From Patescibacteria group bacterium (GTDB taxonomy: Bacteria; Patescibacteriota; Patescibacteriia; 2-01-FULL-39-33): a stretch of 64,000 nucleotides of DNA. Both the position numbers and the translations under genes were made by a program. This document shows, one piece after another, positions 1-64,000 of the stretch. The first letter of the stretch is position 1. The number at the start of each line of letters is the position of its first letter. The stretch is taken from contig JBAZRV010000001.1 of NCBI GenBank assembly GCA_041662745.1, forward strand, positions 384 through 64,383, written 5' to 3'. The notes beneath the pieces are model-generated. The model made no database searches. It was not told where the DNA came from and saw only the letters and a program-made list of their open reading frames with translations.

Positions 1-3000
1 GTTTTCTATAACAATCGGATCGGTAAAATTGTTATGGCCGGGACAAGATCCCTGATTGCCGGTAGTTAATTCTACGCTGGCAATACGGAAATAACCCTTA
101 TCAGAGGGGGCAAACAAAGCGTCTTGATAGGTCCGCCAATCGGTCTCCTTTTGCGCCGTAGAAGTTGCTTTTGACCTGACAAAATCATTAACAATGGAAT
201 AATTGGCCGTTCCCTGGCTCCAAACACCGCTGGCTTGTTCCTCTTCGCGCCAACTCCAATTATAAGTGTCGGCATTAAGAATGATACAAACATTGTCTTC
301 GCTGACAACATCGGATTTGTGTGGCTGTTTCTGACCGTAATATCGGCTGATAAACTTTTGCGGCGAGCAATGCACGCAACCGACGCGACAATATTTGTCA
401 TTATCGCTTTGGCTGCGGGTATGGAAATTCCAACAGAAGGCGGCGTTGGGGAATTTCGCCGGATCATCGCAACCTGACGATTGCAACGCCTGCCCGTCAG
501 CATATAGAGGGAATCCCTCATAACTGATAACTCCGCTGGTAAGCACTATTTTATAATCAGCATCAGCTTCCAGGGACTGGGGCATAAATTCAAAATAATC
601 AAACAAGTCAGGACTGCCAAAATCACGACTGGCATAAGGACTAAAAGAACCGTTAGGCACTACCGCTTGCCACTCCCCGGCGCCATCCTTTTTATAAATT
701 TTCAAGTTCTTCCAACCCGGTGTCACTAAATCTATTCCGGTTAACGATTGCACATTCATGGGTCGATTGAATCTGGCTGAAATGGCGGCATTTAAACAAG
801 CATCGGAATTAGTCACTCCCGGGATAACCGTCGTCCATCTGTCTGATGGCGTCGGCGAAGGCAGGTTATCCTCATCTTTGCAAGTTTGGCTACGGGAACA
901 GTCCACTACGACATAAAACTTCTTCGGTCCCAATTCATGAGTAGCCAAAAACGTCCAAGAATATAATGATAATGAAGCTTGTTGTCCTGTCGGATAACAA
1001 ACTTGATTAGGCAGCGGCTCACAACCGCCCCAATGGCCGTTAGCTTGGCAAATACGCTGCTGTTGGCAGTTACCCAAGGCCGGACAACTCTTTAAATCAA
1101 CTTGGTTGGGCGTACATAATTGGGCCTTTGGTACGCAAGTGCAAGCATCGTGAGCAAGCGAAATCTCATTGATCACTAAATGATCAGTGGAAGACGATTT
1201 TCCAACCGCGTTCTGTTGGCCCACCGAGGAATTAGAAAAATAAATAAAGTCATTAGCCGAACCGGTGTCTAAACCATCAATTTTTCTTCCCCAAGAACCA
1301 GGTGAAAAAGCCACCGTCGAAGAACTGTAAGCAACCACATCGGCAATTTCATCGCTTACCCCCCTAACGAAAGCAATGGTGCCTTGATTTTTGCTAAGCT
1401 TAAAATTATTGCTGGGGTTGAGTGTTGAAGTGCTAATAATAAAATAATCACCGGCCTTCAAAGTAACGCTTTCCGGTATGTAGTAGGTTACGGCACTGTT
1501 ATCATTCAATAAATCATTAATACTCTCCTGTTTGCCGGAATAAATAATACGCCAATTGTCTAAGTTAATATCGGAAATTGTGGGATTATAAATTTCCACC
1601 CATTCCTCGTCTGACCTTACGGTATCGCAACCCAAATCACTGCCGCAATTTTGCGGGTCACAAGTGCCATCATGCCATAAATCAGACAAGCAGCGACGGC
1701 CGGATTGCGGAGCAAGCGAAGCCAAGAATGACCAAGAATACAACCCCAACGAGGCCGGAGTAACACCCAAATAAGAAACGCAATTGGGATCATCTTTAAC
1801 GCAAGCTCCCCAAGTATTATCTACTCGGCAAGTTTTCTTGCCCAGACAACCGCCCAAATCGCAACCGGTAACGGCATTCTGTGTCGGATCGGAGCTATAA
1901 ACACATTCCTGGTCGATTGGTTTTTGGCAAGTACAGTTTTTATCCATATCGCAATCGGAGCGATAAAACCATTTACCGACATCTTCTGTTTTATTACTGC
2001 ACCCCTGGCAAGCCAGATTATTTTTACAATCGTTACTTGAGGCCAAGCAAACCGCAGGATCGTTGCTGACACTTGCACCGCACGGATCACCTTCTGATCC
2101 ATTACCGATATTAAATAAAATCGAATTGCTATAACCATTATTATAAACTCTGACCGCTGATTTTCCGCGTTTATTCTCCGGCACCACATCTTTGGCTGAA
2201 GTGTTAGTCCAGGAGGTGGCGGCAGTGGAAGTTATACCGACTAAATTACTAAAATTGGTACCGGTATCCCTTAAATACCAAATCACTTTTCCCGTGCCAT
2301 CAGCAGCAAAACCGCGACCCGTCAAATCGACGGATGTCGGGAAAAGCCCGCTGGTCGGATCAATTGAGCACAGACCTGGCAATTCAATATTATTAGCCAA
2401 GAACGGCCGAGAATTACTGGTTAGGGGTATTAACGGCTTGGTTTTGTTGACAACTTCAATGTCATAATTGGCCGGCAAATCATTAATTGAATCCAACCCT
2501 GCCGGCACTTCAACTATAATTTTGTTATCCTGCCACGCCGTGGCGCAATCAGCCAACTTAGCTAAAGTAATAACACCATCGCTTTTAGCGATAAACCTGA
2601 CTTCGCCTACGACTTGGCCGAAACCGCTGCCATAAATAGTCAAATAATTGCCGACAGCGCCATAACCGACATCATCAGCCAAAGAATTAATATCATTCAA
2701 ATCACTATCATTGTTAAGATCAAAAGACGGATCAAGCCAGTTAATCGCCGGATCGCCGACACAATAACAATTAGTACCGCAATAATTAGTGCAGTTAGAA
2801 TCAGCGCAGGTTAGATCGTCAGGACGGGTGCAAGAAAAACCTGGGCAGTTCTGGGTACAACCGCCACCGCAATCAACGCCCTGCTCGTCTGCATCCTTAA
2901 AGCCATTAAAACAATGGGCGGGAGAAAATTTAACTTGCACCTTATTAGAATAATAAGATTTATCATTAGCAAAAGACCTTAAAGTGGTGGAAGTTAGGTT

Positions 3001-3846
3001 TTGATATTCAGTTGAAGAAGTATCCCAAGGAAAGGTGGTGGAGGCAGCATTGTATTGCCGGCCATTTATGATAACCGTTTGCGAATTAACATCAGTTGCG
3101 CCAACCTGAACTTCAGTTGAGCCATTCAAATCAAATAAAGATAAATCATTAACCGTATCTTCAGAATTATAAGAATATACCTTTACTTGCAGGGTGGGGC
3201 TTTGGGGAATTTGCACGCTACCGGAAAAACCGATTGAGCATTCGCGACTGCGACGTTGCGGCAACCAATTAGGAAAGGCGGGATCGGAAAACTCACAAAT
3301 TGTCGCTCTCTTTTTGGTAGCATCAAATAAACAATCAACGCCGATACAACTCGGCACACAGGTTGAATCGGTTTGGGCGCAACTGCCCCAAATTTCATCG
3401 TCACCGCAGACTTGCTCTCCACCACAACCGCCGATAGTGCAGGATCTGACATCATCAGGAGTACACGTTTGTCCTTGCGGATTAAACCAATACATTAAGA
3501 AAGTAGTAACGGCAAAAGCGGAAAAAATGATCACTAAACCAATAATGGCATTATAAATGGTTCTCTTAGCCTTATTGACCTTATCTGGATCGCCGCCGGC
3601 CGTCATCCAAGTAAAACCACCATAAATAATCAGCAACACCACGACTACTCCGAGCAAACCGAAAAGTATTTGCAAAATCCGCCCGATAATCATGCCTAAG
3701 CTGGCAGTGCCGAAAACTCCCGACAAGCTTTCCAGTGTCGGAGCAGCCGGCGCCTGCGCCAAAACAAAATTACCAACAGCAAAAACCGCTGCCCAAACAA
3801 GCAGAGACAAAAATATTTTTAATTTTACTTTACGTTTTGAAGGCAT
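1..3846 (-). CDS. Giant secreted/cell-surface protein, N-terminus complete, C-terminus cut by window edge (>1280 aa). Signal peptide + two-helix VirB2/TrbC-like (T4SS-pilin-like) module (motif WMTAGGDPDKVNKAK) + Cys-rich ectodomain with a lamin-tail-like segment (EWVEIYNP...LDNW)
   Basis: Manual minus-strand translation from ATG at 3846 runs without a stop to position 1. Spot-checked blocks at 1-60, 421-540, 1201-1320, 2101-2160, 3001-3060 and 3541-3600 are all in the same frame. The first ~110 aa are a near copy of the N-terminus of the downstream 1105-aa paralog. Not in the ORF track because the stop lies outside the window. Confidence 0.6.
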   Translation of the reverse strand, partial: MPSKRKVKLKIFLSLLVWAAVFAVGNFVLAQAPAAPTLESLSGVFGTASLGMIIGRILQILFGLLGVVVVLLIIYGGFTWMTAGGDPDKVNKAKRTIYNAIIGLVIIFSAFAVTTFLMYWFNPQGQTCTPDDVRSCTIGGCGGEQVCGDDEIWGSCAQTDSTCVPSCIGVDCLFDATKKRATICEFSDPAFPNWLPQRRSRECSIGFSGSVQIPQSPTLQVKVYSYNSEDTVNDLSLFDLNGSTEVQVGATDVNSQTVIINGRQYNAASTTFPWDTSSTEYQNLTSTTLRSFANDKSYYSNKVQVKFSPAHCFNGFKDADEQGVDCGGGCTQNCPGFSCTRPDDLTCADSNCTNYCGTNCYCVGDPAINWLDPSFDLNNDSDLNDINSLADDVGYGAVGNYLTIYGSGFGQVVGEVRFIAKSDGVITLAKLADCATAWQDNKIIVEVPAGLDSINDLPANYDIEVVNKTKPLIPLTSNSRPFLANNIELPGLCSIDPTSGLFPTSVDLTGRGFAADGTGKVIWYLRDTGTNFSNLVGITSTAATSWTNTSAKDVVPENKRGKSAVRVYNNGYSNSILFNIGNGSEGDPCGASVSNDPAVCLASSNDCKNNLACQGCSNKTEDVGKWFYRSDCDMDKNCTCQKPIDQECVYSSDPTQNAVTGCDLGGCLGKKTCRVDNTWGACVKDDPNCVSYLGVTPASLGLYSWSFLASLAPQSGRRCLSDLWHDGTCDPQNCGSDLGCDTVRSDEEWVEIYNPTISDINLDNWRIIYSGKQESINDLLNDNSAVTYYIPESVTLKAGDYFIISTSTLNPSNNFKLSKNQGTIAFVRGVSDEIADVVAYSSSTVAFSPGSWGRKIDGLDTGSANDFIYFSNSSVGQQNAVGKSSSTDHLVINEISLAHDACTCVPKAQLCTPNQVDLKSCPALGNCQQQRICQANGHWGGCEPLPNQVCYPTGQQASLSLYSWTFLATHELGPKKFYVVVDCSRSQTCKDEDNLPSPTPSDRWTTVIPGVTNSDACLNAAISARFNRPMNVQSLTGIDLVTPGWKNLKIYKKDGAGEWQAVVPNGSFSPYASRDFGSPDLFDYFEFMPQSLEADADYKIVLTSGVISYEGFPLYADGQALQSSGCDDPAKFPNAAFCWNFHTRSQSDNDKYCRVGCVHCSPQKFISRYYGQKQPHKSDVVSEDNVCIILNADTYNWSWREEEQASGVWSQGTANYSIVNDFVRSKATSTAQKETDWRTYQDALFAPSDKGYFRIASVELTTGNQGSCPGHNNFTDPIVIEN

Positions 3847-3866
3847 GATCGCCTATTAACTTAATT

Positions 3867-6800
3867 TTAATTACAGCCGGCGCCGTCGCAACACTTGCCC
3901 AAACAGCACTTAGTAACTCCGCTGGCGTCAGCTATGGGGAAATCCTTAGTTATTACCCAACTGCCATATTTAAATTGAGTCGTATCAATGGAAGTGGCAA
4001 TCGGTTCCATGCAAGTCTTGGTACAATTCGGTCTAGCGCCGACGATATCCTTACAATTCATATAGCCGAAGGAAACGGGATTAACCTTATTAACCGGAGA
4101 GGGCGTAATTAAACCCAAATCAGTAACGCAACCAGCGGTATTATATTCATCATTGATTTTATAACGGCATTTATTGAATTCAATATTAGCCTGATAGCCC
4201 CAACCTGATGGCAACGTTGCTGGATCAGCTGCCGCGTTCTGCGGACCGGCGCCCGGCAAGTAACAATTCTGCGTAATTGATTCTAAACCTGAACCGGCAC
4301 CGGGCGCATAAGTTACCGCCTGATCGTAAGGATTATGATTAAGTAGGGCCGCGCTATAATCAATCAGGCCGTCACCCGAACCCTGACCGTAAACATCGCC
4401 TTCATCTAAATTTTTTACGCTGGCCCAATAACCGACGGGATTAGCGTTTTGCGTCACTGTATTTAACATTAGGAAGCGGATATAAAAATCCCTGTCCGCC
4501 AAGCCCTCGCCATAACCGAATCCCGGCTTTAAGGTTACGGGATTCATTAAACGATCGAAAGAAAAAACAATGGGATCGCCAAAAGTTTCATTAATATCCT
4601 GCCCCCAACGTTGATCACCCTTCGGCTGAATAGAAAATAACAATGGCGCCTTGTCGTCAATAACTGTTGAAACGAAAAATGACCAGGAAAAATCATCACC
4701 TTGAGCCGAATTAGTATTATAAGTCGGTTTTTCAATGCCATTATCAATGGTAAAAGTATCGTTTACCAGGTAGGGATTAGCCAAGCCGGAGTAACCATAA
4801 AGCGTACCGGTGACGACTCGCCCCGTATGGCCTTCGGCTATGCCCACTATTTTACCCTTATCATCGGTTGCGCTGGTATAGTTGCCATTTAAGGAGTTAC
4901 CGGCCATATCCATGATACCGACAGTGCTTTCTAAGGCAGCCTTCGGATAATAAACGCCATTCTTCTGACAGCGATCATAAGCGTCGCCGTCACATTGGCC
5001 GCCCCAACGCTTGCACCAGCTATTATCACTATCATCTATACCCCCACCTTTGCACGATTGCAAAACAGCCGCAGAAATTACCACCCTGAACGGCTCTGAC
5101 TTAGCAGCCGCTCCAGTCGAAGGGTCAATCCAGCAATATCTTTCTTTGCCGCAAGCATTTTTGCCGCAAGCGTAAATACCGGTCATCTGTACTGTTTTGT
5201 ATTGATTGGAAATTTCATATTTTATCCTATCTGCCGCGATATCGGTCCAAACATCACCGATCTTATTTTGAACCTTAATGGTATTAGACAGACTCAGCGG
5301 GTTAACCGCTTTGTTAAAAGTAACGAAAAAAACGGAATTATTATAAGGATCCGGCGCCGCTCCTTGCGGAGTCTTAAGTTGAGCCTTATCTTTTCCGGAT
5401 AAATCGCCAACAACCGTCATGGTGTTATCAATCGCCGATTTATCAATGCTCAAAGTATTAGCTCCCGCTCCCTTGGGTTCAATAATCAAATATCTAAACA
5501 AACCGATTGATGCGATAGAGACATTCACCGAATTCCTGGCTTCGGAGCTGATAATAGCACTACGCAAATTTTCCAACGTGTCGCTAACATTGGCCGACTT
5601 GATTACGGCGATGTAATTGACAGTTACCGGCTGACCGTCAGCTCCGACTTGGGTTTTAGCGATATTGGCATCGTTAATATAAGCATCGGAAGCAAAAATA
5701 AAATTAATTTTACTGGTGCTGTTATTAATAGTATAAGTATCGCCGGTAACGGCTGTTTCGGCAGTGAACCTCCATTGGCTGCCCCGAGGGAACGTGCCAC
5801 CCTCAGCGGCGATAGTTAAACCATTGCCCAAATCAAAACTTACGCCGTTTACTATAGTAAAAGGTTTACCGCTGAGCGGAGCCGGGGAATCGGCAGAAAA
5901 TACAGCCGTTCTGCCGTCGCTGGAAACAGTAAAATTAGCAGTGCCCGCGCCGAGCTCAAAACCGCTTTGCGCGCTGACATAAGCCTTAAAGCCGGCAGGA
6001 ATATTACCGCCGGAATTAATCAATTCCTTTCTCAGCGGCCGGCCCAAAAAATACTCGCCCTGCAGTTTGATTGGTTTCTCCGCCTTCAGATCAACCAAAG
6101 ATTGAATCGTAGTGGTTGACCGTCCTAACGTAGACTGGGAAGATGCTGAATATAAATCAGGAAGGGTATCGGGGTAGGGATAAACCTCATACTTTACGAT
6201 CTGCGGCGGATCCAAGTCCATTTTGCCGTTGGTTTTGAAGGACCAAGCAAAATAATCCATTTTCCATAACTTAAAGATTGATTCGCCGGTGGAAGAGGCA
6301 ATGATGCCGTTCTTTAAAGTTACCATGAACTCTCGATTGGCGTTATCCTCTTTGCCTAAAAATGATTTAGTCATGAAAACAAAGGTTTTGGCATTGCCCG
6401 GAGTTTGAGTAACGGTTGTATTGGCACCAGCAAAAACCTGAGCAGTGAAATCGCCTGTTCCTAAGCATTTACGCGGAGTGGAGGCCGTATCAGCTTCACA
6501 AATTTCAATATTATTGCTAGCGCTATTAGAACAATAACCCTCGGCATTGGGGACGCAAATACTATCCGATTTAATATTTGATTTAAAAGTTACGACAATT
6601 CTGGTGTCAATTGACACATCCGCCTGATTAGGCGCAGGATAAACGCTTTCAATCGGCCCATTGCCGATGCCGCCTCGCCCCCAATCATCCGGTCCGCCCG
6701 GTATGCCTCCGCCTCCGCCCGCGCCGCCGCCTCTTGGACCGAACAATCCCATCAGCCAAGTAGTAATGGCAAAGGCCGCGAAAATGATTATTAAACCGAT

Positions 6801-7184
6801 AATAGCGTTATAAATGATTTTTTTGGCTTTATTGACTTTGTCCGGATCTCCGCCGGCCGTCATCCAAATAAAACCGCCATAAATAATAAGTAATAGTACG
6901 ATTACGCCCAATAAACCAAAAATAACCTGCAAAACCCGGCCAATATAAGTAGTAAGCGAGGTTTCGGTAGCGATTCCGGCAGCTTGTCCGACAGCCTGCA
7001 AATTAGCGTCTTGCGCTAAGACCGAGCTGGCGAAAAGAAAACCGAAAAAAGAAATAAAAAACACCAAAATAAGCGCCAACGCTCGTTTGGTGTTTCCAGT
7101 CACGATCAAAAACGACTTTAAATTCCCGCCCCGGGCGGAATTTGATCGCGAGAACTTTTGCATAGGGACAAAAGCTTTTGACAT
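3867..7184 (-). CDS. Giant secreted/cell-surface protein (1105 aa), paralog of the upstream gene. Same N-terminal signal peptide + VirB2/TrbC-like two-helix pilin module, Gly-rich linker, large Cys-rich ectodomain
   Basis: ORF track 1105 aa. N-terminus ...VLQVIFGLLGVIVLLLIIYGGFIWMTAGGDPDKVNKAKKIIYNAIIGLIIIFAAFAITTWLM matches the upstream paralog at protein level and about 80% at DNA level (3540-3660 vs 6780-6900). Many paired Cys, C-terminus ...KCCLGKCCDGAGCN. Confidence 0.7.
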   Translation of the reverse strand: MSKAFVPMQKFSRSNSARGGNLKSFLIVTGNTKRALALILVFFISFFGFLFASSVLAQDANLQAVGQAAGIATETSLTTYIGRVLQVIFGLLGVIVLLLIIYGGFIWMTAGGDPDKVNKAKKIIYNAIIGLIIIFAAFAITTWLMGLFGPRGGGAGGGGGIPGGPDDWGRGGIGNGPIESVYPAPNQADVSIDTRIVVTFKSNIKSDSICVPNAEGYCSNSASNNIEICEADTASTPRKCLGTGDFTAQVFAGANTTVTQTPGNAKTFVFMTKSFLGKEDNANREFMVTLKNGIIASSTGESIFKLWKMDYFAWSFKTNGKMDLDPPQIVKYEVYPYPDTLPDLYSASSQSTLGRSTTTIQSLVDLKAEKPIKLQGEYFLGRPLRKELINSGGNIPAGFKAYVSAQSGFELGAGTANFTVSSDGRTAVFSADSPAPLSGKPFTIVNGVSFDLGNGLTIAAEGGTFPRGSQWRFTAETAVTGDTYTINNSTSKINFIFASDAYINDANIAKTQVGADGQPVTVNYIAVIKSANVSDTLENLRSAIISSEARNSVNVSIASIGLFRYLIIEPKGAGANTLSIDKSAIDNTMTVVGDLSGKDKAQLKTPQGAAPDPYNNSVFFVTFNKAVNPLSLSNTIKVQNKIGDVWTDIAADRIKYEISNQYKTVQMTGIYACGKNACGKERYCWIDPSTGAAAKSEPFRVVISAAVLQSCKGGGIDDSDNSWCKRWGGQCDGDAYDRCQKNGVYYPKAALESTVGIMDMAGNSLNGNYTSATDDKGKIVGIAEGHTGRVVTGTLYGYSGLANPYLVNDTFTIDNGIEKPTYNTNSAQGDDFSWSFFVSTVIDDKAPLLFSIQPKGDQRWGQDINETFGDPIVFSFDRLMNPVTLKPGFGYGEGLADRDFYIRFLMLNTVTQNANPVGYWASVKNLDEGDVYGQGSGDGLIDYSAALLNHNPYDQAVTYAPGAGSGLESITQNCYLPGAGPQNAAADPATLPSGWGYQANIEFNKCRYKINDEYNTAGCVTDLGLITPSPVNKVNPVSFGYMNCKDIVGARPNCTKTCMEPIATSIDTTQFKYGSWVITKDFPIADASGVTKCCLGKCCDGAGCN

Positions 7185-7321
7185 AATTGCTATTTATACT
7201 CGGACTAAGTCCGATTATTTATCACCTTCCAAATGATTAATCCTATAAAATGAAAAACCCGTTAAAATACAAAATAAAATCTAACGATTGCCTTACTTTT
7301 GATTTTAATAATCCGGTTTGA

Positions 7322-7777
7322 CTATTTGCTTATTTCTTCCTTAACAATCTTACTCACCATAGTGCCGTCGGCGGCGCCCTTAGCGGCGGCCATGACCAAT
7401 CCCATAATCTTGCCAAAACCGGCCATACCCAAGTTACCCTGCTCAGCCATAATCTTAACCACCAGTTCCCTAACCTGTTCTTCGGTCATTTGTTCCGGTA
7501 AAAACTTAGAGATTAAATCAATTTCCGCCTGTTCTTTAGCTGCCAGCTCTTCACGGTTGGCCTGCCTATAAGAAGCAATGGAATCCTGGCGTTTCTTCAC
7601 TTCTGACTTTAAAACCGCCAAAACATCTTCATCGGAAAGCAACTCTTCCTTAGGCATCAGTTTTTCTATCTTTTTATTGGCGATAGCGGACTTAAGCAAA
7701 CGCAAGGTGGAAACAGCGGCTTCGTCTTTGGCCTTGTAGGCAATCATGAACGCTTCGCTAATTTGTTGATCTAACAT
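7322..7777 (-). CDS. GatB/YqeY domain protein
   Basis: 151 aa, Ala/Glu/Lys-rich helical protein with GatB_YqeY-like pattern (…LKSAIANKKIEK…EELAAKEQAEIDLISKFLP…). Confidence 0.7.
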   Translation of the reverse strand: MLDQQISEAFMIAYKAKDEAAVSTLRLLKSAIANKKIEKLMPKEELLSDEDVLAVLKSEVKKRQDSIASYRQANREELAAKEQAEIDLISKFLPEQMTEEQVRELVVKIMAEQGNLGMAGFGKIMGLVMAAAKGAADGTMVSKIVKEEISK

Positions 7778-7928
7778 ATATTAGTCCTTAGATCTATAAA
7801 GTTTAAAACCTATAAATTTAAAAATTATCGGTTTGGGACTTTACTGATTTTAACTTATAAATAAGTTCCTTCACGCTCCTTCCAACCTGAATTAAACAGA
7901 TTGGAAAGCAGCCTAAAGGCCTTATAAA

Positions 7929-8174
7929 TTATCTCTTATATCCGCCACGAGTCGGTTCTTCCACTAATTTGCCTATTTTTTTCAAATATTCGCGTTTGAC
8001 GGTAATTTCTTCTCGGCGGGCAGCGGCTGATCTGACGGCGGTTTTGTTCTTTTTCGGCTTATGGAAACGAATTTTCTTAGCTTGCAAAATTCGGCCGCTC
8101 TGCTGAACTTTTTTGGAAAACCTGCGCACTAACGCCTCAAAGCTCTCACCTTTCTTTCTTTTTACTTCTGCCAC
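7929..8174 (-). CDS. rpsU: 30S ribosomal protein S21
   Basis: 81 aa, very basic, ESFEALVRRFSKKVQQSGRILQAKKIRFHKPKKNK, typical of bS21. Confidence 0.8.
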   Translation of the reverse strand: MAEVKRKKGESFEALVRRFSKKVQQSGRILQAKKIRFHKPKKNKTAVRSAAARREEITVKREYLKKIGKLVEEPTRGGYKR

Positions 8175-8275
8175 AATTGTTCACCTCTCTTTCTTTTGAT
8201 TAATTATTATATAAAAGTTGAAAGCTCAAAATGAAAATCTTCATTCGCGCTTTTCAATTTTTGATTTATCATGCT

Positions 8276-9781
8276 TTAATAATCATCTCCGCCAGAATCT
8301 GGCGCACTCTCTTCAACAATAGCTTCTGCCGGTTCGTCCATCGCGTTTAAATCATTCTCCGCTTCTCTTTCGCCATAATCATGTTTGAAACGCTTATGGG
8401 ATAAAGCGGCCTTGGTTTCTTCCGTGTCTATTACCGCTACTCCCTCATCACTGTTATATCTCTCCAGCCGCTTAGTCAATTCAGTTTCAATCTTATTAAA
8501 ATCAACAATCTCTTGCACGCCGCCATTCATATCACGAAACATGATTGTGCCGTCACTGACTTCTTTCTGCCCCAAAATCAAACAATATTTAACTTTTAAT
8601 CTGCCGGCCTGCTCCAGTTGCGCCTTCAAACCGTCCTTATAAAAAGCTTGGGACAATTTGAATTTATGACGCAATGCCTCGTATAAAACAATGGCTTTTT
8701 TCTTAGCGCTTTCGCCTAACTGGGCGATAAACACGTCGGGCTGGTAAGGTTCAGCCACATCCGGATTTTTTTCCCGCAATTTTGCTATTACGCGATCCAT
8801 ACCGATAGACAAGCCGCAAGCCGGAGTATTCTCTCGTCCGCCCATTAATTCTATCAAACCGTCATAACGCCCGCCACCCCCCAAGGCATTTTTACCGTCC
8901 GGATCATCAACCGACCAATATTCAAAAATCGTTCGATTGTAATAATCCAAACCGCGTACAATCCAAGGATTGAGAACGTAGGGCAAATCAAGCTCGTCCA
9001 AATACTCCAAAACTTTCATGAAATGTTTTTTGCATTCGTCATCCAAATAATCTAAAATTTGAGGCACGCCAGCCCTAAGTTCTTGGCAACCGGGATCTTT
9101 GCAATCAAGCAACCGCAAGGGATTCTTGGTTAAACGCGCTTCGCAACTCTCACATAAATTCTTGGCGTGCTGACGATAGTATTTTACCAAAGCCTTTTTA
9201 TACTCTTCACGGCAAGCGGGACAGCCGATGGAATTAACTTGAATAGTCGCTTCTATGCCTAAATCATTAAGCAGATTATAGCCCATCAAAATCAGTTGGG
9301 AATCCAAAGCCGGACCATCTTCTCCGATTGCCTCATAACCGGCCTGATAAAACTGACGGAAACGTCCTGATTGCGGTTTCTCATGGCGAAACATCGGACC
9401 GTAATAAAAAAACTTTACCGGTTGAGGTTGATTCAATAAGCCATGTTGGATAAAAGCGCGCGCCACACTGGCCGTACCTTCTGGACGCAATACCAAATTG
9501 TCTCCGCCCTGATCAATAAAGGAAAACATTTCCTTTTCTACGATATCGGTCTGCTTGCCAATACCCCTGGCAAAAACGTCGGTGTACTCTAAAATCGGCG
9601 TTTCAATTTTGCCATAACCGTAATCGTTGGCGATTTTAGTGGCAACATTCTCCGCTAATTGCCAATATTTTTGATCCTGCGGCAAAACATCACGCATGCC
9701 GGTAACCGTGATAAATTCACGACCCCGTTTTTTTCTGGGTTTATCAACTGATTCTTTATCTGTTTTTTTAATTCTGGACAT
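8276..9781 (-). CDS. hisS: Histidyl-tRNA synthetase with internal Zn-ribbon insertion and acidic C-terminal tail
   Basis: Class II HisRS motifs (RGMRDVLP, LRPEGTASVARA, GGGGRYDGL). Insert CPACREEYKK…CESCEARL…CKDPGC. Acidic tail …DEPAEAIVEESAPDSGGDDY. Confidence 0.9.
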   Translation of the reverse strand: MSRIKKTDKESVDKPRKKRGREFITVTGMRDVLPQDQKYWQLAENVATKIANDYGYGKIETPILEYTDVFARGIGKQTDIVEKEMFSFIDQGGDNLVLRPEGTASVARAFIQHGLLNQPQPVKFFYYGPMFRHEKPQSGRFRQFYQAGYEAIGEDGPALDSQLILMGYNLLNDLGIEATIQVNSIGCPACREEYKKALVKYYRQHAKNLCESCEARLTKNPLRLLDCKDPGCQELRAGVPQILDYLDDECKKHFMKVLEYLDELDLPYVLNPWIVRGLDYYNRTIFEYWSVDDPDGKNALGGGGRYDGLIELMGGRENTPACGLSIGMDRVIAKLREKNPDVAEPYQPDVFIAQLGESAKKKAIVLYEALRHKFKLSQAFYKDGLKAQLEQAGRLKVKYCLILGQKEVSDGTIMFRDMNGGVQEIVDFNKIETELTKRLERYNSDEGVAVIDTEETKAALSHKRFKHDYGEREAENDLNAMDEPAEAIVEESAPDSGGDDY

Positions 9782-9830
9782 AATTTAAAAATTTTCAATT
9801 ACCGATTAACACTCAAAATAAAATTTCATT

Positions 9831-10430
9831 CTACTTATACTCTGGCGTGCTAAAAACGGTAAAACGGCTAAAAGGCCAACCACGAATCCAGGTTCGGCCG
9901 ACAATCAAATCTTTCTTAACTAATCCAAAAATGCGAGAATCCAACGATTGTCCGCGATTGTCGCCCAACAGAAAGTATTCATCTTCGGCTAAAGTAACCT
10001 CGCCATAACCGCGCACCGGCAAAACCGTCTCTGTCCCTGCCAATAAATAAGATTCTTCTAATTTATTACCGTTAATATACACGGCATTGTCTTGAATTTT
10101 TACTTTGTCGCCGGGCAAACCGATAACGCGTTTAATGAAATACTGCTTAGTGTCTTTGGGATATTTGAAAACAACGATATCACCGCGTTGCGGTTCATTG
10201 AACCGGTAGCTTATTTCATCAATAATTAGGTACTCATGGTCATAAAAATTCGGTTCCATGGATGCTCCTTTGACATAGAAAGGTTGAATTAAAAAATACC
10301 TGACCGGTAAAATAATGGCCAAAGAAATAATGGCCACCCTGACCATTTCCCAAATAAATTCGGAAATCGCCTGCCATCGAGAACGATTGAGATTAAAGCC
10401 GTCAGAAATCTGATAATTATCCATAAACAC
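9831..10430 (-). CDS. lepB: Signal peptidase I
   Basis: N-terminal TM, catalytic GASMEPNF and GDNRGQSLDSR boxes. Confidence 0.85.
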   Translation of the reverse strand: MFMDNYQISDGFNLNRSRWQAISEFIWEMVRVAIISLAIILPVRYFLIQPFYVKGASMEPNFYDHEYLIIDEISYRFNEPQRGDIVVFKYPKDTKQYFIKRVIGLPGDKVKIQDNAVYINGNKLEESYLLAGTETVLPVRGYGEVTLAEDEYFLLGDNRGQSLDSRIFGLVKKDLIVGRTWIRGWPFSRFTVFSTPEYK

Positions 10431-10689
10431 TAAAAATCGACTAGAGATAAAACAATCGAGTTATCCCCAACTGCATTAATTATTATATTTTAATCATAAC
10501 ATAAAATCTTAGAATAAATCAAGTTTAAAAAACTCTTTTTTCCACAATTGATCAAATTAAAACAATATGTTATGATATATGAAGATATTCAACTTTCAAA
10601 AAAATTAATAAACGGCTATATTTAGCTACTTTCGTCTAATTCAATTGCTTTTAATTTTTTAAAAAATCTAAAAAGAACGGACCGAGATT

Positions 10690-12333
10690 ATGTCTGACCC
10701 TATCAGAGTCAATTTCATCAATGATCCAATAATTCAAGAAAAACCGGCCATTACTGTCAAACAGCAAAAATCGCCAGACCCAGAAACAGCCGGACCAGCC
10801 GTGTCTGCTCCACGCAGGCGGCATTTTAGTTTTAAAAAGTTAATTATCAGCTTAACCATAGCAATAATTATAGTTTTTATTGTTTTTTCATCTTCTATCG
10901 CCTTCTCTAACGAGAATTTAATCAAAAACTTATCTCAATTCAATTGGCTGAGTCAAGTCGGCAGTTTAATCACTTCTGCCGATCGTGAACTCAAAGGTGA
11001 AGGCGAGGATCGCATTAATTTCGTTATTATGGGGATCGGCGGGGGCGACCATGAAGGAGCGGAACTGGCAGACACGATTATCCTGGCCAGTTATAAACCG
11101 TCCACCAAACAAATCGCCCTAATGTCTATCCCTCGGGATCTGTACGTCAAAAGTCCGGGGTATGGCTGGGTGAAAATCAACGGCATCCGTGCCATTGCCG
11201 ATAAAAAGAAAGCCGGCAGCGGCGATGAAGCAATGCGACAAACTCTTTCCGATTTACTGGACATTGATATCCAATATTACGCCACGGTTGATTTTGACGG
11301 CTTTGAAAAACTGATCGATGACTTTGGCGGCGTCGATGTGGATGTAGAGCGTGATCTCATAGATTATTCTTATCCTATTCGCGGTCGGGAAGATTCCTAT
11401 CCGATCGAAAGCCGCTATGAAAAATTAATCATAAAAAAGGGCCAACAACATATGGATGGCGCTTTAGCCCTTAAATACGCCCGCAGCCGCCACGCCTTGG
11501 GTACGGAAGGATCTGATTTTGCCCGTTCCAAACGCCAGCAAAAGATTCTTTTGGCCCTGAAGGACAAGATTCTGGCGCCGGGCACCTTCTTTAACCCGCA
11601 AAAAATCAACGGTCTGCTGGAAATGTATAACGAAAACGTCCATACCAACCTTCAAGTTTGGGAAATCATGCGTCTGTTACAATTCGGCCGGGATATTGAT
11701 TTTAACCAAGGCATTATCACTTATAGCCTGGTTGATGGAACTGAACAATTTTTATACGATCAGATGGTCAGCGGCGCTTACGTGCTTTTGCCTTACGGCG
11801 GCAACTACGACAAAATAAAATTCATTTGGCAGAACATTTATCTGCCGGAAATCGGCAAGGACTTGCTGATTGATAAAACCAAATGGGCCGAATTCAAGGA
11901 TGCAACTTCCACCAAGGCCACTACCACCTCGTCAACTGCCGCTACCATAAAAACCAACAACACGACCGACGACTCCGCGACCAAACCCATTGCCGCGCCG
12001 ACGGAAACCGCTAAACTCTACCCCAATGATCCGACAACCCAAGGTGAATCAACCTATCAAAAAGAACAGGCGCGCATTGAAATATTAAACGGCACCATGA
12101 TCACCGGCTGGGCCGGACAAGAAGCTGGCAAGCTCAAAGCCAAAGGATTTAATGTGATAAACAGCGGCAATGCCGCCACCAAAGGGTATGCTTCAATAAA
12201 AATTTATGATTTAAGCGGCGGCAGATATCAGCTAACCACTTCAGAGTTGCAAATTATCTATGGCGTAGAAGCCATTGCCCCGCCGGCCGGCTTAAAATCA
12301 TCAGCTGATATTGTTATAATTTTAGGCAAATAA
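10690..12333 (+). CDS. LytR-CpsA-Psr (LCP) family cell-envelope phosphotransferase with C-terminal LytR_C-like domain
   Basis: N-terminal TM; LCP core FVIMGIGGGD…ADTIILASYKP…LMSIPRDLYV; Thr/Ser-rich linker; C-terminal LytR_C-like segment. Confidence 0.8.
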   Translation: MSDPIRVNFINDPIIQEKPAITVKQQKSPDPETAGPAVSAPRRRHFSFKKLIISLTIAIIIVFIVFSSSIAFSNENLIKNLSQFNWLSQVGSLITSADRELKGEGEDRINFVIMGIGGGDHEGAELADTIILASYKPSTKQIALMSIPRDLYVKSPGYGWVKINGIRAIADKKKAGSGDEAMRQTLSDLLDIDIQYYATVDFDGFEKLIDDFGGVDVDVERDLIDYSYPIRGREDSYPIESRYEKLIIKKGQQHMDGALALKYARSRHALGTEGSDFARSKRQQKILLALKDKILAPGTFFNPQKINGLLEMYNENVHTNLQVWEIMRLLQFGRDIDFNQGIITYSLVDGTEQFLYDQMVSGAYVLLPYGGNYDKIKFIWQNIYLPEIGKDLLIDKTKWAEFKDATSTKATTTSSTAATIKTNNTTDDSATKPIAAPTETAKLYPNDPTTQGESTYQKEQARIEILNGTMITGWAGQEAGKLKAKGFNVINSGNAATKGYASIKIYDLSGGRYQLTTSELQIIYGVEAIAPPAGLKSSADIVIILGK

Positions 12334-12342
12334 AAAAATAAT

Positions 12343-12942
12343 ATGAAAAAATTCGGTAAGCCAGAATTAGGTTATACTGGCGGACAAATCGAGGAGGAAT
12401 TATTTGCAGAAGTAAATCGGCCATTACGCCTGACATTTGAACAATGGTTGAAAAATCGTGATAAGTTTAGAATGTCCAAATCAGAAATGTTTAGACTCAT
12501 TAAAGAAAACCAACCAGCAGCCCCAACCACTCCCGATACTGATTTTGCCTACGATACCCAATCGGAAATAGTAGAATTATTGCAAAAAGAAGAAGAATTT
12601 TCTGAGGTTGATTATAATGATTTACTTTCTAGAGTTAAGTTTTTTACTGCTGTAAATTCTCCCTTGGATTACGGCTTAGGCATTGATGCTTTTTTTGAAA
12701 TTTATTTGGACGATGAGCACTTTATAAGAATTACCCTGGATGCGGCCGGTTGGGAAAAAGGAGATTATAAAGCTGATATTTTAATTGTTTATCCTGAAGA
12801 AGGAATTGACCCCAAAGAAGACAAAAAGGACTGGAAAAAATTCATTCAAGATCAAGCCCAATTTATTGTGGAAAAATTTAAATCTAAATTAAAAAACCAT
12901 GAAGTCGAAAGAACAAGAGGAAATATCAAAAAGGCTGTTTAA
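12343..12942 (+). CDS. Hypothetical acidic protein
   Basis: 199-aa ORF 10 bp after the LCP gene; no recognisable motif. Confidence 0.45.
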   Translation: MKKFGKPELGYTGGQIEEELFAEVNRPLRLTFEQWLKNRDKFRMSKSEMFRLIKENQPAAPTTPDTDFAYDTQSEIVELLQKEEEFSEVDYNDLLSRVKFFTAVNSPLDYGLGIDAFFEIYLDDEHFIRITLDAAGWEKGDYKADILIVYPEEGIDPKEDKKDWKKFIQDQAQFIVEKFKSKLKNHEVERTRGNIKKAV

Positions 12943-13204
12943 CCAAATAAATAAAGCTGTTGCTGACGGAAACCATTGGCCTGATGTAAACATTATTAAA
13001 GAAGCATTATCAGGCGACGCGATAATCGCGATATTTTGCCATGGTTGCGGATTTACTCAGGGATTGACTCAAGAAGGATTAAATATTATAGCCCAGGATA
13101 CCGAGTTAAAATTGACAGAAAATAACAATGGAATTTTTATCGGAGTTGATCGCTGTAATTTATGTGATGATAATTTAGAAAATTTAAGGATTGAAAAATT
13201 ATAA
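12899..13204 (+). CDS. Hypothetical small protein with two Cys pairs (CHGCG…CNLCD)
   Basis: 101-aa ORF overlapping the upstream gene by 44 nt; followed by a hairpin (aaaaacaaccgccaaatggcggttgttttt). Confidence 0.4.
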   Translation: MKSKEQEEISKRLFNQINKAVADGNHWPDVNIIKEALSGDAIIAIFCHGCGFTQGLTQEGLNIIAQDTELKLTENNNGIFIGVDRCNLCDDNLENLRIEKL

Positions 13205-13257
13205 CCTATTACCCAATAAAAACAACCGCCAAATGGCGGTTGTTTTTATTATTATCT

Positions 13258-14046
13258 CTATCTTCTTTTATGATGCTTATGAGACGGCATTTTAGGCAAT
13301 GCTTGCGACCCCAACCAGGCTAATTCAAACAAGGAAACGAAAGTTTCGTAAATATTTTTATCCTCAATAATCACGCCGTTTAATTTATCCTTCAGCGAGG
13401 CAATCCGGACCTTATTATCAAAAAAAGCGATATCGCAATTAATCGGGAATCTATCAGCCGAAATTCTTAATCGTTCATCAAGCGGACTGGGATGAGCGCG
13501 ATCCTCGCCTTCCTTTAAAGTAAATATGGCTTTAGTTTTTGTTTTGCTGGCTACTCGATCTTGGTAAGCTTTATTGACTTCTTCTGCCGAGTACACTTTG
13601 CGCAAATCATCCAACGAGAAAAAGGCGCGGATAAGCTGTGATTTGGAAGACATCTGCTCTTGCACCATCGTTCGCAAGCCTTCTTTGCCTTCAAAAAACC
13701 TAACCACCGGCTTATTCTCCTGCTTATTGTAAATCGCTCGCAATTGCGGCATCAAATCATTAATCATTTTTTGCTTTTCTTCTATCTCTGCCTTTTCTAA
13801 TTCCAGCGCGCTAATAATCATTTCCGGCGATTCGGCAATGTAGCGGACTTTTTTATCTTTGCCGGCATAAGTGCTGCATAAGCCTTTTTTGATCAAAGAA
13901 TCCAAAATCACATAAGTGGTCGGCCGATTAACGCCGGCTTTTTTGGAAATATCCTGCACTGAAGCTTGGCCCAATTCCAAAGTAGCCAAATAAACTTTGG
14001 CTTCTTTGTCGGATAAACCGATTTTTTTCAATTCATTTATAAACAT
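13258..14046 (-). CDS. TrmB-family transcriptional regulator
   Basis: N-terminal wHTH LSDKEAKVYLATLELGQASVQDISKKAGVNRPTTYVILDSLIKKGL typical of TrmB regulators. Confidence 0.7.
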   Translation of the reverse strand: MFINELKKIGLSDKEAKVYLATLELGQASVQDISKKAGVNRPTTYVILDSLIKKGLCSTYAGKDKKVRYIAESPEMIISALELEKAEIEEKQKMINDLMPQLRAIYNKQENKPVVRFFEGKEGLRTMVQEQMSSKSQLIRAFFSLDDLRKVYSAEEVNKAYQDRVASKTKTKAIFTLKEGEDRAHPSPLDERLRISADRFPINCDIAFFDNKVRIASLKDKLNGVIIEDKNIYETFVSLFELAWLGSQALPKMPSHKHHKRR

Positions 14047-14100
14047 ATCTAGTATAATTAATGTCTATATTATTTTAGCTTAAATTCATTTTTTAAAAAA

Positions 14101-14460
14101 GAGGGGGCGCTTCCGAACTCGTCGGAGCGCCCCTTAGGTACCATTAATGTTCTTGTCTACTGACTGCTAGCCGGTTCTTATTATTGCCCCGGTAGGCAGT
14201 CATCGCACAGTCTTTTTTGACTTTTTTGACCCTTTTTGCGAGTCTTGAGCCTTCAGAGATTCAATCATTGTTTAGATCAACCGAGTCCGCCCATAGCTAA
14301 GCTACTCCTTTCTGATTCAGTGGTGTAACGGTTAGATAGCGATCACTCCAAGCCCCGACGCGCGCCAGATCCAGATTTGAACCGGAATCATGGCGCAGAG
14401 GGTGGGTGGAGTTATCCGCTACCCATAACCATCTCCTTTCTGCGGTTGTGGCTATTGCCG
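14101..14460. other. ORF-free, hairpin-rich intergenic segment; possible small structured RNA of unknown class
   Basis: No ORF ≥60 aa. 11-bp GC hairpin GGGGCGCTCCGacgagtTCGGAAGCGCCCC at 14101-14134. Minus strand carries a canonical tRNA T-arm-like element TCCGG-TTCAAAT-CTGGA (about 14375-14395) without a complete tRNA cloverleaf. Confidence 0.2.
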
Positions 14461-14461
14461 A

Positions 14462-14689
14462 TTACTTCTTGTTAAACGCCGCCTTCATCATAAAAACAAC
14501 CACCGCCACCACCAGTCCGAGCTGAATCGCCTGCATCGCCAATGGCCCCAATTCAGCAAAGAGTTGATTACAGGCATCAGCCAAGACTCCTGGAAACAAA
14601 CGGACAAACACCAGCGAAGTGCCAATACCTGCCAATGTTCCCAGAAACCGTTGCGGCGTGCCAAAGAAAAAACGCAAATAGCTATTCAT
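14462..14689 (-). CDS. Small hydrophobic membrane protein (75 aa)
   Basis: Internal Met of the 108-aa track ORF; start overlaps the stop of the upstream 59-aa gene (gaaTAAaATGaat). Confidence 0.4.
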   Translation of the reverse strand: MNSYLRFFFGTPQRFLGTLAGIGTSLVFVRLFPGVLADACNQLFAELGPLAMQAIQLGLVVAVVVFMMKAAFNKK

Positions 14690-14690
14690 T

Positions 14691-14870
14691 TTATTCCCCC
14701 CGTTGCTTTTCCACCGCGCGTTTGTCGCGTTGGCGGTCGTATCCCTTCTTGCCCAGTTTACTGCCATGGACACCGCCGGTTTTGACAATCGTCGGCCCGC
14801 GCTGTTTCAAAAGCAACTCCATCGGTTTAATAACCCCAACTAAAATAGTTCCTTTTTTGCTGTGACTCAT
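14691..14870 (-). CDS. Small basic protein (59 aa)
   Basis: Not in the ORF track (below length cutoff). Preceded by SD GGAGAGAATT-ATG. Lys/Arg/Gly-rich: MSHSKKGTILVGVIKPMELLLKQRGPTIVKTGGVHGSKLGKKGYDRQRDKRAVEKQRGE. Confidence 0.4.
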   Translation of the reverse strand: MSHSKKGTILVGVIKPMELLLKQRGPTIVKTGGVHGSKLGKKGYDRQRDKRAVEKQRGE

Positions 14871-15145
14871 AATTCTCTCCTTTTAAAGTTCTTTAGCTTC
14901 TAGTCAGCCCTATACTGACTTTTAGCTTGATATATCAGTATATCACATAGTATAAATTTTGTCAACAGCAATTAACAAAAACTTATCCACAGCCCCTATT
15001 TAAAACCAAGAAAAAACGAATGATTAACAGCTTAAAAGTGTTTTTGATACGATTATGTCAGCTTTAACTGACATAATTATAATAGAATATTTTATCTAAA
15101 TTTAGATAAAATATTAATAAAAAAATAAATTATTTATAATAACCA

Positions 15146-15174
15146 TTGACAAAATAATTTTAGTGTGATACAAT
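15146..15174 (+). promoter_or_regulatory. Near-consensus sigma70-type promoter (TTGACA-17-TGTGATACAAT, extended -10) pointing into the ORF-poor region
   Basis: ttgaca(15146-51) + 17 nt + tacaat(15169-74), TG at -15/-14; AT-rich UP-like sequence upstream. Confidence 0.45.
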
Positions 15175-16039
15175 GATTTATCAACCTGGTGAAACCAATG
15201 TCAAAACTTTCCGACAAGGAACAAAACCCAGGGTGATAGATTGAACTAAAATTGACAATCAAACAACCTCAAAATCCGTTGATAACCCGATTAAACTGAT
15301 TAAAAACGGATTAAGTTCTGCCAAATTAGACTGGATTTTCCAGTTTAATCGGCTTAACTGGAGGCTAGCAAGCTTGCTCCTAAATGAGCTTCTGCCCCGT
15401 TTCTTGCAAACGGGGTGAAATAAAGCCTACTATCTCCGGCTGTCGGAAAGATTTATTTGATATGGGTCCCCGAATATTTTTGCTTCGACCTAACGGTCTT
15501 AACGCAAAAATTTCGAGGATGACATTGACGGATAATCAGCTAAATAAAACTTGTCGTGCTAAGAACCTTAAATAATAATATTACTGACGCGTCTGTGCCG
15601 AATTGCCTTTCATAAATTATGAAAAATAATTCGGTGCAGATGCGCGCAGGCATCCGAGCACTACCTTAGAAAAGCTGGCCATCCAAATACGACACCTGAT
15701 CAGGTCGTTGAGGGAAACTCGGCAGTAAGGTAACACAGCCATATAGGGCTGTTCTAAACTTCCGTCATTTCATCGTCATGGCGATGGATGTGATGCGGAA
15801 GGACACCTCCTCATTACCACAGCGGTAAAAGACCGCTGGAGGAGCTGAATGGATGCCTGGTAAGCATCCGGATTATCCTGAACAGGCTAAGGGGGCAAGC
15901 AGATCCGCCAAGAAGGTGGAGCGGCTGATGGCAAAGCTTAAGCTTGCATCCCATAAAACGCCTAATGTTCAAGATAATCCACTGCGCAAGAATAGTTTCT
16001 TAAGGGACGAGAAGAGATGTATTACGGCTTTAGCTGAGT

Positions 16040-16400
16040 AGGATGGAAAAAACCATCGCAAAAAGCAGCCGATCTCTGATCGTGCCCGAGGTTCCTCCGG
16101 CAACCGTAATGGCGGTTGCATGAGAGAAGTCCGACCGATCGGGCTTCAAAGCTATAGGTCGAGGCAGCGGCCATAATAGTAAAAAGACGGGGAGATGACA
16201 GCTGAAAATGCTGTTTCTTGACCCCGCCTGCGATGAAAACCTCATCGCCACGTGGAACTACGCCGAGATCGTAGGAAGCGCTCACGGCTAATGTGAGATG
16301 GGTGTGAGGACACCAAGGAGGCTGGCTAACAGCAACCACTGCACGGTTTTTCTGGTGATTTTTACAGTCGGGAAAAATCACCGTTCCACTTTAGCGAATA
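16040..16400 (+). ncRNA. Candidate structured RNA with partial RNase P RNA-like motifs (tentative)
   Basis: GAGAGAAGUCCGACC…CUAUAGG (cf. CR-I GGAAAGUCCGG…CAUAGG). GGCUAAUGUGAGAUGGGUG + hairpin GGUGUgaggACACC + GGCUGGCUAACAG (cf. E. coli GGUAAGGGUGAAAGGGUGCGG…GGCUGGUAACAG, the P13/P14 region). Many short hairpins. The 3' part is much shorter than in canonical type A, so the assignment is weak. Confidence 0.25.
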
Positions 16401-16419
16401 AATTATTTGTTCACTAAAG
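16389..16419 (+). promoter_or_regulatory. 31-bp imperfect palindrome CTTTAGCGAATAAAT-T-ATTTGTTCACTAAAG (copy 1), operator-like or 5'-UTR hairpin upstream of a small-gene operon
   Basis: Half-sites match 13/15; conserved block 16386-16432 recurs at 17232-17278 (about 85% identity), 30-40 nt upstream of the start codon in both cases. Confidence 0.45.
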
Positions 16420-16460
16420 CGGACATTAAAAAACCCAATAACCACAGGGAGGATACAATC

Positions 16461-16892
16461 ATGGAAAATCAAGCAACTGGCTTGGTTAATGACCAACTTC
16501 GCTCCCAACTGGTAATATTAGTCAAACACGGGATTATGCCTCAGCCCAAACCGCTAAAAAATATGGTGCGGGCCAGAAGGATTAATTTTGAAGAAGATGG
16601 TGCTAGCAATTTTGGTTATTCTGAAATTGTGCTCTGCGTTAATGGCCGAGCTCATTTGAAGGTCAGTCATAGCTGGTTGGAAAATGGCGACCATGATGAA
16701 ACTAACAATTCAGCAACGGTAACTCGTTGCGATTGCCATAACTACCATGATCTGCTGATTAACGCAGAACATGCGGATTTGATCGAAAAATTTCTGCAAA
16801 CTGATGAAGACCAAAAATTAGAACAAACATTTGCACCATTTACATTTCCGTGTGACTATTTACAAAACCAACAACCAGGAGATTTATCATGA
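16461..16892 (+). CDS. Hypothetical protein (144 aa)
   Basis: Start at internal Met with SD GGGAGGA; GC-richer than flanks; ATGA overlap with the next gene. Confidence 0.5.
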   Translation: MENQATGLVNDQLRSQLVILVKHGIMPQPKPLKNMVRARRINFEEDGASNFGYSEIVLCVNGRAHLKVSHSWLENGDHDETNNSATVTRCDCHNYHDLLINAEHADLIEKFLQTDEDQKLEQTFAPFTFPCDYLQNQQPGDLS

Positions 16893-17182
16893 GCGATACG
16901 AGACAGAAGTGCCAGTTGTGCGGTGGTTTGGGTATGAATGGGGCCAAGTGGCTGGTTAAGACGAACGACGGCAAATCCGTCCAGGTGCATAAGCCCTGCG
17001 GCGAAAAGCTGATCGAATCGGCACCAGCTGAGGTAGGCGCTAAACTCGTCCCGAGTCCCGAGCTGAAAGCCGAATGGACCGCCAAGCGGACCGAACGACA
17101 AGCCAGGGACTTTTGGGCGAGCCGATGCCCGCAACTACTTGAGATCAAGAAAGATCTTGAGCAAAAGGAGAACACGACATGA
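16889..17182 (+). CDS. Hypothetical protein (97 aa) with CxxC…C motif
   Basis: Translationally coupled to the upstream ORF; ~55% GC. Confidence 0.5.
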   Translation: MSDTRQKCQLCGGLGMNGAKWLVKTNDGKSVQVHKPCGEKLIESAPAEVGAKLVPSPELKAEWTAKRTERQARDFWASRCPQLLEIKKDLEQKENTT

Positions 17183-17234
17183 CCTAGCACCCTTACAGGT
17201 TTTGATGATTTACCCTTAAAAAATCATCAGCCCA

Positions 17235-17265
17235 CTTGAGTGAATAAATTATTTGTTCATTAAAG
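17235..17265 (+). promoter_or_regulatory. Second copy of the 31-bp palindromic element (CTTGAGTGAATAAATTATTTGTTCATTAAAG)
   Basis: Conserved block 17232-17278 matches 16386-16432; lies about 35 nt upstream of the 17300 ATG and is followed by SD AGAGGGA. Confidence 0.45.
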
Positions 17266-17299
17266 CGGACGTTACTAAACATCAAAAAGAGGGATAACC

Positions 17300-17506
17300 A
17301 TGAATGATGAAGACAAACTTCGCCGACACCAAATTCGACAACTCAGTCAGGCCAAAGACCATGCCAAACGTCGGCAAATAGGTCGGAAAAGACAAGCCGG
17401 TACCGAAGACCTGACCAAAAACCAATTTGAGAAAAAATTTCCGCACCTATCAATCAAAGTTTGGTATGCCCAGCGCTGCTTTGTTGGCAAGGGTTACGAT
17501 TGGTAA
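17300..17506 (+). CDS. Hypothetical small basic protein (68 aa)
   Basis: ORF with SD; Arg/Lys-rich. Confidence 0.45.
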   Translation: MNDEDKLRRHQIRQLSQAKDHAKRRQIGRKRQAGTEDLTKNQFEKKFPHLSIKVWYAQRCFVGKGYDW

Positions 17507-17527
17507 AAAATGTAACTTTTTAAATTA

Positions 17528-17560
17528 AAAAGACGAGGCGTCAAAACCTCGTCTTTTATA
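17528..17560. terminator. Bidirectional rho-independent terminator
   Basis: AGACGAGG-cgtcaaaa-CCTCGTCT flanked by A-run and T-run; sits between convergent genes (17300 + and leuS -). Confidence 0.7.
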
Positions 17561-17575
17561 ATTGAATAATTAAAA

Positions 17576-20494
17576 TCAAACCACAATACTGACCAACTTG
17601 CCTTTAATAAAAATAACTTTCTTGGGCTCGCCAGTCAAATATCTTTTAACGTTTGCATCATTAAGCGCCGCGGCCTTGGCTGTCTCCTCCGTTACATCCG
17701 TCGGTAAAACCAATTTTGCTCTAATTTTGCCATTAACCTGCACTGGAATTTCCTTTTCAGCATCAACGACTTTAGCCGGATCATACTCTGGCCATTTTTC
17801 TTTAAAAATACTAGTTTCGTGCCCGAGCTGATACCATAATTCTTCACACATATGTGGAGCAAAAGGAGATAAGATAATTAGAAACGATTTTTTGATAAAT
17901 TCTAAAGAAGCCTCATCTATTTTTTGTTTATCTACTTTTTTTTCTACTTCATTTTTCCCTGTATTCCAAAAATTTATCAAAATCATAAATTGAGAAATCG
18001 CGGTATTAAACTTCATTTCTTCTATATCTTCCCCAGCTTTCTTTATTATCCTATGCATTTCTCTAATCATCCAACCTTCATTAGGTGATATCTTATTCCA
18101 CCAATCTTTATCCTGATAAAATTCCCAAACCTTATTCAAAAACCGATGCACGCCCAAAATATTTTTTGTACTCCAGGGTTTCATATCTTCCAAGGGGCCC
18201 ATAAACATTTCATACATGCGGAAAGTGTCGGCGCCATATTCTTTCAGGATGTCATCGGGATTAACCACATTGCCGCGAGACTTAGACATCTTCTCTCCAT
18301 CCTCTCCCAAAATCAAACCCTGATTAACCAGCTTGGCAAACGGCTCCTCAAACGGCACTGCTTCAATATCAAATAGAACCATATTCCAGAACCGAGCATA
18401 AAGCAAATGCAAAACCGCATGCTCAGCACCGCCCAAATACAAATCAACCGGCAACCAATACTTCAATTTTTCTTGATCGGCGAAAGCTTTGTCATTGTGC
18501 GAATCAATATATCTTAACCAATACCAAGAAGAACCGGCCCATTGGGGCATAGTGTTGGTTTCGCGCTTAGCCGGACCGCCGCAGGTAGGGCAAGTCGTAT
18601 TAACCCACTCGTCAATGGTCGCGAGCGGCGACTCGCCCGTTCCGGTCGGTTCGTATTTTTCTACTTCCGGCAAAGTCAAAGGCAAGTCTTTTTCCTCAAG
18701 CGGCACAATACCGCATTTCTCGCAGTGAACTAACGGAATCGGCTCGCCCCAATAGCGTTGGCGCGAAAATACCCAGTCGCGCAATTTATAATTAATCGCT
18801 TTCTGTCCGCAGCCCTTCTCTTCCAGCCAATCAGTCATCTTACCAATTGCTTTGGCCGGCGCCAAACCATTTAAAAATTCAGAATTAACCATCAAGCCAT
18901 TATCAACATCGGTATAGGCGATATCGCCTTTTTTAATCCGCTCCAACCAAATATCCATTTCGGCATGAACCATAAAATCCAAAGTCAGCTCGTCCGGATT
19001 CTTCCATAAAATCTCATTCTGAGCTTCCTTTTCCTCGTCAGAAATATCCACCTGTTCCTCATCAATTAAATCAAACTCTACTAAGTTGGTATAAGAAACA
19101 CGATTAACATCTTTGTGATTAGCAAAATATTCGGCTCGCACCTGTCCGCCCAAAATCTTGCCATTAGCAAGATTCTTATAACCGGTTTCTTCCAGAACTT
19201 CCCGCTTGGCCGCTGCCAGTAAATCCTCATCTTGGCCAACACCGCCCATCGGAAAAGTAACCCAGTTATATTTGTGGGAATGCAAGCATAAGATTTTTCC
19301 GGTTTTAGGATTTCTAACCACTACTTGGACGTTATGCCTCTCAATTTTTTCCTTGCCAACGACCGGTGGGTTCCTTTTATCGATCCTCTCCGGAATAATC
19401 ACTTCAATAATGGGCAAATCAAACTTCTTGGCAAACTCGAAATCCCGCTCATCATGCGCCGGCACCGCCATAATCGCGCCCGTGCCATAGGTCGCCAAAA
19501 CATAATCGGAAATCCAGATAGGAATTTCAGTATTATTGACGGGATTAATCGCCTTAATGCCTTTTAATTCAACGCCGGTTTTGTCTTTATTCAATTCTGT
19601 CCTTTCCAAATCTGATTTATTTTTAGCAGTTACAATATAATCTTCAACTTCAGGAAAGTTACTGATTTTATCTTTCAATTCTTGAACCAATTTATGCTCC
19701 GGCGCCAAAACCATATAAGTCGCGCCGAATAAAGTGTCGGGGCGCGTAGTATAAACCCTGATTTTTTCATCACTATCGGCAATCTTAAAATCAACTTCCG
19801 CTCCCTCGCTTCGGCCGATCCAATTTCTCTGCAAAGTTTTGATTGATTCCGGCCAAGCCAGTTTTTCAACTCCCTCTAACAATCTATCGGCATAAGCGGT
19901 AATCTTTAACATCCATTGGCGCATATCGCGGCGCTCCACTGCCGTACCGCAACGATCGCATTTGCCGTCTTTGACTTCTTCATTAGCTAAACCGGTCTTG
20001 CAAGACGGACAGAAATTTATCGGTATGGTGGCTTCATAAGCCAAGCCCTTTTTAAATAATTGCAAAAAAATCCACTGCGTCCATTTGTAATATTTCGGGT
20101 CAGTCGTATCCACTTCCCTGTCCCAATCATAGGAGAATCCCAGTGATTGGATTTGGCGTTTGAAAGTAGCGATATTGGCCTCGGTCGTAATTCGCGGATG
20201 CGTGCCGGTTTTAATGGCATAATTTTCGGCCGGCAAACCAAAGGCGTCCCAACCCATGGGGTGTAAGACATTAAAACCCTTGAGACGCAAATAACGGGAA
20301 TAAATGTCAGTTGCCGTATAGCCTTCCGGATGACCGACATGGAGTCCGGCTCCTGACGGATAAGGGAACATATCCAAAACATACTTTTTAGGCTTGACAC
20401 TAAAATCTTCGGCCTGATCAATTTTGGTGTTCAACCACTTGTCTTGCCATTTTTTTTCTCCGCCCGAAATGATGAATTCTTTGTATGAAGCCAT
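17576..20494 (-). CDS. leuS: Leucyl-tRNA synthetase carrying a ~135-aa Nudix hydrolase insertion inside the CP1 editing domain
   Basis: HVGHPEGY (HIGH) and KMSKS present; editing motif [13 protein letters not shown]. After …FDLPII comes an extra segment with a canonical Nudix box [23 protein letters not shown] (residues ~385-480, coordinates ~19000-19340) before the normal …NSEFLNGL…[12 protein letters not shown]. Confidence 0.9.
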
Positions 20495-20589
20495 AAAAAA
20501 ACGCTTTAATTTAGATATTTAAAGATTACCACAAACTAAAGCCTTTTTCAACGGCCATTCTCACCGACTTGGTTTGTTGACATTTTCTG

Positions 20590-20618
20590 TTGACATTTTC
20601 AGCAACCTTTGCTATAAT
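20590..20618 (+). promoter_or_regulatory. Consensus sigma70 promoter TTGACA-17-TATAAT for the ankyrin gene
   Basis: ttgaca(20590-95), 17-nt spacer, tataat(20613-18); a second TTGACA sits 10 nt upstream; SD AAAAGGAGAGG precedes ATG 20747. Confidence 0.55.
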
Positions 20619-20746
20619 AGTCTATTACTATCAGAACATTGACATTTTAATACAAATAACCCGTTAAAATTTAGTTCTGGGCTGGAAGTTTTGCAATTTC
20701 TATAAACATTATTAGCAAACAAAAACCAAACAAAAAGGAGAGGCAA

Positions 20747-21490
20747 ATGACCGAAAGTAAAGACGGGGCAAATATTGGTAAACCCCAAAACGCTGACGAT
20801 TATGAGAAGGCTACTCGCTATAAATTAATAGAATATTGCGCTGGAGGCAACAGTAATACCTGCTTAGCATTCTTAGCGAATTACTGCTCCACGCGCTTTT
20901 ATCCTCGTCGTCTTGATTTTAACGCTTATAGCGTCAAAGAACATCCAACAGAGGATCTTAGCGCCTTAACTCCGCTTACCGCTGCTTGCGGCTTAACATT
21001 GACTGGCAGCTTCGCCAGACGAAGCGAAGAAGATAAACGGTTAGAAATCGTCAAAAAGTTATTGCAATACCATACCGATCCCAATTTCCAACCGACCGGC
21101 AGTAGCTTCTGGAATACGCCTCTCATGATCGCGGCTTGGATCGGCTACGAAAAAATAACCGAACTGCTTCTGCGATATGGCGCCGCGATCAATTGTTCTG
21201 ATCGCCATAATTCTACTGCCTTGATTTATGCGGCCGGCCAAGGCCACAAAAAAATCGTTGAACAATTGCTTGAGGCTGGCGCTGATCCAGAAATAATCAA
21301 TAGCCGAGGCTGGTCGGCCATTCACTATGCAGTGGCCAAAGCCTACATTGGAATAATCAGAATTTTAATGAAAAAACAAGGTATCACTCCTGAGGAACTG
21401 GGCCTGATTGAAAAAAGCGTTTTCCAGAAAACCAACGTTAAAATCGTTAGCCCGACAATCGTCCAAAACACCTATCCGGCGCCAGGCTGA
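20747..21490 (+). CDS. Ankyrin-repeat protein
   Basis: Tandem ~33-aa ANK repeats (TPLMIAAWIGYEKITELLLRYGAAIN…STALIYAAGQGHKKIVEQLLEAGADP…). Confidence 0.8.
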   Translation: MTESKDGANIGKPQNADDYEKATRYKLIEYCAGGNSNTCLAFLANYCSTRFYPRRLDFNAYSVKEHPTEDLSALTPLTAACGLTLTGSFARRSEEDKRLEIVKKLLQYHTDPNFQPTGSSFWNTPLMIAAWIGYEKITELLLRYGAAINCSDRHNSTALIYAAGQGHKKIVEQLLEAGADPEIINSRGWSAIHYAVAKAYIGIIRILMKKQGITPEELGLIEKSVFQKTNVKIVSPTIVQNTYPAPG

Positions 21491-21535
21491 TTATTAATGG
21501 CCGGCACAACCATTTTACCTTAGCACTTTTTCCCT

Positions 21536-21575
21536 CCTCGCAAACAGCTGTCGGTTCGCGAGGATTTTTTATTTT
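21536..21575 (+). terminator. Rho-independent terminator of the ankyrin gene
   Basis: CCTCGC-aaacagctgtcggtt-CGCGAGG followed by ATTTTTTATTTT. Confidence 0.65.
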
Positions 21576-21602
21576 ACAAAAACCGCCCCGAAAGAGGCGG
21601 TT
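21568..21602 (-). terminator. Rho-independent terminator (minus strand) after the 77-aa gene
   Basis: AACCGCC-tctttcgg-GGCGGTT + TTTTGTAAAAT on the minus strand. Confidence 0.6.
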
Positions 21603-21608
21603 GAAGTG

Positions 21609-21842
21609 CTAACTCATAATCAGACGATCGGTTTTTTGTAAAAGCGCCACAACTTCCGGATCATCAATTTTGCCGATTAATTCCAAATCTCCGCTGTTTC
21701 GGATATCGGGCCCATACTGCCTCAGCATCACGGTCAGTTGATCATCCGGCCCGAAAGCCGCCCGCATAGTCTGTGGCGCCGGCACCACCAGCCGCAAAAT
21801 GCCAGTGGACTTTTCTTTAACGACCGTACCGAATGGAATCAT
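21609..21842 (-). CDS. Hypothetical small protein (77 aa)
   Basis: ORF with terminator downstream; no confident family assignment. Confidence 0.45.
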   Translation of the reverse strand: MIPFGTVVKEKSTGILRLVVPAPQTMRAAFGPDDQLTVMLRQYGPDIRNSGDLELIGKIDDPEVVALLQKTDRLIMS

Positions 21843-21911
21843 GGCTTACCCTCCTGATGTTTAGTTATTCCAAAATCAAGTACTGCAAAAAATTAAATTT
21901 ATAAGTTTCGG

Positions 21912-24794
21912 CTATTTCAGTATTTTTTTCAAATACTGGCCGGTGTAACTTTCTTTGACTTTCGCCACATCATAAGGCGTGCCGCTGGCCACCACATAAC
22001 CGCCTTTCTCCCCGCCTTCGGGACCCAAATCTATCACCCAGTCGGCCGACTTAATGACTTCCAAATTATGTTCAATGATCAATACGGAATTATCCTTATC
22101 AGCCAAGCGATTCAAGACGTGCAATAAGCGTTTGATATCCTCAAAATGCAAGCCGGTAGTCGGCTCATCCAAAATATACAAAGTCTTGCCGGTCGGTCGG
22201 CGCGATAATTCCGTAGCCAGCTTGACCCTTTGCGCCTCACCGCCGGATAAAGTGGTGGCGGGCTGGCCCAATTTAAGATAGCCCAAACCGACTTGATCAA
22301 GGATGTCAAGCTTATCAATGATCTGGTCATGACCGGAAAAAAACTTTTTGGCCTCGGTCACTGACATGGCCAAGACATCGGCGATATTCTTGCCCTTATA
22401 ATAAATTTCCAGGGCGTCATGATTATAACGCTGGCCGTGGCATTCCTCGCACTCCACATAAACGTCAGGCAAGAATTGCATTTCAATCTTAACCAGGCCA
22501 TCTCCCCCGCAAGTCTCGCAACGGCCTCCGCCCTTAACATTAAAAGAGAAATGACCTTGCTTAAACCCGCGCATCTTGGCTTCCGGCAATTCGGAAAACA
22601 AATCGCGGATATAAGTAAACACGCCGGTGTAGGTCGCGGGGTTGGAACGCGGCGTCCGGCCGATAGGCGACTGATTGATATCAATCACCTTATCCAAATT
22701 TTCCAATCCTTTGATCTCTTTATGCTGACCCGGCAAATCTTTGGTGCGATAAAATCTGTTGGATAAAGCTTTGGCTAAAATCTCATTCATTAGGGTTGAT
22801 TTGCCGCTGCCGGATACGCCGGTGATCACCACTAATTTTCCCAAGGGGATATTAACGGTGATATTTTTCAAATTGAACTCTTTAGCGCCGATGATTTCAA
22901 TGAATTTGCCATTGCCTTCGCGCAACTGGCTTTTGGCCTCAATGCGCCTGACGCCCGCCAAATATTGGCCGGTCAAAGATTTCTTATTTTTCTTTACTTG
23001 GCTGATCGGACCTTCAGCTACCACTTCTCCGCCTAAAGCGCCGGCGCCGGGACCGATATCAATCAGCCAATCCGAAGCCTCCATAATCTGCTCATCATGT
23101 TCCACGACAATCACCGAATTGCCCTTGTCGCGCAAGGTCTTCAAAGTATTGATCAACTTCTCCGTATTGCGCGGATGCAGGCCGATAGACGGTTCATCCA
23201 AAACGTAAGTTACCGATTCCAAACCGGAACCGATCTGCACGGCCAAACGGATACGCTGAGCTTCGCCGCCGGCCAAGGTATTGGCGGCGCGCGACAAAGT
23301 CAAATATTCCAAACCGACATTCCTCAAAAAAGATAATTTTTTCAACGCTTCGCGGATCAATTGTTTGGCTATCTTGCCTTCGCGTTTATCCTCCCATCTT
23401 TTGGTGAAACCCGATAAAAACTCTTCCAAATCAGACAAAGACAGATTGGTTACTTGGGAAATATTCTTGCCCTCCACTTTAACCGCCAAACTCTCCGGTT
23501 TCAGCCTGGTGCCATGGCAAGTGGGACAAGTGGACACGCGCATATAGTCCTCCAATGTCTTCTGCAAGTATTCCGACTTGGTATCGTTATATTTATCATC
23601 CAAAAATTTCAAAACGCCCTCAAACAGCAATGGTTTGCCGTCAACGTAATATTCCTTGCCGTCGCCTTCAAAAATCAAATCAACGACTTTCTCCGGCAAC
23701 TCGGCCACCGACACATTCAAAGAAAAATCATGGGCTTTGGCGACCGCTTCCAATAATTTCATATTGGAATTTTGGCTGGCAAAATTGCGCGACCAGGGCT
23801 TAATGGCGCCCTCGGCCAAAGTCAAGCGCTTATTGGGTATGATCAGATCGCGATCAGGATTGAGTTTAACGCCTAAACCGCGGCAAGCCGGACAAGCGCC
23901 GAAAGGCGAGTTGAAAGAAAAGGATCGAGGCTCAATTTCCGGAATGCTTAATTGGCATTTAGCGCAAAAATAATAAAGATTGAAAGGGATTTCCTGAATC
24001 TTGTCGGGAGCCTGGGCGGAGGAAACAATGATATTCACAAAACCGTTGCTTAAGTCCAGGGCCAAAAGCAACGCCCTATTCAAACGTTGAAAAGATACAT
24101 CCTTATCATCCTGCGCTTTAATTTCCTTAGTGATAGGCAAATTATCAAGTTGCACCTCAATCGTATGCGATAAATCCCTATCCAAAGACAATTTACCCCC
24201 GGAAATTTCATGGGCTTGATAAAAACTGCCGTCAATGCGGAAAATTTCGTAGTTAACGCGCAAAAGATTATCAATAATCTTGGCATGATTGCCTTTTTTG
24301 TTGATTACGACGGGCGATAGAAGAGAAATACGGTTGCCTTCCGGCAATTTGGATAAACGTTCCAAGATCTGCCCGGCAGTCTGGCGGGTCAACGGTTCGC
24401 CGCATTTGTGGCAATGCACTACGCCGACCTTGGCGTAAAGCAAACGCAAATAATCGTAAATTTCCGTTACCGTGCCGACAGTGGAACGGGGATTAATGGA
24501 AGAAGATTTCTGATCAATGGCAATGGTCGGTGATAATCCCTCAATCGCGTCAACATCCGGCTTATCCATCAAATCCAAAAATTGTTTGGCATAGGAAGAC
24601 AGGGATTCGGCATAGCGTCTTTGGCCTTCGGCATAAATGGTGTCAAAGGCTAATGACGATTTGCCTGAGCCGGACAAACCCGTAATAACCACTAATCGGT
24701 CTTTAGGAATGTCTACCGAGATGTTTTTCAAGTTGTTGACTCTGGCGCCACGGACGCTGATTTGTTTGCGATTAGAAGAAGGGGATTTTGGCAT
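21912..24794 (-). CDS. uvrA: Excinuclease ABC subunit A
   Basis: 960 aa; two ABC ATPase modules ([28 protein letters not shown] ×2); Zn-finger CxxC motifs. Confidence 0.95.
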
Positions 24795-24922
24795 AAGGTA
24801 TTTTAAGATATGTCAACAAAAAGCATATCACAATTTGCTTGGCAGGTCAAGTAAGAATGAAAAAGAATAAAAAAACGGGAGCTCTTGCGAACTCCCGGCG
24901 GGGTAATGTGCAGCAAAGCGGT

Positions 24923-25888
24923 TCAATCATACTTCTCGTCAGAGAAGCGAAACCGCTCCAGAATTGAGAGCGGATACTGTTCAACTAAGATCCCTCGAGC
25001 CTCCCATTGGAAGCTGGTTTCACGGCCCTCGCCATGAATGTCCTGGATCTGCTGAGCGGGAATCACTTCAGCGTACTTCACCCACTCCCCACACTTCAGA
25101 TAAGCCAGTCCATCCTCGCGTAGTGGTACCTGTGTCCAATGAACACGAGCCACCTCGCCGTTCGGCATTGCAATGGCGCCGAAACCGCGAGACAGATTCC
25201 AGAACAGAACGACAGAGTAAGACTCCGCCATTCCTCCCTCCTCAACACAATTCATGGAGGGAAGAGGCGGCGGCGGGTTCAGTATCAGCGTCTCCTCGGG
25301 CAAGAGGCCGTCTTCACCTTGTTCCCAACCCATAAACTGAGCGGCCAACCAGTCATTTAGTTGCGGCCAATCCACAGTCGGAAAGTAAACGCCGGCGCCG
25401 TTCCAAATGGCCTGATGCTCACCGATCTTCTGCAGGGTGGCAAAGAATTTGCCCATCTGACTAACGATCGCCGCCTGCCAGATCACGATCCGGCCAAGCG
25501 AATCAATGCCGATCAGGTGCAGATTGTTGGTCTGTGGCATGGTGGTGAAACACTTATGCTTCTCCGACCAGGTGACCGGCACTGTCCGATTGAAGTTGAC
25601 CGCAGTTTCCCGGCCGTCGTTTATAAGGCTCCGGGCTCGTTTCTCCACCAGATCGCCGCGGCCATTAGCCAGCAACACCATCCATGGTTTGGACGGTACT
25701 TCCGTCGGAGTGAAGGTAGTAACATCCAGCATGAACCGGCATGGATTCTCGGGGCATTCCTCCAGGGGTGTCACCCCAACGGACAGAGGAATATTGTTGA
25801 GCACCCCATCAACGACAAATTGCGCGTAGACCACCACTTCGGCCCCATCGATCGCGGGGATAACCCCTTGCTCTTGCATGGTCTTCAT
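24923..25888 (-). CDS. Hypothetical protein (321 aa) in a GC-elevated islet
   Basis: Long ORF, ~55% GC versus ~42% in flanks; no recognisable domain. Confidence 0.5.
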   Translation of the reverse strand: MKTMQEQGVIPAIDGAEVVVYAQFVVDGVLNNIPLSVGVTPLEECPENPCRFMLDVTTFTPTEVPSKPWMVLLANGRGDLVEKRARSLINDGRETAVNFNRTVPVTWSEKHKCFTTMPQTNNLHLIGIDSLGRIVIWQAAIVSQMGKFFATLQKIGEHQAIWNGAGVYFPTVDWPQLNDWLAAQFMGWEQGEDGLLPEETLILNPPPPLPSMNCVEEGGMAESYSVVLFWNLSRGFGAIAMPNGEVARVHWTQVPLREDGLAYLKCGEWVKYAEVIPAQQIQDIHGEGRETSFQWEARGILVEQYPLSILERFRFSDEKYD

Positions 25889-25972
25889 GTCTCATCTCCT
25901 TGAATTGCCGGATCATTCCGGCTGGGCTTATGGACAAAACCGTCTGACTCACATTGCCAGGCAGTACGGACG

Positions 25973-26230
25973 CTAACAATCGGGACAGTAAGGTATAACA
26001 TCCTCAGAAAACAACACCTCCTTCGGTTGTTTGATTTGACCGCACTCAAAGGCGATTCTCGCTGCCTCCCGACGGTCAACAAACTCTCCGCCGTCAGTCA
26101 CAAATCCCTGCTCCGCACCACTGAAAAATCCGGGTGGCGCAGAATGGCCATATTTCTGAATAATCCTGCCGTGACGGCAGGCGACGAATATCTCTCCGTC
26201 CTGTTGACGAATGGCCGCTTGCACGATCAC
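25973..26230 (-). CDS. Hypothetical protein (85 aa)
   Basis: ORF in the same GC-rich islet; contains CRHGR…CPDC. Confidence 0.4.
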   Translation of the reverse strand: MIVQAAIRQQDGEIFVACRHGRIIQKYGHSAPPGFFSGAEQGFVTDGGEFVDRREAARIAFECGQIKQPKEVLFSEDVIPYCPDC

Positions 26231-26232
26231 TC

Positions 26233-26697
26233 TTATTCCTCCTGCTTAATATATCGCCCCGTAGGATAGCCATCGGCTTGATATTCCTTAACATACCCGG
26301 GCTTCAACCGGTGGTCAATCCAAATGCCGTAAACACGTTGGTTATGCGAATAGCTCGTATGAGTCACCTCCAACTTCCAATCAATCAAATCAAACCAGGG
26401 TTTTTCCAATTCAAAACAATCCACTACACTTAAAATATTCCAAACCTCAAAAGTACCAATTCCCTCAACCACACTATAGGTATGGCTGTAGTTCCAATCC
26501 AATGGAATCCACGAATGACTGCCAATGGTGATTGTTTCCCCAATGGAATCAACGATTGACCTAGAAGCAACGACTGACCGCTGTTGTTCCTCTGCTTGCT
26601 TCGGATCCTGCGAGCACGAGGCGCCCACGACCATAACAACAATAATGAACCAAGCCACGCCGGTCGCTAAAGCCAAATTTTTCCAATTTTCGTTCAT
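26233..26697 (-). CDS. Putative lipoprotein (154 aa)
   Basis: Signal peptide + lipobox-like VVGASC; mature part rich in W/Y. Confidence 0.5.
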   Translation of the reverse strand: MNENWKNLALATGVAWFIIVVMVVGASCSQDPKQAEEQQRSVVASRSIVDSIGETITIGSHSWIPLDWNYSHTYSVVEGIGTFEVWNILSVVDCFELEKPWFDLIDWKLEVTHTSYSHNQRVYGIWIDHRLKPGYVKEYQADGYPTGRYIKQEE

Positions 26698-26883
26698 TGT
26701 AAAGTCCTCCTTCGGCCATTACAGCCGAATTCAACTCGGGCTGATTCCCGAATTAATATATAATTATAGCAAATTTAAACAATTTTGTCAATACCTTTAT
26801 CCACAACTGACATTTATCTAAATTTAAACAAAAAAATCGCCCAACCGCTAAAGCCGGACGATTTTTTAAAATTTAAATTCTGT

Positions 26884-27318
26884 TTATTTGATTTTGGTGC
26901 GTAAGCCGAAAAAATACACTAATGTCATCACCACCCAATAAATTCCTCCAATCAGGGATATAAGCCAACCAAGAATGGGAATAATAGCGACTAAACTGCA
27001 AACAATCGGAACCAAAACTAAAATATAGAACCATTTTTTCTTTTCTTCATTAACAGCAATAAAGGCGGCTTTGTCGGTCATGCCCCAATGATAGATATTA
27101 ATCAAACTCAAGACGGCCAAAACAATGCCGACGATCAAAAAAACAACGCCGAAAATAGCCATAGCGCCAACCATGGCGCCTAATCCTCCGCCCATCATGG
27201 CTCCGGCTCCGGTCGGAATTTGAGCGGCTTGGGCCGCTTGCATAGCCTGGCGTTGCAATTCTTGCAGTTGCGCCGCGTCAGGCATCGTTCCCGCGGCTTG
27301 CAAAACTAATGCTAACAT
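26884..27318 (-). CDS. Hypothetical integral membrane protein
   Basis: Gly/Ala/Met-rich N-terminus then 3 TM helices. Confidence 0.5.
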   Translation of the reverse strand: MLALVLQAAGTMPDAAQLQELQRQAMQAAQAAQIPTGAGAMMGGGLGAMVGAMAIFGVVFLIVGIVLAVLSLINIYHWGMTDKAAFIAVNEEKKKWFYILVLVPIVCSLVAIIPILGWLISLIGGIYWVVMTLVYFFGLRTKIK

Positions 27319-27369
27319 ATTATCACCTCCCTTCTTTATGATTTATCTTTGACTTTCTATTTGCCTAAC

Positions 27370-28263
27370 TTACATCAACTCAAACCTCTTGATATTCTCC
27401 TCGCAAATATCTTGCAATTTTTTAAGTTCGGCTTCCGCCCCCGGCTTGAACAAATGTTTAAAGCGTTTCTGCAGTTTTAAAAATTCTTCCACCGGTTTCT
27501 TCTGGGTAACCTTCATTTTATTGGTCAGCTCGCCATTGACATACTCCACAATCGGATAATAACCCGTCTGCACGGCCAGTTTGGCGACGTTAATCGTGTC
27601 TTTGGGATCTATGCCCCAACCCGGCACGCACGGCACATACAGTTGCAAATACTTCGGCCCCTTGACGCTCAGCGCTTTCTTAACCTTGGCAACCAAATCG
27701 GCGGGATAACCGACAGTGGCCGTAGCGACGTAAGGCACATGATGCGCTAAAGCGATGGCCACCATGTCCTTTTTCCTGGTGGGATTGCCGAAGGACTTTT
27801 TACCGGCCGGAGCGGTGGTGGTGTTGGCGTCAAGCGGCGTGGATCCCGATGTCTGATAGCCGGTATTCTCATACGCCTCATTGTCATAACAGACATACAA
27901 AACATTGTCACCTCGTTCCCATAGGCCGGAAATATGGCCCAAACCGATGTCAAAAGTGGCGCCATCGCCACCCAGGGCGATAACATTCACTTCCCGATCC
28001 TTGCCCTCATGTTTTAAGGCGTAATAAATGCCCGAAGCCAGACAGGAAGAATTTTCAAACAATGAATGAATCCACGGCACCTTGAACGCGGTCATGGGAT
28101 ATTGCGTCGTGGTTACTTCGCTGCAACCAGTGGCATTGGTCAGGATAGTATTGGGTCCGGCCGTATCAGTTACCAGCCGAGCGGCAATAATCATGCCGCA
28201 ACCGGCGCAAGCCGAATGGCCGGGATTAAGAATATGGGATAATGGCGCTTTATATTTTTTCAT
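27370..28263 (-). CDS. porB: Pyruvate/2-oxoacid:ferredoxin oxidoreductase beta subunit (TPP-binding)
   Basis: Start at MKKYKAPLSHILNPGHSACAGCG (5 nt after the porA stop); GDGATFDIG TPP motif. Confidence 0.85.
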   Translation of the reverse strand: MKKYKAPLSHILNPGHSACAGCGMIIAARLVTDTAGPNTILTNATGCSEVTTTQYPMTAFKVPWIHSLFENSSCLASGIYYALKHEGKDREVNVIALGGDGATFDIGLGHISGLWERGDNVLYVCYDNEAYENTGYQTSGSTPLDANTTTAPAGKKSFGNPTRKKDMVAIALAHHVPYVATATVGYPADLVAKVKKALSVKGPKYLQLYVPCVPGWGIDPKDTINVAKLAVQTGYYPIVEYVNGELTNKMKVTQKKPVEEFLKLQKRFKHLFKPGAEAELKKLQDICEENIKRFELM

Positions 28264-28267
28264 AAAA

Positions 28268-29404
28268 TTATTTTCCGACAAAAATTGTCCGCTCTTTGGT
28301 GGTTTTAGCCAGATCAACCGTTCGCTTGACCATTTCTTTGGTGATATCGCGGCCGCCCAAGCCCATGATGGCGCCGACGATTTTGGCTTGGCTTTGGCCG
28401 TAAAAAGCGCGGCGGATTTCTCCGGCCAGTATTCCCTCCTCGCCCAAGGAGACCGATTTATCAATTACTAAAATATTCTTCTTGGCGCCGATCAATTTAA
28501 ATATCTCTTCGGTCGGGAAAGGCCGCAGACCGCTAACTTTCACTACGCCGATTTTTTTGCCGGACTTTTTCAATTCATCCGCCGCCTCTTTGATCGTTCC
28601 CAAAACCGAACCCATGGCCACTACCACCGTATCGGCGTTCTTATCGCCGTAATAATCAACCAAAGAAAGCCGGCGACCGAACACCTTTGTAAACTCCGCC
28701 ATCTCCTTGGCGATTAATTTTTTGCTAGCCGCCAAATCAGCATGCAACTCCTGGCGGATTTCCATATAATGCGCCGGCGTAGCAAAAGCGCCTAAAGTCA
28801 AAGGATTTTTTACGTCTAATTTTTCTGACGCCTTAAAATCCGGCAGATACTTTTTGATCTGTTTGCTTTCCGGAATTTCCACCGGTTCAACCACGTGGGT
28901 CAGGATAAAGCCGTCCAAATTAACCATGACCGGAATAAGTGCTTGCTCGGCCACCTTGTAGGCCAATACATGCAAATCCACCGTTTCTTGCATATCTTCG
29001 CCATACAACATAATCCAGCCGGCATCGCGCATCGTTACGGCATCCTGCTGGTCGTTCCAAATATTGATCGGCGCCGAAATGGCGCGATTGGCGTCAGTCA
29101 TAACAATGGGCAAACGCATGCCCGCGACATTGAATATGACCTCGGTCATTAATAATAAGCCTTGTGAAGAGGTGGCGGTGTAAGTGCGCGCGCCGGCGGC
29201 TGAAGCGCCGACCAATATGGATAAAGCGGCGAATTCGCTCTCCGACCGGACATACTCGTAATCCGCCTCGCCGTCAGCCTTAAGCTTGGCCAAATCTTCA
29301 ACGATATGCGTTTGGGGCGTAATCGGATAAGCCGAAATCACGCCCACGCCGATATTCCTGATTGTTTCCGCGATCGCTCGCGATCCTTCCAATATTTTTT
29401 TCAT
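28268..29404 (-). CDS. porA: Pyruvate/2-oxoacid:ferredoxin oxidoreductase alpha subunit
   Basis: MKKILEGSRAIAETIRNIGVGVISAYPITPQT…, typical PorA/KorA. Confidence 0.85.
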   Translation of the reverse strand: MKKILEGSRAIAETIRNIGVGVISAYPITPQTHIVEDLAKLKADGEADYEYVRSESEFAALSILVGASAAGARTYTATSSQGLLLMTEVIFNVAGMRLPIVMTDANRAISAPINIWNDQQDAVTMRDAGWIMLYGEDMQETVDLHVLAYKVAEQALIPVMVNLDGFILTHVVEPVEIPESKQIKKYLPDFKASEKLDVKNPLTLGAFATPAHYMEIRQELHADLAASKKLIAKEMAEFTKVFGRRLSLVDYYGDKNADTVVVAMGSVLGTIKEAADELKKSGKKIGVVKVSGLRPFPTEEIFKLIGAKKNILVIDKSVSLGEEGILAGEIRRAFYGQSQAKIVGAIMGLGGRDITKEMVKRTVDLAKTTKERTIFVGK

Positions 29405-29405
29405 A

Positions 29406-29681
29406 TTATTTCTCTTCCTCCCTCATGGTTATGGCCTTGACCGGACAGACTTCGGCGCAAATACCGCAACCCTTACACCAATCCAAATCCTTTTCGTAAA
29501 AAAACTTGCCGGCCCGATTTTTATCGCCCGTCTTAAAACAAATGCCTTCCGGACAGACCTGCTCGCACAAACTGCAACCGATGCATTTCTCATGATCAAT
29601 CTCCGGATAATGGCTTTCCCGCCAATTGCCTGTCTTGACTTGGCTGGCGGTGCCGGGCTGGGCTGTTATTTTTATCTTCAT
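29406..29681 (-). CDS. porD: PFOR delta subunit (2×[4Fe-4S] ferredoxin)
   Basis: CIGCSLCEQVCP … CKGCGICAEVCP. Confidence 0.85.
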   Translation of the reverse strand: MKIKITAQPGTASQVKTGNWRESHYPEIDHEKCIGCSLCEQVCPEGICFKTGDKNRAGKFFYEKDLDWCKGCGICAEVCPVKAITMREEEK

Positions 29682-29682
29682 A

Positions 29683-30225
29683 CTAATTATTACTGATTAT
29701 TTCATATCCTTTCTTGGCGGCAATAATGTTCTTATCCGCCAACTCTCCGCTGAAACGATTTCTAATCGCTTGTTCTATCGCCGTCATCTTGATCGTGCCG
29801 ATGAGCCCGGCAAAAGCGCCGAGCATAATCGTATTGATTATGGGCCGTCCCAAAACTTCCTTGGCAATATCGGTTGCGGCCAATGATTTGACTCTGATCC
29901 CGCGAGGCAGTTTGGCCGTCAACTCCGTTTCTTTGGTGTTAACCAAAACCACCGCTCCGGCTTTCAAGTCGGATAGCAGTTTTTCGTCGTTAAGCAACGA
30001 AGGATCCTGAACAATGGCGTAATCAGGAGCGTAAACTTGGCTGCGCAAACGAATCGGCTTGTTGTCCAAACGCACAAAAGCCATCACCGGCGCGCCGCGT
30101 CGCTCCACGCCAAAACTGGGAAAGGCCTGCGCCTCCTGACCGGAATAAAAAGCGGCTTCCGCCAGAAGTTCCGCCAAAGTTACCGAGCCCTGGCCGCCGC
30201 GGCCGTGTATTCTTACTTCTAGCAT
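29683..30225 (-). CDS. porG: PFOR gamma subunit
   Basis: MLEVRIHGRGGQGSVTLAELLAEAAFYSGQEAQAFPSFGVERRGAPV. Confidence 0.85.
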   Translation of the reverse strand: MLEVRIHGRGGQGSVTLAELLAEAAFYSGQEAQAFPSFGVERRGAPVMAFVRLDNKPIRLRSQVYAPDYAIVQDPSLLNDEKLLSDLKAGAVVLVNTKETELTAKLPRGIRVKSLAATDIAKEVLGRPIINTIMLGAFAGLIGTIKMTAIEQAIRNRFSGELADKNIIAAKKGYEIISNN

Positions 30226-30227
30226 AA

Positions 30228-31094
30228 TTATTTGATTCCTTTATATAATTTAATCAATTCTTCCCAAGTATTCAGGGGTACGGCTCCCTCCAGCTTCTTG
30301 CCGTTAACATAAAAGGTGGGAGTGCCGCGAGCGCCCAGATCCAAAGCATCGGCAATATCCTCGGTTACCTTTGGCTGATATTTCAATGACTTCAAGCAAT
30401 TATTAAACTTCGCCAGATTAAGGCCGGAGGATTTGATGATGGCGTTGAATTCTTCCTCATTATTGAAATTTCCTTGTTGCAAAAATAAGCGGTCATGAAA
30501 CGGCCAGAACTTGCCTTGCTCTTGGGCGCAGTAACCGGCTTGAGCCAAAACCATGGAATCGTCGCCCTTGACCGGATAATTACGGAAGATAAACAGAATG
30601 TCTTGTTCGTATTTATTGGCGATAGTGCGAATAACGGAAAACTCTTCTTGGCAAACCGGACACTGAAAATCGGCGAACTCCACAATAACCAATTGAGCGT
30701 TGATATTTCCCAAATAGGGACGATCGATTTTTTCCGCCTTTTGCCGGGCCGGACTTTTTTCAAGAGAAGAACTGATGCTGGAAGACGCGGCGGCAATCGT
30801 ATTGTCAATGGTAGAACTGACAATATTAAAAAACAGCGCCTCAGTAGTGGTTGACTGGGTGGTAATACCGTTAGGGATCTGGTCCAATAACTGTTCCAAA
30901 AGCGGATTACCGGCCAAAGTCTGACCGTTCTCGGCTTGGCCGGCAAAATCCAATATCTCACGCATTTTCTGCTCTCGCGACGCCACCTCTACTGCCACCA
31001 AGGCAAAGAATCCCAACGCCACTAGAACAGCCGCGCCAAGCAAAATTATTTTCCACCAATTGCGCTGGCGGTTGTCAAGCGACGAATAATCCAT
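30228..31094 (-). CDS. DsbA-like thiol:disulfide oxidoreductase, membrane-anchored
   Basis: N-terminal TM; thioredoxin-fold CPVC active site (ADFQCPVCQ). Confidence 0.75.
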   Translation of the reverse strand: MDYSSLDNRQRNWWKIILLGAAVLVALGFFALVAVEVASREQKMREILDFAGQAENGQTLAGNPLLEQLLDQIPNGITTQSTTTEALFFNIVSSTIDNTIAAASSSISSSLEKSPARQKAEKIDRPYLGNINAQLVIVEFADFQCPVCQEEFSVIRTIANKYEQDILFIFRNYPVKGDDSMVLAQAGYCAQEQGKFWPFHDRLFLQQGNFNNEEEFNAIIKSSGLNLAKFNNCLKSLKYQPKVTEDIADALDLGARGTPTFYVNGKKLEGAVPLNTWEELIKLYKGIK

Positions 31095-31213
31095 AATTGT
31101 TATCTTGATTATAACAACTTTTACCCGGAATTGCCACTATTTGATTTTGGAATCGCCACTGCTTGATTTTTCCGGCTCAAGAGTTATAATTCATACAAAT
31201 AACAATAAAAATA

Positions 31214-31410
31214 TGCTAAATCCCGAAAGTGGCGACAGGGGGCGCCATATCTACGCCAATAAAAATGGCGAGGACGTTTACGAAGCCACCCCGCCATCCG
31301 GCCAAGTCGGCCAGGCAGAGACACCCGAATGGGAACGCGACTTCCACAAGCGCTTTGCCGGGCTCGGCCAAAAAAACAAAAGAAAAACTATTTACGATAA
31401 AACGGAATAG
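31214..31410 (+). CDS. Hypothetical small protein (65 aa)
   Basis: Internal Met of the 101-aa track ORF; followed by terminator 31435-31466 (ATCCTCTTG-attta-CAAGAGGAT-TTTTT). Confidence 0.3.
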
Positions 31411-31447
31411 CGCCGAATTATAATCTGTGACTTAAAATCCTCTTGAT

Positions 31448-32662
31448 TTAGCAAGAGGATTTTTTAGAGGATTTTTTATCGGCAATTTTATTTGAACGCG
31501 ACCCGGCGAAACGATTAAACAGCCAACCCAAAAGCAATAAGCCGGCCAGCCAAACAACGGTTAGCAACGCCGGCGGCAGAAATTCCAACCAGTCGCTGTA
31601 ACGGCTGATAATCGGCCAATGCCATAAATAAATTTCAAACGAATAAATGCCGAAAACTTCTAATAGGACGAATTTGACTTTTTTAAGGATAAATACCAAT
31701 ACCAGGCACAACATAGTAAACAGGGCGATCACTTGCTCAGGCCAAACCCCGTGTCCGACACCCGAATAATAAGCGGTATAAATAGCGGCAACGATAAAAA
31801 TAACAAGCAAAAACCAACGCCAATAATCAGACTGGGACCTGAAACGCGCTAAAACTCCGGCCAGCCGCTTTCTCTTGCCGATTATAGCGAACCAAGACTT
31901 GATTTTTTCCGCCGCCGCTCGAGGCCGGCACTTATCGCGGCGAAGGCATGACCGGCAAACCGCTTGAGGAGAAACCAAAAGCAAAGCGAATAAAACGCCC
32001 AGGGGAAAGGCCAGCGAATGCACCTGATAAAATTTTAAAACTTGATCGGAGACCGGCCAACCCGGCCAGAAAGCCAAAAAGCTTACAGCCGTAATCGCTA
32101 TCGCCGAAAACCAAGGATGCTTGGGCCGAAAGATCAAGGGGAATAATAAATAATAAAAAATCAGTGGCGTCAAAAACCATAAAGGCGAATTAAGCGAAGT
32201 CCACAAATTAGCGATCGGAAAAAATCCGATAAATGACAGGACGACTTCCGTAAGCGGATAAAAACGATTAAGCAACCAAGCGTCTAAGCCCAAAAATAAA
32301 ATCAAAGACAGCCATAACGGCCAATAAACTTTCAATATCCGTTTCTTATAAAACTGTCCGATCGTTTTGGGATGGTAAATAGCCGAGGCTGCTAAGCCGT
32401 AACCGGACAAGAAAAAAAACAAGTTGACAGCCACACCGCCCCAAATCCCCAAGGGGAATAAAAAATCAGTGCCGTAAAACTTGCCATAAGTCAAATGAGT
32501 AAAAATCACGCCCAAAATCGCCAAACCGCGCAGTTCATTGGATATCTCCTTAGGCAAAAGGCCGGGAGCGATCCGGCGACGCGCGGAAATAAAAACCGCC
32601 GTGCCCAAAAGCGCTAAAAAGATAGCGGTTTGGCCGGCGATGTAATTACTGAATAATATCAT
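31448..32662 (-). CDS. Acyltransferase family 3 (OafA-like) membrane protein
   Basis: ~10 TM helices; conserved N-terminal …GLAILGVIFTHL…. Confidence 0.75.
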   Translation of the reverse strand: MILFSNYIAGQTAIFLALLGTAVFISARRRIAPGLLPKEISNELRGLAILGVIFTHLTYGKFYGTDFLFPLGIWGGVAVNLFFFLSGYGLAASAIYHPKTIGQFYKKRILKVYWPLWLSLILFLGLDAWLLNRFYPLTEVVLSFIGFFPIANLWTSLNSPLWFLTPLIFYYLLFPLIFRPKHPWFSAIAITAVSFLAFWPGWPVSDQVLKFYQVHSLAFPLGVLFALLLVSPQAVCRSCLRRDKCRPRAAAEKIKSWFAIIGKRKRLAGVLARFRSQSDYWRWFLLVIFIVAAIYTAYYSGVGHGVWPEQVIALFTMLCLVLVFILKKVKFVLLEVFGIYSFEIYLWHWPIISRYSDWLEFLPPALLTVVWLAGLLLLGWLFNRFAGSRSNKIADKKSSKKSSC

Positions 32663-33392
32663 AAATCAAATCAGCCCACAGGGCGTAACCCCTGTCCGAG
32701 GGGTGGAATCTGTCTGCCGAGTATGCACCGGAAACGGCCTTCTGATCGGCGCTAAACGGCTTAGCCGAGATGGTATGCAAATCAATCAGCTTCACTCCGG
32801 TTTCTTGCGCCACTTCGGCGATAACGGCATTATATTCTTTAAGCTCTAATTCAAAATACCAATTGTAAGGCGGCAGGACCAAGTCCCGGGCGCCCAAGTA
32901 GGGCAAATTAATCAGATATATCTGCGCCTGGGCGATTTGTTGCAATGACCTGACCGCGGTCTCCAGATTGCTTTTGAACTTTTCTCGCGGCACAAAATTA
33001 TGCATGTCATTGGTGCCGATGAATAAAGTAATCATTTGGGGTTGCATCTGTCCGGCAGCAATGACTTGGCCGGTCAGAATATCAAAGCTGGTGGCCCCGG
33101 GTACGCCTAAATTATTGACAATGACTTGCACTCCGGAAGCGGCGGCTATTTTCTGCGCCAAAGCCCCGGGCAAAGAAGTAGCGGCGGAAGTCGCTCCCAC
33201 GCCGGCTGTCAATGAATCGCCTATGGCCACATAAGTCATCCTTTGCCCTTTTTCTTCAGTCATATAGTTTTTTTCTGCCGGCGGACTGATTAATTCAAAT
33301 TTTGAATAAATATAAGCATAAGCGCGATTGAGATAGATGCCGATCAGCGCGACAATTATGATAATAATGATTAAATTCTTATGCTTAGCCAT
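32646..33392 (-). CDS. SGNH/GDSL-family hydrolase
   Basis: N-terminal TM; GDSLTAG block I and GTND block III. Confidence 0.75.
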   Translation of the reverse strand: MAKHKNLIIIIIIVALIGIYLNRAYAYIYSKFELISPPAEKNYMTEEKGQRMTYVAIGDSLTAGVGATSAATSLPGALAQKIAAASGVQVIVNNLGVPGATSFDILTGQVIAAGQMQPQMITLFIGTNDMHNFVPREKFKSNLETAVRSLQQIAQAQIYLINLPYLGARDLVLPPYNWYFELELKEYNAVIAEVAQETGVKLIDLHTISAKPFSADQKAVSGAYSADRFHPSDRGYALWADLIYDIIQ

Positions 33393-33435
33393 GGCTTTAT
33401 CTTAGCAAATTGGAGGCAAAAAAACAAAAACTCCG

Positions 33436-33467
33436 GCAATTAAAAACACCGTCCCCGAGAGGACGGT
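33436..33467 (-). terminator. Rho-independent terminator (minus strand)
   Basis: CACCGTCC-tctcgg-GGACGGTG + TTTTTAATTG on the minus strand. Confidence 0.65.
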
Positions 33468-33480
33468 GCTACAAACGATC

Positions 33481-34134
33481 TTAATAAGACGAGGCCAAAA
33501 GCCGCAGATTCTCCAAAGCTTTGTCGCGCCTTGAAATAAACTCCGCTTTGGATTGAGGTGATAACCCCGCCTCCAAATCGGCATTCTTATAAATACACGA
33601 TAGCGCTGTAAAAACCAAACAAAGAATAGAAATATCGGCTTTACAACTACCGCCAGAACGGTTAATACTGTCAATAATCTCTTGTGTTTCCCGCTCAATT
33701 CTCCTTAGTACATCTTGCCGGATAGCTACGTCATGATTGACCACCGCTAATTCCAAATCATCCCTCGGATCATTAGTACAATAAGCGCGAATAAGCATGA
33801 TATCGGAAACAATCACTAATTCTTCCAGGGTGCGAGCCGTTTTAATTAGAGAATCTATAATGACTCGTTCCCAATCCAGACCCGAATAAACCTTCCGATA
33901 AAGCTTGTGCCAATCGGAAAAAGAACTGGCCGTTTCCATTAGGCGACGCTTAAGCGGATCGGTAAACAAATCAAAATTGCTGAAATCTGAATGAAAATGC
34001 TCCAAGTATTTTTCCAGATCGGCGAAGGTCAAATTCTTTAAGAAACTTTCAATTGACATAAAACGCTTCTCGGCAATCTTGTGAGCCATTCTCAGGCCAA
34101 CCAAATCAACCAAACATTTAACGCTCATAGCCAT
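33481..34134 (-). CDS. Hypothetical protein (218 aa)
   Basis: Start chosen at MAMSV with SD AAAAGGAG 8 nt upstream; no domain recognised. Confidence 0.5.
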   Translation of the reverse strand: MAMSVKCLVDLVGLRMAHKIAEKRFMSIESFLKNLTFADLEKYLEHFHSDFSNFDLFTDPLKRRLMETASSFSDWHKLYRKVYSGLDWERVIIDSLIKTARTLEELVIVSDIMLIRAYCTNDPRDDLELAVVNHDVAIRQDVLRRIERETQEIIDSINRSGGSCKADISILCLVFTALSCIYKNADLEAGLSPQSKAEFISRRDKALENLRLLASSY

Positions 34135-34181
34135 CAATAATCTCCTTTTGTTGCTAGGAAGCATTCGCTGTCCTCAATGTG

Positions 34182-35162
34182 CTAACACGCCGGAGCAAAA
34201 CCCACAGCCGAACCGAAATTTGCCCTGATCAAAATCCGATATGCTTCACAAAAAACTTGAGACTCCGGTGAATCGGAAGCGCAACTGGAAGCGCTTCTGA
34301 AAGAAGCCGACAAACAAAAATCAATACGCCTCTCCAGTGGAACATCGCAAGGACGTTCATGGCTCTCGCCGGGCGAATATTCGGTACCGGGACAATTAAT
34401 GCCCAGACAGCCGGGCTGGCCGATAAGATCCGGATGAGTCAGTAAAGCGGCGGCCATAACATAATGACATAAGCCGAATTCACTTTCACCATACCGTTCC
34501 TTTACATATCTAATGCTGGCCCCGCGCCATCTCATGCCGAAGTTAACCGGAATTACCAGATAATCACCGAGCAGATACTCATCCAGTTGCCCCAAAAAAC
34601 CGCGAGTCCTGGCGGTAGGACGAAGATGGCCATTGTATTTGACTTCTTCAACAAAACGTCCAAGAGGCATAATCTTATTAAGCAACCCAAATAATTCTCC
34701 CGCCGCCTTATAATACCCGCCCAAACAGGAAAACTTGGGAACAACGAGATCAAGCTCAAGCTTCTGGGGCAACTCCCGTTCCTCAAGATGCCTGTTTCCG
34801 CAAAGCTCATAGACATGCGAAGCATCTAAATTCCCGGTCAACTCCAGTCGGCGCCAAAAGTTAAGCTGTTCTCTTACTGAGCGTCGCCGAAAATTACGCG
34901 GGTAAGTGAAATTTGAATCCACTCGTTCATTGGCATGGGGCAGTTTATCGGCATCAGGATCTTCATAACGCCCCTCAATCAAACCCTGCAAGGGCTTCTT
35001 AACCGATTTTGGATCAATGGTTCTTTCCCTAATGCGACGATGCAAATCCGCCGTTTGGTCAAAAACTTTCAGCCGAGCCATTTCCCGCTCAAGCTCCCTA
35101 CTTTTCTCTTCCGCCTCTTTCAACCGTCGTCCTGCTTCGTCTGCGACATTTTTTTCTGTCAT
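34182..35162 (-). CDS. Hypothetical protein (326 aa), Cys-rich C-terminus
   Basis: SD AAAGGAG upstream of ATG; coiled-coil N-terminus; C-terminal …CLGINCPG…C…C…C. Confidence 0.5.
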   Translation of the reverse strand: MTEKNVADEAGRRLKEAEEKSRELEREMARLKVFDQTADLHRRIRERTIDPKSVKKPLQGLIEGRYEDPDADKLPHANERVDSNFTYPRNFRRRSVREQLNFWRRLELTGNLDASHVYELCGNRHLEERELPQKLELDLVVPKFSCLGGYYKAAGELFGLLNKIMPLGRFVEEVKYNGHLRPTARTRGFLGQLDEYLLGDYLVIPVNFGMRWRGASIRYVKERYGESEFGLCHYVMAAALLTHPDLIGQPGCLGINCPGTEYSPGESHERPCDVPLERRIDFCLSASFRSASSCASDSPESQVFCEAYRILIRANFGSAVGFAPAC

Positions 35163-35344
35163 GACGAATTCTCCTTTGTCAAAGTCCTTGCCCTGTTGGC
35201 ACTATGCCGCTTGGGCCAAGCGAAATCCTAAACCATTAGGATATCAAATAATAATACCAAATCTAATAAATCCTGTCAATAATCGCAGTTTAACCAAAAA
35301 GCGGCCGTCACCGACCGCTTCTCTTAGTAAAAAATATTTACCGA

Positions 35345-38300
35345 CTAAAGCTTTTCAATTTTTATCTTTACTTTTTCGCCGTTAATACTGACTGCCTTGG
35401 CATCGCTATCAGCCTCTATGATTTCCTGAGTTAGGGTGGATTTTTTCAATTCCTCATTAAGCAGAGCATCGCCAAAGACTTTTTTAACCGTTTCTCCTTC
35501 ACTCTGCCAGCTCAGTTTAATCCGGTCTTTAATGGTCAAGCCGGCATCCTTGCGCAAGGTATTAACAGTCCTGACAAATTCGCGCCAAGCGCCTTCAACT
35601 TTCAATTCATCAGTCAGATCGGTATCCAATTCCAATTTAATCTCCGTCCCGCCGGCAAACTCTAAATTCTTAAGATTCAGTTTGTCCTTAATCAAATTTA
35701 TGAGTTGCTGTTTATATGGTTCTTCGGCTAACGCCAAACCGAAAACCGTGGCCTTGTTAAGCGGTTGCCTGATTTTTATCTTAGCTTCGGCGCGGGCGGC
35801 TAAGCCCAACTCTTCTATGGCAGCGGCCAAACCCATCTGCTCTTTCAATTTGTCGCTGTAAGCGCTCGCCTCCTTGCTACCGTATAATTCCTTATCAATT
35901 TCCGGCCAACTCTCCAAATGGACCGATTCCTTCTCACCGCCGATCTGTTTGTAAACGTATTCGGCGACAAAGGGCGTAAAGGGTGCCATGATCTTGGATA
36001 ATTCCAGCAGGACGAGCCGGAAAGTGGCGATGGCTTGATTCTTGTCCGCTTCATCATCGCCCTTCAAGCGTTCGCGCGACGATTGCAGCCAACGAGTGGA
36101 GAACTCGTCTATGAATTCAGCCAAGGGGCGGGTGGCGCGGGGCAAATCATAAGCTTCCATGTTCTTGGTCACTTCCAAAAGCAACAGATTTAACTTTACC
36201 GACAGCCATTTATCCAAAATATTATCGCTTTTAACCGGCTCGGACGCCGCTGTCCCAGAAACTTCGTATAACTTATAAAAACTCAGAATATTATTCAACA
36301 GCATGGTAACCTTTTGCATTGCTTCTTTGACGGCGTCATCGGAAAAATTCAAATTTTCCGCAGTCATGACTGGCGCGGTCAAAAGATAAAAACGCAAGGC
36401 GTCGGCGCCGTATTTGTCCATGATTATTTCCGGTTCCGTGTAATTCTGCAAGCGCTTAGACATCTTCTTGCCGTCTTCAGCCAGAACAATGCCGTTGACA
36501 ATGACGTTTTTGAACGCTTCGCTGTCTCGTACGGCTGTAGCAATGATGTGGAGATAATAAAACCAAGCGCGCGTCTGATCCACGCCTTCGGCAATAAATT
36601 GCGCCGGAAAACCGGCCAGGAATTTCTCCTGATTCTCAAACGGATAATGCTGTTGGGCGTAAGGCATGGAACCGGAATCAAACCAAGTGTCCAGCACATC
36701 GGGAATTCTCGTCATTTTTTGGCCGCATTCTTGACAAACAATCTGCCATTGGTCCACGAAATGCTTATGCAAATCGGTTATCTTCTGTTTTATCTCCAGC
36801 ACTTGCCCTTTCTCCACCGCCAAATCCCTAAAGGTTTGGCTCGGTTCGTAGCCGTAAAGCCTGCCCAAAAACGACTTGATCGTGTCTTCGTGGCTGACCA
36901 ATAAAATATTCTTGCCTTCGTACTTTTCATTCAATTCTTGATACAGGGCCAGGGTCCGCTCCGTCACTTGCCGAACGCTTTCACCGGCCGGATAAGCATT
37001 ATCCCAATCGCTTTTCCATTTGGCGATAACCGCCTTGGCTTTATCGTCAACATCGGATTGTTCTTCCAGCTCGCCGGCATCAAGCTCGTTCAAGCGGGCG
37101 TCAAAAACCAGCTCTGCGCCCGTAACTTCGGCGATGAGCTGAGCCGTTTCCTTGGCGCGCAAGACTTCGGAAGAAACGATCAAATCAATTTTTTTATCTT
37201 TCAATCCGTCGGCGGCAACTTTAATTTGTTCTCGGCCGTTAGCTGTCAATGAGTAAACACCCAAACCGCTGCTGAACACGTGTTTAATATTCTTTTCCGC
37301 TTCGCCATGCCTGATGGCGAAAAAATTATTCCGATCTATTTTCAGCTCTTCCAGCTCAGCCACGCTGCCGATGACTTTTATTTCACCGCACTGGCACCGC
37401 CACAGCGGAATGACGCTGGCCCAAAATCGCTGACGGGAAATTGACCAGTCGCGCGCGCCCTCCAGCCATTTGCCGAAACGGCCTTCCTTAATATGCGCCG
37501 GCGACCAATTAATATTCTTGGCGGTTTCCAACGCCTTCGCTTTGATGTCTGTTACTTTGACAAACCAGGAACTGGTGGCGTAATTGATCAGCGGCGTATC
37601 GCACCGCCAGCAATGCGGGTAGCTATGTTCGTATTCGGCGCTGGCAAAAAGCAGTTTGTGTCTGTCCAGATATTCAATGACTTTTTTGTCGGTTGCCTTG
37701 GTATCTTCCGCCGGCTTGACATTCAGGCCGGCAAAATCAGCCACTTCATCCTTAAAATTCCCTGCCAAGGTCACATTCTGAATGAAAGCCAAATTTTCTT
37801 CTTGGCCCAATTGCATATCTTCTTCACCATAAGCCGGAGCGATATGCACTACGCCGGTGCCATCATCGGTGGTGACGAAATCAGCGGCTACGATAGTGTA
37901 TAAATTTTCTTTATTGGGCAAATCTTTGTCTAAATAATATGGGAATAACGGCTTATACTCTTTGCCAATCAATTCTGAACCCTTGAACTTGTCCAAAACC
38001 CGGACTTGCTGGCCGGCAAAAACTTTCTCCAAAAGCGCTTCAGCCAAAATCAATTTTTCACCGGGTCTGACCACTGACATCGTAGCAGTTATCTTATTCC
38101 CGCCTTCAACATCATAAGCTTCCATTTTCTTATTGGCGCCAGAACTGACGACAACATAGTCAATATCTTTTCCCACCGCAAGCGCCACATTGCCCGGCAG
38201 AGTCCAAGGCGTGGTCGTCCAAGCCAAAACATAAGCGCCCGGCTCATCAACCAACTCAAATTTAGCCGTCACCGACAAATCCTTAATATCCTTATAACCC

Positions 38301-38884
38301 TCACTAACCTCCTGCTGGCTCAGGGTTGTTTCGCATCTGGGACAGATATGCATGGACTTATAACCTTCATAAACCAAACCCTTGTCATACAATTCCTTAA
38401 ACACCCACCAAATTGATTCCATGTAAGACAAATCCATGGTCTTGTAAGAATCGTCCATATCCGCCCAGCGGCCGAAACGGGCGATGGTCTTTTTCCATTC
38501 CTCAACATAAACCAAAACCTTGCTGCGGCAGTATTCGTTGAATTTACCAATGCCGTAGTTTTCAATATCTTTCTTGCTCTTAAAGCCCAGTTCTTTCTCC
38601 ACGATGTTTTCAATGGGCAGGCCATGGCAATCCCAACCCCAGCGACGCTCCACATAACGGCCGCGCATCGTCCAAAATCGCGGCACCACGTCTTTCATCA
38701 GACTGGCGACCATATGGCCGTAATGCGGAGTACCGGTGGCAAACGGCGGGCCGTCATAAAAACTGTAAGCCTCGCCAGCCCTGGTCTGTTCCAGTGATTT
38801 CTCAAAAATTTTATTATCCGTCCAAAATTTTTGGATCTCTCGCTCTCTTTCCGGAATCGGATTAACCCACTTTTTTTCTTCCAT
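35345..38884 (-). CDS. ileS: Isoleucyl-tRNA synthetase with a ~180-aa histidine-phosphatase (PGAM-like) domain inserted between the Zn-knuckle Cys pairs
   Basis: Start at MEEKKWVNP. HYGH (HIGH) and KMSKR (KMSKS) present. Insert …FFAIRHGEAE…LTANG…IVSSEVLRAKETA…LVSHEDTIKSFL (RHG…H catalytic pattern) between WRCQCGE and CQECGQ, coordinates ~36790-37330. Confidence 0.9.
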   Translation of the reverse strand: MEEKKWVNPIPEREREIQKFWTDNKIFEKSLEQTRAGEAYSFYDGPPFATGTPHYGHMVASLMKDVVPRFWTMRGRYVERRWGWDCHGLPIENIVEKELGFKSKKDIENYGIGKFNEYCRSKVLVYVEEWKKTIARFGRWADMDDSYKTMDLSYMESIWWVFKELYDKGLVYEGYKSMHICPRCETTLSQQEVSEGYKDIKDLSVTAKFELVDEPGAYVLAWTTTPWTLPGNVALAVGKDIDYVVVSSGANKKMEAYDVEGGNKITATMSVVRPGEKLILAEALLEKVFAGQQVRVLDKFKGSELIGKEYKPLFPYYLDKDLPNKENLYTIVAADFVTTDDGTGVVHIAPAYGEEDMQLGQEENLAFIQNVTLAGNFKDEVADFAGLNVKPAEDTKATDKKVIEYLDRHKLLFASAEYEHSYPHCWRCDTPLINYATSSWFVKVTDIKAKALETAKNINWSPAHIKEGRFGKWLEGARDWSISRQRFWASVIPLWRCQCGEIKVIGSVAELEELKIDRNNFFAIRHGEAEKNIKHVFSSGLGVYSLTANGREQIKVAADGLKDKKIDLIVSSEVLRAKETAQLIAEVTGAELVFDARLNELDAGELEEQSDVDDKAKAVIAKWKSDWDNAYPAGESVRQVTERTLALYQELNEKYEGKNILLVSHEDTIKSFLGRLYGYEPSQTFRDLAVEKGQVLEIKQKITDLHKHFVDQWQIVCQECGQKMTRIPDVLDTWFDSGSMPYAQQHYPFENQEKFLAGFPAQFIAEGVDQTRAWFYYLHIIATAVRDSEAFKNVIVNGIVLAEDGKKMSKRLQNYTEPEIIMDKYGADALRFYLLTAPVMTAENLNFSDDAVKEAMQKVTMLLNNILSFYKLYEVSGTAASEPVKSDNILDKWLSVKLNLLLLEVTKNMEAYDLPRATRPLAEFIDEFSTRWLQSSRERLKGDDEADKNQAIATFRLVLLELSKIMAPFTPFVAEYVYKQIGGEKESVHLESWPEIDKELYGSKEASAYSDKLKEQMGLAAAIEELGLAARAEAKIKIRQPLNKATVFGLALAEEPYKQQLINLIKDKLNLKNLEFAGGTEIKLELDTDLTDELKVEGAWREFVRTVNTLRKDAGLTIKDRIKLSWQSEGETVKKVFGDALLNEELKKSTLTQEIIEADSDAKAVSINGEKVKIKIEKL

Positions 38885-39190
38885 ACTGTTATTTATGATT
38901 ACTGTTTGTTTAAAATAAAAAACACCAACTTGGCTGACCGGAGCCCTCGCGGGCGGTACCATCTCGGTGTTTGACTTGATTTCAGCTGTTACGGGCTGAC
39001 CGGCCGATTTTACTTTCCGTTACAAACGGGTTTCTTTCGGCAGCTCCAATGGTGATAACCACTGTCGGGCGCTGTTATTGATTGTTTAACTTGCTTATAC
39101 GATATTTTCAATATAACAAAAATCAAATAAAAAGTCAAAAATAAAAGTCGCCACTGCCGATGGCCTGGCGACTGAACTTACTCGGACTGA
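38885..39190 (-). promoter_or_regulatory. Putative T-box leader upstream of ileS
   Basis: Minus strand contains AGAUGGUACCGCCCGCGAGGG (cf. T-box GGGUGGUACCGCGG). A hairpin AACACC…GGUGUU + UUUUUUAUUUU lies just upstream of the start. Confidence 0.4.
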
Positions 39191-39197
39191 AATTATA

Positions 39198-39740
39198 TTA
39201 CTTACGTGTCTGCGTATCAGCATTAACCCGTAATTCGGCGTTGCGGGTCATAACCGAACCGGTGTCGTTGTCCACATAACAAAAATAATAGTCGTCATCT
39301 TCAAGGCTGATTTGCGGCCAGCTAAGGGTTGGAGATTGCGCCGTGGGATTATCAACCGGCAGATAAATCTTGCACAACGGGCAATGATTGCGTCGGCACC
39401 ATTGATAGCGCAGGTTATTGCCCACGGCCACCACGGTCAAAGACACCGCCTGTCCTTCATTGACAGTGAGATCATCGGGTTGGCGGATGATCATCGGCGG
39501 CATTTCCATCTCACCCCCCCCTGCGACGCCGCAACAAAAGCCGTCTTCAGTGCCGACTTCAGGGCAGGCATGATAAGCGCCGCTATTATAAAATTGGATC
39601 ACCCGCAATAATTCCGCAAGCGAGATTATGCCGTCCCGATCAACATCGGCGTCATGAAAATTATTTATCTCCGCCACTATTGGAAACAAACCGACGGCTA
39701 AGATAAAAACCAAGATCAGCAACAAGGCCCTGCATCTCAT
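39198..39740 (-). CDS. Secreted protein with dockerin/EF-hand-like Ca-binding motif and an Ig-like (I-set-like) domain
   Basis: Signal peptide; DVDRDGIISLAELLRVIQ; Ig-like …PDDLTVNEGQAVSLTVVAVGNNLRYQW…DDDYYFCYVDNDTGSV…. Confidence 0.6.
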   Translation of the reverse strand: MRCRALLLILVFILAVGLFPIVAEINNFHDADVDRDGIISLAELLRVIQFYNSGAYHACPEVGTEDGFCCGVAGGGEMEMPPMIIRQPDDLTVNEGQAVSLTVVAVGNNLRYQWCRRNHCPLCKIYLPVDNPTAQSPTLSWPQISLEDDDYYFCYVDNDTGSVMTRNAELRVNADTQTRK

Positions 39741-39778
39741 CTTATGTTTTCCTCCTTCTTGTTTTCAACCGTTTGAAT

Positions 39779-40147
39779 TCATTCAGGTTTAAATTGTTGG
39801 TTAAACCGATCAAAATTAGGATAGTAGGCGTCAAATAAAACCCTTTGACCGCAAATCTGAGCAACATGACCGCACCAAATTCTTTCAGGAATTTGCTCCA
39901 AATATTTCGCCATTAATTTACGCAAAAGCATTTTATCGGCCGTACTGGGCTGGAAACGCACCGGATTTGATCCTTTGAATCCATAATAACGGTAATACTC
40001 AATCTCTTCCCGCACATAATCTTCCAAAAAAAGCAGAGCTGACTTAAACATTATCTGAATCATTTCTTCGGCGGATACCTGTTTAAAGCCCAAACTATGT
40101 GCCATTGCCGTTCTCCTTATCCTATTGCAAAAGAACTCTGAATTCAT
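39779..40147 (-). CDS. Hypothetical protein (start possibly at internal Met MAHSL, ~40105)
   Basis: ORF track; no domain recognised. Confidence 0.4.
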   Translation of the reverse strand: MNSEFFCNRIRRTAMAHSLGFKQVSAEEMIQIMFKSALLFLEDYVREEIEYYRYYGFKGSNPVRFQPSTADKMLLRKLMAKYLEQIPERIWCGHVAQICGQRVLFDAYYPNFDRFNQQFKPE

Positions 40148-40353
40148 TTGAATACGCTATCATATCAATAGTTAATTGTCAATTAAAGGATTGCTCGTCC
40201 GGCAGGGCTTATGGGGCGATTTTGGAAAAATTAAGTGACGAGGATTAGAACTATTTAAAAAGTTCTTGATTCGTATAAACTGTGAATAACTATTTGACGT
40301 TTTTACCGGCATTTGTTAATATGCGTATATAAGACACAAACTAAAAATTATTT

Positions 40354-41031
40354 ATGAATTTGGGCAATAGCAAATACCAAAATCAATATCTGCATGCTGA
40401 CGCCGCAGTCTTTACGGTCGAAGACCGTAAGGTCAAGTTGCTTTTGGTGCGCCGTTCCCGCAAACCCTACATTGGACAGTGGTCGCTGCCGGGTGGAGGA
40501 ATTTACCGCACAGAATCAGCTAAACAGGCGATAAAAAGGGAATTGGCATACAAGACTGGATTGAAAAATCTCTATCTGGAAGAATTCGGCGTCTTTAGTG
40601 AGCCGAAACGCGATCCACGCGGCCGCATCATCTCAATCGCCTTTCTCGCCTTACTAGATAAGAACAAAGTGTCGCTATTGCAGAAAACACCCAAAACCAT
40701 GGGCGCGAAGTGGTTCGACATAAAAAAGTTGCCGCCTATAAAATGGGACCACAAAAAAATCACCAACTTGGCTATTGCAAAGCTGCGCAAGCGACTTTTG
40801 GAATCCAACATTGCTTGCCGGCTGTTGCCGAGATACTTCACGCTGCCAGAATTGCATAAGACTTATGAAATCATCCTTGGTAAACAACTCGATCGTCGCA
40901 ATTTCCGCAAGAAATTCCTCAAGCTGGGCTTGATTATCAAGACAGAAAACAAGGAACGCGGCAGTAGGAACCGTCCGGCCGCCTATTACAAGTTCAAGAC
41001 CGAACAGCATCAGGATATTTCCATCTTTTAA
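40354..41031 (+). CDS. Nudix hydrolase with C-terminal winged-helix-like extension (NrtR-like architecture)
   Basis: Nudix-like box GGGIYRTESAKQAIKRELAYKTGL plus a ~90-aa basic C-terminal tail. Confidence 0.6.
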   Translation: MNLGNSKYQNQYLHADAAVFTVEDRKVKLLLVRRSRKPYIGQWSLPGGGIYRTESAKQAIKRELAYKTGLKNLYLEEFGVFSEPKRDPRGRIISIAFLALLDKNKVSLLQKTPKTMGAKWFDIKKLPPIKWDHKKITNLAIAKLRKRLLESNIACRLLPRYFTLPELHKTYEIILGKQLDRRNFRKKFLKLGLIIKTENKERGSRNRPAAYYKFKTEQHQDISIF

Positions 41032-41120
41032 ACCTTCAACGCTTATTGAGACTATGACCCACGAGTGCATCATTTGGCAACTTAGTTTGAGTATATTTTA
41101 CACAAAAAATAATCATCATT

Positions 41121-42299
41121 ATGCCCAGTTTCCATCTCTGCAATAACAACGTCTGCACCCGGCTCTATCTTTTCGGCCAGGATTTAAAAAGCCTACTGTT
41201 GCAAAACTGCTGGCAGGAATTGCCTCTGAACCAAGCCGACCTTATTTTCGTCAATTCATGTTCTTTCCTAACAAAGACCGAAAATTTTTTTCTGGCTAAG
41301 ATTGAAAAATTAGACAAATCCAAAACCGCCAACCAGAAAATCATCGTCTTTGGCTGCTTGCCGCATACTTCTCTCGAAAAATTAAGAATGGTCTTCTCCG
41401 GCGAAATCATGCCGGCCAGGGACCTGGCGCAAGCAGCCGACCTGCTTGGTTTAAAATCAATAAACAGTAATATTGGCTATTCGATTCCGCGCCAATTGCG
41501 AACTTTAGATCGTTTCAATTATTTCATCAATAAATACCTGATTCGCAATGCCTATTTGGGCTATCTGTCCGGCGAACCGGCCTATTACCTCAATATCGCC
41601 CGAGGCTGCCTCGGCAAATGCACATATTGCTCAGAAAAAACAGCTCGCGGACCCCTTTCCAGTTGGCCGATTGCCGATATCGCCGCCTCTTTCCGAACCG
41701 GCTTGAAGCAAGGCTATAGGATATTCTCCCTTAATGCCGATGATGTCGGCGTTTTCGGCTGGGATCGGAAGGAAAACATCGCCGGATTGCTCAATGAACT
41801 GCTATCAGCTGACGGTGATTTTAAAATTATCCTGACAGAATTCAATCCCTGGGGTTTGATCAAGCATCAGCAAGAACTACTGTCGCTTCTGGCTTCAAAA
41901 AAAATAGCTCATATTACCATTCCCCTCCAATCCGGCTCGGATAAAATCCTCAAGCTGATGAGGCGACCTTATTCCATTCTGACAGTCATGGACATTATAA
42001 GACTTATTAGAAATAATAATCCAAACATCATCATCAATACCCATCTGATCGCCGGTTTTCCGGGAGAAACCGAAGAGGATTTCAGACTGACACTTGATCT
42101 CGTCAAGTCTGGCCTGTTTGACAAGGTCAAAGTCTTTCCCTATTCCGATCGACCGCAAGTGCCGAGCTACGACTTGCCGTATAAAATTCCGCCTCGAATA
42201 ATGGCTGAACGCTCCCGACGGCTGAGATATGAAACCTTCAGGCAGGCGCTACTGAAGCTAAACCTTAGAAATATATTGCTCAATCTGCAAAAAATTTAA
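41121..42299 (+). CDS. Radical-SAM methylthiotransferase-like enzyme (MiaB/RimO/MtaB family) lacking a C-terminal TRAM domain
   Basis: N-terminal MTTase-like domain (IFVNSCSF…), CxxxCxxC (GCLGKCTYCS), IAGFPGETEEDF box; 392 aa ends directly after the radical-SAM core. Confidence 0.7.
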   Translation: MPSFHLCNNNVCTRLYLFGQDLKSLLLQNCWQELPLNQADLIFVNSCSFLTKTENFFLAKIEKLDKSKTANQKIIVFGCLPHTSLEKLRMVFSGEIMPARDLAQAADLLGLKSINSNIGYSIPRQLRTLDRFNYFINKYLIRNAYLGYLSGEPAYYLNIARGCLGKCTYCSEKTARGPLSSWPIADIAASFRTGLKQGYRIFSLNADDVGVFGWDRKENIAGLLNELLSADGDFKIILTEFNPWGLIKHQQELLSLLASKKIAHITIPLQSGSDKILKLMRRPYSILTVMDIIRLIRNNNPNIIINTHLIAGFPGETEEDFRLTLDLVKSGLFDKVKVFPYSDRPQVPSYDLPYKIPPRIMAERSRRLRYETFRQALLKLNLRNILLNLQKI

Positions 42300-42302
42300 T
42301 TT

Positions 42303-42875
42303 ATGACCATTCTAATCTGTGGACAATCAGGCACAGGAAAAACGACGCTGGCCAAAATTATGGCAGATAAGCTTAATGCTGTCTGTATTTCGACTGACAG
42401 CATTAAGTTGTTTGCGCGTGCCAGCGGCTACGGCAATGCCTTTACCTATACCGACAGCCACGGCGCCTGGTCTAAGTTTGGTCGGAAGAATCGCCAGAAT
42501 ATCATCCGCGGCTTCAAAGCTCACAATCGCGTGCTCGAACAGCTCATTACAGACATCATCAAAGAAGCCGACGGTATTTCCCAACACTTAATCGTCGAAG
42601 GCGTTCAAATTACGCCTAAAATGTTAAAAGAGTTGCCAGGTGAAAAAATGGCTATCTATCTAGATTTACCGTGCAAAAAAACTCACTTCAAAATTTTCGA
42701 CTATAAGAATTCGAGACGCAAAATCGCCAACACTTTGTGGCGCGCCAATTACGATGCTATCCGACTGATTAATGACTATACTAAGGATGCCTACCGCCGA
42801 GCCGGATTCAGCATTATTAGGTCAGCTCCAGCCGAGCTTGTGGCCGATCGGTTGCTAACAAAAATCCGCATATGA
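42303..42875 (+). CDS. P-loop kinase (AAA_33 / 2-phosphoglycerate-kinase-like / polynucleotide-kinase-like)
   Basis: Walker A ICGQSGTGKTTLAK; 190 aa; starts 4 nt after the upstream gene. Confidence 0.6.
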   Translation: MTILICGQSGTGKTTLAKIMADKLNAVCISTDSIKLFARASGYGNAFTYTDSHGAWSKFGRKNRQNIIRGFKAHNRVLEQLITDIIKEADGISQHLIVEGVQITPKMLKELPGEKMAIYLDLPCKKTHFKIFDYKNSRRKIANTLWRANYDAIRLINDYTKDAYRRAGFSIIRSAPAELVADRLLTKIRI

Positions 42876-43735
42876 ACGACTACCGAGATTGCGATTATTT
42901 CATTGATGACTTGGGCGACATTCATATTGTGCGCGGCTACTTGCATCCAGTCAACTTAGTGCGGACCAAGCTGATATACAAAAAAACTTCCGCAGGCGAT
43001 CGCAGCCGCCGCAACGGAGATTGCTACGAAAAAAATCAGATCGACCAAATTATCTATCTCCCGGCCAGCCGTATAAAAGAGTATTTCCGGCCATTAAATA
43101 ATCCCATAAAGACGAGTTTGGAGGGTCTCTGGCTGGACATGTATAACGAGCTGAATAATTACGTCGCTGCAGACGACATTGGAATTTTCGGCTCCAGCCT
43201 ATTGGATTTTCCAGTCACCCGCGATGTCGACTTTATTATTTATGGCTTGGACAATTGCCGACGGATAAAAAGCAATATAGAAACGATCAAAATGGCGATG
43301 GCAGTGCCGGGAATCTCAACCAATCACATCAATTATCAATCGCAAAAATTTTCGGCATCGCATGAACCGGGCAATAACACCCTAGCCAAGACTTTAGCCA
43401 ACAAGTGGTGCACGGTGCAAATCGCGCCGGGAGTTTCCAACACGTTGATGTTCGGCTACAAGGCGGAAGAAATCGGCGACTGGCTAAATGCCGATGACCG
43501 GCCGGGGAAAGACATTGTTGTGGAGGGTGAGGTCCTAGATGATATCCGCACCAACTTCAGCCCGAGGATTTTCAACGTACGGGATCGCCGTGGTATAATT
43601 TTTACAGTAAAAACATATTATTGGGCTTATCATGCCTGTGTGCGCATCGGCGACATAGTTACGATTGCGGGCAGATTAGTCGACCGCAACATAATTCTAT
43701 TGAATAATTTCAATCACGGCATCGCAATTAGATAA
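42872..43735 (+). CDS. Minimal nucleotidyltransferase (Pol-beta superfamily) with C-terminal OB-fold-like domain
   Basis: GIFGSSLLDFPVTRDVDFIIYG (GS…DxD NTase motif); start overlaps the kinase stop (ATGA). Confidence 0.55.
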   Translation: MNDYRDCDYFIDDLGDIHIVRGYLHPVNLVRTKLIYKKTSAGDRSRRNGDCYEKNQIDQIIYLPASRIKEYFRPLNNPIKTSLEGLWLDMYNELNNYVAADDIGIFGSSLLDFPVTRDVDFIIYGLDNCRRIKSNIETIKMAMAVPGISTNHINYQSQKFSASHEPGNNTLAKTLANKWCTVQIAPGVSNTLMFGYKAEEIGDWLNADDRPGKDIVVEGEVLDDIRTNFSPRIFNVRDRRGIIFTVKTYYWAYHACVRIGDIVTIAGRLVDRNIILLNNFNHGIAIR

Positions 43736-43782
43736 CAAGCTTGGTTATATAATATCCGGTTTATTTCCAGCTTATTCCAAAA

Positions 43783-43887
43783 CCCTCCTCGTCCCGCCTG
43801 CCTGCCGGTAGGCAGGTCCGCCCTAACCATAAATCAACAAAAAAGACCTAAATTCATAGGTCTTTTTATGTTACTTCATTAAGTGAA
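43783..43887 (+). repeat. ~105-bp repeat element, copy A (GC-rich hairpin CCTGCC-N8-GGCAGG + terminator hairpin AGACCTAaattcaTAGGTCT-TTTTT)
   Basis: About 90% identical to 44683-44790; the embedded terminator is at 43842-43870. Confidence 0.7.
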
Positions 43888-44040
43888 GGATAATAGACGA
43901 TATTAGAACTTGTTTAGTCAAAATTGATAAAAATTATTTCGTCCCAAATTTAAGTTGACAAAAATAACTAGTTGCGATAACATATCGTCAATAAACAAAA
44001 AATGCACATTAAAATATAAACAACCAAAAAGGAGAAAGAA

Positions 44041-44610
44041 ATGCCATTGTTTAATATTGATCGCCCTAAGGCAGAAAGAATTAAATCAAGGTTGGTTGCC
44101 ATACTACCAACCAAGAAGCAGAAAAGAGAAATATTCCTAGCCACCGCCAGAAGAGTGGTCGGTCGAAAAGTAATCGAATGGAATTCTTGTTGTGGCACCT
44201 ACGGCCAGGGCGGGCCGGGATTCTTGGGTTTTAAGCTTGAAAAAAATTTCAGATACCACGAAGAATGGTTGATCTTAAGAATTTGGGGTGCGGATAATTG
44301 GTTGCTGGTCAACGGTCTATGGTTTGCGGCCGATCCCGATCAATATGATATTCAAGTCCCGCTTTATTCAAATTATTATGAAAAAGAATGGGATAATTTT
44401 TCCGAACTAATTATAAGCGAAAGAATAGAGACATTCGAGATTGCTGAAAAAACTATGACAATTACCATTGGATCTACTGTTATTTCGCTTGGCGATAATC
44501 CGGAAGAGCGGCCCAGATATGCCGGTAACGGCGATCAACGCAAACTCGATGAAGCTGATGACCTACGAGAGGCCTGGATACTTTCTCCTTATGCCTGGGT
44601 TGAAATATAA
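44041..44610 (+). CDS. Hypothetical protein (189 aa) bracketed by the two repeat copies
   Basis: SD AAAGGAGAAAG 7 nt upstream of ATG; no recognisable domain. Confidence 0.5.
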   Translation: MPLFNIDRPKAERIKSRLVAILPTKKQKREIFLATARRVVGRKVIEWNSCCGTYGQGGPGFLGFKLEKNFRYHEEWLILRIWGADNWLLVNGLWFAADPDQYDIQVPLYSNYYEKEWDNFSELIISERIETFEIAEKTMTITIGSTVISLGDNPEERPRYAGNGDQRKLDEADDLREAWILSPYAWVEI

Positions 44611-44682
44611 TTGTTACACTAAGAGACACATTAACCAATGCCGAGGACAAGGATGTCCCCGGCGTTTTCATTTTTCTAAAAT

Positions 44683-44790
44683 CCTCCTCGTCCCGCCTGC
44701 CTGCCGGTAGGTAGGCAGGTCTGGGCTAACCGCAAACCAACAAAAAAAGACCTAAATTCATAGGTCTTTTTATATTATTTCATTAGGCGG
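44683..44790 (+). repeat. ~108-bp repeat element, copy B
   Basis: Direct repeat of 43783-43887 with a 4-bp tagg duplication; its hairpin (44745-44775) can act as a bidirectional terminator for the 44041 gene and the ferredoxin gene. Confidence 0.7.
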
Positions 44791-44806
44791 GCAACCTTAT
44801 ATTGGA

Positions 44807-45004
44807 TTACTCTCCCCAGGAAATCGCCTGTGTTGGACAAGCACCGATAGCCTCGTCAATCTTGGCTTTTTCCGCTTCATAATCCGCCTCCAAAACTGTG
44901 GCAATCATCCTGCCGTTTGCTTCGGCCACCTTAAAAACTGCCGGGCAAATAGCCTCGCAAGTGCCGCAAGCGATGCACGCTTCGCTGACTGATGGTTTTG
45001 ACAT
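44807..45004 (-). CDS. Small ferredoxin (single Fe-S cluster)
   Basis: CIACGTCEAICP…GACP. Confidence 0.75.
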   Translation of the reverse strand: MSKPSVSEACIACGTCEAICPAVFKVAEANGRMIATVLEADYEAEKAKIDEAIGACPTQAISWGE

Positions 45005-45018
45005 AGTAATTTTATTAT

Positions 45019-45399
45019 TTATTTTTTGATAAGCTCTTTGACTTTTTGCGACAAAGTTCCGGGAGTAAAATCTGATTTGACCAGATAGCCGTTGACTTTC
45101 AACCCGGCCGCGCGGTCCTTATCCTTCTTTTGGGTCAAGTTGCTCCAAATATAAACTTTGAGTTTTGATAATTCGCTGTCTTTTTTGATTTGGTCAAACA
45201 AAGTCCAGCCGTCCAATTCCGGCATCATGATATCCAACAGCACCAAGTCCGGCTTAAGTCGTTTTAACTCTTCCAAAGCTTTGGTGCTGTCGCCGATGAT
45301 CGTCGCGTCAATGCCTTCCATTTGCATTTTCAAATGGTAAATTTCAGCCAAATCCGGCTCATCTTCAATCAAGGCGACTTTGTATTTTAATTCCGGCAT
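45019..45399 (-). CDS. Response-regulator receiver-domain protein (CheY-like, no output domain)
   Basis: VALIEDEPDLAEIY…DLVLLDIMMPELDGWTLF…K. Confidence 0.75.
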   Translation of the reverse strand: MPELKYKVALIEDEPDLAEIYHLKMQMEGIDATIIGDSTKALEELKRLKPDLVLLDIMMPELDGWTLFDQIKKDSELSKLKVYIWSNLTQKKDKDRAAGLKVNGYLVKSDFTPGTLSQKVKELIKK

Positions 45400-45493
45400 A
45401 TTATTAATTCCAATTTCTAAAAATTATTAATTAGCCCTTTAATTATTCCTGTTCCCTGCCCCCAATCCTCAATATTTTGACTTTATTATTATA

Positions 45494-47200
45494 CTACATC
45501 CGCTCCAAAGTTTCTATGCCCAGCAAATCAAGACCGTTAGTCAGCACTTGCCGGACGCCGGCGATTAGGGCCAACCGAGCCGACCGCAACTTATCTTCGG
45601 AATTAAGTATGGGGACTTCCTGATAGTAGGAAGAAAAAATCTTAGCCAGATCAAATAGGTATTTGCCAAGCGTGCTGGGTTCAAATTCCTGAGCCGCTTC
45701 ATTTATCGCTTGAGGGAATTCTGCCAATTTGATCAGTAATTCTTTTTCTGCCGGATCAGCCAAAAGCGCATAATCCACGGTTTGAGAAATACTCTTATTC
45801 TTCCTTAAAATGCTATTAATGCGAGTTACGGTGTATTGCAGATACGGACCGGAATAACCGTCAAAAGACAGGGCCTCCTGAGGATTAAAAACAATTACGC
45901 TGTTCTTCCCCACTTTAAGCATGCTGAATTTTATGGCGGCCAAAGCGATCTTCTCGGCCGTAGAGGCGATCTCCGCCTTGCCCCAGTCGCTATGGCGCTT
46001 GGCCGTTTCCGCTTGCGCCAAAGCGGCCATCTCGGCCAGAAGATCCTCAAACAAAACAACATTGCCTTGGCGTGAAGCCATGGCTCCTTCGGGCAGGGTC
46101 ACAAACTCATAGGCGATATGCTTGGTTTTCTTATGGAAGCCCATTATCTCCAAGGTTTTAAAAAATTGCTGAAAATAAAAGCTCTGGCGGCTGTCTACCA
46201 CCACGTAAGAAGCATCTATCTTGTATTTATCAAATTTTAATTTAGCCAAAGCCAGCTCCTTGGTGGAATAAAGAGAGGTGCCGTCGGATTTAAGCAGTAA
46301 AAACTGCTTCAGACCGTATTGTTCCAGATCAATAATTATCGCGCCTTCTGATTTTTCAGCGACGCCTTGGGCCAACAGCTCGGCAACGATTTTCTTGCCC
46401 GGTTTCTCCACTTCGCTCTCAAAGAAAAATTTATCAAATTTTATGCCCAAAATTTTATAAATGCCGTCAAACTCCTGAAGCGACCAAGCGCGGGTTTTTT
46501 TCCATAAGGCCGTCCAGTACTTATCACCGGCCTCTAATTTTTTCTGCACTACTTGGGCTTCTTGCCGGTATTTTTCGCTGGCCTCGGTTTTTTGCACCGC
46601 TTCGCTGTAAATCCTGCCCAGATATTGCCCCTTGTGTTCTGCCGGCTCCGGATCTTTTTTGTGGAATTTATCCAAAGCCCAAAGGCACTTGGCCACATGG
46701 GAACCGATATCGCCGATATAATTAACGGCAATGACTTTTTGGCCGACAAACCGATACAGATTAACCAAAGCCGAACCTAAGACAGCATTGCGCAAATGGC
46801 CGACATGGAATTCCTTATGGGTATTCGGTTGGGAATATTCAATCATCACTTTCTCTTTCTTCCAAGGCAAACGTCCGTATTTATCCTCTTTTTTCTTAAC
46901 CTCGGAAATCACCGCCTTGGCCAGATGTTTCTCGTTCAGAAAAAAATTAAGATACGGCCCGAAATTGCTGACTGACTTCACTCCGGTCGGCAATTTTATT
47001 TTCTGTTTTATTTCCAATGCCACCTGATTGGGCGAGATGCGCAAAAGTTTGGTCAAATAAAAACAGGGTACGGCCAAATCGCCCATGGCCGCTTCCGGCG
47101 GACGGGTAATTTCCAATTGGCTGATATCAAGTTCCTGACCGACGGCTTTTTCCACGGCGGACAAAATTTCCTTTTGCAGCTTGTTTATGAAATATGGCAT
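45494..47200 (-). CDS. argS: Arginyl-tRNA synthetase
   Basis: HVGHLRNAVLG (HIGH); DALR anticodon-binding C-terminus. Confidence 0.9.
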   Translation of the reverse strand: MPYFINKLQKEILSAVEKAVGQELDISQLEITRPPEAAMGDLAVPCFYLTKLLRISPNQVALEIKQKIKLPTGVKSVSNFGPYLNFFLNEKHLAKAVISEVKKKEDKYGRLPWKKEKVMIEYSQPNTHKEFHVGHLRNAVLGSALVNLYRFVGQKVIAVNYIGDIGSHVAKCLWALDKFHKKDPEPAEHKGQYLGRIYSEAVQKTEASEKYRQEAQVVQKKLEAGDKYWTALWKKTRAWSLQEFDGIYKILGIKFDKFFFESEVEKPGKKIVAELLAQGVAEKSEGAIIIDLEQYGLKQFLLLKSDGTSLYSTKELALAKLKFDKYKIDASYVVVDSRQSFYFQQFFKTLEIMGFHKKTKHIAYEFVTLPEGAMASRQGNVVLFEDLLAEMAALAQAETAKRHSDWGKAEIASTAEKIALAAIKFSMLKVGKNSVIVFNPQEALSFDGYSGPYLQYTVTRINSILRKNKSISQTVDYALLADPAEKELLIKLAEFPQAINEAAQEFEPSTLGKYLFDLAKIFSSYYQEVPILNSEDKLRSARLALIAGVRQVLTNGLDLLGIETLERM

Positions 47201-47239
47201 ATTTGCTTGCTTTACGATAACATAAAACCATTAAAATGA

Positions 47240-47275
47240 CAATAAAAAAAGCGCCGACCGCTGGGGATTGGCGCT
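47240..47275 (-). terminator. Rho-independent terminator (minus strand)
   Basis: AGCGCC-aatccccagcggtc-GGCGCT + TTTTTTTATTG on the minus strand. Confidence 0.6.
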
Positions 47276-47302
47276 GTTTAATTAAAGTGCTTATATTACT
47301 CT

Positions 47303-48118
47303 TTACGGCTCCGGCGACGGCTCTTGAGGCGTAGGGCCATCTTCTTTGTTTTCCGATTCAACCGGCTCCAATTCATCCAGAATCTCTAAAATCCTCAAGC
47401 TTAACTGTTCACTCTCGCATTTGCCCAGCCATTGCCTGATTTCGGACGCGCCCACTAATATTTCAACCTCTTTCCCTACACCCGGCTGGCGCCACCCCAG
47501 TAACGCCTCCAATCCCAACGCCGAATGGGCCGACGAATTGAATAGGTGGCGAGGCGAGGGCAAAGGAACATTACCCGCAAACCTTCTTTCCGCTTCCGGC
47601 GGATTCAGGCAGATATAACCGTCCAGAGGCAAAAACCATCGTTCCCCCTCCATCAACAAACCGCCCGGCTTCAAATTTCCCAAAATCAAATCATAGCGAG
47701 TGCTGGTAAAAGTCGGTTCGGGAACACACCAATCCGCCGATAAAGAAGTCAAAAAATGTTTAACGCCCAGGGTTATTTCTTCCACCGTTTCCACAACTAA
47801 CATTACCGTTTGACCGGCATTCTCACTGATGACTCTATCCAACTCGCGCAGATTATATTCCAATCGCCCGCCATCAGTCAGCCAGGTGACGATCAAATCT
47901 TCTTGCCGCACCATAAAATCAAGAATCCTGTCACTCAAACTTTCGCCCGCCTTAACCCGCCTGATTAATTGTTCGGCCAATAACCTCTGATCGTTCTGCA
48001 CCGCATTAACACGGGCTTGAAGATTTCTGGCCCAAACGGCGTGTTGCTTGATAAGCGCCATCAAATTATCGGCTGTTTGCGGTTCGGGTTGAGGGTTGAT
48101 ATTGTCTGCCTTGCTCAT
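47303..48118 (-). CDS. Hypothetical protein
   Basis: Start at MSKADN with SD AAGGAGG 5 nt upstream; Pro/Glu-rich C-terminus. Confidence 0.5.
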   Translation of the reverse strand: MSKADNINPQPEPQTADNLMALIKQHAVWARNLQARVNAVQNDQRLLAEQLIRRVKAGESLSDRILDFMVRQEDLIVTWLTDGGRLEYNLRELDRVISENAGQTVMLVVETVEEITLGVKHFLTSLSADWCVPEPTFTSTRYDLILGNLKPGGLLMEGERWFLPLDGYICLNPPEAERRFAGNVPLPSPRHLFNSSAHSALGLEALLGWRQPGVGKEVEILVGASEIRQWLGKCESEQLSLRILEILDELEPVESENKEDGPTPQEPSPEP

Positions 48119-48334
48119 AGTGCCTCCTTGGCGGCTTGCTCCGCCCGGTTTGAAACAAAGACCACTGATATTTTCCGCTATGTTTTCAAATTCTTTGCGT
48201 TCTTGTTGGTTATATTGCCGTTTATCAAAAAATTTTAAATGTTCAACTGCGAATATAATATAACTAATAACCGAATTTGTCAAGAACTTGCCAATATTAA
48301 TAAAATTGACAAATCAGCCGAAAAAAACTAAACT

Positions 48335-48560
48335 AAAATCAGTGATTGAAGCGGCCACCAACCGCTTACCCCCCAAGAGTCCGGCCAGCCGGCTAAACAG
48401 TAAAATCAAAGCGTCCGCTCGCCAGCCGCCAATCGACTGAAGCAAAGCGGAAACCCGGGTGGAACCGCGGGAACATCCCAGTTGAATGACACGACTTCAA
48501 CAGGATAAACTCTCGTCCCGAAAATATGTCTTTAATTCAAGATGTGTTTTCAGGATGGGA
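48335..48560 (+). promoter_or_regulatory. T-box riboswitch leader upstream of thrS
   Basis: AAACCCGGGUGGAACCGCGGGA at 48451-72 matches the T-box consensus AANNNGGGUGGNACCGCGGG. A sigma70-like promoter TTGACA-17-TAAACT sits at 48306-34. Downstream GC hairpin/U-rich tract and a possible ACC-containing specifier region GGCCACCAACCGC. Confidence 0.6.
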
Positions 48561-48600
48561 GTTTTTTAAAATAAAAAATCAACTAAAAATTTAAAATCAT

Positions 48601-50355
48601 ATGGCTACTCAAAACGACCAGTTAGACAAAATCCGCCATTCCACTTCCCATATCATGGCTTATGCCGTGCGGGAAATTTTCGGGGATAAAGTTAAATTTG
48701 CCATCGGCCCAACGATTGACGACGGCTTTTATTACGACTTTGACCTGGGGGACAAGACTTTTTCCGCCGAAGAACTCAAAGCGATTGAAAAAAAAATGAC
48801 GGAACTGATCAAGAAAAAATTACCTTTTGAAAAGATTGATTTGCCGATCAAGGAGGCGCTGGAAAAAATGTCCGATCAGCCCTATAAACGGGAATTGATC
48901 AATGATTTGGAAAAGGCGGGAGAAAAAACAGTCAGTTTTTACACTGTCGGCGATTTTACCGATTTGTGTCGCGGTCCGCACGTGGAAAATACCAAGGAGC
49001 TGGGCATTTTTAAACTAATGAAAACCGCCGGCGCCTATTGGCGGGGCGACGAGAAGAACAAAATGCTGCAAAGAATCTACGGCACAGCGTTTGAAACCAA
49101 AGAACAGTTGGCTGAATATTTAAAAATGTTGGAAGAAGCGGAAAAACGCGACCATCGCAAACTCGGTTCGGAGCTGAGTATTTTCATGTTTGATGACGAC
49201 GTGGGACCGGGACTGCCTTTATGGCTGCCTAACGGCGCCGTAATCATTGAGGAATTGGAGAAGTTGGCCAAAGACAGCGAATATGAAGCCGGTTATGTGC
49301 GCGTCAAAACGCCACACCTCTGCAAAGAATCCATGTACAAAACCAGCGGGCATTTGCCTTACTACACTGACAGCATGTTTCCGCCCATGGATGTAGACGG
49401 CGTGAAATACTACTTAAAGCCCATGAATTGCCCGCACCACCACAAGATTTTCGGCTCGTCCTTGCGCAGCTACCGCGATATGCCTATTCGCATCGCCGAA
49501 TATGGCACTTGCTACCGCTACGAGCAGAGCGGCGAGCTCTTCGGCCTGATGCGCGTCCGCTCCATGCAGATGAATGACGCTCATATCTACTGCTCGGTCG
49601 ATCAATTTGAGGAAGAATTCATTGCCGTCTGCAAAATGTATCTCAAATATTTTGAAATTTTCGGCATAGAAAAATACGTTATGCGTTTTTCCACTCATTC
49701 GGCCGAGGGTCTGGGCAAAAAATACGTTGATAATGCCAAGCTATGGCAAAAAACGGAAAAAATGGTGGAGACAGCCATGAAGAATAATGGCATCCCTTAC
49801 ATTAAAGTGGAAAACGAAGCGGCCTTCTACGGTCCCAAAATTGATGTGCAAGTCTGGAGCGCTATTGGCAAAGAATTTACTCTAGCCACCAATCAGGTGG
49901 ATTTTGCCGTACCGGAAAGGTTTGGCCTGACCTATATCAATGCCAAAGGCGAGCAAGAGACGCCTCTTTGCATCCACCGGGCGCCACTGGGCACGCATGA
50001 AAGATTTATCGGTTTCTTAATTGAGCATTATGCCGGCGCTTTCCCCACCTGGCTGTCGCCAGTGCAAGCTATAATCATCCCGGTTTCGGAAAAATTCACT
50101 GCTTACGGCAAAAAGGTTTATGACGAATTGTTTGCCGCCGGCGTACGCGTCAAGTTGGATGATGCCGACGAATCACTGGGCAAGAGAATCAGGAACGCCG
50201 AAAAACAAAAAACCCCCTACATCTTAGTGGTGGGAGAAAAAGAAGCCGCCGCTAAAACCGTGGCTGTGCGCAAACGCGGCGCCGGCGACCTGGGCGGCCA
50301 AAAGCTGACTGAATTCATTAAGCAAGTAAAAAAAGAAATAGCGGAGAAAAAATAA
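48601..50355 (+). CDS. thrS: Threonyl-tRNA synthetase (short form, no N-terminal TGS domain)
   Basis: HSTSHIMAYAV…; class II motifs; the Zn-binding C…H…H catalytic core is present. Confidence 0.9.
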   Translation: MATQNDQLDKIRHSTSHIMAYAVREIFGDKVKFAIGPTIDDGFYYDFDLGDKTFSAEELKAIEKKMTELIKKKLPFEKIDLPIKEALEKMSDQPYKRELINDLEKAGEKTVSFYTVGDFTDLCRGPHVENTKELGIFKLMKTAGAYWRGDEKNKMLQRIYGTAFETKEQLAEYLKMLEEAEKRDHRKLGSELSIFMFDDDVGPGLPLWLPNGAVIIEELEKLAKDSEYEAGYVRVKTPHLCKESMYKTSGHLPYYTDSMFPPMDVDGVKYYLKPMNCPHHHKIFGSSLRSYRDMPIRIAEYGTCYRYEQSGELFGLMRVRSMQMNDAHIYCSVDQFEEEFIAVCKMYLKYFEIFGIEKYVMRFSTHSAEGLGKKYVDNAKLWQKTEKMVETAMKNNGIPYIKVENEAAFYGPKIDVQVWSAIGKEFTLATNQVDFAVPERFGLTYINAKGEQETPLCIHRAPLGTHERFIGFLIEHYAGAFPTWLSPVQAIIIPVSEKFTAYGKKVYDELFAAGVRVKLDDADESLGKRIRNAEKQKTPYILVVGEKEAAAKTVAVRKRGAGDLGGQKLTEFIKQVKKEIAEKK

Positions 50356-50382
50356 TCTGCGCTCAATAATCCGGCTAAAATT

Positions 50383-50416
50383 AAAAAATTCCGACTGCTC
50401 AGTCGGAATTTTTTAT
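50383..50416. terminator. Bidirectional rho-independent terminator
   Basis: TTCCGACT-gctc-AGTCGGAA flanked by A-run and T-run. Confidence 0.7.
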
Positions 50417-50421
50417 CTCAG

Positions 50422-51306
50422 TTATTTTTTAACTTTTTCCGCCTTGCTCTTATCCGCTAACGGCAAAGAAAAGCTGAATTTGCTGCCTCGGCCCTTGCCC
50501 GGCGACTCGGCCCAAATGCGGCCGCCCAGGTTCTCAATCACCACTCGGGCAAAATACAAACCCAAACCCGTGCCCTCAGGATGAACGATGGTCATATTCT
50601 TGCCGCGCACGAATTTATTGAACAGGCGATTCAGATCTTCGGCCGAAATGCCCAAGCCCGTGTCACTGACAGAAAAAACCACTGACTGGCCTTCTTGATG
50701 CAAATCAATATTCACTTCGCCCTTCTTAGTGTATTTAACGGCATTGTCCACCAAATTAGAAGCAACCTCCTTGATTTTGGCAATGTCAGTTTTGACAGAA
50801 AGAAAATTTTTGGGATAATAGACTCCTAATTTTATCTTTTTGGCGTCGGCCTTGCTTTGGAACTCCTCCTTTAATTCCTCGGCGACTTTGGTTAAATCCG
50901 CCGGTTTGATATCAAATTCCAAACGGCCGGCCTCAATGCGGGAGATGTCCAACAAATTTTCAATCAAATTGAGCAGGCGTTCAGTGGCCATATGGACCTT
51001 CTCCAAATTCTCCTTGACCACCTTCGGGACCTTGCCGAAACTCCCCTCTTCCATCATGGAAATATAACCCTTGATAATGGTGGTGGGGGTGCGCAACTGA
51101 TGGGAAGCGATAGACAAAAATTCCGACTTAGCGTCATCGAGGCGCTGCAACTCGCTGTTGGCCTGTTGCAACTTGGCCAGCAATTCACGATTCTTCTTTA
51201 GCATTAAACGTTCGCGCCTGATGATGGAGACAAAAAAACAAACGATAACGGCGACCATCAAGGCCGCTAAGACACTGGTGCTTAAGATGATATAAAAATC
51301 ATGCAT
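50422..51306 (-). CDS. Sensor histidine kinase (one TM, HisKA + HATPase_c)
   Basis: H-box FLSIASHQLRTP; N, G1 and G2 boxes. Confidence 0.8.
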   Translation of the reverse strand: MHDFYIILSTSVLAALMVAVIVCFFVSIIRRERLMLKKNRELLAKLQQANSELQRLDDAKSEFLSIASHQLRTPTTIIKGYISMMEEGSFGKVPKVVKENLEKVHMATERLLNLIENLLDISRIEAGRLEFDIKPADLTKVAEELKEEFQSKADAKKIKLGVYYPKNFLSVKTDIAKIKEVASNLVDNAVKYTKKGEVNIDLHQEGQSVVFSVSDTGLGISAEDLNRLFNKFVRGKNMTIVHPEGTGLGLYFARVVIENLGGRIWAESPGKGRGSKFSFSLPLADKSKAEKVKK

Positions 51307-51375
51307 GGCATTATTTCATTACTACAGTATACCATAATTATAACACCAAAAACAGCGATCGCCCAGATCGCTTTG

Positions 51376-51864
51376 TTAATCAATCGCCTTAATCCGATAT
51401 TTTTTAACAGCGCCGGCCAAAAATAATTGCAACTCTTCGCCAAGTCGGCGCCGCAAAAGTTTCTGGCCCAACGGGCTGTTATAAGCGACGATAACGATTC
51501 CATCTTTTTCGTGTTCCGCGTGTTCCGGTCGGCCGCCGGAATTATAACTGCCGATTTTAAAAACCGTCTTGGTTTCTTGTTCATCAATCAATTCCACTCT
51601 GCTGCCGATGGCGACCGAAGCGCTGTTGTCGGCCGGATAAATGATTTCCGCTTGCCCGATTAATTCATCCAGTTCCGACAGGCGTTTGCCATACAAATCC
51701 AAATCGCGCATGGCTTGTTCAAAAATATAATTATCATGCCAAGTCTCGGAGCTCTGGCTGGCGTCTTCGGCCAACCCGCTTTTTATCTGCTGGTAATAAC
51801 GCGCTAACTCTTGCCGTCTGATCAGTAATCGGTCGTAATCTTGGGGAAGAAAAAAATAACTCAT
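51376..51864 (-). CDS. greA: Transcription elongation factor GreA
   Basis: N-terminal coiled coil; C-terminal FKBP-like domain …ISYNSPLGQKLLRRRLGEEL…. Confidence 0.7.
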   Translation of the reverse strand: MSYFFLPQDYDRLLIRRQELARYYQQIKSGLAEDASQSSETWHDNYIFEQAMRDLDLYGKRLSELDELIGQAEIIYPADNSASVAIGSRVELIDEQETKTVFKIGSYNSGGRPEHAEHEKDGIVIVAYNSPLGQKLLRRRLGEELQLFLAGAVKKYRIKAID

Positions 51865-51875
51865 AATATGATTAA

Positions 51876-51919
51876 GTAAAAATAAAACCGCCCGGGGCTT
51901 GCTTGGGCCTAACGGGCGG
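51876..51919 (-). terminator. Rho-independent terminator (minus strand)
   Basis: CCGCCCG…CGGGCGG + TTTTATTTTTAC on the minus strand. Confidence 0.55.
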
Positions 51920-52053
51920 TAATGTTAATCGGGTTGTTTTGGCTGAGGTTTAAATGGTTCTGCAAACAGCCGTTTAATTTGGTTTTTCTAACTCGGTGGG
52001 GCATAATAGATTCATTCTGCTCCTAAACGGTAAAATTGTCAAGTCCGATTAAT

Positions 52054-52374
52054 TCACCTGACTTGACGCAGTTTTTTCTCGGCTAATTCCTTCTCTAATC
52101 TTATGACCTCTTCCGTGTCGTCTTCCTCCCTGATTTTGTCATTGCGCGTAAAACCGCACGACTCGCAACGCTGGGAAACAATCCATTTGCCGCCGCGGTA
52201 ATATAAATCAATCGGCCGCATCAAACCGCCGCATTCCGCTCGCCTGTCGCCCGGCTCAATATCCACATGCTTGGACCATAAGCATTTGGGGCAATGGTTG
52301 GTATAGCCGGATCCCTTAACCTCGGCCCCGCAGTGTTCGCACTTAAAATTCTCTACTTTCTTAATAAATGCCAT
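52054..52374 (-). CDS. RNHCP-domain zinc-ribbon protein
   Basis: FKCEHCG…YTNHCPKC…CESCG. Confidence 0.65.
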   Translation of the reverse strand: MAFIKKVENFKCEHCGAEVKGSGYTNHCPKCLWSKHVDIEPGDRRAECGGLMRPIDLYYRGGKWIVSQRCESCGFTRNDKIREEDDTEEVIRLEKELAEKKLRQVR

Positions 52375-52568
52375 ATGCTTGACATATTACCATGCTTTTG
52401 CTATAATTTCAATACCTTAATTAATTCACCCGTAACCCTATAAAAAACGGGGCTTGAGGACGACACCGGCCAGGCGGCCGATTAAGCCAGTTAGACCGCC
52501 CACCCGTCCCAAGTTAATGCATGGCTTCTACCTATATGAGCATGATCCAACCTAAAAAGGATTCTGTA

Positions 52569-53813
52569 ATGAACGAACTGCTTGAAAGCAAGCAGTATTT
52601 TAATTTGCCTAAAACGGGCGAATTGGTTACCGGCAAGATTATTGCCATTGACAACAACGCTATTCATGTTGATTTGGGCGGCGTAGCCACCGGCGTAGTT
52701 CGCGGTCGCGAACGTTATGCCGATGCTGAACAATACAAAAACTTGGCGATCGGCGATACCGTTGAAGCGACGGTTTTGGAATTAGAAAACGAAAACGGCG
52801 AAGTGGAATTATCCTTCCAGTATGCCGGTCGGCAAAAGGCCTGGCAGACTCTCAGGGATTACGTTAAATCCGGAGAAATAATTTCTGCCACTATCACCGA
52901 AGCTAACAAAGGCGGCTTATTGGCCAAAGTTGATACTGTTGCCGGCTTCCTGCCCGTTTCCCAATTGGCGCCCGAACACTACCCGCGCATTCCCGGCGGA
53001 GACAAAAATCGCATTTATGAAATTCTTAAAAGCTATGTTGGCAAAAAATTCGACATCAAAGTCATTGATGCCAATGAAGATGAGGATAAACTGATCATCT
53101 CGGAAAAAGCCGCTTGGGAAGAAACCCAGCGCGACGTCATAAATAAATACAAAGTCGGCATGATCGTTGAGGGCGTGGTTACGGCCGTAACTGATTTCGG
53201 CGTCTTTGTGGAGTTTGACGATAAGCTGGAAGGCTTAATCCATATTTCGGAGATCGCTTGGCAAAGAATAGACAACCCGCATAATTTCGTTAAGGTCGGA
53301 CAAAAGGTCCAGGCGGAAATCATCTCCATTGAAAATTCCAAAATATTCTTATCCATGAAAAAACTGGAGAACGATCCTTGGGTCGGCATTGAGAAAAAAT
53401 TTGAGATCGGCCAAAAAGTTTCCGGCACCATCATCAAAGTCAACCCGTTCGGCTTATTCGTGGAATTAGGGGAGAATATCCAGGGCTTGGCCCATGTGTC
53501 CCAATTGTCTGACAAGCCGGTCAAAGATCCTTCAGAGATTGCCAAAGAAGGCGAGAAAAAGGATTTCTATGTGGTTTCACTGGACTCCAAAAATCATCGC
53601 TTAGGCCTATCTTTAGTCAAACCGGATAAGGCGGAAAAAATCGAGAAGACCGCAACAGAGGAAGCACCGAAAGAAGCAACCGAAACTGAGGCCAAAGAGG
53701 CAGTTGAGGGTGAGGAACAGCAAGAGAAAAAAGAGACTAAGAAACGCGGTCGCAAACCCAAAAGCGAAAAAGTTAAAGCAGAAGAGAAAGAAGAGACGGT
53801 TGAAAAAGAATAA
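52569..53813 (+). CDS. rpsA: 30S ribosomal protein S1 (4 S1 domains + K/E-rich tail)
   Basis: Start at MNELLESKQ; repeated S1 domains (GELVTGKI…, GMIVEGVVT…, GQKVSGTIIKV…); followed by terminator 53832-53868. Confidence 0.8.
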   Translation: MNELLESKQYFNLPKTGELVTGKIIAIDNNAIHVDLGGVATGVVRGRERYADAEQYKNLAIGDTVEATVLELENENGEVELSFQYAGRQKAWQTLRDYVKSGEIISATITEANKGGLLAKVDTVAGFLPVSQLAPEHYPRIPGGDKNRIYEILKSYVGKKFDIKVIDANEDEDKLIISEKAAWEETQRDVINKYKVGMIVEGVVTAVTDFGVFVEFDDKLEGLIHISEIAWQRIDNPHNFVKVGQKVQAEIISIENSKIFLSMKKLENDPWVGIEKKFEIGQKVSGTIIKVNPFGLFVELGENIQGLAHVSQLSDKPVKDPSEIAKEGEKKDFYVVSLDSKNHRLGLSLVKPDKAEKIEKTATEEAPKEATETEAKEAVEGEEQQEKKETKKRGRKPKSEKVKAEEKEETVEKE

Positions 53814-53950
53814 AAATCATAAGAGTGCGACAAAACCCCGTTTATAACGGGGTTTTGTTATATTTAAAATCTCATTGGCCAAAACATGATATTATGATAA
53901 ACTGCTTTTGTGATTGATAATCCGCACCTTAAAAAACAAAGGAGGTAGCT

Positions 53951-54928
53951 ATGCTGAAAATAGCAGTTGATTTAAACGGCGGCGACAAATCACCGTCCAA
54001 CATCATCAAGGGCGTACAATTGGCCTTAAAATTAGGCTACATTAAACCGGAAGAGCTTCTACTGGCAGGCACGGGGGAAACGGTTGCCTTCGCTCAAAAA
54101 AACAAAAAAATTGGCGGCTTGTCTTTTTTAATCTGCCCGGAAAAAATTGAGATGTCCGATGACAAGGAGCAAATCAGGAAAAAAAAGAACTCCACTATTG
54201 TCGGCGGCATCAAACTGCTGAAAAACACAAACGAAGGCGTCGGGGCTTTTGTCTCTGCCGGCAATACGGGAGCGATGGTTTTGTGGGGAACGATTATTTT
54301 AGGGCGCATTAAACGCGGCCTGCAGCCAGCCATCGCCGTACCCTTGCCCAATGAGCGCGGTCCCTGCTTGCTGCTGGATTCCGGAGCAATCCATAATGCC
54401 CAAGCCGCTGATTTGGTTAATTGCGCCTTGATGGGGTCAACTTACGCCAGAGAGATTTGGAAATTGGAACGGCCGATTATCAAGTTATTGAATATCGGCA
54501 AAGAATCGGGCAAGGGCAACGATACCCTAAAGCTGGCTGATGAACTGCTTAAACAGCAAAGTGGCTTGAATTATCAAGGGAATATTGAGGGTGATAAAAT
54601 TTTCACCGAACAAGTCAACGTTATCGTTTGCCCCGGAGAAATCGGCAATAACACCATCAAAGTTGCCGAGGGCGTAATGAAATTCATTAAGGATAAATTA
54701 GGATTCATTTGGAAAATCTTCTCCTTCCTTTATGGGCACCATAAAAAAACCGACTACGAAGAAATCGGCGGAGCGATTCTTCTGGGAGTTGACGGCATTT
54801 TGATAATCGCCCATGGCAAATCCCAGCCCCTGGCCGTCGCCAATGCTATTCGGCGCGCCAAAATGGAGATAACGGCCGATATCCTAAGTAAAATCAAAAA
54901 CGAAATAATCACTGCCGAGGAGCCATAA
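53951..54928 (+). CDS. plsX: Phosphate acyltransferase PlsX
   Basis: MLKIAVDLNGGDKSP…; terminator 54957-54989 downstream. Confidence 0.8.
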   Translation: MLKIAVDLNGGDKSPSNIIKGVQLALKLGYIKPEELLLAGTGETVAFAQKNKKIGGLSFLICPEKIEMSDDKEQIRKKKNSTIVGGIKLLKNTNEGVGAFVSAGNTGAMVLWGTIILGRIKRGLQPAIAVPLPNERGPCLLLDSGAIHNAQAADLVNCALMGSTYAREIWKLERPIIKLLNIGKESGKGNDTLKLADELLKQQSGLNYQGNIEGDKIFTEQVNVIVCPGEIGNNTIKVAEGVMKFIKDKLGFIWKIFSFLYGHHKKTDYEEIGGAILLGVDGILIIAHGKSQPLAVANAIRRAKMEITADILSKIKNEIITAEEP

Positions 54929-55382
54929 TCACTCTCTGCCTCTAGCACCTTATGCTAAGCCGCGGATAACCCTGCGGCTTTTTAAATTTAAAACCCTTCT
55001 AATGAAGAAGGGTCAAAGAAAAGATCTGCTATGATCGCAGAGGCGTTTGAACGCTTCAGCTTCGGCCGTCGTAGGCGTACGTCGGCAAATCAGATTGCTG
55101 AAGGCGCAAGTGCATTCCACCAACAAGCTGCCGTTTAAATTAATAAACACCAAATCATGGACATTGGCCGGCATCGTGGCTAAAAAACATGATTCAATAG
55201 TCATTATTCTTTCTCCTGACGAAGCACCGATTAAAACCGAATTAGCTGCCATGGCTATCTCCTCCCGGGGTTGCGATTAAGGGGCAAGACTGCTACCTAA
55301 GTAGCATAAGACTCGGTAAAAAATATGTCAAATTAAAAAAGCTGTCGAAAATTTTCGACAGCTGTTAGCGGTACTCTTTTAA

Positions 55383-56768
55383 CTACGCATAAATGGAAGA
55401 CGGTCCTCTGCGGACGTTGCTGCGCAAGGACAAATGCGCCGCCGCCGGGTGATCAATATTCTTCTTAATCACCCAAACCAGGCCGTTATCCTCCATTCGA
55501 TCGCGATCCCTGATCTGACTCAAATCGCCGTTAACGATGATCTTGCAACCGTCTCCGGGACGAGTACAAAGCAGGTAAGCTTCATACCAGGTGAAATTCT
55601 GGACTTCGTCAATTATCACCACCGAATTAAGAATGGTTTCACCGGCCACAAAATCAATCGGCCGTATCTCAAAAAAACCCTTGGCTTTCAAGTCAGCGAC
55701 CGTATTGATGCCTCGCTCTTGAAAAAAGGCGCATCTCTCATTACGGAGCGATTGCAAGGCCTCACCAATCCGGCTAAGTATAGCGTCGGTATAGGGACCG
55801 AACTTTTGTTCGGCATCACCCTTCAGAAATCCCATGCCCCTGAAATCATAAGGTCGGAAAACGACTAGGCTTTGATGCTTGCCGGCGGCAATACTCTTTA
55901 GGGCGTAATGAATCGGCAGAACCGATTTACCGGCTCCGGGAACGCCGTCAAAAGAAACGCCTATAATATCATCATCAGCTAACAAAGCGGAAGCAAAAGC
56001 CTGGTAAGGACCGACGGGCTTGATTATTCCGGTTTTATCCCGTTCTTGGAGTTTCGGCTTAGGCACCAAGTTAAAGCCAACTCCTTGCTTATAGATTACC
56101 ATGGCCGATTTATCTCCAAGGCAAAGATAGCAACACTCATTAGAATGAAGATTGTCCAATTGCCTATCGCTGAAATTGGCTGCCGGGATAAATCCTTTTT
56201 GATGCAACTCAACCAAAAAGCCGCCTTGGCTGTCAAGCAATTGCACCCGCGTAATATCGGAATACAAACGATCCAACAAATAACTTGTTTCATTATGCTG
56301 ATAGTTCTGCGCTTCCACTCCCATCACGTCAGCCTTAATGCGCTGATTGACATCGCAACTAAGGACGACCACGCGTCGTTCAGGATAATCAAGAGACCAC
56401 TTGCGAGCTACCATGACAATGCGATTGTCATTATTACTCTGCATGCCAGCCGGCAAATCTCCCCATTCAGCCATTTCACAGGAGACAAAGAGCAAGCCGC
56501 CGGCTTGAGTGCTCACACCCTCGGTCAACTTGCCTTGTTCGCGGTATTTATCCATAAGCTTGGAAAAATTGCGAGCGATCCTGGCTTTTTCACTGACACC
56601 CTTTTTCATACCATCCAACTCTTCAATTACCCAAATCGGAACTACAATAACGTTGTCCCCCAAAATATCAATAATACCGGCGGAATTGAGAATCGTGCTG
56701 GTATCCAGGACATAAATCTTGGCTCCGGGGTTGACGGGTAATGGCTTCGGCTGTTTCACTGCTGGCAT
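55383..56768 (-). CDS. PIN-domain + PhoH-like ATPase (PhoH2/YlaK-type)
   Basis: N-terminal PIN (KIYVLDTSTIL); C-terminal PhoH P-loop GVPGAGKS. Confidence 0.8.
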   Translation of the reverse strand: MPAVKQPKPLPVNPGAKIYVLDTSTILNSAGIIDILGDNVIVVPIWVIEELDGMKKGVSEKARIARNFSKLMDKYREQGKLTEGVSTQAGGLLFVSCEMAEWGDLPAGMQSNNDNRIVMVARKWSLDYPERRVVVLSCDVNQRIKADVMGVEAQNYQHNETSYLLDRLYSDITRVQLLDSQGGFLVELHQKGFIPAANFSDRQLDNLHSNECCYLCLGDKSAMVIYKQGVGFNLVPKPKLQERDKTGIIKPVGPYQAFASALLADDDIIGVSFDGVPGAGKSVLPIHYALKSIAAGKHQSLVVFRPYDFRGMGFLKGDAEQKFGPYTDAILSRIGEALQSLRNERCAFFQERGINTVADLKAKGFFEIRPIDFVAGETILNSVVIIDEVQNFTWYEAYLLCTRPGDGCKIIVNGDLSQIRDRDRMEDNGLVWVIKKNIDHPAAAHLSLRSNVRRGPSSIYA

Positions 56769-56946
56769 TATACATCCTCTCTCCGGTTAAACCGGTTTTG
56801 TTGCCTGTTTACGCGGACTAAGATCTTGTTGCCTTTAAATTGTCAAAGTTCCATATTAATAAATCATTTTAGCAAAATATCCGCATTTGTCAAGAATAAA
56901 ATAAAAAACCCGCCAAATGACGGGTTTACTCAATGTTCTATGTCTG

Positions 56947-58383
56947 CTATGGGTGGATCTCCGGATCAAGGGCATTGGCCGCGTAAAGCCCGGGAACGGC
57001 CCCGTAAGCCGCAAATTCCTCGTTATTCGTATAGCCGTCGCCATCGGCATCGCCGTTGGGAGCAAAATATTCCGGAAAAGCCATATACTGCGATAAATTA
57101 AGCCGGCAGTTCGGTATTTTGTCGCCAAAAATAAAGGCCATCCCCAAAACCATGCCGATTGATCCGGTACCGGAAATATATTTTTCCACCGAATAATCAG
57201 CTTGACCGTCGCCTACCAGCATCTGGCCGGCCAAAACCTCTTCCAAGCCGGGGAAAACCAGTGCGGCCAACTGCCAATAAGTGCCGAAATCCGCGGCGAA
57301 CCGTTCTTCATTATAATTCCAAGCATAGTGCAGAAGCCTATGATTCAAACCGTTAGGCAGACAAAACTCAGGATCTTTCAGTACTGTCTCAACCAGCTTG
57401 AGTTCTATCAAACAATCAGGATAACCATTACCGGACGCTTCATAAGTTACCGGATCGGTTCTTTGATCAATCCAGAGGCTGCCATTAACATCGGCAATGC
57501 TTGGATCAAATAAATCCAAAATATTTCCATAATCGCCCAATACCGCTCGCGGCGCTTCATAAACTTTCTGATAGCAAGCATAAAAACTGCTAAGCGGTTC
57601 CGGTAAGGGATCACTGGGATCATCGCCCTCATTGGCATTAAGGCAAAAATCTTCACCCTCGCCTTCGCCTTCTCCTTCACCCTCGCCTTCGCCTTCTCCT
57701 TCACCCTCGCCTTCACCCTCTCCTTCTCCTTCACCTTCTCCTTCTCCTTCTCCTTCCCCCTCACCCTCACCCTCGCCTTCGCCTTCTCCTTCACCCTCTT
57801 GGGCGATGACTGTTACAGTGGCAGTCCGTGAAACGACCGGTTGGTTAGTGATATTGTTAATTACGCAAAAATAATCCCCGGCATGATTTAAGTCGGCAGT
57901 TAGAACAGTTAAATCGCTAAGGGTGGCCCAAGGCAACAAAGTGCCGTTCTGATACCATTGGAAACGCCAAGGCTGAGTGCCAAGCACTAAGACTCTCAGC
58001 GTGAACATTTGCCCCGCTTCAATTTCAATATCCTGAGGCTCAGCCGCTATAATCGGCGGGCGATTAACTTTCAGCGTGGCAATAACGGAAGCCGGCTGGC
58101 CGTAAGGATTACTCGCAATACAAACATAATTTCCTTCATCATCAATGATCGCTGAAGGAATAATATAAATATTGGAATTGGCATTAACGAGGTCCTCTCC
58201 ATTTTTTTGCCACTGCCAGCTCCAAGCCCTGTCAGCGTCGCAGATGAATTGCACTTCTGTCCCCGGATTGACCAGGCGGGACAGAGGCTGAAGGGTAAAC
58301 TCTGGCGGACGTTCGTCGCAACCGGTAGCCAAAGCAAGCGCCGTAACGCATAAGACAAAACTTAGCAACAACTGTTTGCCCAT
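56947..58383 (-). CDS. Surface lipoprotein with two Ig-like domains, a (GE)~40 acidic repeat linker and a Ca-binding-like C-terminal region
   Basis: Lipobox LALATGC; Ig-like domains (…QFICDADRAWSWQWQKNGEDL…NYVCIASN…); GEGEGE… ×~40; C-terminal NGDADGDGYTNNEE. Confidence 0.7.
   Translation of the reverse strand: MGKQLLLSFVLCVTALALATGCDERPPEFTLQPLSRLVNPGTEVQFICDADRAWSWQWQKNGEDLVNANSNIYIIPSAIIDDEGNYVCIASNPYGQPASVIATLKVNRPPIIAAEPQDIEIEAGQMFTLRVLVLGTQPWRFQWYQNGTLLPWATLSDLTVLTADLNHAGDYFCVINNITNQPVVSRTATVTVIAQEGEGEGEGEGEGEGEGEGEGEGEGEGEGEGEGEGEGEGEGEGEGEGEGEDFCLNANEGDDPSDPLPEPLSSFYACYQKVYEAPRAVLGDYGNILDLFDPSIADVNGSLWIDQRTDPVTYEASGNGYPDCLIELKLVETVLKDPEFCLPNGLNHRLLHYAWNYNEERFAADFGTYWQLAALVFPGLEEVLAGQMLVGDGQADYSVEKYISGTGSIGMVLGMAFIFGDKIPNCRLNLSQYMAFPEYFAPNGDADGDGYTNNEEFAAYGAVPGLYAANALDPEIHP
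57652..57790. repeat. Hexanucleotide-type tandem repeat (GAAGGC/GAGGGT)n encoding (GE)n
   Basis: Direct read of ccttcgccttctccttcaccctcgcc… ; lies within the 56947-58383 CDS. Confidence 0.8.
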
Positions 58384-58481
58384 GATCCCATCTCCTTTGG
58401 TTGGCTTAGTTAATGTAAAGAACTTTCGGAAAATATAATTTACACCTTTTTTAACAAAAAGTCAAGACCGAAAAACCGGCC

Positions 58482-59252
58482 TTAATTCAGGTCGGCTTTT
58501 TTAATTTGTATATCTTCTTTTAGCCAATTCTTGGCAATTTCCTTAAAACGGCTATTGCTATCGGTAACAAAATATTCCTGCCGGCCCGTTTGTTCCTGAG
58601 GATTATCTGACAAATATCGTCCGAGCGCTTTGACCACTTCTTCGGCCGGATCAATCAACTTTACCCGCCGCCCCGCTTTATCGGCAATGATTTTCTTTAT
58701 CAGGGGATAGTGGGTACAGCCTAAAATCAAAGTGTCAATTTCTTGGCGCTTGAGCGGATAAAGATACTTGCGGGCGATTGTTTTCATTTCCGGTTTACTC
58801 AGCCAATCCTCTTCAATTAACGGCACAAATAACGGGCAGGCAACGCTTTTAACTGCAATCTCCCGATCTAATCTTTCAATCGCTTTTTCATAAGCGCGGC
58901 TACTAATGGTTCCCCTGGTGCCGATAACGCCGATCTTGCCCTTGGTTAATTCAACTGCTGCCGCAGCGGCCGGAGTAATGACTTCAAAAATCGGCAACTG
59001 ATATTTTTGACGCAGCAACTCACCGGCAAAAGCCGAGGCCGTGTTACAAGCCACCAGCACCGCCGTAACCCCCCGCTTGATTAAAAACTCAACAATCTCG
59101 CAGGCATATTCCTGTATAACCTCTTGCGATCTGGTGCCATAGGGCGTACGGGCGTTATCGCCTAAATAGATAAAAGAACAGTCGGGCAACTGTTTTTTTA
59201 GCTCTTTCACTACGGTTAAACCGCCAACGCCGGAATCAAAAATTCCAATCAT
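58482..59252 (-). CDS. murI: Glutamate racemase
   Basis: Start at MIGIFDSGVGGLTV; conserved CNTA and GCTHYP blocks. Confidence 0.85.
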   Translation of the reverse strand: MIGIFDSGVGGLTVVKELKKQLPDCSFIYLGDNARTPYGTRSQEVIQEYACEIVEFLIKRGVTAVLVACNTASAFAGELLRQKYQLPIFEVITPAAAAAVELTKGKIGVIGTRGTISSRAYEKAIERLDREIAVKSVACPLFVPLIEEDWLSKPEMKTIARKYLYPLKRQEIDTLILGCTHYPLIKKIIADKAGRRVKLIDPAEEVVKALGRYLSDNPQEQTGRQEYFVTDSNSRFKEIAKNWLKEDIQIKKADLN

Positions 59253-59253
59253 A

Positions 59254-59535
59254 CTATTGCGCTTTTCCCCAAAATGCGTCGGCGGCCCTTTCCATCTCAT
59301 CCAGCCGAGTATAATAATCGGCAAACTCGTTCAAATGCGCCAAGGCGATTTTACCGGTCATTAGCGGATCATCGTTAGTCACATTAGTGGCCGGACTAAC
59401 GGTGCCATGCTCTAATTCCACATCCAGACCACGGCGGAATTGCTCCACATCAAACTTGGACCAGTCCAGGCCCAATTGTTCGCCGATAGCCTGAGCCTCT
59501 TCGGCGGTAAATTTTGGTTGCGTCATATTTTTCAA
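59254..59535 (-). CDS. Hypothetical protein (93 aa)
   Basis: ORF ending directly at the murI start. Confidence 0.45.
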   Translation of the reverse strand: MKNMTQPKFTAEEAQAIGEQLGLDWSKFDVEQFRRGLDVELEHGTVSPATNVTNDDPLMTGKIALAHLNEFADYYTRLDEMERAADAFWGKAQ

Positions 59536-59639
59536 TTTATTTTACTGGTTAAATCTTACCACGACTGTGATTTTTGTCAAAACAAAAACCGTCCCGCTTA
59601 ATAAAAGCTAAAGACGGTTTTTACGGCGTCAGGCAGCCG

Positions 59640-59963
59640 CTAGGCCAATCGTCGGTCATACTTTTGATCTAATTCTTTCTGTTGTTTTTGACGACGCAAC
59701 TTACGAAATCTTTTGCGCGCCACTTGGTAATAATAAGTACCCACCATGGTGCCCAGGGCGCAGCCCAAGGCATAAAGCAAAGCCAGCGACCAATTGTCAA
59801 CATTGTCAACAATCGTCCGTACCACATAATACCAGATCAAGATATTGATCACGGTAATAGCTCCGCTAGACCAAACTTTGGTTTCCGTAACCGCTTTGGT
59901 CCATAGGGTAACTATAAGCATTTCCACGGCGCCCACAAAAAATAGAATGATGCTTATTTTCAT
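59640..59963 (-). CDS. Small membrane protein (3 TM) with basic tail
   Basis: Hydrophobic helices; …RKRFRKLRRQKQQKEL. Confidence 0.45.
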   Translation of the reverse strand: MKISIILFFVGAVEMLIVTLWTKAVTETKVWSSGAITVINILIWYYVVRTIVDNVDNWSLALLYALGCALGTMVGTYYYQVARKRFRKLRRQKQQKELDQKYDRRLA

Positions 59964-60123
59964 AAATTTGTGGGTTTAATTCCGCTGATTAATTCAGGGA
60001 ATCATTAATTTTAACGACCTTTTTAATGAAAAAACGCCCGCTCACGCGTACGCTTTATTCATGCCTTAAGTATAGACCTTTCAGAGCCTTTTGTCAATCA
60101 AAAACCCATAAAACATAACCTGA

Positions 60124-61488
60124 TTATTTGATCAACTTCTCAGTTTTCAACAGCAATTCCGCCAGAACCTCCCTGCTCCGCGCTTCAACATTCAAACGCG
60201 CCAGAGGTTCGGTATGCGACGGCCGGATGTTAAGATACCATCGCTCTCCCCTGTCCTTGATTGACAGTCCGTCAAGAACGGAAAACTCCGCTCCCTTGAA
60301 CTCCTGCCTGAATTTTTTAGCCAACCGATCAAAGTCTTTAACCTTATAATTCTTCTCTCCGGAAATAGCATAAGCAGACGAATATTTAGCGATGGCCTGC
60401 GACAAGGTTAATTTATTACTTTTAAGATAGGACAGGATAAGCAGAATCGGCAAAATCGCATCGCCCCAAACATAATTTTTCTTTCGGCCGAACAAGCGAT
60501 AATTGAACATAAAATGGCCGGAGTTCTCGCAACCGAACAGGATTTTTTTCTGATTCATGGTCTTGATGATGTTGGCGTAGCCGGCGCGATGCGCCAAGGC
60601 TTCACTGCCCCTGGCGCGGATCAATTCCGCCAAACCCAAACCTAAACGAGCGTCAATAACAATCCTTATCTTCGGCTTGTCAGCCAAAATTAACTCTGTT
60701 AGCAGACAATTCAAATAATACGGTTCAACAAACTTGCCCTTCTCATCAATGAATATCGCCCGATCGGCGTCACCGTCAAAAACTATTCCCAAATCGGCTT
60801 TTGCCGTCTTGATTTCCTTTACGATCGGCAGTTGATTCTCTTTGACCAAGGGATTAGGGCCATGATCGGGATAGGGATCGCCGGAAAAAAAATTCATCCG
60901 CGTTGTTTTTATCGGCAAAAAAGAAAAAACCGTCTCAGCCAAACGCGCTCCCGAACCGCCGGAAGCGTCTACCACGACATTCATTCCCTTCAATATTTGA
61001 GGGTTGATTAAAGATAGGACAAAATCACGGTATTCCTTGGTTACCGAAAAAAAATCGGCCTGCGGTTTGCCCATTGTTTGCTGTTTGATCTTACCGACCT
61101 GGATTTTAATTTTCTTTAGTCCGGTCTTAAGCCCGAAAACCCGGCCACGGCTGTCGCAGAATTTCACTCCGGTTTCTCCTGCCGGACTGTGGCTGGCCGT
61201 AATCATGGCGCCGGCGGGAAAATCATGCTCGCCGACGGCAAAAAATAATTCCGGCGTGGCGCAGACGCCCAAATCATAAACCTTTACGCCGCCCTTGTTC
61301 AGGCCGGCCAATAACGGCCAGAATACTTTTTCTGATTCCAAGCGGGCATCGCGACCGCAGATTATCTTTTTGGCTTTGGTCACTTTAGCGAAAGCCAAAC
61401 CCAAAGCAAACGCTGTGTGTTCATCCAATTCCTGCGGATATTTACCGCGGATATCGTACTCTTTAAAGATTTTGGGGTTGATATTCAT
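60124..61488 (-). CDS. Phosphomannomutase/phosphoglucomutase (alpha-D-phosphohexomutase)
   Basis: Active-site loop GAMITASHSPAGETGVKF; Mg-binding DGDADR. Confidence 0.8.
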   Translation of the reverse strand: MNINPKIFKEYDIRGKYPQELDEHTAFALGLAFAKVTKAKKIICGRDARLESEKVFWPLLAGLNKGGVKVYDLGVCATPELFFAVGEHDFPAGAMITASHSPAGETGVKFCDSRGRVFGLKTGLKKIKIQVGKIKQQTMGKPQADFFSVTKEYRDFVLSLINPQILKGMNVVVDASGGSGARLAETVFSFLPIKTTRMNFFSGDPYPDHGPNPLVKENQLPIVKEIKTAKADLGIVFDGDADRAIFIDEKGKFVEPYYLNCLLTELILADKPKIRIVIDARLGLGLAELIRARGSEALAHRAGYANIIKTMNQKKILFGCENSGHFMFNYRLFGRKKNYVWGDAILPILLILSYLKSNKLTLSQAIAKYSSAYAISGEKNYKVKDFDRLAKKFRQEFKGAEFSVLDGLSIKDRGERWYLNIRPSHTEPLARLNVEARSREVLAELLLKTEKLIK

Positions 61489-62093
61489 AAATCAATTTTC
61501 TCATATTCTTTAATGACCATTTTCCAAGCCCGATGAAGCGGGGTTAGCGCCTTTTTCACCTCCGGAAAGGCGGCGAGATCGCGATAGTCGCGAGCCATTT
61601 TGCCATAAGCGCGAAAAGGTTGTTTTTTGGCTTTATCAACGCAAGCGATGTCCATATACATAAAATCAGTTATATGACTGGCTGAATCGGCGCAAGCCAC
61701 AATTTTTGCTTCTAACGTTTCCGGCATAACATCCTTACAACGATGAGCGCGAATAGCATGCAAAGCTTTTTTCATTTTATCTTTAGGATATTTTTCTTGC
61801 TGAAAAAACTTTTTTGCTATTTCAGCGCTGCGTTTAGCGTGATCAATTGATGCGGACATGGGATAGTGGCCGATATCATGCAACCAAACTCCCAATAATA
61901 CTGTTTCCTTATCGGCCGTAGGGTGTTTTTTACACAAATATAAGGCCCATCTTTCCACTTCCGGCACATGTCTTAAAAGACCAAAGGGATCATCGCCGAA
62001 TTTATTAACACTTAAAACATTGCCCAAATCACCCTTGGACTTCTTAACTCTGTCTTGGAATAGTTTTTTTGCTTTAATAACGATACTTTTCAT
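61485..62093 (-). CDS. HD-domain phosphohydrolase
   Basis: H…HD motif (WLHDIGHYP). Confidence 0.7.
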   Translation of the reverse strand: MKSIVIKAKKLFQDRVKKSKGDLGNVLSVNKFGDDPFGLLRHVPEVERWALYLCKKHPTADKETVLLGVWLHDIGHYPMSASIDHAKRSAEIAKKFFQQEKYPKDKMKKALHAIRAHRCKDVMPETLEAKIVACADSASHITDFMYMDIACVDKAKKQPFRAYGKMARDYRDLAAFPEVKKALTPLHRAWKMVIKEYEKIDL

Positions 62094-62095
62094 AT

Positions 62096-62845
62096 TTACA
62101 TTCTACCATTTTTAACCGCGATCGCCAAAAGATTATCGCCGTACATAATGCCTTTTTTGCCTTCACTTTTAGCCTTGAACTCTAATTCCTCAATGATAAA
62201 TCCGGCTCGCCTCAACAAACGGCGGGTTTCTCCCTTGGTGAAGGAGTGGATATAGCGCTTAGTGTCTCTCCCGCCCGATTTCCAAGGCACAAAAGCATCG
62301 CTCATAGCCCAGGCGCCCCAACGGATTTTTTCCAGCCAATTAAAAAGATAGGGATAATAGCGGAATCTTTTTTTCCAACCGAACACTTGCCACAAATTCC
62401 AATTCACCATGACCAATCGCCCGCCGGGTTGCAGAATGTCATGGATGTTTTTTAACGCTCGCCAGCGCAATTGCCTACTCGGCAAATGATGCAGAACAGC
62501 AATTAGTAAAACTAAATCGTAAGAATTATTCTTAAACTGCAAATTATTAATATCCCCGACCTCAAATTTCACCCACGGCTTGTCCTTAAATCTTTCGCGG
62601 GCGATTTTTATCAATTCTTCGCTATTGTCAATACCCAAATATTCCACCTTTGAATCGGCAAAAATCTCGGCCATCCGGCCATTGCCACAGCCGATATCCA
62701 AAACCCTGTTCCCCGGCTTGACATATTTGGCAAAATCGCCGAAACCGCGCCACCAGTGGCCGCGCGTATCTGAAAAGTCTAAGGCAATCTCATTGTAAAA
62801 CCCTTTAGTCTGTCCGAGTATTTTTTGTGTTTTTTTCCGGATCAT
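62096..62845 (-). CDS. Class I SAM-dependent methyltransferase
   Basis: Motif I VLDIGCGNGRM. Confidence 0.75.
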   Translation of the reverse strand: MIRKKTQKILGQTKGFYNEIALDFSDTRGHWWRGFGDFAKYVKPGNRVLDIGCGNGRMAEIFADSKVEYLGIDNSEELIKIARERFKDKPWVKFEVGDINNLQFKNNSYDLVLLIAVLHHLPSRQLRWRALKNIHDILQPGGRLVMVNWNLWQVFGWKKRFRYYPYLFNWLEKIRWGAWAMSDAFVPWKSGGRDTKRYIHSFTKGETRRLLRRAGFIIEELEFKAKSEGKKGIMYGDNLLAIAVKNGRM

Positions 62846-62983
62846 AACAAACTAACTTTAGCATTTTTTTGGCAAAAATAAAACCGCGCTGGCAATAAGC
62901 CAGCGCGGGAAAATAACGATTCCAAGAGGTCAAGGTTCAAGGAATCAAGGTGACAAGCCTGCCTACCGGCAGGCAGGCTCGGC

Positions 62984-63721
62984 CTACCGGCGGGCAGGCT
63001 CGCGGACAACAGCGAACCGCCAAACGCCGCTGAAGCCACCCCCAAGACAGTCCAGGCTCAGAGCGCGCCTCGCACCATCCCCGCTGAGGCAAGCGAAGAA
63101 GCGGTAGCCGGCACGGCGCCAAATTGAACCCAGTGCGGCAATGGGGTATAGCCGTTGCAATTCGGGGTGGGCCGCACCCAGAGCCAGCAGTTCTTCAATC
63201 TGAGCAAAAAGATAGCGATAATTCGCTCCTTGCTTGGCCAGCCAATCATTGACTTCTTTCAATTTGGCAATAATCTGATCGCCATTGCTGAAATCCCGAT
63301 TGAAGTGGAGTAATTCCACTTTGATTTTCCGCTTACCCGCTCCATTGAAAGGGAAATGATCGGCGATGATGTTGGGATTGGGCCAGTCATAGCGGCCGGC
63401 GGCGATCATCTGCGCGAGATTCTTACTGGGATCAATGATCACATCGTAAACGCCGACCAGATAAGAGGAGACAATTTGTTTGGCGGCGATCCTTGTCTTT
63501 TGGGTCGCAGGCATCTCGGCGACAATCAATTCTCCTATCTTGCGAATCGTACCCTCGCCATTAACGCTCGCCAAATAAAGAAGGCACCTGTCAAAATCAC
63601 CGCCAAGTTCGCCTATAACCTTGATCAAGGTGGCGACAATCTCGGTAATCCTGCCCCAATACTTTAGGAGCAACCTCACTGTTATTTCCGCTTCGGCTTT
63701 GTTTGGATTTCTCTTGCCCAT
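62984..63721 (-). CDS. Hypothetical protein; the 3' end runs into a GC-rich hairpin-repeat zone
   Basis: ORF track; the C-terminal ~35 codons overlap the GCCTGCCtaccggcaGGCAGGC repeat region, so the true stop is uncertain. Confidence 0.4.
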   Translation of the reverse strand: MGKRNPNKAEAEITVRLLLKYWGRITEIVATLIKVIGELGGDFDRCLLYLASVNGEGTIRKIGELIVAEMPATQKTRIAAKQIVSSYLVGVYDVIIDPSKNLAQMIAAGRYDWPNPNIIADHFPFNGAGKRKIKVELLHFNRDFSNGDQIIAKLKEVNDWLAKQGANYRYLFAQIEELLALGAAHPELQRLYPIAALGSIWRRAGYRFFACLSGDGARRALSLDCLGGGFSGVWRFAVVREPARR

Positions 63722-64000
63722 GTCTCTTCTCCTTTTTTGGCCTAATCCCTCATCTCGACCCTATGCCGAAACCCCAGATTAGCCGTTTTTAGGTGCGAAT
63801 CAGCTTTGCCCGCGGGGCAAAAGCTAATAGATGATTATATTGCCTAAATAGTTATTTGTCAATATCTTTGATTTTTGCCTTAGCCAAGTAGATTATATTT
63901 TTAGCCAAATTTAAACAAAAACATAGTAGAATTATTGAAAATTAAACGGATTAATGCTATCATTTCCAGATGAAAAACAAGGAGAAACAATTAGCTGAAA

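Follow-up and report, generated by a model that had tools for sequence, protein, structure and literature searches.

A conserved gene trio of a TRAM-less methylthiotransferase, a P-loop kinase and an OB-fold nucleotidyltransferase, with a possible role in nucleic-acid marking

The SFLD methylthiotransferase (MTTase) subgroup of radical SAM enzymes has the architecture MTTase domain, radical SAM domain and TRAM domain, and its characterised families all act on macromolecules (10.1101/717249). These characterised enzymes carry their own TRAM and modify either tRNA A37 or ribosomal protein S12. The radical SAM protein described here, encoded in the window (the whole stretch of 64,000 nucleotides that was analysed), shares with MiaB, RimO, MtaB and e-MtaB (CDKAL1-type) the UPF0004 domain with its three conserved cysteines and the CxxxCxxC core, and aligns with them over its full length up to the TRAM boundary. 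It differs from them, however, in lacking TRAM, in scoring below every curated cut-off, and in belonging to a clade of its own (about 45 clusters, 374-399 aa) that is encoded together with a kinase and a nucleotidyltransferase bearing an OB fold (NTase-OB). We found no earlier description of such a trio in the literature.

As the initial annotation had observed, the trio consists of three tightly coupled plus-strand genes, which span positions 41121-43735 of the window. The second and third genes indeed overlap by 4 nt (ATGA); the gap between the first and second genes (TAA-ttt-ATG), given in that annotation as 4 nt, is 3 nt. We propose that the locus is a horizontally mobile transcription unit, in which the gene of a Nudix-type repressor is followed by the three enzyme genes, with the following features:

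40247..40266, no strand assigned: 20-bp palindrome AGAACTATTT/AAAAAGTTCT, 5' of the regulator gene; candidate operator
40294..40322, plus strand: sigma-70-like promoter match (TTGACG-17-TAATAT, TG-extended), 5' of the regulator gene; consensus match only
40354..41031, plus strand: NrtR/AraR-like Nudix-domain winged-helix regulator, 225 aa (PF21906, PF00293)
41121..42299, plus strand: TRAM-less MTTase-family radical SAM enzyme, 392 aa, in which the cysteines for the auxiliary cluster and for the radical SAM cluster are all present
42303..42875, plus strand: P-loop kinase of the 2-phosphoglycerate-kinase / mevalonate-3-phosphate-5-kinase family, 190 aa, with Walker A and conserved T31-D32
42872..43735, plus strand: unnamed three-domain nucleotidyltransferase, 287 aa (N-terminal beta domain, Pol-beta core, OB fold)
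43840..43867, plus strand: hairpin with a perfect 11-bp stem, then a T-run; probable intrinsic terminator

The hairpin would thus probably end the transcription unit. The AT-rich regions upstream of two other loci (L012 and L013) gave nothing comparable to the palindrome at 40247..40266.

Pfam searches of the radical SAM protein detected PF00919 (UPF0004; 37.4 bits, cut-off 27) and PF04055 (7.7e-18), and gave no match to PF01938 (TRAM). The match to TIGR00089 covers model positions 20-361 of 429, and in the alignment the protein ends at the point where TRAM begins in its TRAM-bearing relatives. Because the kinase start codon lies 3 nt past the stop codon of this gene, a TRAM encoded in a shifted frame would not fit. 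Among the 41 clade members used for cysteine conservation (374-399 aa), Cys12/47/79 and Cys163/167/170 are kept in 40-41, and C163, C167 and C170 are invariant in the clade. The loss of TRAM, the domain with which its relatives hold their substrate, is therefore real and clade-wide rather than an annotation artefact, and both cluster-binding motifs are retained, so that all parts required for methylthiotransferase chemistry are present; in these respects, including the N-terminal MTTase domain, the CxxxCxxC core and the missing TRAM, the initial annotation was right. The cut-offs of the family model and of the four subfamily models are not reached, the scores being 229.7 against a cut-off of 251 for TIGR00089, 186.6 against 314.7 for TIGR01578 (MiaB-like-B), 169.8 against 356.95 for RimO, 168.2 against 357.05 for MtaB and 150.6 against 355.3 for MiaB. 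The nearest sequences are archaeal MtaB-type enzymes, with ~32-35% identity.

The second protein best matched 2-phosphoglycerate kinase (2PGK; 2e-15), which is also the JGI annotation of proteins of this type, and mevalonate-3-phosphate 5-kinase (6e-13). It scored only 56.9 bits on NF003259 (cut-off 343) and 48.9 bits on NF008996 (cut-off 250), while a DPANN orthologue reached 124.3 bits on the 2PGK model (cut-off 343); judged by these profiles, the kinase is related to the two enzymes at family level only. The match to the 2PGK model (306 positions) runs from 93 to 277 only, so the kinase lacks the part of 2PGK that lies N-terminal to the kinase domain. The P-loop core is intact, with G7-x2-G10-x2-K13 and T31-D32 invariant across five orthologues. 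Like COG2074-type P-loop kinases, which its kinase domain matches from end to end, the protein has Walker A and a conserved T-D after strand 2, but it stays far under their cut-offs and is always linked to the NTase-OB gene. The earlier comparison with small 2-phosphoglycerate kinases is supported by these family matches, whereas that with polynucleotide kinases is not. The only characterised relatives of the kinase phosphorylate small metabolites, namely small phosphorylated acids.

The third protein (287 aa) has no sequence match in Pfam, NCBIfam or PDB. A search of 1.84 billion representatives (E ≤ 1e-3) placed it in a family of 231 representative clusters, for which neither Pfam nor NCBIfam holds a model. 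G107, D118 and D120 are invariant among 68 homologues and S108 is present in 66 of them; 17 of the 68 match PF01909 (NTP_transf_2), 8 match PF18765 and 7 match PF22600. For the third catalytic carboxylate of the superfamily, expected on a later strand, E200 (52/68) is the sole candidate among conserved acidic positions downstream of the DxD, and it is not invariant. Three domains can be delimited: an N-terminal beta domain (about 1-75), a Pol-beta core (about 77-204) and a C-terminal OB domain (about 205-287). The first of these had not been mentioned in the initial annotation. Both the OB-like barrel at the C-terminus and the N-terminal beta domain are seen in the AF2 model (pLDDT 87.5). Among the 68 homologues P231 of the OB domain is invariant, and the aromatic and basic residues R232, F234, Y249 and W251, which lie on the OB strands, are conserved. 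The protein is a Pol-beta nucleotidyltransferase with a C-terminal OB fold, just as its GS…DxD motif and beta-rich C-terminus had led the initial annotation to suppose.

The best structural matches of the OB barrel are IF1, the LysRS anticodon-binding domain, RPA and SSB (prob 0.97-1.0), with E values of at least 1.8e-3 that are not statistically significant; ligases also appear among the weak Foldseek matches of the protein, via its OB domain. A family-profile search against solved structures returned Trf4 (E 0.0035), TUT4 and TUT7 as best for the NTase and RPA32 for the OB domain; the isolated NTase core gave nothing significant in Foldseek, and neither the OB nor the N-terminal domain has profile similarity to TRAM. 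With a pI of 7.0, and a family median of 8.7 that is widely spread, the NTase is not clearly basic. It shares the helix-hG[GS]-x9-13-DxD arrangement with Trf4/PAPD5 and TUT4/TUT7 (NTP_transf_2, MTPAP-like_central), but it has no PAP-associated domain, and its N-terminal beta and C-terminal OB domains are peculiar to the present family.

The gene immediately upstream (40354-41031) encodes, as previously stated, an NrtR-like Nudix regulator, which consists of a Nudix domain (PF00293, 2.6e-18) and a C-terminal NrtR winged helix (PF21906, 1.6e-23). Among solved structures it comes closest to Bacteroides AraR (7e-41) and Shewanella NrtR (4e-31), and its Nudix box, read from the translation, is degenerate (REL-A-YK instead of REUxEE), as in non-catalytic NrtRs. 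However, it scores 136 on the NCBIfam NtrR model NF050029 (equivalog cut-off 400) and adjoins the trio, not NAD-salvage or arabinose genes. Regulators of this type are present in the window, L012 and L013, and that of the window is 44% identical to the one upstream of the module in the Clostridia locus L012.

The grouping of the three genes is also co-conserved elsewhere. In 18 non-redundant loci with at least 2.5 kb of flank on both sides of the NTase gene, the kinase (17/18) and the TRAM-less radical SAM enzyme (14/18) are encoded within 2.5 kb of that gene. The neighbourhood comparison suggested in the initial annotation thus found the trio in CPR bacteria, DPANN archaea, Clostridia and Bacilli, as well as on one IMG/VR contig; the gene order takes at least four forms, in which stop and start codons overlap. 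This co-conservation is far beyond chance; the trio recurs across tiny-genome bacteria, tiny-genome archaea and gut Firmicutes, and is therefore a real enzyme module, whose substrate is probably RNA or a nucleotide-like compound.

Several accessory genes recur around it. Some archaeal and metagenome loci have a class-I methyltransferase where others have the MTTase; it takes the radical SAM position in L087 (kinase-methyltransferase-NTase) and adjoins the module in L011, L022, L024, L026 and L029. A His_Phos_1-Nudix fusion is encoded directly 3' of the NTase gene in L003 (CPR) and L086 (Woesearchaeote), a CYTH protein is a neighbour in L007 and L027 and is probably fused to the radical SAM enzyme in L004, and NadR-type AAA_28 kinases occur in L007, L028 and L087. 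A GFO/IDH/MocA oxidoreductase is the first, tightly coupled operon gene in 7 Firmicutes-type loci, and HD proteins (HD_4, HDIG) and, occasionally, a metallophosphoesterase are also found. GalE, another neighbour in CPR loci, has the score of an ordinary GalE and probably has nothing to do with the module.

Tentatively, we favour the reading that the trio marks a nucleic acid, which is probably RNA or tRNA, and that the OB protein serves as the substrate adaptor. In this proposal the three enzymes would act jointly on a single substrate that contains nucleotides, most likely a nucleic acid in single-stranded form (RNA or tRNA), which the NTase-OB protein would bind and present, standing in for TRAM in trans. 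The MTTase may then place SCH3 on an unactivated C-H of the adenine-C2 type, by analogy with its archaeal/eukaryotic MtaB-type relatives; the NTase would attach a nucleotide at a hydroxyl of this substrate, and the kinase would phosphorylate a hydroxyl that primes or locks the NTase step. Since a class-I methyltransferase occupies the MTTase position in related operons, the module may write a mark of the form 'methyl or methylthio plus phosphate/nucleotide', which the Nudix, His-phosphatase, CYTH, HD and metallophosphoesterase neighbours may remove, or whose precursors they may clean up. An RNA-end or tRNA role is plausible in view of the OB fold, the weak Trf4/TUTase similarity and the CYTH/Nudix/phosphoesterase neighbours; by analogy, the CYTH, His_Phos_1-Nudix, metallophosphoesterase and HD neighbours resemble RNA-end-processing toolkits. 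Against this reading, the only characterised relatives of the kinase act on small metabolites, neither the OB-fold matches nor those of the isolated NTase core are significant, the NTase is not clearly basic and has no invariant third carboxylate, profile similarity to TRAM is missing, the regulator and oxidoreductase neighbours suit small-molecule or nucleotide-sugar metabolism better, and neither tRNA genes nor other RNA genes accompany the module.

An extended form of the proposal, which we regard as unlikely, makes the trio the writer of a composite mark on RNA ends or loops, that is, a cap- or tag-like system that CYTH, Nudix, His-phosphatase and HD proteins would prime or erase. If true, the enzyme would represent a fifth MTTase class, whose substrate binding has passed to a terminal nucleotidyltransferase with an OB fold and which has a kinase of its own as partner, and the system would be common to CPR bacteria, DPANN archaea and gut Firmicutes, with a sister operon that methylates instead of methylthiolating.

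A pathway to a soluble nucleotide derivative or cofactor is an almost equally probable reading, though likewise a tentative one. Here the kinase would yield an X-phosphate and the NTase a nucleotidylated X (alternatively, the kinase would act after the NTase and phosphorylate its nucleotidylated product, in the manner of APS kinase and dephospho-CoA kinase), while the MTTase or methyltransferase and the oxidoreductase would tailor the base or sugar; the Nudix-domain regulator would sense the nucleotide-linked product, and Nudix and His-phosphatase would reverse the two activation steps. The small phosphorylated acids used by characterised members of the kinase family are in line with this pathway. 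The NrtR/AraR-like regulator, which accompanies the module in CPR and Clostridia and whose solved relatives bind arabinose or ADP-ribose, and the oxidoreductase that opens the Firmicutes-type operons are better explained by such a soluble role than by an RNA role. The His_Phos_1-Nudix, AAA_28, CYTH, HD_4 and HDIG neighbours would also fit, and loss of TRAM is to be expected if the substrate is no longer a macromolecule. Candidate products include a 2-methylthio-adenine nucleotide, an NAD/ADP-ribose analogue and 2-methylthioadenine as the lower ligand of cobamides. To our knowledge, no biosynthetic enzyme has been assigned to the cobamide ligand 2-methylmercaptoadenine. The natural occurrence of this ligand (PMC11321594) counts in favour of the pathway. 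However, no characterised MTTase uses a small molecule, and a Pol-beta NTase with an OB fold and a Trf4/TUTase-like core points to nucleic acids. In addition, searches of the window and of 10 loci found no riboswitch, whether for cobalamin or of another kind, and genes for cobamides or NAD salvage do not adjoin the module with any consistency.

An anti-phage or conflict role with viperin-like logic, in line with the defence-related option of the initial annotation, is in our view quite improbable. The radical SAM enzyme and kinase would in that case make a modified nucleotide that NTase-OB appends to invading or self nucleic acid or turns into a signal, with the hydrolases providing immunity or signal decay. 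The sporadic, cross-domain distribution and variable gene order suggest horizontal transfer, one trio lies on an IMG/VR contig, toxin-antitoxin genes are isolated neighbours (PIN/MazE in L021, HicAB in L087), and decay is seen in L002 (internal deletion of the radical SAM gene) and L017 (only an NTase remnant left). In contrast, nine trio proteins from three lineages and the window proteins gave no meaningful match in PADLOC-DB 2.0 (only P-loop-level or partial matches, E ≥ 2e-4), no effector of the nuclease, TIR, pore or similar kind was found apart from a weak PLD-like divergent gene in DPANN loci, housekeeping genes make up most of the neighbours (IleRS, ArgRS, SerRS, trigger factor, topoisomerase, PCNA), and the NTase does not occur in collections of plasmids and cultured phages.

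Less probable still is a RimO-type protein modification, in which the MTTase would methylthiolate a protein residue, perhaps in the NTase's own OB domain or in a ribosomal OB protein, and the kinase and NTase would add phospho or nucleotidyl groups. RimO is the best solved-structure match of the radical SAM enzyme (7.6e-34, against 7.8e-25 for MiaB), its substrate S12 is an OB-fold protein, and the OB domain here has a conserved D223-D224...P231-R232 stretch; however, NCBIfam ranks the archaeal/eukaryotic MtaB type (186.6 bits) over RimO (169.8), D223 and D224 are only about 50-55% conserved, and the accompanying kinase and NTase are without precedent. Finally, an ordinary MiaB/MtaB gene with a mis-called 3' end beside chance neighbours, for which nothing was found in favour, can be rejected with near certainty from the 3-nt junction, the lengths of the 41 clade members, the alignment that ends at the TRAM boundary and the retention of the trio in many lineages.

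A TRAM-less clade fixed beside a kinase and NTase-OB implies either a new way of recruiting a macromolecule or the first MTTase on a nucleotide-like small molecule. The module crosses the boundary between bacteria and archaea, occurs in minimal genomes (CPR, DPANN) and has a methyltransferase sister version; together with the unmodelled NTase family, these properties make it a small set of three proteins, open to experiment, in which a new modification or metabolite may be sought.

With respect to known systems, the initial annotation stands as regards the conserved module, the Pol-beta-OB NTase and the NrtR-like neighbour, but not as regards homology to RNA-repair or defence systems: the likenesses it drew to Pnkp/Hen1, CCA-adding and MNT toxin-antitoxin families find no support in homology. 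Assignment to the CCA-adding enzymes, which have a PolyA_pol head domain with neck, body and tail, is not supported, as Pfam and NCBIfam gave no match and no CCA enzyme occurs among the structure or profile matches. Nor is assignment to MNT-HEPN supported, the NTase here having 287 aa and three domains against roughly 100-140 aa, with an MntA match of only E 0.4-0.5 and no HEPN gene in any locus. mRNA capping enzymes and ATP-dependent ligases are analogous in their parts only: in them, too, an OB fold comes after a nucleotidyl-transferring domain, and CYTH, methyltransferase and Nudix genes in some trio operons recall the TTM/CYTH triphosphatase, cap methyltransferase and Nudix decapping of the capping machinery; the Pol-beta fold is not of the covalent Lys-NMP type, however, and no KxDG motif was seen, so this likeness is functional speculation. 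Membership of Pnkp-Hen1 or Pnkp1-Rnl-Hen1 is not supported, because Pfam, NCBIfam and PDB searches found no T4-Pnk-type kinase, metallophosphoesterase, ligase-type adenylyltransferase or Hen1 2'-O-methyltransferase domains in the trio: its kinase is of the 2PGK type, its NTase is a Pol-beta enzyme where those systems have a lysine-adenylating ligase, a ligase is missing altogether, and in most loci a radical SAM MTTase would write the mark. What the trio shares with these systems is the logic of a P-loop kinase, a nucleotidyl-transferring enzyme and a SAM-dependent writer of a protective mark, sometimes with a metallophosphoesterase nearby and, in some loci, with a class-I methyltransferase as the SAM enzyme, as in Hen1.

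The module in the window consists of three plus-strand open reading frames encoding a radical SAM enzyme of the methylthiotransferase type that lacks the RNA-binding TRAM domain, a P-loop kinase and a nucleotidyltransferase with an OB fold (NTase-OB). The three frames lie where the initial annotation had placed them, except that the first gap (TAA-ttt-ATG) is 3 nt rather than 4 nt long; the kinase and NTase-OB genes are joined by an ATGA overlap. The features of the region are as follows.

40247-40266, 20-bp palindrome 5' of the regulator gene
40294-40322, sigma-70-like site 5' of the regulator gene
40354-41031, NrtR/AraR-like regulator gene (225 aa), 89 nt upstream of the trio
41121-42299, plus strand, TRAM-less radical SAM enzyme (392 aa)
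42303-42875, plus strand, P-loop kinase (190 aa)
42872-43735, plus strand, NTase-OB protein (287 aa)
43840-43867, perfect 11-bp hairpin with a T-run, 3' of the third gene

Given the sigma-70-like site and palindrome upstream and the hairpin downstream, it is plausible that the regulator gene and the trio form a single four-gene transcription unit. Just past this probable terminator lies a 189-aa ORF (44041-44610, plus strand), which matches no Pfam, NCBIfam or PADLOC family and is not kept beside the module in other loci. About 1 kb from the module, a single-cluster ferredoxin of 65 aa is encoded in the window (44807-45004, minus strand) and in the woesearchaeotal locus L086 (3676-3873). It may act as electron donor to the radical SAM enzyme; as a conserved module partner it was rejected, being present near the module only in these two places. 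Two other window genes have unusual architectures. The isoleucyl-tRNA synthetase (1205 aa; 35345-38962, minus strand) carries a complete His_Phos_1 domain at residues 549-721 (E 1.2e-37), which splits its catalytic domain and is 33% identical, a similarity at the family level only, to the His_Phos_1 part of a His_Phos-Nudix gene in the CPR locus L003. The product of the gene at 39198-39740 (minus strand) is small and apparently secreted; it has an EF-hand/dockerin-like motif at its N-terminus together with a domain of the immunoglobulin type (Ig_3, I-set; E about 1e-6), which is unusual in a CPR genome.

Related loci were collected from exact-protein look-ups, GTDB genomes, metagenomes and IMG/VR and analysed with purpose-built profiles. 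In a set of 18 non-redundant loci that extend 2.5 kb or more beyond the NTase gene on both sides, the kinase was found within 2.5 kb of this gene in 17 and the TRAM-less enzyme in 14. These results show that the trio genes are inherited together, and they settle in the module's favour the doubt, raised in the initial annotation, that the genes might not be co-conserved elsewhere. The distribution is sporadic across bacteria and archaea, comprising Buchananbacteria, Patescibacteria, Woesearchaeota, Pacearchaeota, Clostridia, Bacilli and Muribaculaceae (one MAG), and NTase-OB carriage was found on no plasmid or cultured phage. Overlaps between module genes are usual, and several gene orders occur: radical SAM-kinase-NTase in CPR (the window, L009 and L003) and in the archaeal loci L086 and L004; kinase-radical SAM-NTase in DPANN loci and all Clostridia/Bacilli-type loci; kinase-NTase-radical SAM in L030; and the radical SAM gene followed by convergent NTase and kinase genes in L005. 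On the CPR contig L002, internal deletions split the methylthiotransferase gene (2514-3152) into pieces of 108 and 86 aa beside an intact kinase and NTase, so that either this part of the module is decaying or the assembly is at fault, and a Bacilli MAG (L015, 7860-9606) has a tandem duplicate of the NTase-OB gene with two 285-aa copies.

The radical SAM protein pairs a UPF0004 with a Radical_SAM domain and lacks a TRAM. It matches positions 20-361 of 429 in the general MiaB/RimO model with 229.7 bits, below the cut-off of 251, and its subfamily scores (archaeal/eukaryotic MtaB type, 186.6; RimO, 169.8; MtaB, 168.2; MiaB, 150.6) are all well under their respective cut-offs. The closest solved structures, RimO (7.6e-34) and MiaB (7.8e-25), align only as far as the radical SAM module extends. 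A database search placed the protein in a clade of about 45 clusters (374-399 aa, 37-63% identity), none with a TRAM; archaeal enzymes with a TRAM ranked next, at about 32-35% identity. In an alignment with eleven of these TRAM-bearing archaeal enzymes, the C-terminal end of the protein coincides exactly with the start of their TRAM. The possibility that the TRAM loss is an annotation artefact, also entertained initially, is thus excluded by the clade-wide absence and by an alignment that ends at the TRAM boundary. Since the auxiliary-cluster cysteines C12, C47 and C79 and the CxxxCxxC cysteines C163, C167 and C170 are essentially invariant across the clade, the protein is, judged by its sequence, a genuine two-cluster methylthiotransferase-type enzyme whose TRAM was lost throughout the clade. 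Because a TRAM belongs to the SFLD definition of the methylthiotransferase subgroup (10.1101/717249), it is a relative, not a member, of the four characterised families. Another radical SAM gene, RlmN/Cfr-like (273 aa), lies directly upstream of the module on the Buchananbacteria contig (L009, 5271-6092); its product matches only positions 104-306 of 355 in the RlmN model, with most of the RlmN N-terminal domain apparently missing, and it was seen in this lineage only. RlmN itself is another enzyme that modifies adenine C2.

In the kinase, the Walker A motif is followed by an invariant Thr-Asp. Its sole full-length family matches are 2-phosphoglycerate kinase (2PGK; 2e-15, model positions 93-277 of 306) and mevalonate-3-phosphate 5-kinase (6e-13), both with scores far below the cut-offs; a DPANN orthologue scores higher against the 2PGK model, at 124 bits, and JGI annotates these proteins as 2-phosphoglycerate kinase. 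Similarity to polynucleotide kinases, PSTK, adenylate kinases and Nrk1 is confined to the P-loop. Of the two likenesses proposed at first, that to 2-phosphoglycerate kinase is therefore right and that to polynucleotide kinase unsupported.

The window NTase-OB protein has no match in Pfam, NCBIfam, PADLOC or PDB sequences, and only six relatives came up in a word-indexed search. Among 1.84 billion representatives, a profile search retrieved 231 at E <= 1e-3, of which 51 reached E <= 1e-30; almost all have 280-350 aa. Across an alignment of 68 sequences, G107, D118, D120 and P231 are invariant and G104, S108, G125, V221 and G267 nearly so; no third catalytic carboxylate stands out as clearly conserved (E200 in 52 of the 68). 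Pfam matches among these homologues were NTP_transf_2 (17), Polbeta (eight) and MTPAP-like_central (seven), and the best solved structures for the family profile were Trf4 (E 0.0035), TUT4 and TUT7 for the core and RPA32 for the C-terminus. The AF2 model (pLDDT 87.5, pTM 0.83) comprises a six-stranded N-terminal beta domain (about residues 1-75), an alpha/beta NTase core and a five-stranded C-terminal barrel with the conserved R232, F234, Y249 and W251 on OB strands. All Foldseek matches of the model were OB folds (IF1, the LysRS anticodon-binding domain, RPA and SSB), with high probability, yet E was never better than 1.8e-3; the isolated core (pLDDT 91) had no significant structural neighbour. 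Overall, the protein looks like a catalytically intact Pol-beta NTase with an OB fold, as initially described, although the N-terminal domain had been overlooked and "minimal" was a misnomer. The idea that the OB domain is a TRAM that became detached was rejected: when its profile and that of the N-terminal domain were compared with TRAM profiles by hhalign, the probability was 0.2, which indicates no homology. The pI was uninformative as a pointer to RNA binding. One 640-aa homologue (P0170; L021, 857-2779) is fused to a polyprenyl synthetase domain on a 3.2-kb contig, adjoining a PIN/MazE pair and an SHMT-like gene. An isoprenoid link was rejected, as this fusion is on a single short contig and the mevalonate-3-phosphate 5-kinase likeness is only family-level.

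A sister version of the module is found in Pacearchaeota (L087), where the operon reads AAA_28 kinase, kinase, class-I methyltransferase and NTase, the methyltransferase filling the slot of the radical SAM enzyme. The NTase is also flanked by class-I methyltransferases in L011, L022, L024, L026 and L029, and has the kinase as its sole partner in L023 and L028. From this gene context, the kinase and NTase seem to make up the core, to which the (thio)methylating enzyme is an exchangeable addition.

Accessory genes vary among lineages. The regulator gene lies ahead of the module in the window and in two Clostridia loci (44% identity between CPR and Clostridia proteins), and its product is nearest in structure to AraR and NrtR; the Nudix box, read from the window translation, lacks the catalytic Glu-Glu pair, which points to a sensor rather than a hydrolase. 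The AT-rich sequences in front of the two Clostridia regulator genes showed no counterpart to the palindrome of the window, a candidate operator. Control by a cobalamin or other riboswitch was rejected, none being found in the window or 10 loci, and no RNA gene was linked to the module in the same set. In seven Firmicutes-type loci, the operon opens with an overlapping gene for a short GFO/IDH/MocA oxidoreductase. In L003 and L086, the NTase gene is overlapped at its 3' end by a gene for a His_Phos_1-Nudix fusion, and L017, which retains only an NTase remnant, has Nudix and His_Phos_1 genes flanking it. L022 and L085 contain HD_4 and HDIG genes. DPANN loci add a YfcE-type metallophosphoesterase, an AAA_28 kinase (L007, L028 and L087) and a CYTH protein (L007 and L027). 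The methylthiotransferase of L004 (P0012; 1799-3553) has an N-terminal extension of ~190 aa weakly resembling this stand-alone CYTH protein, which occupies the same operon position (pairwise E 3e-5), so that the CYTH protein is probably fused to it. A divergent gene for a ~280-aa protein always precedes DPANN versions (L004, L007, L011, L027, L035, L086 and L087; for example, L027 2015-2878, minus strand); it weakly matches winged-helix (DUF7342) and PLD-like models and could be an archaeal regulator or phosphodiesterase component. GalE, which scores as ordinary GalE and is present in only two loci, syntenic with each other, is probably irrelevant as a fourth CPR component.

A distant branch comprises NTase-OB homologues of ~340 aa (22-28% identity) from about 44 Methanobacteriaceae metagenome loci (within L040-L084; for example, L045 7986-9002), named in their sources only "DNA polymerase subunit beta" or "hypothetical protein". 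No kinase or methylthiotransferase lies within 8 kb. Their genes invariably diverge from a QueE-QueD-(DUF296-like x2) cluster and precede a homoserine-dehydrogenase-like gene, a neighbourhood of little weight because the synteny lies within a single lineage.

A question raised by these findings is what the trio does, given a two-cluster methylthiotransferase without its substrate-binding domain and a kinase of small-molecule type. In the model that we tentatively favour, the NTase-OB protein would bind a nucleic acid in single-stranded form, RNA or tRNA being the likeliest. It would serve as transferase and as adaptor in place of the TRAM; the methylthiotransferase would put SCH3 on an adenine-C2-type position, the kinase phosphate would prime or fix the nucleotidyl step, and neighbouring phosphoesterases would be erasers or end-processing enzymes. 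The main rival, only slightly less likely, is a soluble nucleotide-derivative pathway running from kinase to NTase to tailoring; the regulator, through its Nudix domain, would sense it, and Nudix and His-phosphatase proteins would reverse it. Such a pathway accounts better for the regulator, the oxidoreductase and the kinase family, yet it fits neither the OB fold nor the precedent that methylthiotransferases act on macromolecules. Its product might, speculatively, be a 2-methylthio-adenine, for which the loci offer no contextual support; an example is 2-methylmercaptoadenine, a known lower ligand of cobamides (PMC11321594). A role in conflict or defence is improbable; a known defence system was rejected, since PADLOC returned only P-loop noise for the window proteins and nine proteins from three other lineages. 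RimO-like protein modification would be more surprising still, and an artefact is excluded.

As for known systems, the trio has no homology to Pnkp, Hen1, ligases, CCA-adding enzymes or HEPN-MNT pairs; the original RNA end-healing, tailing or defence reading has support only in part. Full-text literature searches, which did not extend to the Burroughs and Aravind RNA-repair survey, returned no account of the trio. The trio is a real and conserved module and, as far as these searches go, one that has not been described. It is a new branch of TRAM-less methylthiotransferases with obligate kinase and NTase-OB partners, composed of known enzyme superfamilies; if it does mark RNA, it would be considerably more novel than a new combination of these.
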